IMG/VR virus record: IMGVR_UViG_3300030097_000522
Span: 1-36,600 of that record
Strand: one strand, 5' to 3'
From: a virus
Taxonomy: Duplodnaviria > Caudoviricetes
Length of the DNA stretch: 36,600 bases
The notes under the pieces were generated by a model. It saw nothing but the letters and a program-made list of their open reading frames with translations, searched no databases and was not told the DNA's origin. Both the position numbers and the translations under genes were made by a program. Below, in pieces: positions 1-36,600 of the stretch. The stretch's first letter is position 1. The number at the start of each line of letters is the position of its first letter.

Positions 1-99
1 GACAGCGTGGAAGGGCGGCGCAAGTCGATCATCGGCATGGCGCATGCACGCATGGAGAGCCTGCTTTACGATTTCCGCAAGGGCGCGGTGCGCGGCGAT
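1..99 (+). repeat. 99-bp terminal overlap, identical to 36502-36600 (circular assembly overlap)
   Basis: GACAGCGTGG...CGCGGCGAT occurs at both ends, inside a CDS. Confidence 0.95.
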
Positions 100-2142
100 C
101 CGGGCCGGTGGAACAAGGCCCGGCTCGAGAACGTGGTGCGCGAAGCCTTTGGCCAGGACACAGGAGACGTGGCGGCGAAGGGACTGGCAAAGACCTGGGA
201 CACGACATCGGACTGGCTGCGACGGCGTTTCAATGCCGCGGGCGGCGCGATCGGCAAGCTGGAGAACTGGGGCTTGCCGCAGCACCATGATGCGCGCGCC
301 ATGCTGAAACGCGGGCGCGAGCAGTGGAAAGCCGATATCGCGCCGCGGCTCGCAACCGACCGCATGCGCCATCCGCTTTCAGGCCAGCCGGTGGATGCGG
401 CCGATCTCGACAGCATCCTCGACGACATCTACGACAGCATAACGACCGATGGCTGGTCAAAGCGCGAGCCGTCGCGGATGGCAACCGGCAAGGGCGCGCT
501 TGCCAACCAGCGCGGCGACCATCGCTTTCTCGTGTTCAAGGATCCCGACAACTGGTTTGAATACCAGCGCGATTATGGCGGCGGCGGCGATGCATTCGCG
601 GCAATGATGGGGCACATCAACATGATGAGCCGCGACATCGCGGCCATGGAAATTCTCGGGCCGAACCCTTCGGCAACCGTGGAATGGCTCAAACAGGCCG
701 TGGCCAAGAATGCCGCCGGCAAGGGGCAGAAGGCCGCCGACGCGGCAGCCAGCACCGATCGCCGGCTTGACACGATATGGGGCTCGATCCGCGGCACGCT
801 GGAAACGCCGGTCAACAGCCGCTGGGGCGGCTATGCGGCGGCGGCCCGCAACCTGATCACGGCGAGCGTGCTGGGCGGCGCCACGCTGTCGTCAGTCTCC
901 GATATCGGCACATCGATCCTTGCCCGCAGGTTCACCGGGCTGACCGCGCGCGGCGTGCTGCCGGAGCTGGTCAAGGCGATGACGCCGGCAACCCGGCGCG
1001 AGGCGGTGGCGGCCGGGCTGATCCTCGACAACGCCATGCACGTGTTTCATGCGCAGGCGCGCTATGTGGGAACGCTCGACGGGCCGGGATGGAGTTCCTA
1101 CATTGCCGACCGGGTGCTGACATATTCCGGACTGACACCGTGGACACAGGCCGGCCGCCATGCCTTTGGCCTGGCTTTCATGCGCACCGCGGCCGAGCAG
1201 GCGAAGACCGCATTCGACGATCTGCCGGCGCCGCTGCGCCGGACGTTCGAGCGGCACGGGATCCGCGCGGGCGATTGGGACAAAATGCGCCGCATGCCGT
1301 TGCACGACATCGGCAAGAGCACAAAGATCATGCGGCCCAACGAGATCGCCGAGCGGATCGACGAGCGGCTGGGCGAGCGCTATCTGGCCATGATCCTCGA
1401 CGAGACGGAATATGCCATTCCATCCGGCTCGCACCGGTCGCGCACGGCGATCCTCGACCAGAACCGGCCCGGCACGCTGATGGGCGAGATCGTTCGATCC
1501 ATGGCGCAGTTCAAGAGCTTTGCGGCCGTGATGGTGTTTTTGCACGGGCGGCGCATTCACCAGGAGATCGCCGGCGGCAGCAAGATGCGCGGTGCTGCCT
1601 ATGCCGGCAGCCTGCTGATCTCGACAACTATTTTTGGGGCGCTGGCGCTGCAGCTCAAGCAGATCTCCGCGGGCCGTGACCCGCGCGACATGAGCGACTG
1701 GAAAGAGTTCATCCCCGCATCGGTGCTGCAGGGCGGCGGGCTTGGCATTTTCGGCGACTTCATGTTCGCCAATGTCAACCGCTACGGCAGCGGGCTGGGC
1801 TCGACGCTGGCCGGACCGATGATCGAGCGGGTGGACAATCTGCGCAACCTCACGATCGGCAACCTGGCAGAGCTGGCCGCCGGGCAGGAAACCAAGTTCG
1901 GCAAGGAACTGCTGCGCTTTGCCAAGGGCAACACTCCGGGCTCGAACATCTGGTATATCCGGCTCGCCTGGGAGCGCATGCTGCTCGACCAGCTGCAATA
2001 CCTGGCCGATCCGGAAGCCAACAAGGCATTCAAGCGCCAGCAGCAATTCTGGAAAAAGGAATTCGGGCAGGATTATTTCTGGCGACCGGGACAGATGACG
2101 CCAGATCGGGCGCCGGATCTCGGAGCCGTTGCCCCCGGTTGA
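1..2142 (+). CDS. Large internal virion (ejection) protein, C-terminal part; full gene is 36178->2142 across the junction, about 821 aa
   Basis: In frame with ATG 36178; last gene of the ejection-protein cluster before the tail fibre; hydrophobic Gly-rich helices typical of T7 gp16-like C-termini. Confidence 0.75.
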   Translation, partial: DSVEGRRKSIIGMAHARMESLLYDFRKGAVRGDPGRWNKARLENVVREAFGQDTGDVAAKGLAKTWDTTSDWLRRRFNAAGGAIGKLENWGLPQHHDARAMLKRGREQWKADIAPRLATDRMRHPLSGQPVDAADLDSILDDIYDSITTDGWSKREPSRMATGKGALANQRGDHRFLVFKDPDNWFEYQRDYGGGGDAFAAMMGHINMMSRDIAAMEILGPNPSATVEWLKQAVAKNAAGKGQKAADAAASTDRRLDTIWGSIRGTLETPVNSRWGGYAAAARNLITASVLGGATLSSVSDIGTSILARRFTGLTARGVLPELVKAMTPATRREAVAAGLILDNAMHVFHAQARYVGTLDGPGWSSYIADRVLTYSGLTPWTQAGRHAFGLAFMRTAAEQAKTAFDDLPAPLRRTFERHGIRAGDWDKMRRMPLHDIGKSTKIMRPNEIAERIDERLGERYLAMILDETEYAIPSGSHRSRTAILDQNRPGTLMGEIVRSMAQFKSFAAVMVFLHGRRIHQEIAGGSKMRGAAYAGSLLISTTIFGALALQLKQISAGRDPRDMSDWKEFIPASVLQGGGLGIFGDFMFANVNRYGSGLGSTLAGPMIERVDNLRNLTIGNLAELAAGQETKFGKELLRFAKGNTPGSNIWYIRLAWERMLLDQLQYLADPEANKAFKRQQQFWKKEFGQDYFWRPGQMTPDRAPDLGAVAPG

Positions 2143-2168
2143 CGCCACGCGCGCGCGGTCATGATCGG
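2137..2168 (+). promoter_or_regulatory. Putative late promoter, TTGACG-N15-CATGAT
   Basis: One of five copies with the same geometry; directly upstream of the tail fibre gene. Confidence 0.6.
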
Positions 2169-2197
2169 CCAGATGGTAAAACCGTGAGGCCGTGCGC

Positions 2198-3811
2198 ATG
2201 TCCGTTGTCTTTCCGATCAATCCCGACGATCGTTTCGAGGAATACACCGCAACCGCAGCCCAGACGGTGTTTTCGGTTCCGTTCCCGTTCCAGGACGATG
2301 GCGACATCATCGTGATCAAGATCGCGGCAGCCGATGGCGCGATCAGCACCTTGACGCTGACCACGCATTACACGCTGTCAGGCGCGGGCACGCCCGGCCC
2401 CGGCAGCATGACGCTGGTGACGGGTGCGGCAGCAGGCGACAAGTTCCGCATCATCGGCAGCGCAGTGCTGGAGCGGCTGACATCGATCGTGCGCGACGGC
2501 CGCTATTCGAGCCGGGCGCAGGATGACGAGCACGACCGGCACCGGCTGGTGCAGCAGGAGCTGGCGCGGGACGCGGGCCGCGCGCTGAAAAGCGATTACG
2601 GCCAGACCGGGCTGACGATAGACATCACGGACGTGACCGAGGGCAAGACGCTGATGCGCGGCGCCGGCAACGACATCGTGCCCGGCCCGGATGCGGCGGA
2701 CATCGCCCTTGCACAGGGCTATGCCGAGGACGCGGACGCGGCCAAGGACGACGCCGAGGCGGCACTTGCCGCTTTCCGCAGGCGCTGGGTTGGCGACTTC
2801 GCCGACGACGCGGCGGCCGACGCCTTCCTGACCGGGGCGGGCCTGACCAAGGCAGCCGGCACCACCTATTTCAACACGACGAGCGACAGCTGGCGCTATT
2901 GGGATGGCGACAGCTGGGAGGATGCACCGTTTGTGACGGTGCCGGATGGCTCCATCACGGCAGCAAAGCTGGCACCTGATGTTTCCCTCGACAATGACAA
3001 GCTCGTCGAAGTTTCGTTTACCGACGATCACACCGTTCTGCTGACCGATGCGGGCAAGGTGCTTGCCTTCGAAAAGGCGACAGCCGTCGAGGCGACACTG
3101 CCCGCGCTTTCATCGACTGACGGGCAGCGCTTCATTTTTCTCAATCTCGGCGTTGGCACACTGACAGTGACGCCGGACGGCTCCGACACCATCCCCGGCT
3201 ATTCGCCGCTTGAGCTACCCACCGGAGGGCTCGCAGAGCTGTGGATCAGCGCGGATGAGGGCACATGGCGCGCGCGCGTTATCCTGCCTTCCAGAGGCGA
3301 CGAGTGGGTGCATTTCCCGCGAGACATCTTGAGCGGCGGCGCAAGCTGGACAAAGGTCAACCTCGACGGCTTCCGCGACGTGAGCATCAGAGGCCGCGCG
3401 TTGTCGAGTGCGGAGCCTGCGGCTTTCGTTCTTGAATTCTCACGCGACAATGGAGCATCCTGGGATACCGGATCGAACTACACGTGGCATCGTGTCTATG
3501 GCATTGACACAGTGGCCGATGCGGCAAGCGACGGCGACACGTCTGACCCATCGATCAACATCGGACTTTCGGGCGGCATCGGCGCAGGCGGCGGTGAGGG
3601 CGTGCGGTTCGAGATCGAAATTTTCGATCTCTCTGAAACTCTCGCAGTTGTGCAGTTTCAGGCGACAACATTCAGCACCAGCGGACTTTACATCGTCGGT
3701 ATGGGCGGTGGCGCTCATGGCGGTGTTGGCGGCGCGCGCAATGGAGTGCGTCTGCGGTTTACATCCGGCAACATGGCAGAGGGCTATGTAGTGGCAAAGG
3801 CGCTTGCCTGA
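2198..3811 (+). CDS. Tail fibre / receptor-binding protein
   Basis: T7-type N-terminal anchor (QTVFSVPFPF...YTLSG), DGSITAAKLA motif, fibre beta modules; follows the ejection genes. Confidence 0.8.
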   Translation: MSVVFPINPDDRFEEYTATAAQTVFSVPFPFQDDGDIIVIKIAAADGAISTLTLTTHYTLSGAGTPGPGSMTLVTGAAAGDKFRIIGSAVLERLTSIVRDGRYSSRAQDDEHDRHRLVQQELARDAGRALKSDYGQTGLTIDITDVTEGKTLMRGAGNDIVPGPDAADIALAQGYAEDADAAKDDAEAALAAFRRRWVGDFADDAAADAFLTGAGLTKAAGTTYFNTTSDSWRYWDGDSWEDAPFVTVPDGSITAAKLAPDVSLDNDKLVEVSFTDDHTVLLTDAGKVLAFEKATAVEATLPALSSTDGQRFIFLNLGVGTLTVTPDGSDTIPGYSPLELPTGGLAELWISADEGTWRARVILPSRGDEWVHFPRDILSGGASWTKVNLDGFRDVSIRGRALSSAEPAAFVLEFSRDNGASWDTGSNYTWHRVYGIDTVADAASDGDTSDPSINIGLSGGIGAGGGEGVRFEIEIFDLSETLAVVQFQATTFSTSGLYIVGMGGGAHGGVGGARNGVRLRFTSGNMAEGYVVAKALA

Positions 3812-4830
3812 TGGTTGCGCGAGAGATCATTCGCAGCAACCTGTTCGGTTCGTCATCCGTCACCCGCGTAACGGGGGAGCCGGTGGCGCTGTTTGGCACG
3901 ACAGTCCGCGCGCTGCGCTACACCCCGGAGCGCATCCTTTCGGTGTACAGCTATGATGAAACGACTGGCGCAAAGGTCTATTTCGGATCAGACGACTTTA
4001 CCGCCGGCGCATCCGGCATTGCCCGCACTGTGGCGTCATCGATCTACGATTTCGACAATTACGCTATCACCATGACCGGCGGCACATACGAGCTGGTAAC
4101 ATCAGACCCGAGAAACCCGCCAATCGTGATGTATCGCCTTGTCTATGTGGATTATGACACGGCTTTTCAGGAGCCGACATTGATCCCGGCGCTGGCGCCG
4201 TCTCCACTGTCCGGCCATATCGTGACCGCTGGAGACAGCATTACCGGCGGAGCTCATACCGTTTCGCGCGAGAACTTCGACAGCGATGCAGACGGCTATG
4301 TCGGGATCATTCGCAACCACTTCCGCAATGTCTTCGATGTGACCAATTTCAGCTTTAACGGATCATCCATTGGTCAGCTTACAACCGGCCTTCCAGCCAT
4401 ATTGGCCGGCGGCCCGAGCGCTTTGACCGTGGCATTCGGGCAGAATGACCACGTGGCCGGTCTGGGCGCGCCGCTGGTTTCATTCGAGGATGCACTGACC
4501 GACATTGTTGACGATGCGCAAGCCGCCGGCGTCTATGTCGTGCTTCTGGGCTTCATGCCGAAAAACCCGCTTTGGGAAAACTACAATGCAACGTCAGCAG
4601 CCGCCTACAATCAAGCCATCGCGGACGTGGCCACGGCCACCGGCGCAGCTTTCGTTGATATCGAAGCAGCCTGGGCAGCAGTTCGCGCCGACAAGACCCA
4701 CATGGAATTGACTGGCGACAACCACCACCATCCGAACAACTACGGCTCCAGGCTCTATGCATCCGCATTGCTGCCCTTCCTCAACAGCCAGACTATCTAC
4801 ACCAATGAGTTGCCCTGGTTCGTGGGTTGA
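3811..4830 (+). CDS. SGNH/GDSL hydrolase, probable tail-associated esterase/deacetylase
   Basis: Blocks AGDSIT, NGSS, FGQND and GDNHHHPN; TGATG coupling to the tail fibre gene. Confidence 0.8.
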   Translation: MVAREIIRSNLFGSSSVTRVTGEPVALFGTTVRALRYTPERILSVYSYDETTGAKVYFGSDDFTAGASGIARTVASSIYDFDNYAITMTGGTYELVTSDPRNPPIVMYRLVYVDYDTAFQEPTLIPALAPSPLSGHIVTAGDSITGGAHTVSRENFDSDADGYVGIIRNHFRNVFDVTNFSFNGSSIGQLTTGLPAILAGGPSALTVAFGQNDHVAGLGAPLVSFEDALTDIVDDAQAAGVYVVLLGFMPKNPLWENYNATSAAAYNQAIADVATATGAAFVDIEAAWAAVRADKTHMELTGDNHHHPNNYGSRLYASALLPFLNSQTIYTNELPWFVG

Positions 4831-4856
4831 CGCCACGTTTCTCGCGGCATGATCGG
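4825..4856 (+). promoter_or_regulatory. Putative late promoter, TTGACG-N15-CATGAT, upstream of the lysis genes
   Basis: Shares GGTTGACGCCACG-N10-CATGATCGG with 2137-2168. Confidence 0.6.
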
Positions 4857-4908
4857 ATCTCGTCAGGCTTGGCCTGGCTCTTGGCACTGACAAGAGAGAG
4901 ACGTGAAC

Positions 4909-5913
4909 ATGTCAGATCCCCGCTATGTCTATCGCCCGTTGCTCGACCTGATCGGCTACACCGAGGGCACCGACGAACGCCGCGGCTACAACGAAACGCT
5001 GGCCTATGGCGCACTGACCGGCGGGCCAGTCGATCTCGTCGGCATGACGCTCGACCAGGTGGACGCGCTGCAGGGCCGCATGCTTGCGCATCCGGACAAC
5101 AGATGGAACTCGTCGGCCGCCGGGCGTTACCAGATCGTGCGCACCACGTTGCGCGAGATCCGCGACACGCTGGGCCTGACCGGCAAGGAAAAATACAACG
5201 AGGCCATGCAGGACCGCATGGGCTGTTTCCTGCTTGGCAAGCGCGGCATTGACTTGTGGCTGGCCGGCTCGATGACCGACAGCGCAATGATCAACGAGCT
5301 GGCGAAGGAATGGGCCTCGCTGCCGACAGAACGCGATGTCGGCTATTACAACGGGCAGAAGGCCCGCGTGAAAAGCGCGCGCGTGCTTGAGACGCTGGCA
5401 GAGGTGCGCGCGCGGCACGCGGCGAGGGATCACCAGCCGGACACCGGGGAAACGCTTCCTGGCGGCGCTCTGGCGGAAATGACCACCATTGAAGCCGTGA
5501 CCAGGCTTGCCGCCATGACGGCCGAGCAGCTGCAGGCGGCCGCCATGACGATCGCCATGGCGCAGGCCGTGCAACGCGGCTGGAAGATCGAGGATCCCGC
5601 CGGCGGGCTCTCAGGCCCCCATGTCCGCACGCCGGGCATCACCTTCACCCCACCCCCAACGGAGATAACGGACATGAACACCAAGGCGTTTTTCAAGAGC
5701 AAGACCCTGATCGGCATCGCGCTTGCAGCCATCCCGGCGCTGTTCCCGCAGGCGGCGCCCATCGTGCTGCCGCTGCAGGAGCTTTCGGGCGTCGACCCGC
5801 AGGCGACAACGGCCATTACCGAAGTGGTCAACACCGGTTTGCAGCTCGTCGGCCTGCTGATGGCTGCCTATGGCCGGCTGACCGCCGAAACAAAAATCGG
5901 CGTCAAGGGCTGA
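4909..5913 (+). CDS. Endolysin (lambda R/GH104-like lytic transglycosylase) fused in frame to a C-terminal holin-like membrane domain
   Basis: LDLIGYTEGT, SSAAGRYQI, QD and EWASLP motifs; C-terminal hydrophobic domain ending YGRLTAETKIG. Confidence 0.85.
   Translation: MSDPRYVYRPLLDLIGYTEGTDERRGYNETLAYGALTGGPVDLVGMTLDQVDALQGRMLAHPDNRWNSSAAGRYQIVRTTLREIRDTLGLTGKEKYNEAMQDRMGCFLLGKRGIDLWLAGSMTDSAMINELAKEWASLPTERDVGYYNGQKARVKSARVLETLAEVRARHAARDHQPDTGETLPGGALAEMTTIEAVTRLAAMTAEQLQAAAMTIAMAQAVQRGWKIEDPAGGLSGPHVRTPGITFTPPPTEITDMNTKAFFKSKTLIGIALAAIPALFPQAAPIVLPLQELSGVDPQATTAITEVVNTGLQLVGLLMAAYGRLTAETKIGVKG
5674..5913 (+). CDS. Holin-like small membrane protein from an internal in-frame start
   Basis: GGAGA RBS at 5661-5665 and ATG at 5674; K-x-F-F-x-SKT...YGR-x-TA-x-x-x-I pattern of small alphaproteobacterial phage membrane proteins. 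Confidence 0.6.
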   Translation: MNTKAFFKSKTLIGIALAAIPALFPQAAPIVLPLQELSGVDPQATTAITEVVNTGLQLVGLLMAAYGRLTAETKIGVKG

Positions 5914-5917
5914 TCCG

Positions 5918-6220
5918 ATGGGGCTGCCAAGAGGCCAATGGTTCGACTGGCGCATGTCGATCGGCAACCTGATTTCGATCGTTGTGCTGATCTTCGGCAT
6001 GGCCGCATCCTATTTCGCGCTGATGCAGGAACAGGCGCTGCAGGCGCAATCGCTCGACGGCGTGCGGCTACATGTCACCGCGCTGCAGACGCGAATGGAA
6101 AAGCTCGAAGCCGAACGAAACGACATGCGCGACAGGCTGATCAGGCTGGAAATCGGGCAGAGCCAGCAGAACGATATTCTGCGCCAGGTGCTGGACGCAG
6201 TGAAGGCCGATCGGCGATGA
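5918..6220 (+). CDS. Lysis-cassette membrane protein (N-terminal TM plus coiled coil; holin/spanin-like)
   Basis: Single TM (NLISIVVLIFGMAASYF) followed by heptads; last gene of the lysis cassette. Confidence 0.6.
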   Translation: MGLPRGQWFDWRMSIGNLISIVVLIFGMAASYFALMQEQALQAQSLDGVRLHVTALQTRMEKLEAERNDMRDRLIRLEIGQSQQNDILRQVLDAVKADRR

Positions 6221-6226
6221 CGAAAT

Positions 6227-6262
6227 ATGGGAAGACCCGCTGATTTTTGCGGGTTTTCCCAT
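6227..6262 (+). terminator. Hairpin after the lysis cassette, also part of the attP left arm
   Basis: ATGGGAAGACCCGC / GCGGGTTTTCCCAT 14-bp stem with one G-U pair. Confidence 0.5.
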
Positions 6263-6304
6263 GATGTATTTTGCAAGTTGTTGATATTGTTGAGGTTCGC
6301 GGCA

Positions 6305-6350
6305 ACTCTTAATCAGCGGGTCCACGGTTCGAGCCCGTGCGCGCCCACCA
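6305..6350 (+). other. attP core: 3' half of tRNA-Lys(CTT)
   Basis: Anticodon loop CTCTTAA, TCAGC, T-arm CACGG-TTCGAGC-CCGTG and acceptor strand ending CCA; 5' half absent; IHF-like boxes at 6274-6286 (minus strand TATCAACAACTTG) and 6355-6367. Confidence 0.9.
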
Positions 6351-6382
6351 TTCATTTCAACGGCTTAGCCGTTTTGTCATGA

Positions 6383-6397
6383 GAACATGAGGCGAAC
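6383..6397 (+). promoter_or_regulatory. Alphaproteobacterial LexA (SOS) box
   Basis: GAAC-ATGAGGC-GAAC matches GAAC-N7-GAAC. Confidence 0.55.
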
Positions 6398-6437
6398 GTG
6401 AGACGGTTTTATACCGTCTCACGTCTCATGTGAGACG
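6397..6437. repeat. Putative integrase arm-type sites, four TGAGACG copies arranged as two inverted pairs
   Basis: Copies at 6399(+), 6415(-), 6422(-) and 6431(+); 11-bp IR CGTGAGACGGT/ACCGTCTCACG. Confidence 0.7.
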
Positions 6438-6456
6438 GCGGCGCAAATTGAGCCTC

Positions 6457-6624
6457 CTATGTAGACTTACTGGTCGGTGAAACGTCGATTGTCTCCTCAT
6501 CCAGATCGGCTTCATTGTCCGGGCTGGCATCAGTTGTTTTTGCAATCGCGTCTTTCGGGTCGGAAGCGAGAACGATATAGACCCGTTCGACTGTCACGCG
6601 GGTAGTGACCCTGTATTCCTGCAT
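6457..6624 (-). CDS. Small acidic hypothetical protein, 55 aa (below the ORF track cut-off)
   Basis: MQEYRVTTRVTVERVYIVLASDPKDAIAK...; GGAGAG RBS. Confidence 0.6.
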   Translation of the reverse strand: MQEYRVTTRVTVERVYIVLASDPKDAIAKTTDASPDNEADLDEETIDVSPTSKST

Positions 6625-6633
6625 GTTGCTCTC

Positions 6634-6819
6634 CTATCTGGATTTCATCGACCGGCGCATCCGACGTTCGGTTTCAATGTCACGCTCAAGGCGATCAATC
6701 CGCCTCTTTTGCTCGTTGAGCACGTCGACCAGTTCGTCGGTGACGCCTTCCAAAATCTCCATGAGATCAGACGCCTTGATATAGCCATCGCGTTTGATTT
6801 CGACGCCGAATAAAGCCAT
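6634..6819 (-). CDS. Small coiled-coil hypothetical protein
   Basis: AGGAG RBS; in an operon with its neighbours. Confidence 0.6.
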   Translation of the reverse strand: MALFGVEIKRDGYIKASDLMEILEGVTDELVDVLNEQKRRIDRLERDIETERRMRRSMKSR

Positions 6820-6834
6820 GCCTTTGCTCCTTTT

Positions 6835-7542
6835 TCAGACCTTCGGCTTCAAGCGCCGGGTATTGTAGATTGGTTTCTCGTGCCAGATCGCGCGGCGTTC
6901 CTCATCGAGGGCGGCGCGCATGGTCTTGAACGGAACAACCTCTTCCTGCGCGATCTCTTTTCCGAACGCTGATGTGGAGCGGTGCTGGTATCTCCGGCTG
7001 CGATATTTCTGGGTGCAGCCGATCCAAAGAAGCCGACCGTCCGCATCGAACAAGCGATAGACGCACGGCCCGTCCGGCCATTTTCGCCGAGGCTTTTTCG
7101 GTAGGGGTGCTTCCAGAACATCATCCGGCTCGACATGCCCGCGCGAAACTCTCACATGATGGCGGTTCTGCATTTGCCCGACAAGCAAGGATTGCCGCGA
7201 TATCTCGCTGTCGCCGGAGACCTCTTTGCCGTCCACAAGTAGCTTGACGCCCTTGCTGATGACCGAAGCCATGAACCATCTGGCGTCGGTCGCTGACAGG
7301 CCAAGGCAGAACGTGCTGTGGACGTGTATGGTATCGCCGGGCTGCGCTGCCCCTATCACGTCGTTCCGCGCTTCAAGCTGGTGCTGTGGCCGAGTTGATC
7401 CACGCTTTACATAGTCGCGCCACACAGGCCCGAACTGGCCGGTGTTGATCCCTGCGCTGGCCATGAATGCAAGTTGCTTGCGCTCAGACGGTCGCCCCGG
7501 TGCAGCGAGAATGTAGCCCCAGTTTACAGACTGGACGCCCAT
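6835..7542 (-). CDS. Inactive serine-resolvase-like domain fused to a GIY-YIG nuclease domain
   Basis: N-terminal WGY...Q...AG...PGDTIHV...LG.S...KGV resolvase pattern; C-terminal VYRLFDADGRLLWIGCT...RRYQH...EERRAI...PIYN. Confidence 0.7.
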   Translation of the reverse strand: MGVQSVNWGYILAAPGRPSERKQLAFMASAGINTGQFGPVWRDYVKRGSTRPQHQLEARNDVIGAAQPGDTIHVHSTFCLGLSATDARWFMASVISKGVKLLVDGKEVSGDSEISRQSLLVGQMQNRHHVRVSRGHVEPDDVLEAPLPKKPRRKWPDGPCVYRLFDADGRLLWIGCTQKYRSRRYQHRSTSAFGKEIAQEEVVPFKTMRAALDEERRAIWHEKPIYNTRRLKPKV

Positions 7543-7733
7543 TAACTTTCATCCGTCGCATCGGTTTTGGCTTCCTTACCGGGGCTTCCATGCCGCGAAA
7601 GGAAGTCTTTGAGGGCCGCGACAATGACTGCCGAACGTGTCGGCGGGACCGGCTGCGTCGATATCCATTCATCGAGCGAAGCCAGTAGATCGGGCGGGAT
7701 GGTGGTGTTCACCGGTTTGTTCGTGCGGGCCAT
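7542..7733 (-). CDS. Ribbon-helix-helix (CopG/Arc-like) regulator
   Basis: PVNTTIPPDLLASLDEW...TRSAVIVAALKDFL; TAATG coupling to the next gene; start re-assigned to MART. Confidence 0.8.
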   Translation of the reverse strand: MARTNKPVNTTIPPDLLASLDEWISTQPVPPTRSAVIVAALKDFLSRHGSPGKEAKTDATDES

Positions 7734-7760
7734 ATCCATGCAATAGCCATAGCCCTGTTC

Positions 7761-7822
7761 TTGCGCAAGGTCAACATGTGTGCGCACAGTAGTTGACGTG
7801 TGCGCATGTGTGCGTTACAGAT
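7761..7822. promoter_or_regulatory. Divergent promoters with repeated operator half-sites
   Basis: TTGACC (minus strand, 7769-7774) and TTGACG (plus strand, 7793-7798); GTGTGCG at 7778, 7798 and 7808, in 10-bp phase. Confidence 0.6.
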
Positions 7823-7852
7823 AGCCCAATCTGAAAACCCCCGGAGGCTGAA

Positions 7853-8062
7853 ATGCGCATTTCCTCAACTCAACGAGAGTTTCTTTCGGTGCTTGATGAC
7901 GCGGGACCGGCCGGACTGCTTCTCTATCAAATCAGCGCCCGCATACAGCGCGGCATTCGTCAGCCGACGATAGACAAACTATTGCGAGATGGTTTGATGG
8001 AGTACGGCGACGGGCGATCTTACCGAGTAACCGACGCGGGCCGTGCGGCCCTATCCAATTAG
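7853..8062 (+). CDS. Small winged-helix protein
   Basis: TIDKLLRDGLME...YRVTDAGRAAL; GGAGG RBS. Confidence 0.65.
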   Translation: MRISSTQREFLSVLDDAGPAGLLLYQISARIQRGIRQPTIDKLLRDGLMEYGDGRSYRVTDAGRAALSN

Positions 8063-8079
8063 CCCCGAAAGGAAAACCG

Positions 8080-8358
8080 ATGACCGACGCCGTTGAAATG
8101 CCAAAGTACCGCAGCCACAAGGAAGTATGGGCGCTGCGGATCGCTGCAATTGAAGTCCACGAGGACAAGTCTGCGACCATCGCACCGGAAGATGAAGGCT
8201 ACGCTGTGTTCAAGACAAAGCCCGGATGGGCCGAGCGCTTCAAGGGCAGTGAAGAAGACCATGGCGTCTATGTCGTTTACGATGATGGCTACGCCTCGTG
8301 GTCGCCAAGCGCCGCATTCGACAAGGGTTACACCTCGATCAGTTCCCTGTCCAAATAG
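8080..8358 (+). CDS. Conserved phage protein with a YVVYxDGYxSWSP motif
   Basis: KYRSHKEVWA...GVYVVYDDGYASWSPSAAFDKGY; AAGGA RBS. Confidence 0.7.
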   Translation: MTDAVEMPKYRSHKEVWALRIAAIEVHEDKSATIAPEDEGYAVFKTKPGWAERFKGSEEDHGVYVVYDDGYASWSPSAAFDKGYTSISSLSK

Positions 8359-8371
8359 CCCGGATCTCGAC

Positions 8372-8617
8372 ATGGTTTGCATTCATCGCGACGTTTCCGA
8401 AGAAGCCTTCGACCAGAACGGAAAGCAAATCACGGTTCATCTGTGCAGCTTTCCGGACAACAACCCGGATCGCTTTGTCGATGCGCCGCGATGGCTGCTT
8501 CGGATGATCGGGGCTGGATTGGCAATCGACCCGGAGAAAGATTGCGTCGACTGTCCGGCGTTCCAAAAGCCTAAGGCCAATGCGCTCCCATCGGGCCTGT
8601 ACGGGTCAAGAAAATAA
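8372..8617 (+). CDS. Small Cys-rich, possibly Zn-binding hypothetical protein
   Basis: CxH...C...CxxC; follows the preceding gene. Confidence 0.5.
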   Translation: MVCIHRDVSEEAFDQNGKQITVHLCSFPDNNPDRFVDAPRWLLRMIGAGLAIDPEKDCVDCPAFQKPKANALPSGLYGSRK

Positions 8618-8635
8618 TCTGATCCGGCCGCCTTG

Positions 8636-8980
8636 CTATGTGCAGTTGTTGCGGGCAGCGGCGGCTTCAAGGGCGTTCACCTTGCCCTTGCTCACCGCAA
8701 CCGCGCCTTCATTATCACTGCCGACCATGCTTGAAACCGGTAGACCTATCATGAACACGCCAAACGCATCGCCCGTTGCCGCATCATTCTGTTTCTGTGA
8801 CAGCTTGAACAGCTCGATCTTTTCCGCGGCGAGATCCGCCTTGATCCGATCGCATGAGTGCCCCGCATAGGCGTCAGAAGGTATCGGTGCTGCTGCGATC
8901 GCGCCGGGCCGCTTGGCGCAGCCTCCAGCCGCAATCAGGGCGCCAAGCCCGGCACACAAAACGACAGTTCCAAGTTTCAT
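8636..8980 (-). CDS. Lipoprotein moron (possible superinfection exclusion)
   Basis: Signal peptide with AGG/C lipobox; GGAGG RBS; own promoter TTGACG(9029-9034)-N18-TAGCAT(9005-9010) on the minus strand. Confidence 0.7.
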   Translation of the reverse strand: MKLGTVVLCAGLGALIAAGGCAKRPGAIAAAPIPSDAYAGHSCDRIKADLAAEKIELFKLSQKQNDAATGDAFGVFMIGLPVSSMVGSDNEGAVAVSKGKVNALEAAAARNNCT

Positions 8981-9058
8981 CGCAACCCCTCCATCATCGC
9001 TAGAATGCTACAGGGACGCACAACCATTCGTCAATCGGCTTGAAAGCCGCAAACGAAT

Positions 9059-9088
9059 GCCCGCGGTTCGGCGGAACCGCGGGCTTTT
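9059..9088. terminator. Intrinsic, probably bidirectional, terminator
   Basis: GCCCGCGGTTC-GGCG-GAACCGCGGGC-TTTT. Confidence 0.7.
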
Positions 9089-9164
9089 CCACAAGATAAA
9101 TGTGCTCCGAGTTGCTGCGAGTTCCGGGATGCCCCGGCGCAAATGCCGCCGCGTGCGGCAGATC

Positions 9165-9329
9165 TCATTTCCCTGTTTTAAGGCCAGCTGCCGATGTTTC
9201 TCGCCAAGAGCTGCTGCGAACGCGGCATTTGCATCGCTCGCAGATGAAGCCGTTGCGGTCAACAGTCGTTGTTTCCAAGTCGAAATGATGGCCGAAGTAA
9301 CGGCAGATCAATTTAAGCAGTTTCTTCAT
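9165..9329 (-). CDS. Small DUF1660-like phage protein
   Basis: LICRYFGHHF...CERC; ATGA overlap with the integrase stop. Confidence 0.6.
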   Translation of the reverse strand: MKKLLKLICRYFGHHFDLETTTVDRNGFICERCKCRVRSSSWRETSAAGLKTGK

Positions 9330-10612
9330 TTGTCTAGCGCCCATGCCGACAGCTTGGCGATCGCGGAGCGCGCCAGCTCCGGGTGCATGCCGAGGTAATG
9401 TTTCAGCACGTCCTGAATTGTCTTGAGCGAATGCCCGGTGATCGAGGCGATTTCGGCAATATCGCAGCCGGCCAGCGCAAGCCATGTCACGGCCGTGTCG
9501 CGCAGATCCTGATCGTGGAAATCGGCAAGCGTGGCGACGGGCTCGAAGCCGTCAAGCGCTGCCGTCAGGTCAAGGCCGCGCGTGATCGATCGGGCGACCT
9601 GGCCGAGCTTGCCATCTGCCGGCAGCACGCCGGTGCTGGCCACTGTGGCCACAATGCGAAACAGCTTGCGATACCAATCGGCTTGAAAAGGGCGTTTAGC
9701 GCGCTCGTCGAGCACAATCTCGGGATAATTGACGCGCCAGTCCTTGCGGCGCAGGCGGGCGGCATCGAGCCGCGCAGCAAGGTCCGCGCTCACAGGGATC
9801 AACAGCGGCTGGCCGTGCTTTTTCTGCTGCCGGAACAGGATGGCATCATCGACGATCTGGCCGCCGGCAAGCGAAAGCCTGTCAGCCTGGCGCTGTCCCG
9901 TCCAGACACCAAGCAACACCGCGTCGCCGATCTCCGGAAGGCCGAGCCGATCGGCCGCATCGACCAGGGCGGCGATCTCGTGCCGTTCGGCATAGCGAAT
10001 GCGCGGCGCAGGCACCGGCAGCTGCTGACCGATGACCGGGTTTGCCGACAGGCCGAGCCGCTTCTGGCCAAACTTCCATGCGACGGACAGAAGCGCGCGC
10101 ACCGAGCGCGTGGTGGCGAGCCCATGCTTTTGCTCGATCTTGTCAAGCACGCCTTCCAGAGCTGCCGGGCTGATAGCGGCCGCCGGCGAATGCCAGATCA
10201 GCCCGTCATCAAGGTTCTCGAGAACGCGGGAAGCGTTGTTGTATTGCCGGATAGTATGCGGCGAGCAGGCGGCGCGGCTCTTGCGTCCGCGGCTGACTGC
10301 CTTGCCCTGATAGTGATCCTGTTCCAGACAGCGGCTCACCATGATCGAGACGGTGACAACATCGGCAGAAAAGCGCGGCCGGGCCTTGTGATCCGCCACC
10401 GCCTTGGCGCGGGTTTCGCGCATCGCTTCGATTTCCGCCATGCGCCGAGCGGACCAGGCGATGCATTCATCAAGCGTGAACCATGCCCCGTCCGGCCCAT
10501 GGCGCAGATCCTCGCCCTTGAAGCCAAGCTTGCGCTGTGCCGCCGACGCGAAGAAGCGCGGCCGGCCATCGCGCCAGGTGACAAGCGGGATCTTGACGGT
10601 GATGGTGCCCAT
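9326..10612 (-). CDS. int: Tyrosine integrase
   Basis: TGQR (R), QKK (K), QDLRDTAVT, ITGHS, KHY; start re-assigned to ATG 10612 (GAGG RBS). Confidence 0.93.
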   Translation of the reverse strand: MGTITVKIPLVTWRDGRPRFFASAAQRKLGFKGEDLRHGPDGAWFTLDECIAWSARRMAEIEAMRETRAKAVADHKARPRFSADVVTVSIMVSRCLEQDHYQGKAVSRGRKSRAACSPHTIRQYNNASRVLENLDDGLIWHSPAAAISPAALEGVLDKIEQKHGLATTRSVRALLSVAWKFGQKRLGLSANPVIGQQLPVPAPRIRYAERHEIAALVDAADRLGLPEIGDAVLLGVWTGQRQADRLSLAGGQIVDDAILFRQQKKHGQPLLIPVSADLAARLDAARLRRKDWRVNYPEIVLDERAKRPFQADWYRKLFRIVATVASTGVLPADGKLGQVARSITRGLDLTAALDGFEPVATLADFHDQDLRDTAVTWLALAGCDIAEIASITGHSLKTIQDVLKHYLGMHPELARSAIAKLSAWALDK

Positions 10613-10736
10613 CGGTTTTGCCTCACGTGGCGCACCGCTCGCTTTGCTCGCTGCCGCTCCGGCAGGGCGCGAAACGGTTCGCGTCGGCCGGTCGGCCTTG
10701 CGGCCTACGGCCGGGGCGGATGCTTCAAAGGACTGG

Positions 10737-10765
10737 AGCATGGCGAGGTTCCTTGCGGTTGTCAA
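10737..10765 (-). promoter_or_regulatory. Putative integrase promoter
   Basis: TTGACA-N17-CATGCT. Confidence 0.6.
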
Positions 10766-11154
10766 AAGGGGAAGCTGTCGGGATGCGGTTCCTTGGTCAG
10801 CGTGTCGCGGTGAAAGTCGGCTTCCTCAAGGGTGCTGCCGTTCATCCAGATACAACATATCTCGACGCATCCAACTGACGATATCGTCATCATCCGGCTT
10901 TCGGATTTCAGCCGCACAACGTCACCGATCTCGAACATGCGAGCCGTTACCGCGGCCTCGTCGGCGCAAGTGATTGGCTCATCCGCGCAGGTCTTGTTGC
11001 TGCCATCAGGAGGTGCAGGTCGCGGGAACGTCCGGTTGAAAACCTCGTCAGGGATCTTGAGGCCCGTGGCAGTCTCCCAGAGAAGGCCTGTTGCTCCGCC
11101 ATCCAATTTGAAGTCCTTGCATATGCCAATGAAAATCTGCATCGGGCCGATCAT
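10762..11154 (-). CDS. Protein with a C-terminal YodC/DUF2158-like domain
   Basis: FEIGDVVRLKS...MMTI...CIW...F...L pattern. Confidence 0.7.
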   Translation of the reverse strand: MIGPMQIFIGICKDFKLDGGATGLLWETATGLKIPDEVFNRTFPRPAPPDGSNKTCADEPITCADEAAVTARMFEIGDVVRLKSESRMMTISSVGCVEICCIWMNGSTLEEADFHRDTLTKEPHPDSFPF

Positions 11155-11174
11155 GGTGACGTCCTTTCATGGTT

Positions 11175-11217
11175 AAGAAAAATCCGGGCGGCGTTACGCG
11201 GGACTCTGCCGCCCGGC
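11175..11217 (-). terminator. Intrinsic terminator in the leftward early operon
   Basis: CCGGGCGGC...GCCGCCCGG followed by ATTTTTCTT on the minus strand. Confidence 0.55.
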
Positions 11218-11276
11218 AGGAGGATCGCGCGTGAGGAATGCCGGGGAGGACGGCGGCGCGATCTCGGGGGATAACT

Positions 11277-11675
11277 CTAGCCGGTCTTGCCTGCTGCAGC
11301 GCCGGGATCAACCGGCAAGCCGAACAGCTCGCCGAGATCGCGCCGGTGCATGGCAAGTTCGGCCTGTATGGCTGCCAGTTCTGAAATGGCGCGATCGCCG
11401 CGATCGAGAAGCGCGTTGATGTCCGCGATCAGGGTTTCGCCCGAGATCCTGCGGCTGCGCCTGGCGGTCATCGCCGCGCGGAAATCCGTCACCGCCTCGT
11501 CCGGATCGATCGCGCGCAATGCCGGGGAAGCCTGATCGCTGGCGCGCGCGGGTCCGCCATCACCGGACGAGGCGGAAAGTGTGCGCCCCGGACACTTCTC
11601 CGACAGCGTGCCGTCAGCACACTGGCAGGCCGGCCATTCGGGGCAGTGGAAATAGCGTTCGGTGAGCAGCGCCAT
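11277..11675 (-). CDS. Hypothetical protein with an N-terminal Cys cluster and a C-terminal coiled coil
   Basis: CPEWPACQC...C; start re-assigned to just after the upstream stop. Confidence 0.55.
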   Translation of the reverse strand: MALLTERYFHCPEWPACQCADGTLSEKCPGRTLSASSGDGGPARASDQASPALRAIDPDEAVTDFRAAMTARRSRRISGETLIADINALLDRGDRAISELAAIQAELAMHRRDLGELFGLPVDPGAAAGKTG

Positions 11676-11676
11676 G

Positions 11677-11973
11677 TCAGTTTCCCTTGCGGTTCTTGCG
11701 TTCATAGATAATGTCAAGCACGTTTTTCCCGGCACCGGTGCAAATGAGGGTGTAGCGGTTGCGCTCAAGCACCTTGCGCACCAGGCCGCGGGCCTCAAGT
11801 TTCAACGCGGTCTTGCGGCTGACCTTGATGTCACCGGCGCGAAATCCGCCGCGCACTGCGGAAAGGTGCAGACGCAGGGCCGCATCAAGCGCCCGGCGTT
11901 CGCTGGCCGACAGCGTTTTCGGATCGGGCAGTGCGCGGGCGGCGATGGCGAGGGCTGGATCGGGCGCAATCAT
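11677..11973 (-). CDS. Small winged-helix protein
   Basis: TALKLEARGLV...TGAG; ATGA coupling. Confidence 0.6.
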   Translation of the reverse strand: MIAPDPALAIAARALPDPKTLSASERRALDAALRLHLSAVRGGFRAGDIKVSRKTALKLEARGLVRKVLERNRYTLICTGAGKNVLDIIYERKNRKGN

Positions 11974-12257
11974 TCCGCCGCCTCCAGATAGCGGGCCTCG
12001 ATATCCCGGCGCAGGGCCTCAAGGTCATGATCTTCGGGATCGAGCAAAGGCGCGCCGGATATGGCCATGGCGGGATCGACGCCGCCCTGGCGATCGATCC
12101 ACTGCAGCACGGCCTTTCGCGACCAGCATTTGACGCCGGGCAGCTTGCGGGGGAAGCCGTGGGATTTGATCAGCGCTGGTGCTGCGTTCTGGAATTTTGG
12201 GCCGGAGGCATATCCGAGCCAGCGCGCCAGCTCATCGGTGTCAATTGTCGGCTGCAT
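11970..12257 (-). CDS. Excisionase/AlpA-like HTH protein
   Basis: DELARWLG...GFPRKL...WSRKAVLQWI; first gene of the leftward operon leading to int. Confidence 0.7.
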   Translation of the reverse strand: MQPTIDTDELARWLGYASGPKFQNAAPALIKSHGFPRKLPGVKCWSRKAVLQWIDRQGGVDPAMAISGAPLLDPEDHDLEALRRDIEARYLEAAE

Positions 12258-12267
12258 GCGATCTCTC

Positions 12268-12320
12268 CACAGTGCAAATCACTGTGTGAGAAAATGTGAG
12301 AAAGATCACATAATGTCAAG
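12268..12320 (-). promoter_or_regulatory. Leftward early promoter with operator
   Basis: CTTGACA (12314-12320, minus strand); TGTGA-N6-TCACA at 12295-12310; CACAGTG/CACTGTG IR at 12268-12286. Confidence 0.7.
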
Positions 12321-12396
12321 AATAATCACGCGACAATCTGTTTCATATGAAACGCTGGGGAAAAAATTAATCATGCCTGTAGATGTTTCGGTGATC

Positions 12397-13029
12397 TCAA
12401 GCCGCGCGGCGCGGCCGGATAGACGACACGATGACGCCGCGGACAACGACAGAATTGTTGTCGACGAGAAGCGGGCGCCGGGTGCTCTGGTCCGTTGAAG
12501 CAGAAACCAGAAACGGGTGCTCGTAAATCCGGAAAACCGTCTCCGTTTTGCCGTGGCGATCATAGACCTGGGCGCAGACGGCATCGCCTGGGCGGGGGCG
12601 CTCGTTGAGATCGACGAAGACGATATCACCCGGCATGTAGCCTTCCAGCTCCAGCGCCCTAGACTTCATAACCCATGCATCCAAGCCGTTTTTCGATCGA
12701 TTGATGCTGTTTATGGCGATCTCAAACGGTCCCCAAGCCTGCGCATCCATCGAGATTATCAGCGGCTCAGCCTCACTCTCGGCCAGACCGGAAACGCGGG
12801 GAGCCGGCGCTGTCTGATAGGGCGGTATGCCGCCTACCGACGCAATGCGTTCGATTGAATTGGTCTGCAGCTGGGCCTTGTTGAGCTTGTCATTGAAAAA
12901 GCGCGACAGCGCAGACGGGTCCAGTCCCGCCTCACGGGCAAGCCGGGTCCTGTTCCATCCCCGGTGATCTAGGATGGCGTTGATCCATGCCAATTGTTTG
13001 CGACGGGCGTTTTCCACAAGGGCTAGCAT
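12397..13029 (-). CDS. CI-like repressor (XRE HTH plus S24-like domain, catalytically degenerate)
   Basis: RTRLAREAGLDPSALSRF HTH; PGDIVFVD...PGDAVCA S24 fold; divergent from the cro-like gene. Confidence 0.85.
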   Translation of the reverse strand: MLALVENARRKQLAWINAILDHRGWNRTRLAREAGLDPSALSRFFNDKLNKAQLQTNSIERIASVGGIPPYQTAPAPRVSGLAESEAEPLIISMDAQAWGPFEIAINSINRSKNGLDAWVMKSRALELEGYMPGDIVFVDLNERPRPGDAVCAQVYDRHGKTETVFRIYEHPFLVSASTDQSTRRPLLVDNNSVVVRGVIVSSIRPRRAA

Positions 13030-13068
13030 TGCAGCGCGGTACTCCAAACAAAAGCGCGCGGGTTGTCA

Positions 13069-13120
13069 CTTGACAATGTGCAGCAAATCACACTTTTTTG
13101 TGAAAAGAAAGGAACCTCAC
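13069..13120 (+). promoter_or_regulatory. Rightward early promoter with operator
   Basis: CTTGACA at 13069-13075; TGTGC-N6-TCACA at 13077-13092. Confidence 0.7.
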
Positions 13121-13336
13121 ATGAAGACATGGGCAGAGATCGATGCGAGGCGCGAGGGCTACGGCCTTTCGCGCGCTGAAATGTGCCGTGAACTGGGGAT
13201 ATCCGAAAGCACGGTTTTCAAGGGAATTCAGATGAAGCGACGACCACGCCACAGCCTGCGAAGGGCGGCGGTTGCTTTCTTCGAAAAGCTCGATGCGGCC
13301 AGTGCGGCCAGCGACAAACAGGAAGCAAGCGCATGA
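13121..13336 (+). CDS. Cro-like HTH protein
   Basis: GLSRAEMCRELGISESTV; AAGGA RBS. Confidence 0.8.
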   Translation: MKTWAEIDARREGYGLSRAEMCRELGISESTVFKGIQMKRRPRHSLRRAAVAFFEKLDAASAASDKQEASA

Positions 13337-13569
13337 GATTTTCAGCTTTCATGGGAATGGCGCTGGCTTCGGCAATGTCGGCGCTTCGCTCACATCTGAA
13401 TTCGGCGCCGATGTTGCCATTGCTGCCCATTGGGCAGCCGCGCGGTCCGCAACCCCGCGTTCGCCGATACCGCACCGGCCTGACCTATCCCCACTCCAGC
13501 ACGCGCCAGCGGACACGGTATGCGCGGCAGATCAATGCCGGACAACTCAAGATGGAGATCCGTCCATGA
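13333..13569 (+). CDS. Hypothetical basic protein
   Basis: ATGA overlaps at both ends. Confidence 0.55.
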   Translation: MRFSAFMGMALASAMSALRSHLNSAPMLPLLPIGQPRGPQPRVRRYRTGLTYPHSSTRQRTRYARQINAGQLKMEIRP

Positions 13570-13754
13570 CCGGCCGTTTCCTGCTCAATCTCGTTTTGCT
13601 TGCGCTGGCCTCGATCGGCAGCGCAAGCGTGACGGTCGTGGTGATCATGCCCGGCGTGCCGTTCGCCGATCGCGCGCTGGCGATCGGCTTTCTGTGTTTC
13701 TTTCTCGCCATGGGCGCAAGCGCGGTCCGGCACCTGATGAGGACCGAACCATGA
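13566..13754 (+). CDS. Small two-TM membrane protein
   Basis: Two hydrophobic helices; GGAG RBS; ATGA overlaps. Confidence 0.6.
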   Translation: MTGRFLLNLVLLALASIGSASVTVVVIMPGVPFADRALAIGFLCFFLAMGASAVRHLMRTEP

Positions 13755-13987
13755 GCGGCGGGCTGGATCACCCCTGCCTGACCTGCAGCCTGCCCGATTG
13801 CGACGACACGGACAGCCGCTGCAGCCTTCGCCGCGCCATGGCGAACTACGGCCGCGCCCGGCGCCGCAAGCAGATTACGTCCGAAGTGCGGGCGATGAAT
13901 TCGATCGCCTACCAGGAACTTTACGCCGCCGGCCGCAACGAGCGGCGCAAGGCCAAGACGCAAGGGAGCAGCAGCCATGGGATTTAA
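13751..13987 (+). CDS. Small Cys-rich (Zn-finger-like) protein
   Basis: CLTCSLPDCDDTDSRC. Confidence 0.6.
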   Translation: MSGGLDHPCLTCSLPDCDDTDSRCSLRRAMANYGRARRRKQITSEVRAMNSIAYQELYAAGRNERRKAKTQGSSSHGI

Positions 13988-14441
13988 AGTTATCGAGCCG
14001 GTTCAGGCTTCGCAATCAGGCATCATCAAGTTGCGGACCAAACAGACAAAAGCCGGATGGGGCCTGCTGCTTTCGATCCCGACGACGTGCCTGATCAAGG
14101 CCAAATGGTTCGATCCGCCGCAGGCGCTTGTCGCGATGTTTGGCGATGGGGAGGACCAAGGCAAGCTCCGCCTGCTGGCCGAAACAGAGGCGACAACGGG
14201 CAAGGGCATCAAGCTGGCGATGATGAAGCGCACGGCAATGATACGCCTGCCGCGGCAGGACTGGATGCCGGAAATGGATTTGTCCGCGGAAGACATCGAG
14301 GCGGCCTATGCCGAAGGACAGATCGATCTGACATTGCCGGAATGGGCGTGGAGCAAGGAACGGCAGCGGGCTATCGAGCTCGCGCGCAAGCATAACCGGG
14401 CTGACGCGGCAAAGCGCCTTACGGCAGGCGCGGCACGATGA
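13977..14441 (+). CDS. Hypothetical protein
   Basis: GGAG RBS; operon position. Confidence 0.65.
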   Translation: MGFKVIEPVQASQSGIIKLRTKQTKAGWGLLLSIPTTCLIKAKWFDPPQALVAMFGDGEDQGKLRLLAETEATTGKGIKLAMMKRTAMIRLPRQDWMPEMDLSAEDIEAAYAEGQIDLTLPEWAWSKERQRAIELARKHNRADAAKRLTAGAAR

Positions 14442-14806
14442 CTGACAACCTGCCGATTATCGAGCAACTTGAGCAGGCGACGACATTCATCGAAATGGCG
14501 AAATGGCTGTGCGCCTGTCCGCTGGCTATCTTTGCCAGCCATGGGGATGAGATCGAGGCGATCGTTTCGCAGCGCGGATTTATCATCGGGCAACGATATG
14601 TGTCGGTCTATATCTCCGCCGTGCACAAAACCCGCGAAGCCCGCTTCAAACCGGGATGGCAAGACGAATTCGACGCGGCTGGCGAATTCTCAAAAGACAT
14701 CAAAAATACGGCAAGATCCATGGACCAGGCCGCCCGCGAAACCGCCGGGCTTGATCTCTCATGGCACGCCAGCCGCCAACCTATCGAGGCCGCAAATGCC
14801 GAATGA
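14438..14806 (+). CDS. Hypothetical protein
   Basis: ATGA overlap. Confidence 0.6.
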   Translation: MTDNLPIIEQLEQATTFIEMAKWLCACPLAIFASHGDEIEAIVSQRGFIIGQRYVSVYISAVHKTREARFKPGWQDEFDAAGEFSKDIKNTARSMDQAARETAGLDLSWHASRQPIEAANAE

Positions 14807-15140
14807 GGTTCCCGTGGTCACGCTGATCCATGCCGAGCCGATCGGGGCGCATCCGGGGCGCGAGCGGATCGTGGCGCTTCTGGACAATGGAGACGTGGCC
14901 GTGGCCACGCGGGCGATCGGCGAGGAAAAGGCCGAGGCCGAATTGAGTTTCAACCTGGGTGAGGCGCACCGGCTTTCCGAGCTGGCGCTGGGCGGCAATT
15001 CGACCGCGCTGACCATGCCCGGGCTTTCGCGCATTCTGTGCGCATCTGTCATCGCGTTATCGAGGGCCGCGTTTCAGGCCGGGCTGCTGGAGACGCGCGA
15101 CGATGACCCGGACACCGAACAGACCACGCACGGCCTATAG
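14796..15140 (+). CDS. Hypothetical protein
   Basis: GAGG RBS before MPNEV. Confidence 0.6.
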   Translation: MPNEVPVVTLIHAEPIGAHPGRERIVALLDNGDVAVATRAIGEEKAEAELSFNLGEAHRLSELALGGNSTALTMPGLSRILCASVIALSRAAFQAGLLETRDDDPDTEQTTHGL

Positions 15141-15357
15141 GCCCGACCAGGGCGCAGCGCTTGCCCGGATCGAGGCGCAGCGCAAGAAAAACGGCATCAG
15201 CCGCGAGGTGCTGGCAATTTCCGCAGGCATGAGCGAGCGCACCTACCGCCGCGCAATCTCGAGCGGGCACGCCTGGCCGCGGCAGGTGGAAGCGCTGCGC
15301 ATGACTTTGCGTTCTCTGTCGCGCAACGCGGCGGACGGCAAGGAAATGTTTCCATGA
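15103..15357 (+). CDS. XRE-like HTH protein
   Basis: GISREVLAISAGMSERTYRR. Confidence 0.7.
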   Translation: MTRTPNRPRTAYRPDQGAALARIEAQRKKNGISREVLAISAGMSERTYRRAISSGHAWPRQVEALRMTLRSLSRNAADGKEMFP

Positions 15358-15632
15358 GCAGCGAAGTGGACAGGGCGGCCCGCGTGGCGATGGCCGGGAT
15401 CCGCGTTGCGGTGATTGCCGCCGGGATCCAGGGCCGGGCGCTGGTTTCCGTCACCTATTACTTGACCGTGACGATCTGCAACGTGCCCGGCGCCGTGGTG
15501 GCACGGGCCGCCGGCTGCACACGGCAGAACGTGGCGAAATCCGTGGCGCATGTCGAGGAACGCCGCGAAGACCCGGCTTTCGACCGCGTGCTTTCCGGCA
15601 TCGAACAGGCGTTCGGGGGTGCGGATGCTTGA
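15354..15632 (+). CDS. DnaA C-terminal-like HTH protein
   Basis: VARAAGCTRQNVAKSVAHVEERREDPAFD. Confidence 0.65.
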   Translation: MSSEVDRAARVAMAGIRVAVIAAGIQGRALVSVTYYLTVTICNVPGAVVARAAGCTRQNVAKSVAHVEERREDPAFDRVLSGIEQAFGGADA

Positions 15633-15990
15633 TCGATCGATCCCGGTGACCGCGCACGCGGTGCTTAGATACATGACGCGGATCATGCGGCTGCGTCTTG
15701 ACGGTTTGGAAAAGCGCCACGGACGCACGTCAAACCTGCAGGTGCTGACAGAAGCGGCAGCGCTGCACCGGCTCGACCTGCCGACGCTGCAGCGGACGAT
15801 CTGCCCGCCGCACCTTGAGCCGGCCGGGCGCGGCGGGGCATGCCGCATATCGACCGGCGCCTATTCCCTGATCTGCGACGGCGGCGTTGTGGTGACGATC
15901 GTCGAGCGCAGGCAACGGCCCACAAAAGCCAGAACCGAAGGCGAGTTGAGGCGCGAGCGCGGCCGCAGAAACAGGCGGTGGAACGCATGA
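15625..15990 (+). CDS. Hypothetical protein with an HAxxRY motif
   Basis: VTAHAVLRY...VVVTI. Confidence 0.6.
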   Translation: MLDRSIPVTAHAVLRYMTRIMRLRLDGLEKRHGRTSNLQVLTEAAALHRLDLPTLQRTICPPHLEPAGRGGACRISTGAYSLICDGGVVVTIVERRQRPTKARTEGELRRERGRRNRRWNA

Positions 15991-17066
15991 GCGGCAAATT
16001 CACGATTGCCAAGGAACGGATCATCGACGATCTCGACGAGATCCTGTCCGAATTGTTCGACGCAAAGATGAAAGACCGCAAGGGCTCAAGCTGGTTCGTG
16101 GTCAACCCGTTCCGGCCCGGCGCCAAGGCCGGCCAGATGGCCGTTAGGATCAAAGGGCCGGCACGCGGTCAGTTCATCGATTTTGTTTCCGGCGAGAAGG
16201 GCGATGCGATCCAGCTTGTGGCCTATGGGCTGGAAGGCTCGACAGGCCGCGAGGCGCAGGCGCGCGCGGTGGAATGGGCCTTCGACAGGTTCGGGCTAGG
16301 CACGATCGACCATGGCCAGCGCGAACGCATTGCCGCCGAGGCAAGGGCGCGCCGATCGGCGGCCGAGGCGCAGGCAGAGCGAGATCTCGACGCCGCGCGG
16401 GAGCGGGCGCGCAAGACGTTTTTTTCCGCATCCGAAGGGATCCGCGGGACGCCGGTTGAAACCTATCTGGAGAGCCGCGGGATCCGGCTTGCTAAGCTGC
16501 CGGCGCTGCCGCCGGCCTTCCGGTACATGCCGCAGGCGGAATACTGGATGGACCCGGCGCGGCCGCGGTTCCCGGCGCTGATTTCGGCCATGGTGGACGG
16601 TACCGGCAGGCTTTGCGCCTGCCATTGGACATTTATCCGGCCGGACGGCAGCGGCAAGGCCGATGTCGAAAAGGCAAAGCTGATGTACCCGGCGACGAAT
16701 GGCCTTGTGATCCGGATCGCCAACGGGGCCGGCGGGCTTTCCCCGGAAAAGGCGGCCGAGGCAAAGCAGCCGGGATTGTGCGCGCTTCTGGAAGGGATCG
16801 AAGACGGGTTGAGCCTGGCCATGGAAAGGCACGACTTGCGGATCTGGGCGGCGGGATCGCTGCCGAGCCTTCTGACCGTGCCGGACCATGCGGCCGTCAG
16901 CGGCTGGCTTGGTTTCAAGGATAATGATTGGGGCAAGCCGCAGGCGGCGGCGCTTTACGAGCGCGCCATGAAGCGGCTCCGGCTCACACGCAAACCGGTG
17001 GCGACGATCGCCATTCCGGCCGATTGGGGAAAGGACATAAACGATGCAATCAACAGCCAGCAGTGA
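15987..17066 (+). CDS. DNA primase (Toprim)
   Basis: YLESRGI, HWTF, EGIEDGLS and DND motifs; ATGA start. Confidence 0.85.
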   Translation: MSGKFTIAKERIIDDLDEILSELFDAKMKDRKGSSWFVVNPFRPGAKAGQMAVRIKGPARGQFIDFVSGEKGDAIQLVAYGLEGSTGREAQARAVEWAFDRFGLGTIDHGQRERIAAEARARRSAAEAQAERDLDAARERARKTFFSASEGIRGTPVETYLESRGIRLAKLPALPPAFRYMPQAEYWMDPARPRFPALISAMVDGTGRLCACHWTFIRPDGSGKADVEKAKLMYPATNGLVIRIANGAGGLSPEKAAEAKQPGLCALLEGIEDGLSLAMERHDLRIWAAGSLPSLLTVPDHAAVSGWLGFKDNDWGKPQAAALYERAMKRLRLTRKPVATIAIPADWGKDINDAINSQQ

Positions 17067-17073
17067 GACAGCC

Positions 17074-17745
17074 GTGAACGCGGCGGAACTGACAGCCGAC
17101 GAGATCCTGATCTTGCGAGATACCGACGAGGTGGCCAGCGCGGTGGCGCACCTTGCCGCCGCGCGGCTCTATGCGCTGATGACGAGTGACGCGGAAGAAC
17201 CAGGCGTCGATTTCGGATGGTTCGATCGTCTCGGAGAGTTCGCGAACATGCCGGACGCTCCGGAGGAACAGAAAGCGCGGCATCAGCAGGTGCAACAGCG
17301 GATATTTCGTCTTGCCGCCTATGTGCGCGGCAGAGATCTGCAGTCGACCGAGACGCTCTATCGCCACGATGGTGGCAGGGACTGGCCGAACGAGACCGAA
17401 CCTTACCGGCAGGCGCTTGAGGTTTTCCGCCTGACCGCGCTTTCCGTGGCTTCAGGGATGGAGACGAGGCGCGCCGCCCTTGCCGACATCGAGCGGCAGG
17501 AGATCGCCAAGAAACAGGCCAAGCCGCTGAAACTGGAAGACAGCATTTTCGAGCCCGAGGACAAAATGGGCGACCTGCTGCCGCATGCGGTTCAGGCCGA
17601 CCAAGACGCCGCCAAGGCGAGGCGCAAGGCAGAGCAGGAGACAGAGGCAGAGACGCCGGCGGCTATGTCTGTCGGCGAGCCGCCTGCAGGGCACCAGAAG
17701 GCCAAGACGCAGCGAAAAACGCAGAAGCCGAAAAAATCAAACTGA
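17074..17745 (+). CDS. Hypothetical protein in the replication module
   Basis: Fills the primase-helicase gap; start codon uncertain. Confidence 0.65.
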   Translation: MNAAELTADEILILRDTDEVASAVAHLAAARLYALMTSDAEEPGVDFGWFDRLGEFANMPDAPEEQKARHQQVQQRIFRLAAYVRGRDLQSTETLYRHDGGRDWPNETEPYRQALEVFRLTALSVASGMETRRAALADIERQEIAKKQAKPLKLEDSIFEPEDKMGDLLPHAVQADQDAAKARRKAEQETEAETPAAMSVGEPPAGHQKAKTQRKTQKPKKSN

Positions 17746-17813
17746 AAGTGTCCGGACATTTGTCAACCGAAGGGGCGATTTTGCCCCTTCGGAACGGGGT
17801 GAAGTGAAAAAAA

Positions 17814-19745
17814 ATGTCAAAAGCCGATTATGACCCGTTCAACGCCCGCGAAGCAAAGGGCAACAAGCCACGCGCCGGAGGTGGCCGCGTGGCGGCGCTG
17901 TCCTCGCTGGCCGAGCAGAAAATGGCCGTGGATGCGGCGCGGCGCGATCAGCTATGGCCGAAACCCGGCGGCAAAGTGGAAGGCGTCGGCCCTGGCGCAT
18001 GGCGCGAGGATTACGCGCTCGATGACACCGGCTGCCTGCCCGACAATTGCCCGGTGCGCCCGCTTGGCTTTGACGGCGAGCAATACTACCTCGTCGACAC
18101 GTCCGGCCAGATCTTCAACACCGGGACCGCATCCATGGGCGTGGAGCGGATCCAGAAGCTTTTCGCAGGCCACGAGGATTTTCTGTGCTGGTGCTGGCCG
18201 GCGTTTTCCCGCGACGGCAAGCGCGTGACCGGTTTCAAGGCCGAGGAAGTACGGCGCGACCTCTATGCAGCCTGCCGGGCGCGCGGCAATTTCTCCATGA
18301 CGGACATGGTGCGCGGCCGCGGGGCCTGGCGCGATGATGACGGCCGGCTGATCCTGCATTGTGGCGGTTATCTCTGGTATGACGGCCGGCTGCAGGACAC
18401 GGGCGAAGTGGGAACGCATTTTTATGTGCGGCGGCCGGGATCGCTGGTGCCCTGGGGCGAGCCGGTGAAACCCGAGGACAACCCGGCCGTGGAAATCATC
18501 AAGGCGCTTCGCACGTGGAATTTCGAGCGCGGCGATATCGACAGCCTGATGGTGCTGGGCTGGATAGGCGTTGCGATGATGGGCGCCGCGCTGGAATGGC
18601 GACCGAGCGTGTTTGTGGTGGCGGATGCGGGCTCCGGCAAATCGCAGCTGGTCGGCAAATCCGGCCTGTTGCGCTCGATCCTGGGCCGCTCGATGGTGGC
18701 GACGACGAATGCATCCGAAGCCGGGCTTTATCAGCTCGTCGGGCACGACAGCCTGCCGATCGCGATCGACGAAATGGAAGGTGAGGACGGGCCGGAGCAG
18801 GCGCAGAAGATCATCAAGATGGCGCGCGATGCGGCATCCGGATCTGTCAGGATCCGCGGCGGCGCGGACCACAAGGGCGTCGAGTTTCAGGCGCAATCGG
18901 CATTCCTGTTTTCCGCCATCAACCCGCCGCCGTTGCCGCCGGCCAGCCTGACCAGGCTTGCAATCATCCAGATCAACAAGTTCAAGGGCGACCCAGGAAC
19001 CCCGCCCGAGCTGATGGCCGCCGAGACTGTCGGGCCGCGGCTTTTGCGCCGCGTGGCGGACGGCTGGGCTGATTTCCCGCGGATTTATGAGAACTACCGC
19101 ACGGAGTTGCGCCAGATAGGCGGGCACGACAGCCGCGGGCAGAACACATTCGGCACTTTCCTGGCCTGCGCGCACCTGCTGCTAGGCGATGAAGGGCTGG
19201 AGGCGCTGGGGCTGCCGTTCGAAACCCTTGACTGGTACGCGGAGCAGCTGCGCGCCGATCTGCTGCCGGAGCTGGCCGACAAAAAGGAAAGCTGGGAGTT
19301 GTTCATTCAGCTGCTGCTGACATCGCCGATCGACGCCATCCAGGAGCATGGCCAGCGGCTGACCGTGGCGCAGGTGATAGAGAACAGCTACGGCGGCGGC
19401 GAACCATGGAGCGACGAGAAGGTAGCCAGATATCTGGCCGCGGCCGGACTGGGATGGATCAACCGACGCGACGAAAAGCTCGGCGGATGGCTGGCCGTGC
19501 CCAACCAGAGCCGCGTCATCGGCAAGATGATGGCCGACACGCCATTCGGCGACCGGTCAGGAAACGGAAACTGGCGCTTTGCGCTCAGTCGAGGGATGGA
19601 CGCTGGCATTGTGCACAAGACGCTTCCGGCGGGCGTGGGCGGGCGCAAGAGCGAGGGAAACCGCGTGACTGTGGCCGGCAACCAAGAGCGTTGTCTGTTC
19701 ATCAACCTGCCGGCATGGCGCAAGCACGCGAGCGGCGAGGACTAA
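17814..19745 (+). CDS. Replicative helicase-like P-loop ATPase
   Basis: Walker A ADAGSGKS and Walker B IAIDE; lies between primase and ori. Confidence 0.8.
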   Translation: MSKADYDPFNAREAKGNKPRAGGGRVAALSSLAEQKMAVDAARRDQLWPKPGGKVEGVGPGAWREDYALDDTGCLPDNCPVRPLGFDGEQYYLVDTSGQIFNTGTASMGVERIQKLFAGHEDFLCWCWPAFSRDGKRVTGFKAEEVRRDLYAACRARGNFSMTDMVRGRGAWRDDDGRLILHCGGYLWYDGRLQDTGEVGTHFYVRRPGSLVPWGEPVKPEDNPAVEIIKALRTWNFERGDIDSLMVLGWIGVAMMGAALEWRPSVFVVADAGSGKSQLVGKSGLLRSILGRSMVATTNASEAGLYQLVGHDSLPIAIDEMEGEDGPEQAQKIIKMARDAASGSVRIRGGADHKGVEFQAQSAFLFSAINPPPLPPASLTRLAIIQINKFKGDPGTPPELMAAETVGPRLLRRVADGWADFPRIYENYRTELRQIGGHDSRGQNTFGTFLACAHLLLGDEGLEALGLPFETLDWYAEQLRADLLPELADKKESWELFIQLLLTSPIDAIQEHGQRLTVAQVIENSYGGGEPWSDEKVARYLAAAGLGWINRRDEKLGGWLAVPNQSRVIGKMMADTPFGDRSGNGNWRFALSRGMDAGIVHKTLPAGVGGRKSEGNRVTVAGNQERCLFINLPAWRKHASGED

Positions 19746-19832
19746 ACCCATGCGAGCGCGCCCACCGCCAAACCGCCCGATTTTGCAGGGGAAAACCCGC
19801 ACCCCCACCCTTTCGCATGCGCGAAGCAGCGC

Positions 19833-19861
19833 GGTTGACCACCGCCGGGCTGCTTTATCGT
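19833..19861 (+). promoter_or_regulatory. Putative late promoter, TTGACC-N15-TATCGT
   Basis: Same geometry as the other four copies; upstream of terS. Confidence 0.5.
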
Positions 19862-19890
19862 CAACCTATGGCAGCGGTCTGTCGGTGCCG

Positions 19891-20161
19891 CGATTAGACA
19901 GCAAAGACAGTTGGAATTTTCGCTGTCTAATCGATCGAGCCTCGCAAGGTGTTGATATCATTCCGATTTCGGCAGCGGCAGACACTCTAGACAGATTAGA
20001 CAGCAAATCGGGCCTCATATGTATGCACACACGCGCACACATAAACAAACAACTGTCTAATCTGTCTAGAGTGTCTTTTAATAAGGTAAATGGTTGAAAT
20101 GGTTGATTTTTTCAAAAGACAATCGCCAAGACACCCGCAAGACACTTCCCGCTTGCTGTCT
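19891..20161. repeat. Putative replication origin with AGACA iterons in inverted repeats
   Basis: 24-bp perfect IR at 19980-20003/20053-20076; 12-bp IR at 19891-19902/19922-19933; AT-rich; IHF-like box; directly after the helicase. Confidence 0.7.
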
Positions 20162-20186
20162 GCAATAAAATATTCGGGGTTATTCC

Positions 20187-20789
20187 ATGGCTGATGATCC
20201 GGACCTGTTTGAGGATGGTTCAGGGGATTGGGATTGGCACGCCGATGCGGCGGCCGCGCGGGCCGGGCAGCGCGGGATCCGCAACAAGATGCGGAAGCGC
20301 AAGGGCCTTGAGCCGGAGCCCGAGGGCGACCAGGGCGAGGAAAAGCGCGGGCCGGGACGCCCGAAGGGATCGCCGAACCGCAAATCGGTCGCGTTCGAGA
20401 AGCTTTACGCTGCCAAGGGCTTCAAGGATCCGCTGATGGTCATGGGGCAATTCATCACCATGAGCCCGCTGGAGCTTCAAGCCTGGCTGATCGAGAACGA
20501 AATGGCCGAGGTCCAGAGCGGCAAGACCAGGCAGCCGGCGCTGGCGCAGCTGATCGAGATCATCAAGGAACAGCACAAGGTCGCCAGCGACCTGGCGCCG
20601 TACCTGCACGGCAAGAAGCCGACCGAGATCCAGATCATAGACGAGCGGCTGCCGCAGCTGATCATCGACCTGGGCACGGATCAGCTGACCGAAGCGCGCG
20701 CGATTGCGGCCGGCAAGGCGCTTTCAGCCGGATCGCCTATTGAGGAAGCCGAGTACAGCGAAATCAAGGACTTAGAGGGCGAGGAATGA
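20187..20789 (+). CDS. terS: Terminase small subunit (putative)
   Basis: GRPKGSPNRKS motif and LAPYLHGK; upstream of terL. Confidence 0.65.
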   Translation: MADDPDLFEDGSGDWDWHADAAAARAGQRGIRNKMRKRKGLEPEPEGDQGEEKRGPGRPKGSPNRKSVAFEKLYAAKGFKDPLMVMGQFITMSPLELQAWLIENEMAEVQSGKTRQPALAQLIEIIKEQHKVASDLAPYLHGKKPTEIQIIDERLPQLIIDLGTDQLTEARAIAAGKALSAGSPIEEAEYSEIKDLEGEE

Positions 20790-21146
20790 TTGCGTCTCAC
20801 GTTGCAGCGTCTCACGGCGCAGGAAAGCCAAGCGATTTCAAAGGCATCAGGCATGCGGCAGCGATGATTGAAAATCAGCGGGTCCAAGGTCGCGGGGCGA
20901 TCGGGTGGATGGCAGGCGCGCGGCCCGTATCGCCGGCAGGGGGGCGCGCGATCGCGCGCGGCCATGGCCGGCGGGGGCCTTCCCCGAAGCCGGCCCCCCG
21001 CCTCCCCATAGGGGGCAGCGCACGCACACCGATGCTGTTTTCAGCCCGGCAGGCTTCGGAGAGAGCCGCTTGTGCGCGAACTCCCGTGGCCGGCCCGAGG
21101 GTCGGGGGTGCGGGTATGCCTGCACACGCGCTTTTCCCGTCTCATG
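20762..21146 (+). other. Second att-like site (IHF box, arm motifs, core half-site)
   Basis: AATCAAGGACTTA at 20762; GCGTCTCACG at 20792 and 20807; AATCAGCGGGTCCA at 20873-20886, identical to 6311-6324; CGTCTCATG at 21138. Confidence 0.65.
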
Positions 21147-21172
21147 AAGGGGTCGGGGGCGCGAGGCCATGA
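20786..21172 (+). CDS. Possible linker ORF between terS and terL
   Basis: ATGA overlaps with both the terS stop and the terL start; low-complexity product. Confidence 0.3.
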   Translation: MIASHVAASHGAGKPSDFKGIRHAAAMIENQRVQGRGAIGWMAGARPVSPAGGRAIARGHGRRGPSPKPAPRLPIGGSARTPMLFSARQASERAACARTPVAGPRVGGAGMPAHALFPSHEGVGGARP

Positions 21173-22854
21173 ACAAGCCGGTCAACGTTACCAAGGAAGA
21201 TTTCGAGCTGATCGACGAGCAGCGCATCCGCGAACTGGCGCACAAGTACGAGATCGAGGAAGATTTCGATATCTACCGCTATGTGCCGCCGGGACCGGTG
21301 GCGCTGGGCTATATCCGCCTGCTTGCCGGCTCGTCGTTCATCATGGGGCCGGTGGGCTCCGGCAAGACCACCGCGTCGGCGTTCAAGCGCATTCATGCCG
21401 CCAGCGCAGCGCCGGTGGCCTGGCACCCCGAGGACCGCAAGCCCACGCGCATGTGCCGCTGGATCGTGTTGCGCGACAGCTTCCGATCGGCCGAAAAGAC
21501 CGTGCTGGAAAGCTGGAAACAATGGTTCCCGAAAGGCTATCCCGGTTCGAGCTGGGCCGGCGGCAATGATCGCCCGGTAACGCACATATTGCGGTTTCGC
21601 GGGCAGGACGGCGTGCGCGTCGAGGCGATCACCGAGTTTGCCGGCCTGGGCGAGAACTCGATCGAGACGCTGATGAAGGGCCGCGAATATTCCGGCGGCT
21701 GGCTCAACGAGTTCGACACCCATGCCGAGGGCGCGCTCGAAGACATGGAGCAGCGCGTCGGCCGTTACCCGATGGCCGACAGCCTGCTGACAGTCAGGGA
21801 ACTTGAGGAACTTTCGCGCGAGCTGGGCCACGTGATCCAGTCCGGACAGCGCAAGGCGCTGGTGATCGGTGACCTCAATGCCCCGACACTCGACAATCAC
21901 GCCTACAAGACCCTTGTGACGAACATCCACAAGACACCGGACCGGGCATTCTTCCGCCAGCCGTCCGGCCTGTCCGAAGAGGCCGAAAACCGCCACAAGC
22001 TGGAGCCCGATTATTACGATCGGCTGGTTCGCAACCAGGATCCCAGCTTCGTGATGCGGATGGTCGAAAACAAGTTCGGCTATTCGCGATCGGGCAAGCC
22101 TGTCTATGAGGGGTTCGAACGAAGCCGGCACGTCGCGCCGCGCGAAATCGGGTTCGATCCAAAGCTCGAACTGATCATCGCCATCGACGTGTCGATGAAC
22201 ACGCTCAATCCGGCCGCCACCTTCCTGCAGGTGAAGGCGCCGGGCCGCATCGCGGTGATCGACGAGCTCTATCTTGGCCACGGCGTTGGCGCCGCGCGCT
22301 TCGGCGAGGCGCTGAAACAGCGGATCGATGAGCGCTATGCGGATGCGATCAAGATCCGCGTGTTTGCCGACCCGGCCGCGCAGTATGGCGCAGACAAGGA
22401 AGGCGGCCAGCTGACCGCGCTGGAGACGATCGCGATCATCCTGGGCCTGCCGCTGTTGATCCCGGCCGGCGGCTCCAACGAGCTGGGCGGGCGGCTCGAT
22501 GCGGTCAAGGCAGAATTGCGCGGATACCTTGAGCCGAACACGCACTTGATCATCTGCCCGGTCCGCTGCCCCTTCCTGATCGAAGGGTTCGAAGGCAAAT
22601 ACCGGTACAAGCGCAGGCCCGAGCGATCATCCGCCGAGTACGAGGACGCGCCGGAGAAAAGCCATCCCCATTCCGACATTCACGACAGCCTGCAATATGG
22701 CGTGCAGGGCGTGCGCGGCCGTGTAGGCTCATTGCGAAACGCCGCCGGCGCCGATCGGGCGCCCGGAAGCGGCAGCAAATCATCTGGCTGGGGCGGCAAG
22801 AGCGGCAAGGCGGGAAGCGGGGGGTTCGACGTTCACCGCGTCGGGCGCAAATGA
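21169..22854 (+). CDS. terL: Terminase large subunit
   Basis: GPVGSGKTT Walker A, WLNE Walker B, DLNAP coupling motif, nuclease IAID...SDIHDSLQY. Confidence 0.9.
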   Translation: MNKPVNVTKEDFELIDEQRIRELAHKYEIEEDFDIYRYVPPGPVALGYIRLLAGSSFIMGPVGSGKTTASAFKRIHAASAAPVAWHPEDRKPTRMCRWIVLRDSFRSAEKTVLESWKQWFPKGYPGSSWAGGNDRPVTHILRFRGQDGVRVEAITEFAGLGENSIETLMKGREYSGGWLNEFDTHAEGALEDMEQRVGRYPMADSLLTVRELEELSRELGHVIQSGQRKALVIGDLNAPTLDNHAYKTLVTNIHKTPDRAFFRQPSGLSEEAENRHKLEPDYYDRLVRNQDPSFVMRMVENKFGYSRSGKPVYEGFERSRHVAPREIGFDPKLELIIAIDVSMNTLNPAATFLQVKAPGRIAVIDELYLGHGVGAARFGEALKQRIDERYADAIKIRVFADPAAQYGADKEGGQLTALETIAIILGLPLLIPAGGSNELGGRLDAVKAELRGYLEPNTHLIICPVRCPFLIEGFEGKYRYKRRPERSSAEYEDAPEKSHPHSDIHDSLQYGVQGVRGRVGSLRNAAGADRAPGSGSKSSGWGGKSGKAGSGGFDVHRVGRK

Positions 22855-23243
22855 ACGGGCTCGATATCCGCTCACCGGCAACGATCTTCGACATGGCCGA
22901 ATATGGCGGCGCGCGCACGGCGCTGCAGTGGGCGATCGTCAAGGAAATGCACGCGGGCGGCCATAGCTGGCTCGTGCGGCGAGGCGAGACGGTGCTGGGG
23001 CTTTTTGGCGTCTATCCGGTCGACGAGCACACCGGCGAAGCATGGTTCAACGTCCGTCCCGCCGCGTCAACCTCGACGCTTCGCCTGCTTCGCGCCATCA
23101 GGTTGACGCTGCACGATCTGCCATATCGTGAAATCCTGACAATCTGCATCACGCCGGAGGGCGCCCGCGTGGCGGCCGCGGCAGGGTTCAAGCGCGATGC
23201 GCCGTGCGACATGGGAGAAATCTGGAAATGGTACAGTTGCTAG
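22851..23243 (+). CDS. GNAT-fold-like phage protein
   Basis: VLGLFGV...GEAWF...AAAAGF pattern. Confidence 0.55.
   Translation: MNGLDIRSPATIFDMAEYGGARTALQWAIVKEMHAGGHSWLVRRGETVLGLFGVYPVDEHTGEAWFNVRPAASTSTLRLLRAIRLTLHDLPYREILTICITPEGARVAAAAGFKRDAPCDMGEIWKWYSC
23101..23129 (+). promoter_or_regulatory. Putative late promoter, TTGACG-N15-TATCGT (intragenic, upstream of the portal unit)
   Basis: Same geometry as the other copies. Confidence 0.5.
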
Positions 23244-23431
23244 GCATGAAGAAATCCAGTGGTTCATCCGACCTTGCCGCACAGCAGGCCGAGCAGCAGC
23301 AGCGCCGCAGCCTGGCGGAACTCGCCAAGCAGCAGGGCGATGTCGACCAGGCCGCGGCCACCGGCAAACGCAGCAAGGGCCGCGGGCTTCTCACGTTCCT
23401 TTCCGGCGCCGGCGACAGCACGTTCGGCTGA
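23228..23431 (+). CDS. Small virion-associated protein preceding the portal
   Basis: GGAGA RBS; TGATG coupling; KGRGLL motif. Confidence 0.6.
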   Translation: MVQLLGMKKSSGSSDLAAQQAEQQQRRSLAELAKQQGDVDQAAATGKRSKGRGLLTFLSGAGDSTFG

Positions 23432-24996
23432 TGTTTACACCCGCCAATCTCAAACCGAGGCGCGCGGCCGCGCAAAAGGAACGCGATGCGGTCCAGCCGA
23501 TGCTGGACGATATCTATCGTTTCGTGCTGCCGTTCCGAAAGACCACCCGCCACACCGGCGAGGGCGAGGCCCGCGTCGACCAGGTGTTCGATCATACCGC
23601 GATCGACAGCGCGTTCCGCTTCGCCGGCAAGATCCAGCAGGATCTCTGGCCGGCCGGGCAGGAAAATTTCGGGCTCGAGCCCGGTCCGCTGGTGCGCGAT
23701 CAGCGCCAGCGCGAGGCTATGGCGGCGCCGCTTGAAGCCGTGACCCAGATTGCCCAGGCGTTTTTCGATGATGGCGATTGGGATATGGCGTTTCACGAAA
23801 TGGCGCTGGATCTCGTCGCAGGCACGGGCGCGATCCTGATGAACGGGCCGGACGCGCGCGATCCTGACAAGCTGTGGGATCCGATTTCGGTTCCGATCGA
23901 GGAACTGTTGCTTGAGAGCGGACCCAACAACAAGATTTCCGGGATCTTCTGGACGCGCAAGATGAGCGTGCGCGTTCTCAGCGAAACATGGCCGGAGGCG
24001 AAGCTTGGTAAAGCGCTGTCCGACATGCTCAAGGACAAGCCCGAAAGCATGATCGACGTTCACGTCGACACGGTTTTCGACCTCAAGGCGCGGCGCTGGA
24101 GAATGCTGGTCTGGTGCGACAAGCAGGACGATCTCATTTTCCAAAGCCAGTCCCGCACATGCCCCTGGCTCACACCGCGCTATCACCGGCTGACCGGCGA
24201 AACCATGGGCCGCGGCGTGGCGCACCTTGCAATGCCGACGATCAAGACCGCGAACACGGCCGCACGGCTGCAGCTGCAGGCCGCCGCAATCGCCATGCTG
24301 GGAATTTACACTGCCGTTGATGACGGCGTGTTCAACCCCGATCTGTCGCCGCTTGAGCCCGGCATTTTCTGGAAAGTCGCGCGCAATGGCGGCCCGATGG
24401 GGCCATCGGTTTCGCGCTTCCCCGATCCGCGGCTCGACCTCTCCAACCTTGTGCTCAAAGAAATGCAGATGGGCGTCAAGGCAACGATGATGGACCAGGC
24501 GTTGCCGCCAGATGCCGCATCGGTACGATCGGCGACCGAAATCCTCGAACGGGTCAAGCGGCTGGCGTCCGACCACCTGGGCGCCTATGGCCGGCTGGTC
24601 AAGGAAATCATCATTCCCGCGGTCAAGCGGGTTCTCGAACTGGCCTATGATCGCGGGCTGCTGCCCAACGAGGTGGCGATCGACCAGCTTCTTGTTTCCG
24701 TTCGCGTCAAGAGCCCCATCGCGCTCGCCCGCGAGGCGCAGCGCGTTCAGAAGATCGTCGAATGGCTGGAGATGGTTTTTGCCATCGCGATCCAGACAGG
24801 CAATCCGCAATCGGCGCAGCGCGTGGCAAAGGTCGAGGACGCGCTGACAGAGATCGGGCGTGCGCTTGGCGTGCCATCACAATTCATCGTCACGGCAGCG
24901 GAGCGCAAGGCGATGGATGAGCAGGAAGCCGAGAAGGCAGCCGCCATGGCTGCAATGGCGGCTGCCGCAGGCATGGCCGGAGATCAGGCCGCCTGA
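23431..24996 (+). CDS. Portal (T7-like head-tail connector)
   Basis: VFDHTA, GETMGRG, RSATEILER and KSPIA motifs. Confidence 0.92.
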   Translation: MFTPANLKPRRAAAQKERDAVQPMLDDIYRFVLPFRKTTRHTGEGEARVDQVFDHTAIDSAFRFAGKIQQDLWPAGQENFGLEPGPLVRDQRQREAMAAPLEAVTQIAQAFFDDGDWDMAFHEMALDLVAGTGAILMNGPDARDPDKLWDPISVPIEELLLESGPNNKISGIFWTRKMSVRVLSETWPEAKLGKALSDMLKDKPESMIDVHVDTVFDLKARRWRMLVWCDKQDDLIFQSQSRTCPWLTPRYHRLTGETMGRGVAHLAMPTIKTANTAARLQLQAAAIAMLGIYTAVDDGVFNPDLSPLEPGIFWKVARNGGPMGPSVSRFPDPRLDLSNLVLKEMQMGVKATMMDQALPPDAASVRSATEILERVKRLASDHLGAYGRLVKEIIIPAVKRVLELAYDRGLLPNEVAIDQLLVSVRVKSPIALAREAQRVQKIVEWLEMVFAIAIQTGNPQSAQRVAKVEDALTEIGRALGVPSQFIVTAAERKAMDEQEAEKAAAMAAMAAAAGMAGDQAA

Positions 24997-25022
24997 CAGA
25001 CGTGAAACAGGGAAGACGTGAC

Positions 25023-25385
25023 ATGCAACCGAACTCAATTGAAGAGATTATTTCCGGCGCGGGATCGGCCGGCTGGGACTGGTTCGAGCAGGCGCCGCAG
25101 GCGGTGCGCGACCAGTTCCAGAAACGCCAGCAGCTTGCCGCCGAGGACGCCCGCGCAGTCGGCCGGGCCTGGGCGGAATTCTACAATACGCCCGGCGGGC
25201 GCAAGGCGCTCGACCACATGTTCGACACGACGCTTCGGCGGACCGTGTATTTCGCCACCATGGGCGTGGACATGGCGTCGATGGCAACGTTCGGTGCTTT
25301 CCGCGAAGGCCAGAACGCGCTGGCGCACGAGATTGCCAGGCAGATCAATATTGGCCTGGCCGAAGAAGCCAAACCGAGAGACTGA
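25023..25385 (+). CDS. Bbp19-like phage protein
   Basis: FYNTPGGRKALDHM...AFREGQN; between portal and scaffold. Confidence 0.7.
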   Translation: MQPNSIEEIISGAGSAGWDWFEQAPQAVRDQFQKRQQLAAEDARAVGRAWAEFYNTPGGRKALDHMFDTTLRRTVYFATMGVDMASMATFGAFREGQNALAHEIARQINIGLAEEAKPRD

Positions 25386-25402
25386 AACCGAAAGGACGTG
25401 AT

Positions 25403-26269
25403 ATGCGGAGCATTCTCGAAAGATACATGCCACTGCGCAACAGCGGCGGCGATGGCGGAGGCGGCGGCGATGGCGGCAGCGGCGATGGTGGCGGCGGCGA
25501 CAGCGGAGGCGGCGGTGCAGCCTGGGCGCCGCCGGAGGGTCTGCCGAAAGATTTCGTCGGCGCCGATGCATCCGAAAGCCTGACCAAGCTGATCGGCGGC
25601 TACACCGACATGAGCACCCGGTTCAACGGCATGCGCGACAAGCTTGCCGGCATGCCGAAGCCGCCCGAGAGCCCGGACAACTACAAATACGAGCCGTCCG
25701 ACCGGTTGAAACCGTTCTTCGGCGACATGGACACCAACCCGGTTTTCAAGCAGGCGCGCGAGGCGTTCCACAAGCACGGCATTCCGGAGGCCGCATTCTC
25801 CGGCGTGATCGAGGATCTTTACGGGCCTCTGGTCGAGCAGGGCGCGATCGAGGCACCGTTCGATCCGGCCAGGGAACTGAAGACCTTCCAGGAAGCCTAT
25901 GGGCTGGACCAGGAAAAGACCGCCGCGGCGCTGACCGAGGCGGAAACCTTTGCCAAGGGCCTGACCGGACAGCTCAAGGATCTGCCAGCCGGGATGAAAG
26001 AGCAGGTCAACCAGCTCATGCTGGGGCTGACCGACACGGCCGCCGGCAATGTGTTGCTGAAAGCGCTGTCGGGCAGGCTTGCGGAGAACGGGATCCGGAT
26101 TGCCGGCGAGGGCGCGGGCAGCGGCGAAATGTCGGCCGCCGAAGCCAAGAAGCTGACCGGAGATCCGCGCATCGATCCGGCCAATCGCGACCATCCGGAC
26201 ACGAACAGGCGGTTCGATCCGGATCTGCGCCAGCGCTACGATGACTGGTACCGCAAGAACTCGAAATAA
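25403..26269 (+). CDS. Capsid scaffolding protein
   Basis: Gly/Asp-rich N-terminus, PESPDNY motif, C-terminal DP-rich helix; upstream of the capsid gene. Confidence 0.75.
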   Translation: MRSILERYMPLRNSGGDGGGGGDGGSGDGGGGDSGGGGAAWAPPEGLPKDFVGADASESLTKLIGGYTDMSTRFNGMRDKLAGMPKPPESPDNYKYEPSDRLKPFFGDMDTNPVFKQAREAFHKHGIPEAAFSGVIEDLYGPLVEQGAIEAPFDPARELKTFQEAYGLDQEKTAAALTEAETFAKGLTGQLKDLPAGMKEQVNQLMLGLTDTAAGNVLLKALSGRLAENGIRIAGEGAGSGEMSAAEAKKLTGDPRIDPANRDHPDTNRRFDPDLRQRYDDWYRKNSK

Positions 26270-26278
26270 GACCTTCAG

Positions 26279-26306
26279 AAAACCTCGCCACACCGGCGGG
26301 GTTTTT
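26279..26306 (+). terminator. Intrinsic terminator
   Basis: AAAACCTCGCC-ACACC-GGCGGGGTTTTT. Confidence 0.7.
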
Positions 26307-26335
26307 GGTTGACGCGATCGGCCGCGGATTAGGCT
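26307..26335 (+). promoter_or_regulatory. Putative late promoter, TTGACG-N15-TAGGCT, for the capsid gene
   Basis: Immediately after the terminator; same geometry as the other copies. Confidence 0.6.
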
Positions 26336-26459
26336 TCATGTCAGCATCCGGCGGACCTTCATCCGCCGCGGCCTCTCCGTCCTGGCCACGGACCCGCGGC
26401 GCATGCGGCCTCTCCAACGTGGTGTTTTCCCGATAACGACCAGACAGGAGAACATTTCG

Positions 26460-27329
26460 ATGGTCGCACAAGCTCCAACATGGTTCGCAACGCAGTATGC
26501 GGACCGCGCAATGCACATCTACCAGAACCAGGGCAACCGCCTGCGCCCGATGGTCACACAGGCCACCCGCATCGAAGGGTCTGAAAAGGCAGTGTTCTGG
26601 CTGGCCGGCAAATCCAAGGCCACCAAGAAGACCCGCAACCAGCGCAACGTGCCGTCCGGCGCGGACCGCAAGAAATTCGAAGTTGCGCTTTCGACCTGGG
26701 TCGCATTCGACACCGTGGAAGAATACGACATCGACCGCATGACCGTGGACGAAAAGGAAATTGTCTACCAGTCCGGCGCCATGGCGCTGGGCCGCGCGAC
26801 CGACATCGAAATCTATTCGGTGATGGCGGCGGCCAAGACTTCTGCCGAGATTGACTATTCGGCGGCGGCGTTTTCCGCGGCCAACGCACTCGATCTGTGC
26901 CGCCGGCTGCAGAACCAGAAAGTACCGTGGGATGGCCAGGTCTATTGCGGGCTTCCGTCGCTGCAGTGGAACCAGCTGCTTGCGAACAAGGTCGTCAATT
27001 CCGCCGATCATGTCGGCGGCGACCTGCCGTTCACCAAGGCCACCGACACGAGGTTCTGGAACGGCGTCAACTGGTTTCTGCAGGTCGAGGAAGACGCACA
27101 GGACCTCTACCCCGTGCCGGCGTCCAACAAGCAGGACCTGTTCATCTGGCACAAGTCGGCTGTCGGCTGGGGCAACCACACCGACATGCGCGTGATCCCG
27201 CAGTGGGACAACTACGAAGACTGGTGGACGATCAATATGCAGGCCAAGGGCTGCGCGACCACCATGCAGGAAGGCAACGGCATTGTCCGTTTCACGACTT
27301 CCTCGAACTCGGCGATCGCCATCGTCTGA
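26460..27329 (+). CDS. Major capsid protein
   Basis: CAGGAG RBS; YQNQGNRLR...AMALGRATD...WHKSAVG, podovirus capsid pattern. Confidence 0.88.
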   Translation: MVAQAPTWFATQYADRAMHIYQNQGNRLRPMVTQATRIEGSEKAVFWLAGKSKATKKTRNQRNVPSGADRKKFEVALSTWVAFDTVEEYDIDRMTVDEKEIVYQSGAMALGRATDIEIYSVMAAAKTSAEIDYSAAAFSAANALDLCRRLQNQKVPWDGQVYCGLPSLQWNQLLANKVVNSADHVGGDLPFTKATDTRFWNGVNWFLQVEEDAQDLYPVPASNKQDLFIWHKSAVGWGNHTDMRVIPQWDNYEDWWTINMQAKGCATTMQEGNGIVRFTTSSNSAIAIV

Positions 27330-27411
27330 CACTGACACAGCCACGGGCCGCAAGGCCCGTGGATCACACCTAACGTCCGGCCTGCCGGCATGAACAGAAG
27401 GAAACAGGCTG

Positions 27412-27693
27412 ATGGCCTTCAATACCTACGGTTTCAAGACCCTGACACATATCGGAACCATTGCCGGCGCGGCCGGCACCATGCGCTCGCTGCATGCCTA
27501 TGTCACCAACGACGACGCGGCCGCGGTGGAAACATCCGGCTACTTCAACGATGTGGCTGACCGGATCAAGACCGGCGACATCGTGATGTGCTCGCTCGAC
27601 CTCGACGGCACGCCGGCGCTGCAGAGCTACGTCATGACCAACACGGCGGGCGTTATCACCGTCACGCTTTCGATCGCTACCGCCGCGGCCTGA
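27412..27693 (+). CDS. Head decoration / minor capsid protein
   Basis: TNDDAAAVETSGYFN...GDIV; follows the capsid gene after a GCAA-loop hairpin (27341-27362). Confidence 0.6.
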   Translation: MAFNTYGFKTLTHIGTIAGAAGTMRSLHAYVTNDDAAAVETSGYFNDVADRIKTGDIVMCSLDLDGTPALQSYVMTNTAGVITVTLSIATAAA

Positions 27694-27708
27694 GGCCCGG
27701 CGCGCGAA

Positions 27709-27750
27709 GGCCGCGGCGGTTCACGTCCCGCCGCGGCCATAACTTCTTTT
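27709..27750 (+). terminator. Terminator after the head genes
   Basis: GGCCGCGGCGG/CCGCCGCGGCC stem followed by ATAACTTCTTTT. Confidence 0.55.
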
Positions 27751-27763
27751 CCGGGAGGCCCGC

Positions 27764-28417
27764 ATGGCGCTGATAACCGCACTCGACATCGTGAACGCAG
27801 CATGCGCGCGCATCGGCGCCGACCCGCTGCAGGACATCGACGAGGAAACCCAGGGCGGGCAGGCGGCATCGCTGCTTTACGAGGAAATCGTCGATTTCAA
27901 TCTCGGGCTCAATCCGTTCTCGTTTTCGCGCGAAATGCGCCAGCTTTCCCAAGTCACGACAGCCACGCCGCTGACCGGCTGGCTCTACGTCTTTGACATT
28001 CCCGGCCAGCACTTCGGCCCGCCCATGTGGCTGACCGACAGCCTCACCGATCCTGACCGGCGGTTCACGCGCTACACGCTCAGTGGCGGGCAAGTGCATT
28101 CGGATGCCAACCCGCTGTATGCGTCCATCCGGTTCCGCCCGGATCCGGCCCGGTGGAGCGCGACCTTCCGATCGGCCACGATCACCGCGCTGGCCGCTCA
28201 GCTGGCGCTGTCGCAGGCATCGGATGGAAATCTCTACGACCGGCTGCAGAACGAGGCTTACGGCACGCCTTCGGAAAACCACCGCGGCGGCAAGATGCGC
28301 GCGGCCATCACCGAGGACAGCCTGGCCACGCCGCCGCGCAAGCCCGATTGGGACAACAATCCTTTCGCGCGCTCGCGCCGCGCGGGCTCGTGGAGCAGTG
28401 AGGAAAACCGATGGTAG
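27764..28417 (+). CDS. Tail tubular protein A (adaptor, T7 gp11-like)
   Basis: LDIVNAACARIG...FSFS...LAAQLA pattern and synteny. Confidence 0.8.
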   Translation: MALITALDIVNAACARIGADPLQDIDEETQGGQAASLLYEEIVDFNLGLNPFSFSREMRQLSQVTTATPLTGWLYVFDIPGQHFGPPMWLTDSLTDPDRRFTRYTLSGGQVHSDANPLYASIRFRPDPARWSATFRSATITALAAQLALSQASDGNLYDRLQNEAYGTPSENHRGGKMRAAITEDSLATPPRKPDWDNNPFARSRRAGSWSSEENRW

Positions 28418-30471
28418 CGCGGCCGGGACGCCTGCAGTCCGGGTTCACCGCCGGCGAACTTGAACCGCTCCTGCACGAGCGCACACAGCTCAAATATTTC
28501 TCGACCGGCGCAAGCTACATGGAGAATGTCGAAGTGATCCCGCAGGGCGGGTTTCGCTATCGCGGCGGCTTGCGCGACATAGGCGGACTGCAGGCGACTG
28601 CCAGCCGTCTTTTCCCGTTCGAGGCATCGGACGGCTCGTCCTATGACCTCGTGTTTTCGGGCACCTATTTCGAGGCATGGTCGGCGACCGCCAAGCTGCA
28701 GACAGTCGCGATCGGCATGGACACCGACATGCTGCCCGAAATGACCGTTGCGCAGCAGCTCGACACCATGCTTGTGTTTCATCGCGACCTTCAGACCCAG
28801 CGGATCAAGCACCTTGGCCCGACAAACTGGCAGGTCGACAATGCGCCGTTCGACTATGTTTTCAACTACGACTATGGCGGCCCGGTCGGCGGCGGATCCT
28901 ATTCCAACGGCGTGGCGGCCGTTTGGGAACTCGAGTTTGTCGGCCTGACCAATGCCAGCACGGTTTTCGTTCTCACCGTCAGCGGCCAGGACACGGTTTC
29001 GATCCTCTACAATTCGGCCATGACGACGCTTGCGACCAATATCGAGGCTTCGCTTCTGGACCTGCCGAACATCTCATCCGGAATTTCGGTCGTGTCGTCG
29101 TCGGGCGATGCGTCGGGCACGAAGATCAAGATCAATTTCACCGGCAGCGGCAACGAGGGCGACGGCTGGGCGGTATCCGGTCGCGTGCTCAACAAGTCCG
29201 ATGCGGCCGTGCTGGCCTTCAAGGAAACGCCCGGCGTGACCGCCGGCGAGCCGGTTTTTTCAAGCGATCGGGGATGGCCGCATTGCGGCACGTTCTATGC
29301 GCAGCGCCTGTTGCTTGGCGGGTTCAAGAGCCTGCCCAACGCATGGTGCTTTTCCAAGCTGGGCGATTTCTACAATTTCGACGAACGCTTTACCGAGGCG
29401 AATGGCCCGGCGCTGATCCCGATGGACATTTCCGGCGGCGAGCGCATCGAGCGGATTTTCGGATCGCGGAACCTCTTGATCTTCACCACCCAGGCGGAAT
29501 ACTGGCTGGCCGAGCGCAAGCTGTCGCGCACGGAAGCGCCGAACCATGTCCAGAGCTCGACCAACGGGACAAAGCGCGGCGTCCCGATCACTGAAAACGA
29601 GGGTGCTGCGATCTATGTCCAGTCGTCGGGCGGCGTTCTGGGCGAGTTTCGTTATACCGATGTCGAGGGCAATTTCGTCTCGACGGATATCTCTCTTCTG
29701 GCCTCGCACCTCGTCGAGGACGTGATCGATCAGGCAGTCAAGAAGGCGACGAAATCGACCAACGGCAACCGCAACGCGCTCGTGCTGGAAAATGGCGATG
29801 CGCGGCTTGTCACCATCCTGCGCGAGCAGGAAGTGACGGGCTTCACCCGCATGACCACGGCGGGCGATTTCAAGGCAACGAGCGTCAACGGCCGCAACGA
29901 GCTGAATTTCATCGTCGCGCGGGCGGACGGGCGCCGGCTGGAAAAGCTCGACGATACGATCCTGCTCGACCAGGCAACGCTTTTCGAGAACGACCCGGCG
30001 TCAACGGACATCACCGGGCTGTCGCGGTTCAACGGACAATCGGTATGGGTAGTGGCCGACGACAATGTTTTCGGCCCCTACACCGTGAGCGGCGGCGAAA
30101 TCACGCTGCCGGTCGCGGCATCGGCCGGATATGTCGGCACATGGAGCGCGCCGAGGGTAACGACATTGCCGCCACCGCGCGATATTGGCCCCGGCACCGT
30201 GCTCAAGCGCAAGGGACGGATCCATTCGGTGCAGATCTCCGTGATCAACACGACATCGATCGCGATCGCCAGCCAGGGCGGCCCTTTGCGCGATATCGAC
30301 CTGTTGCGCTACGGCGCGCCGGCGGACCAGCCGGAGCTGCAGGCGGGCTACACCGGAACGCTCACGATCCGCGGGCTCACGGGTTTCCACGACGAGCCGA
30401 CGATTACAATCGGGCAGGTGCGCCCCGGACGAATGACCGTGCGATCGATCACGATCGAGGCGGCGCTGTAG
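28411..30471 (+). CDS. Tail tubular protein B (nozzle, T7 gp12-like)
   Basis: QSGFTAGEL, PQGG, GWPHCGTFYAQRL and FSKLGDFYNF motifs. Confidence 0.88.
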   Translation: MVARPGRLQSGFTAGELEPLLHERTQLKYFSTGASYMENVEVIPQGGFRYRGGLRDIGGLQATASRLFPFEASDGSSYDLVFSGTYFEAWSATAKLQTVAIGMDTDMLPEMTVAQQLDTMLVFHRDLQTQRIKHLGPTNWQVDNAPFDYVFNYDYGGPVGGGSYSNGVAAVWELEFVGLTNASTVFVLTVSGQDTVSILYNSAMTTLATNIEASLLDLPNISSGISVVSSSGDASGTKIKINFTGSGNEGDGWAVSGRVLNKSDAAVLAFKETPGVTAGEPVFSSDRGWPHCGTFYAQRLLLGGFKSLPNAWCFSKLGDFYNFDERFTEANGPALIPMDISGGERIERIFGSRNLLIFTTQAEYWLAERKLSRTEAPNHVQSSTNGTKRGVPITENEGAAIYVQSSGGVLGEFRYTDVEGNFVSTDISLLASHLVEDVIDQAVKKATKSTNGNRNALVLENGDARLVTILREQEVTGFTRMTTAGDFKATSVNGRNELNFIVARADGRRLEKLDDTILLDQATLFENDPASTDITGLSRFNGQSVWVVADDNVFGPYTVSGGEITLPVAASAGYVGTWSAPRVTTLPPPRDIGPGTVLKRKGRIHSVQISVINTTSIAIASQGGPLRDIDLLRYGAPADQPELQAGYTGTLTIRGLTGFHDEPTITIGQVRPGRMTVRSITIEAAL

Positions 30472-30480
30472 GAGGCAAGC

Positions 30481-31101
30481 ATGGAACTGGCAGTGGCTGC
30501 CGCGGGCAAACTCTTTTCATCCATCGGTCTTGCCGGTGCTGCAGGCGCGGCAAAGGGCGCGGCAACGACAGCGGCAACAACGGCCGCGACCGGCGGAGCC
30601 GCCGCGGCGACGAGCGGTTTTTCAGTCGCGAGCGCCTTCTCGACGGCACTGCAGATCCTGGGCGGCATCGGCGCCGGCATGGCGCAGCAAAGCCAGGCCG
30701 AGGACATGGCCAGACAGACCGAACTGCAGGCAGGGCAGGAACAGGTGCAGGCAACCCAGCGGCAGACCGCGATGAAGCGGCAGCTGCTGCAGGTGCTGGG
30801 CGAAAACGATGTCACGTTCGCATCCGCCGGCATCGACATTTCCGGCGGCATTGCCGCCAGCTCCGCACGGGACGCCAAGGCGCGCGCGACAAAGGAAATC
30901 TCCATCGACCGCAACGATGCAGATTTCAAGCGGGCGTTGCTGCGCATGCGCGCCAGCGGACAGCGGAGGCAAGGGCAGGCCGCCATGGGCGGCGCATTGC
31001 TTGGCGCCTTGGGGACCGGCGTGAACGCCGGAATTTCGGCTGGGCGGATCGGCGGGCCAAAGCAAATCGACCTCGCAAGGAACACCGGAGGCATGTACTG
31101 A
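30481..31101 (+). CDS. Small internal virion protein (gp14-like)
   Basis: Ala/Gly-rich with ASAGID motif; GGAGG RBS. Confidence 0.7.
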   Translation: MELAVAAAGKLFSSIGLAGAAGAAKGAATTAATTAATGGAAAATSGFSVASAFSTALQILGGIGAGMAQQSQAEDMARQTELQAGQEQVQATQRQTAMKRQLLQVLGENDVTFASAGIDISGGIAASSARDAKARATKEISIDRNDADFKRALLRMRASGQRRQGQAAMGGALLGALGTGVNAGISAGRIGGPKQIDLARNTGGMY

Positions 31102-31103
31102 CC

Positions 31104-33830
31104 ATGGTCAACAAGCAGGCGCGCAGCCCCGGCGAGATCCGCCGCTTTGAAGCGACCGGCCGCGTGTCGGCGGACGTGCCGGGCTTTGCCGCCGACACCG
31201 GCGCGGCTTTCCGCACGCTCGAAGCCATGGGCGCGCAGCTGTCCGGCACGCTGTTCAAGCTTGCCGGCGAAGCGGCCGGGCGCGCCGGTGAAATGGCGGG
31301 CCTGCAATCGCAACAAACCGGCGTTGCCTATCTCGAAGCACGCGCGGCCGAGGCGAAGGGGGAGGCGATCGCCTCGTCCGGGCCGTGGAAGGAACAGGCC
31401 AAGGCGCTGCTGCGAAAGGAAGAAGGTTTCAGGGATAACCCGTATTGGGACGTGAATGCGCACCGCGTCGGCTATGGATCCGACACGACGATCATTGACG
31501 GCAAGCCGGTGCGAGTAACGCGCGGCATGAAGATCACCCGCGAGCAGGCCGAGGCTGATCTCGAATACCGGCTTTCAAGCCGCGAAGGCGCGCAGGTGCA
31601 GCGCCAGCTGGGGGAAGTCTGGGACAGGTTGCCCGATGGCGCGCGGGCAGGGCTTGCAAGCGTCGGCTACAATTACGGATCGCTGCCCGGCAGCGTGGTG
31701 AAGGCCGCCAGAACCGGCGATCTCAATGCCATCGCCGATGCAGTCGCAGCGCTTCCCGCCAACAGCAAGCGCCGCGAGCGCGAGGCCGCCCTGATCCGTG
31801 GCGGCGGCGGGCAGGCTCAGCCGGCGCAGATGGTCATTCCCACCCAGCCGCTTGCACTCAGGCGCGACGGGACGATCTATGGCGAAGCCTATGACCGGGC
31901 CGCGATGAGCGCCTATGCGTGGCGGCTCGACCAAGGGATCTCGAACGATCTCAATGCGGCGCACGAGGAATTCCGAGACGATCCGGCGGGCTTCCAGCAG
32001 CGTGTCACCGAAATCCGCGACACCTACCTGGCCGACGACAGCTTTGCCGACCCGCAGGCGCGCGAGGTGTTTGAAAAAAGCTTCGCCACGCGGGCCGAAG
32101 CCTATGCCCGCGATGTCGCAAACCGGCAGGGCCAGCGGCTGGATGCGGAAGAAAAGGCCGCCACCGGCGAGGCGCTGGATGCGCGGATCAACGGCATCGA
32201 GAAAGACGCCTATCTGCTTGGCGCAAACCCGGAAGGCGACCGGATCATCGGCGAGCAGATCGACCGCACCATGCGGTCGATCGACGCGGCTGTCGCATCG
32301 GGATCGGTCACGCCGGCGCAGGCAGTGACATGGCGCGAACGCATCCGCAAGGGCGCAATGCAATCGCGGCTGCACGGGGTTTTCGACGCGCTGGAGACGC
32401 CGGACCAGAAACGCGAGTTCGCGCTTGGCCTGATGACCGACGAGAAGCTGCTGGGCGATTTCGGCTTTGCGGACGTGCGGGCGATTTCGGATCTGTTGTT
32501 CAACCGGGCAATCAGCGAGGGCAGCCGCAAGACAGCCGCCGACAGGATCGAGAACGCCCGGATTGAAAGCCTGATCGAGGATGACCTTACATCGCTCCAG
32601 GCAACCGGCGCAGGGCTCGATCCAGCCGAAAGCGGATTGTCGGCCGATCTGGTTTCCGTCCGCCTTGGACCGGAAAAGCTTGCTGCCTGGCAGGAAGCCC
32701 GGCGCAAGGCAACGCTCGCCTACCAGGCCACGGCCGGCATGGAAACCGACAGCGAGGCCGAGATCCTGACCAGGCTCGACACGCTGAAACCCAAGCCGGG
32801 ACAGGCAGGCTTTGCCGAGCAGGAGGCGATTTTCGCGCTGGCGCAGAAACGCGCCGAGCAGGTGATCAAGGAACGCCAGCAAGACCCGATGGGGCAGGCC
32901 ATGCGCGCGGGCGCTGTCGACGTAGCCCCGATCGACTTTTCGAGCGGCGAGGCGCTGGCTGGGAGCCTTGCCGCGCGGCGGCAGGCCGCCCGTGGCGTCT
33001 CCGACCTCTACGGTACGCCGCGCCGGTTCCTGATGCCCGGCGAACAGGAAAAGCTTGCGCAGCAGCTTGAGGCAAACCCGATGCTGATGGAGACGATCGC
33101 AAGCGCTTCCGTTTCGGCACTTGGCCAGGATGCGCCGGCCTTCCTGTCAGAAATCTCGCAATCGGCGCCGGTGCTGTCGCATGCCGCCGGCATGGCGTCG
33201 GTTACCGGCGACACGTCGATCGCCGGCGACATCGCCACGACGCTGGCCGCCAAGCGTGACAAGATCTACACCGCCAAGATGCCGCAGAACGGGCAGATGC
33301 TGATGGCAGCACAGGGCGTGCTTGGAACGGCGCTGACCGCGCTGCCGCGCACGCAATCGGCGTTGCTGGAAACCGCCACGCTGCTTTTCGAACAGGCTGC
33401 CAACCGCGAAGGGTTCGACACCAAGGAAATCGACGATCCGCGCACGCCGGCAGGCAAGGCGTGGGAAACGGCGCTTAACCGCGCATCCGGCCGCCGGACG
33501 CTGGGCGGCGTGGACTATGGCGGATTTGCCGATGTCAACGGCCAGCGCATCCTTGTGCCGCCCGACATGCCGGCGGACGAGCCGGAACGGCTTTGGGATG
33601 AGATCGACGATGACCTGCTTTCGCGGCTGCCGCCGGTCGAGAGCCGAAACGGCGTGCCGCTGACCGCGCGGCAGATCCGCCGCGGCCGTCTGGTGACGGC
33701 AGGCGACGGCACCTACCGCGTGGCGCTGGGCGACCCATCGAGCGCAAACCCGCAATGGCTGGCCACGCCGGACGGCAGGTTCTGGGAAATCGATATCCGC
33801 GAGCTTGCCCGGATCGAGGCCAACCGATGA
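31104..33830 (+). CDS. Internal virion protein with an embedded GH24-type lysozyme domain
   Basis: EEGFRDNPYWD...VGYG...ITREQAE...YNYG...RREREA; start re-assigned to ATG 31104. Confidence 0.8.
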   Translation: MVNKQARSPGEIRRFEATGRVSADVPGFAADTGAAFRTLEAMGAQLSGTLFKLAGEAAGRAGEMAGLQSQQTGVAYLEARAAEAKGEAIASSGPWKEQAKALLRKEEGFRDNPYWDVNAHRVGYGSDTTIIDGKPVRVTRGMKITREQAEADLEYRLSSREGAQVQRQLGEVWDRLPDGARAGLASVGYNYGSLPGSVVKAARTGDLNAIADAVAALPANSKRREREAALIRGGGGQAQPAQMVIPTQPLALRRDGTIYGEAYDRAAMSAYAWRLDQGISNDLNAAHEEFRDDPAGFQQRVTEIRDTYLADDSFADPQAREVFEKSFATRAEAYARDVANRQGQRLDAEEKAATGEALDARINGIEKDAYLLGANPEGDRIIGEQIDRTMRSIDAAVASGSVTPAQAVTWRERIRKGAMQSRLHGVFDALETPDQKREFALGLMTDEKLLGDFGFADVRAISDLLFNRAISEGSRKTAADRIENARIESLIEDDLTSLQATGAGLDPAESGLSADLVSVRLGPEKLAAWQEARRKATLAYQATAGMETDSEAEILTRLDTLKPKPGQAGFAEQEAIFALAQKRAEQVIKERQQDPMGQAMRAGAVDVAPIDFSSGEALAGSLAARRQAARGVSDLYGTPRRFLMPGEQEKLAQQLEANPMLMETIASASVSALGQDAPAFLSEISQSAPVLSHAAGMASVTGDTSIAGDIATTLAAKRDKIYTAKMPQNGQMLMAAQGVLGTALTALPRTQSALLETATLLFEQAANREGFDTKEIDDPRTPAGKAWETALNRASGRRTLGGVDYGGFADVNGQRILVPPDMPADEPERLWDEIDDDLLSRLPPVESRNGVPLTARQIRRGRLVTAGDGTYRVALGDPSSANPQWLATPDGRFWEIDIRELARIEANR

Positions 33831-36181
33831 GCTTCATATTCGAACAGGCGCAGCAACGGCTTGCGCCGCGCCAGATCGCCGGCGGCGAGGCCAGTCTGTC
33901 GGATATATGGGGCGCATCCCGCGATGCGATGATCTATGTCGACAACTCTCTTTCGCGCGGCGCCGCGATCGAGGAAGCCTATGCGCGCCGCGTGCGCGCG
34001 ATCGCCGAAGCCACCGGCGAGACAATCGAGAACCCTGCCGTCGAAGCCTTCCGCGGCATGCCCGGACGCGACGAGCTCGAAACCATGCAGGCCGGGGAAA
34101 GCCGGTATGAAGCATCGAAACGGCGTTTCCGCGAAAGGCTGGCGCAGCTGGCGCAAACCCACCCGGCGGCAACGGAGGCCATCGGAGCCGCCCGTCCGAT
34201 CGAGGATGATGCAATCGCCATCGCGCAGGAAGCCGAGGGGCGGCTGACCGATCTTTCCGCATCGCGCGACGGCATCGGCAAATGGACAGCACTGCTGGGC
34301 GGCGGCGTGGCGGGCGCCATGCGCGACCCGCTGCAGGTTGGCCTGCTGGTAATCGGCGGCGGCCCCGGCGCCGGCCGCACGGTTGCGACCAGGCTGCTGT
34401 CGGCCGCCGGACGCGAAGCACTGATCAATGCCGGCGGCGAGGCAGCCCTGCAGCCGGCCGTGCAAGCCTGGCGCGAGGAAGCGGGGCTTCCGTCCGGCTT
34501 CGCGGAGGCAATGCGGAACATTGCCTTTTCCGGTGCGCTGGGCGGCGCGTTCGGCGCGGCAGGACAGGGCGTGGCCGAGGGCGCGCGGGCACTCTCCCGC
34601 AGCGGCCGCGCGGCCGAAATCGCGGGCAGCCTCAAGGGCAAGCTTGCGCCGCGCGGCGAGGATGCGCTTTCGGGCGATCCGGCGCTGATGAGCCGCAGCC
34701 TTGAGCCGATCCGCGAGGCGCTGCCGGCGCCGGCGCGCGGCGCTATTGACCAGGTGGAAGCCGACACGCTGGGCATGGCTGCGCGGCCGCCGGCACTGCC
34801 GGCGGATATCCATGATGCGAATGTGAGCGAAGCCGTGCGGGCCGTGCAGAGCGGCAGCCTGCCCGAGTTCACGCCAGACCCGGCGCAAACGGCGCGCATC
34901 GCCGACCTTCTTTCGCCCAAGGAAACCGCAGGCAAGGCAGCCAAGCCGCAGACGCTGACCGATTTCCTGATCGGCGCCGGCGGCGTGAGCGACAGCAAGG
35001 GCGAGCTGGCAGCGATCAGTGCCGACCAGGTGAAACGACGCGGCAAGGGCTCGCTGGTGCGCGAGGGCGCAAGGCCGCTCGACGATGCGCGGCTGATCGC
35101 AGCCGAGGCCGGTTTTTTCAATGACCGTTTCGGCACGGCCGAGGACGCAATGGCGCGCTCGACGATCGCCGATTTTCTCGACCTTGTTGACGAGGATATC
35201 CGCACCGGCGCCGTGACAGTCGACCGGGTGACGGATCTAACCCCGGACGCGGCCGCCGCACGCGCGGCAATAGAACGCGATGTCGACGAGCTGCAGCGCG
35301 CGATCGGCCCCGGGCTGGCCGATGACGATATCGTGGCTGCATTGAACCGATCGGCGGAAACCGGCGAGGACGTGCTTGACGCTTGGACCACGCTGATGGA
35401 GCGGCCCGTTGATGCGCCGGCATCGGCAGCGAAAGATCGAATACAAGAGGCTTCATCGCGCCTTGGTGTGGAGGTGATTGATGAGCGCACGGCAATAATG
35501 AAGCCAGTTCCGGCAGAAGCTGCAATTGAAATAAAGAATATTGCAGCCGAATATCTACAGGAAACAGCCGCAGGCATGCAGCCGCGCAATGTTGCGCTTC
35601 ACGTGGACCCTCAATGGGCATACGTTCTCGATGCCAAAGGAAAAGTATGGCGATTGAACAGTCCAGATCACAATGCTTTTTTCGCGGCGCTACGCGGCTC
35701 TCAAGACTTTGGTGATGAAGCCCTCGCAGCTGCATCTGAAATAGCCATCTTCCGTCTTTCGAGGATCGGCAAAGATCTGGAAGGAGGAATTGATTTCTTC
35801 TCAACTCCATCCAGTGCGCAAATCCGCGCTTTCAAACAGATGCAAAGGGAACTGAAAAATGCGGATGGTCAATTCAGTGTCTCTCTGTGGAATGAGGCAG
35901 AACTTGCCCCAGCGCAGACAGACATCCTACCCGGCTGGGAAGATGCCGACCTCGATGCCATGGCGGCGCGGATGAACGATCCCGCCAGCGGCATCGATGA
36001 CCCGGCGCGACCCAGCCAGGTGATCGCCGACAGCGTGGACGATCTCGACGCGGACCTGCTTGATCTTCCGGCAGATACCGCCATTCCGTTCGATGACGGA
36101 ACGCTGACCGCCGACCAGTTGCGCGACACGCTGGAGCGCGGCCGGCTTTATCAAAACCTTGTGGAGGCTTGCCGGGCATGA
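33827..36181 (+). CDS. Large internal virion (ejection) protein with a low-GC inserted domain
   Basis: ATGA overlaps at both ends; Gly/Ala hydrophobic helices; synteny. Confidence 0.7.
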   Translation: MSFIFEQAQQRLAPRQIAGGEASLSDIWGASRDAMIYVDNSLSRGAAIEEAYARRVRAIAEATGETIENPAVEAFRGMPGRDELETMQAGESRYEASKRRFRERLAQLAQTHPAATEAIGAARPIEDDAIAIAQEAEGRLTDLSASRDGIGKWTALLGGGVAGAMRDPLQVGLLVIGGGPGAGRTVATRLLSAAGREALINAGGEAALQPAVQAWREEAGLPSGFAEAMRNIAFSGALGGAFGAAGQGVAEGARALSRSGRAAEIAGSLKGKLAPRGEDALSGDPALMSRSLEPIREALPAPARGAIDQVEADTLGMAARPPALPADIHDANVSEAVRAVQSGSLPEFTPDPAQTARIADLLSPKETAGKAAKPQTLTDFLIGAGGVSDSKGELAAISADQVKRRGKGSLVREGARPLDDARLIAAEAGFFNDRFGTAEDAMARSTIADFLDLVDEDIRTGAVTVDRVTDLTPDAAAARAAIERDVDELQRAIGPGLADDDIVAALNRSAETGEDVLDAWTTLMERPVDAPASAAKDRIQEASSRLGVEVIDERTAIMKPVPAEAAIEIKNIAAEYLQETAAGMQPRNVALHVDPQWAYVLDAKGKVWRLNSPDHNAFFAALRGSQDFGDEALAAASEIAIFRLSRIGKDLEGGIDFFSTPSSAQIRAFKQMQRELKNADGQFSVSLWNEAELAPAQTDILPGWEDADLDAMAARMNDPASGIDDPARPSQVIADSVDDLDADLLDLPADTAIPFDDGTLTADQLRDTLERGRLYQNLVEACRA

Positions 36182-36600
36182 GTTTCAGGGACTGCATATC
36201 GGAAGCCGTGGAAGCGGGAGAAATAGGCAAGGCCGAGGCGGCGCGGCTCAATGGCGAGTTCGACCGGCTGCGAGCGAAGTTTGCCGCCGGATCCGAAGTG
36301 ACGGCCGACGCCGAGGCCAAGCGTGCGCTGGCCGATCTGTTGAAGGCGGAAACCGACCATCAGCGGCGCAAGGCAAAACTGTCTGTCGCATCGATCCGCC
36401 GCGTGGCGGCCGACATCAACAGCTACCGCAACCCCAAGGGCGAGGCCGATATCAACGCGGCGGCGCTTGACCTGCTCGAACATTACGGCACGGCCAAATT
36501 CGACAGCGTGGAAGGGCGGCGCAAGTCGATCATCGGCATGGCGCATGCACGCATGGAGAGCCTGCTTTACGATTTCCGCAAGGGCGCGGTGCGCGGCGAT
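36178..36600 (+). CDS. N-terminal part of the junction-spanning internal virion protein (continues at 1..2142)
   Basis: MSFRDCISEAVEAG... stays open to the end and is in frame with position 1. Confidence 0.85.
   Translation, partial: MSFRDCISEAVEAGEIGKAEAARLNGEFDRLRAKFAAGSEVTADAEAKRALADLLKAETDHQRRKAKLSVASIRRVAADINSYRNPKGEADINAAALDLLEHYGTAKFDSVEGRRKSIIGMAHARMESLLYDFRKGAVRGD

Follow-up and report, generated by a model that had tools for sequence, protein, structure and literature searches.

Phages of a widespread, uncultured family of temperate, podophage-type phages of alphaproteobacteria carry, besides the attachment site at a tRNA gene, a second att-like site for their integrase (Int) close to the terminase genes. 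Judging from its sequence make-up and conservation this is almost certainly a real, selected Int site, and in its arm and core motifs it follows the attachment site of the same phage. Recombination of the site with another copy of itself, in whatever setting, is its probable function. We see about an even chance that the setting is terminally redundant virion DNA, in which Int would recombine two copies of the site and so circularise the genome after infection.

The window, by which we mean the whole stretch of 36,600 nucleotides analysed (IMG/VR record IMGVR_UViG_3300030097_000522), is a complete circular phage record of 36.5 kb with a 99-nt overlap of its ends, listed in IMG/VR with direct terminal repeats. 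Contigs of this phage are present in marine metagenome runs. Podovirus genes for the head-tail connector, for capsid and tail and for internal virion proteins are present, and besides terL (Table 1) the genome encodes a single tyrosine integrase, a repressor, a Toprim primase and a member of the primase/helicase family. The gene before terL was labelled putative terS by its position; its product has no Pfam match and its only PHROG match is to a family of unknown function. Among known folds the terminases of D6E, T4 and Sf6 came nearest to the predicted fold of TerL, ahead of HK97 and T7, although these matches are weak (TM 0.2-0.34 on a model with pLDDT 66) and the fold was rejected as a decisive pointer to packaging type. 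An origin-like region at 19895-20069 contains TAGACAG iterons, which occur in either orientation, and an inverted repeat of 24 bp without mismatch; the same iterons are carried by G056, a 15.5-kb provirus record. A 235-aa ORF (6835-7542, minus strand) that none of the other 47 records analysed has matches an endonuclease in its C-terminal part, and its N-terminal part resembles a resolvase by eye. The 233-aa ORF between primase and helicase (17044-17745) gave no family, Atlas or fold match.

The single Int of the window is of the lambda type. Among PDB sequences lambda Int alone was matched, and full-length lambda Int was also the best fold match of the Int model, in which a small N-terminal domain of strand and helix is attached by a flexible linker. 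From this model, the N-terminal domain would bind the arm sites. The attP site contains the 3' half of tRNA-Lys(CTT), starting from the anticodon loop, and complete prophages among the relatives are flanked by the same tRNA half. In the X1 and X2 runs another contig, at a depth of about 750-1005, carries this tRNA-Lys 3' half (window 6305-6350) between other flanking sequences; the sample hence contains another abundant element or host that uses this target.

Table 1. Features of the attachment region and of the terS-terL region in the window.
Feature	Position	Strand	Remarks
attP	6256..6437	+	short arm site 6256-6263; IHF box 6274-6286; spacer CTCTTAA 6306-6312
attP, rest		+	tRNA-Lys(CTT) 3' half to 6350; IHF box 6355-6367; arm cluster 6398-6437
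Int	9326..10765	-	lambda-type tyrosine integrase with separate N-terminal domain; phrog_1
putative terS	20187..20789	+	label by position
IHF box 1	20762..20774	+	consensus match; inside last codons of terS
bridging frame	20786..21172	+	128 codons; ATGA overlaps with terS stop and terL start
arm-type site 1, CGTCTCACG	20793..20801	+	motif as in attP arms
arm-type site 2, CGTCTCACG	20808..20816	+	15 bp after site 1
IHF box 2, degenerate	20829..20848		between arms and core
core	20861..20886	+	left half GCGATGA; spacer TTGAAAA (20868-20874); right half TCAGCGGGTCCA
conserved GC-rich block	20974..21045	+	cTtcCCcgaa...gGGG...CACCGAT...TTT; anchored by regex
lone CGTCTCAT	21138..21145	+	probably outside the site
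terL	21169..22854	+	phrog_2

An earlier note on this DNA had reported that a stretch between terS and terL repeats the attP core, and this repeat was reproduced in full: positions 20873-20890 equal 6311-6328 at 17 of 18 nt, in direct orientation and at an offset of 14,562. The arm-type repeats shared with attP, the consensus IHF box before the core and the different 7-bp spacers of the two sites were recovered as well. The motif CGTCTCAY occurs seven times in the genome, four times at attP and three times in the terS-terL interval, against a chance mean of 2.4; seven or more copies arose in 2 of 100 shuffles. With up to three mismatches, the core pattern is found at only two places in the window genome (chance mean 0.06). 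The bare repeat is less special, since this genome has 12 pairs of 18-mers, the repeat among them, that differ at no more than one position, and the case for a second site therefore rests on the relatives.

The relatives were gathered by terL and Int searches from IMG/VR records and 18 GTDB loci, the latter from Martelella, Stappia, Rhizobium, Labrenzia, Roseibium, Phyllobacterium, Pseudovibrio, Cohaesibacter and other hosts. In total, 48 records were analysed, the window and 47 others; they include six identical IMG/VR-GTDB pairs and comprise 37 non-redundant sequences. Short fragments such as L003, L009, L018 and L021 and the GTDB loci L107 and L112 were excluded from the counts. Of the 14 virus records selected by Int, 11 have terL, and the three others have distant Ints. 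The closest terL among 50,697 records was 31.6% identical, none of them being a cultured close relative. In one relative (G047) the packaging module includes a tRNA-Met gene, located in the gap that follows terL.

The same layout follows terS in all 48 records, down to about 30% terL identity: an IHF box, two arm sites, a second IHF box and an inverted core around a 7-bp spacer. The seed of a core matrix came from 25 of these 48 records; the matrix scored at least 15 bits at 250-1120 nt upstream of terL in 46 of the 48, and the site ranked first in its own record in 39; the better matches were mostly the att site itself. In G043 the core scores 7, yet arms and IHF box are there, and the site of G037, missed by the matrix and seen by eye, has a perfect GCGTCA-N7-TGACGC core. 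IHF box 1 has 0-1 mismatch in 40 of 48 records, compared with 0.3% of control windows; for IHF box 2 the corresponding count is 43 of 48, at 0-2 mismatches on either strand and with a control absent for two strands. Across the 37 non-redundant sites the core positions A/T-N5-A/TCA (slashes at the spacer boundaries) are 92-100% kept, and the arm-distal half is the most conserved part of the site. Only 3 of 28 records have an arm 7-mer of the own phage to the right of the core. Thus, the make-up given in the earlier note held for the two arms and the IHF box, whereas the motif at 21138 is not conserved and probably lies outside the site.

When 2.9 million viral contigs were scanned with the motifs alone, 51 matches were obtained, 34 of which had a terL of the family 208-788 nt downstream; the second arm, which the pattern did not demand, was present in 33 of these 34. 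The other 17 matches belong to one unrelated sequence family (L182 and 16 near-identical loci on short viral contigs, with an IHF box and CGGA-N7-TCAC). Looser patterns mostly returned chance matches, 27 of 71 and 11 of 74 being linked to the family. The second site combines what is expected of a lambda-type att site, namely inverted half-sites around a 7-bp overlap, arm-type sites shared with attP, an IHF box between arm and core, and a cognate two-domain Int.

The arm windows of the site share on average 10.2 7-mer positions with the att arm of the same phage and 2.05 with those of other phages (n = 26), compared with 1.3 and 1.07, respectively, in a downstream control window. Likewise, the right half of the core agrees with the tRNA half-site of its own phage at 7.14 of 8 positions and with those of others at 6.41 (n = 22). 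Values of this size were reached in 0 of 100,000 permutations in either comparison, and the co-variation with attP among relatives with other tRNA targets, which the earlier note had named as a check, was hence found. The own att gave the row maximum in only 12 of 26 arm rows, because motif classes are shared among phages. By a 5-mer test the arms agreed in 21 of 25 records; in the four exceptions (G025, G027, G032 and G050) no arm 5-mer of the site occurs twice in the own att arms. A clear mismatch is seen in G027, with TCACA-type arms at the site and beyond the right att and TCTCA-type arms at attL. Both G027 and G033 have a second long-arm cluster beyond attR, with another arm motif in G027; such extra clusters were likely left by a tandem prophage, or by an earlier one, at that tRNA.

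Since the permutation tests ignore relatedness, sister pairs weigh more. On a terL tree (quick method, 42 rows), G029/G031, G038/G040 and G010/G039/G028/G005 switch the arm motif together with att. The phages G013 and G030 have terL genes that are 98.7% identical and Ints that are 68% identical, and they use tRNA-Lys and tRNA-Thr, respectively. Their sites differ at 17 of 37 core positions, the flanks at only 5 of 75 and 9 of 148, and the differences, mainly in the core and the adjoining IHF box, go in each phage toward its own tRNA stem. In the distant MT835534 (terL 29%; tRNA-Gly att read by eye), the core of the site, CAGC-N7-GCTG, is that of its own att, and its own arm motif and the GC block are present as well, all upstream of terS. 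For the arm motifs of BiPBO1, G053, G054 and G055 no second arm cluster was found in these genomes; the motifs used for Psul1 and EBPR podovirus 2 occur too often to allow a judgement. That the site is a product of chance or, as the earlier note had considered, a relic of the fusion of a satellite with a morphogenesis module is barely credible. The bare repeat would allow it, but the site is kept down to distant relatives, and the concerted change of its arm and core motifs with Int specificity refutes the relic.

The spacer behaves differently. It has 1-5 mismatches to the phage's own attB loop in 30 of 30 records, occurs in 24 variants in 37 sites and does not track the own loop (3.79 for own against 3.85 for other loops). 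The window spacer TTGAAAA equals the loop of a tRNA-Phe, but 24 different spacers make the likeness a coincidence. Lambda-type exchange requires identity over 7 bp, according to the available part of PMC1807965. A partner with the same spacer and half-sites was found in none of the 48 records, and none was consistent in 8 host genomes, a solitary state that the site shares with loxP-type sites. Because the spacer matches neither the attB loop nor any other site in the genome, the partner that remains would, on sequence grounds, be another copy of the site itself.

Use of the site as an alternative attP for a second chromosomal target is highly improbable. It has the arm, IHF and core elements for this, and the 13-mer TGATCAAAAATCA has one and three extra copies in two of three host genomes, but the third has none, and in five other host genomes every extra match has another spacer. 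Moreover, in each of the 16 records that have both att ends, the phage is integrated via the tRNA att and its second site lies intact inside, and integration at the site would part terS from terL.

The two sites had further been taken to bracket a 14.6-kb satellite-like module able to excise alone. Recombination of the site with attL or attP despite the mismatch, be it for a satellite-like life or for gating of late genes in the manner of helper-embedded PICIs, is very improbable. Some tyrosine integrases tolerate mismatched overlaps, records with a forward att have the geometry for excision and the site resembles a short att arm. Relative to the site, however, the att cassette is forward in 19 of 30 records and inverted in 11; along the terL tree its orientation changed four times or more. 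The site and att would hence excise in some phages and invert in others, and the module reading fails; excision alone is further contradicted by the spacer mismatches. In the 11 records the whole attP cassette is inverted with respect to int and the rest of the genome. The junction of 20873 to 6311 that excision predicts was absent from the contigs of four runs, and site-att junctions gave 0 matches in two collection scans, which ran without a positive control. Two single contigs of 36,513 bp (depth 247 and 141) each represent one circle, although contigs drop rare forms. The G056 record continues past the intact core and ends about 110 nt to its right; it is a broken contig and not a module-only form. 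The gene set resembles that of PICIs and helper-embedded PICIs, with int, repressor, primase, helicase, ori and terS in about 15 kb beside late genes (available parts of PMC6092414 and PMC10111431). Unlike in these elements, as described there, one Int serves the whole phage and no matching att pair surrounds the module. Orientation also varies, and neither a module-only form nor a life apart with its own integrase was found; site and module are no PICI.

To the right of the core, about 110-200 nt from the spacer, lies the GC-rich block, for which a regex anchors in 36 of 49 sequences, one of them wrongly. Its position suggests that it is likely a packaging or terminase signal, and we take its layout to resemble lambda cosQ-cosN. 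The site travels with this block and not with the terS-terL gap, because in MT835534 both lie upstream of terS. Genome ends were not seen in the contigs, and several candidate indications of such ends and of packaging type were discounted. In the X3 run the top non-tRNA depth bin (20272-20935) stood at 6.3 and the others at 1.4-4.7, but similar depths occur in terL at finer scale and contigs hide ends. Among metagenome contigs of the family, 4 of 9 right-hand ends are within 200 nt of the spacer and 10 of 10 left-hand ends are more than 400 nt away, a pattern that GC-rich assembly breaks explain equally, as the provirus record G056 is broken about 110 nt right of the core too. All 82 Burkholderia phages, including vB_E332 (terL 29%), are given as permuted in PMC12860723, calls too blanket to serve as a guide.

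Searches for RecT, ERF, Rad52, AAA_24, YqaJ and Enc34-type families found none in 28 family records and MT835534, whereas each of the positive controls EBPR podovirus 2, BiPBO1 and BcepC6B had one of the six annealase/exonuclease families. The RecT profile missed the annotated RecT of BiPBO1, which AAA_24 caught, so divergent annealases can escape such a search.

Circularisation of virion DNA is favoured because the motifs track att, the spacer is unmatched, no partner was found, the site has a fixed place left of the GC block and no annealase was detected. In this mechanism, Int and IHF would assemble on the site as on lambda attL, engaging the core, the IHF bend and two arm sites. Terminase would cut in or near the GC block, and packaging would put the site at both ends, either by a headful that starts with the site or through a short direct repeat. 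Int made from the incoming linear DNA would join the two copies, while the private spacer would block reactions with attP, attB, attL and attR, whose outcome would be the deletion or inversion of 12-17 kb. A single Int would then work in two orthogonal channels split only by the spacer, attP with the tRNA and an end-borne site that pairs with itself, a proposal that to us stands evenly balanced. As part of it, and with equal chances of being right or wrong, the self-pairing site would replace a phage annealase in circularising, possibly concatemerising, the genome. Against circularisation, the site would stay unduplicated if packaging ran rightward from the GC block or if the block were a cos site, and host RecA could circularise a long redundancy.

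Self-recombination may instead take place between replicating circles, turning monomers into concatemers for packaging or resolving dimers before integration. The evidence for self-pairing (co-variation, unmatched spacer, no partner) is identical in this case, and an iteron-type origin with primase-helicase replication and the empty annealase search would suit it. Such a role, however, needs no fixed place by the putative packaging signal, and this place is kept even in MT835534; we consider it quite unlikely.

Between the terS stop and the terL start a frame is open in 37 of 48 records (26 of 37 non-redundant ones), where shuffling leads one to expect a fraction of 0.068 and the other five frames of the interval give 0-0.19. 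Exact RTGA overlaps at both ends are present in 15 records. The peptide varies in sequence and is not conserved, and a real protein was rejected, as one DNA motif is read in three frames. The frame likely keeps translational coupling between terS and terL across the cis elements; in the circularisation mechanism it would couple terL translation to terS across the site. It fits any reading of the site, and a gating function thereby stays alive. In this alternative, an Int-IHF complex gates the packaging signal or the terS-terL operon by binding only, without strand exchange, and late functions would be tied to the Int state. It predicts equal co-variation and a free spacer, the former reflecting recognition rather than catalysis; the site lies inside a translated operon and adjoins the GC block, and IHF could also serve terminase. 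On the other hand, both half-sites and the exact 7-bp spacing are kept, the best conserved half is the one away from the arms, and lineages with other cores (G037, L021) retain long inverted repeats around 7 bp. A gate on terS-terL in particular agrees poorly with a site tied to the GC block. Binding alone is unlikely, though it keeps appreciable weight.

The job proposed for the second site in circularisation has a counterpart in the role that loxP plays in the cycle of P1. P1 DNA is packaged by the headful from pac (PMC11769102, available part), and after infection a linear DNA that bears two lox sites becomes circular (PMC2841073, available part). In both systems, as far as these portions go, a tyrosine recombinase would join identical sites on headful-packaged linear DNA and identical spacers are needed (PMC2841073, PMC11769102). 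Cre is, however, a dedicated enzyme with an arm-less 34-bp site and an 8-bp spacer, as stated in the accessible text of PMC8116776. The second site instead has arm and IHF elements and a 7-bp spacer and is read by the integrating Int; a dedicated, arm-less recombinase working without a host factor is not what is seen here. If our reading is right, the site works like loxP and is built like lambda attL, yet it is no member of the Cre-lox class. Recombination of lambda attL with attL exists as a laboratory pathway, the 'bent-L' reaction, for which we know of no biological role. At lambda attL, IHF bound to H' enables Int to bridge C'-P'1 and B-P'2, and the order core-H'-P'1-P'2 has its parallel here in a core, an IHF box and tandem arms at similar spacing, served by a lambda-type Int (PMC4880445, available part). 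Unlike attL, the second site does not arise by integration but is permanent, internal and genome-encoded; its spacer is private, and it has one further, distal IHF box.

The family shares the order of connector portal, capsid, tail and internal virion genes with BPP-1/BcepC6B-like podoviruses (terL 28% to BcepC6B). BcepC6B differs in having genes for a DNA polymerase, for an exonuclease and for an ssDNA-binding protein of the Enc34 type, and in its genome, where its own att was unplaced, the second site was undetected. In the literature searched, mostly without subscription papers, there was no description of such a site, nor of a conserved Int-IHF element of any role at a packaging locus; the available part of PMC5537653 holds nothing on such a site.

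Integrases are usually taken as enzymes of lysogeny. A co-evolving second site with its own spacer would mean that one enzyme combines the tasks of lambda Int and P1 Cre, and this reading would offer an answer to how a temperate podophage without an annealase circularises its genome. If true, the attL × attL pathway gains a natural function and Int would be essential for lytic growth across the family. The natural arm and core variants, each paired with an Int sequence, make up a dataset on recombinase specificity, and named lysogens in Stappia, Martelella, Labrenzia, Roseibium and Phyllobacterium make the reading testable.
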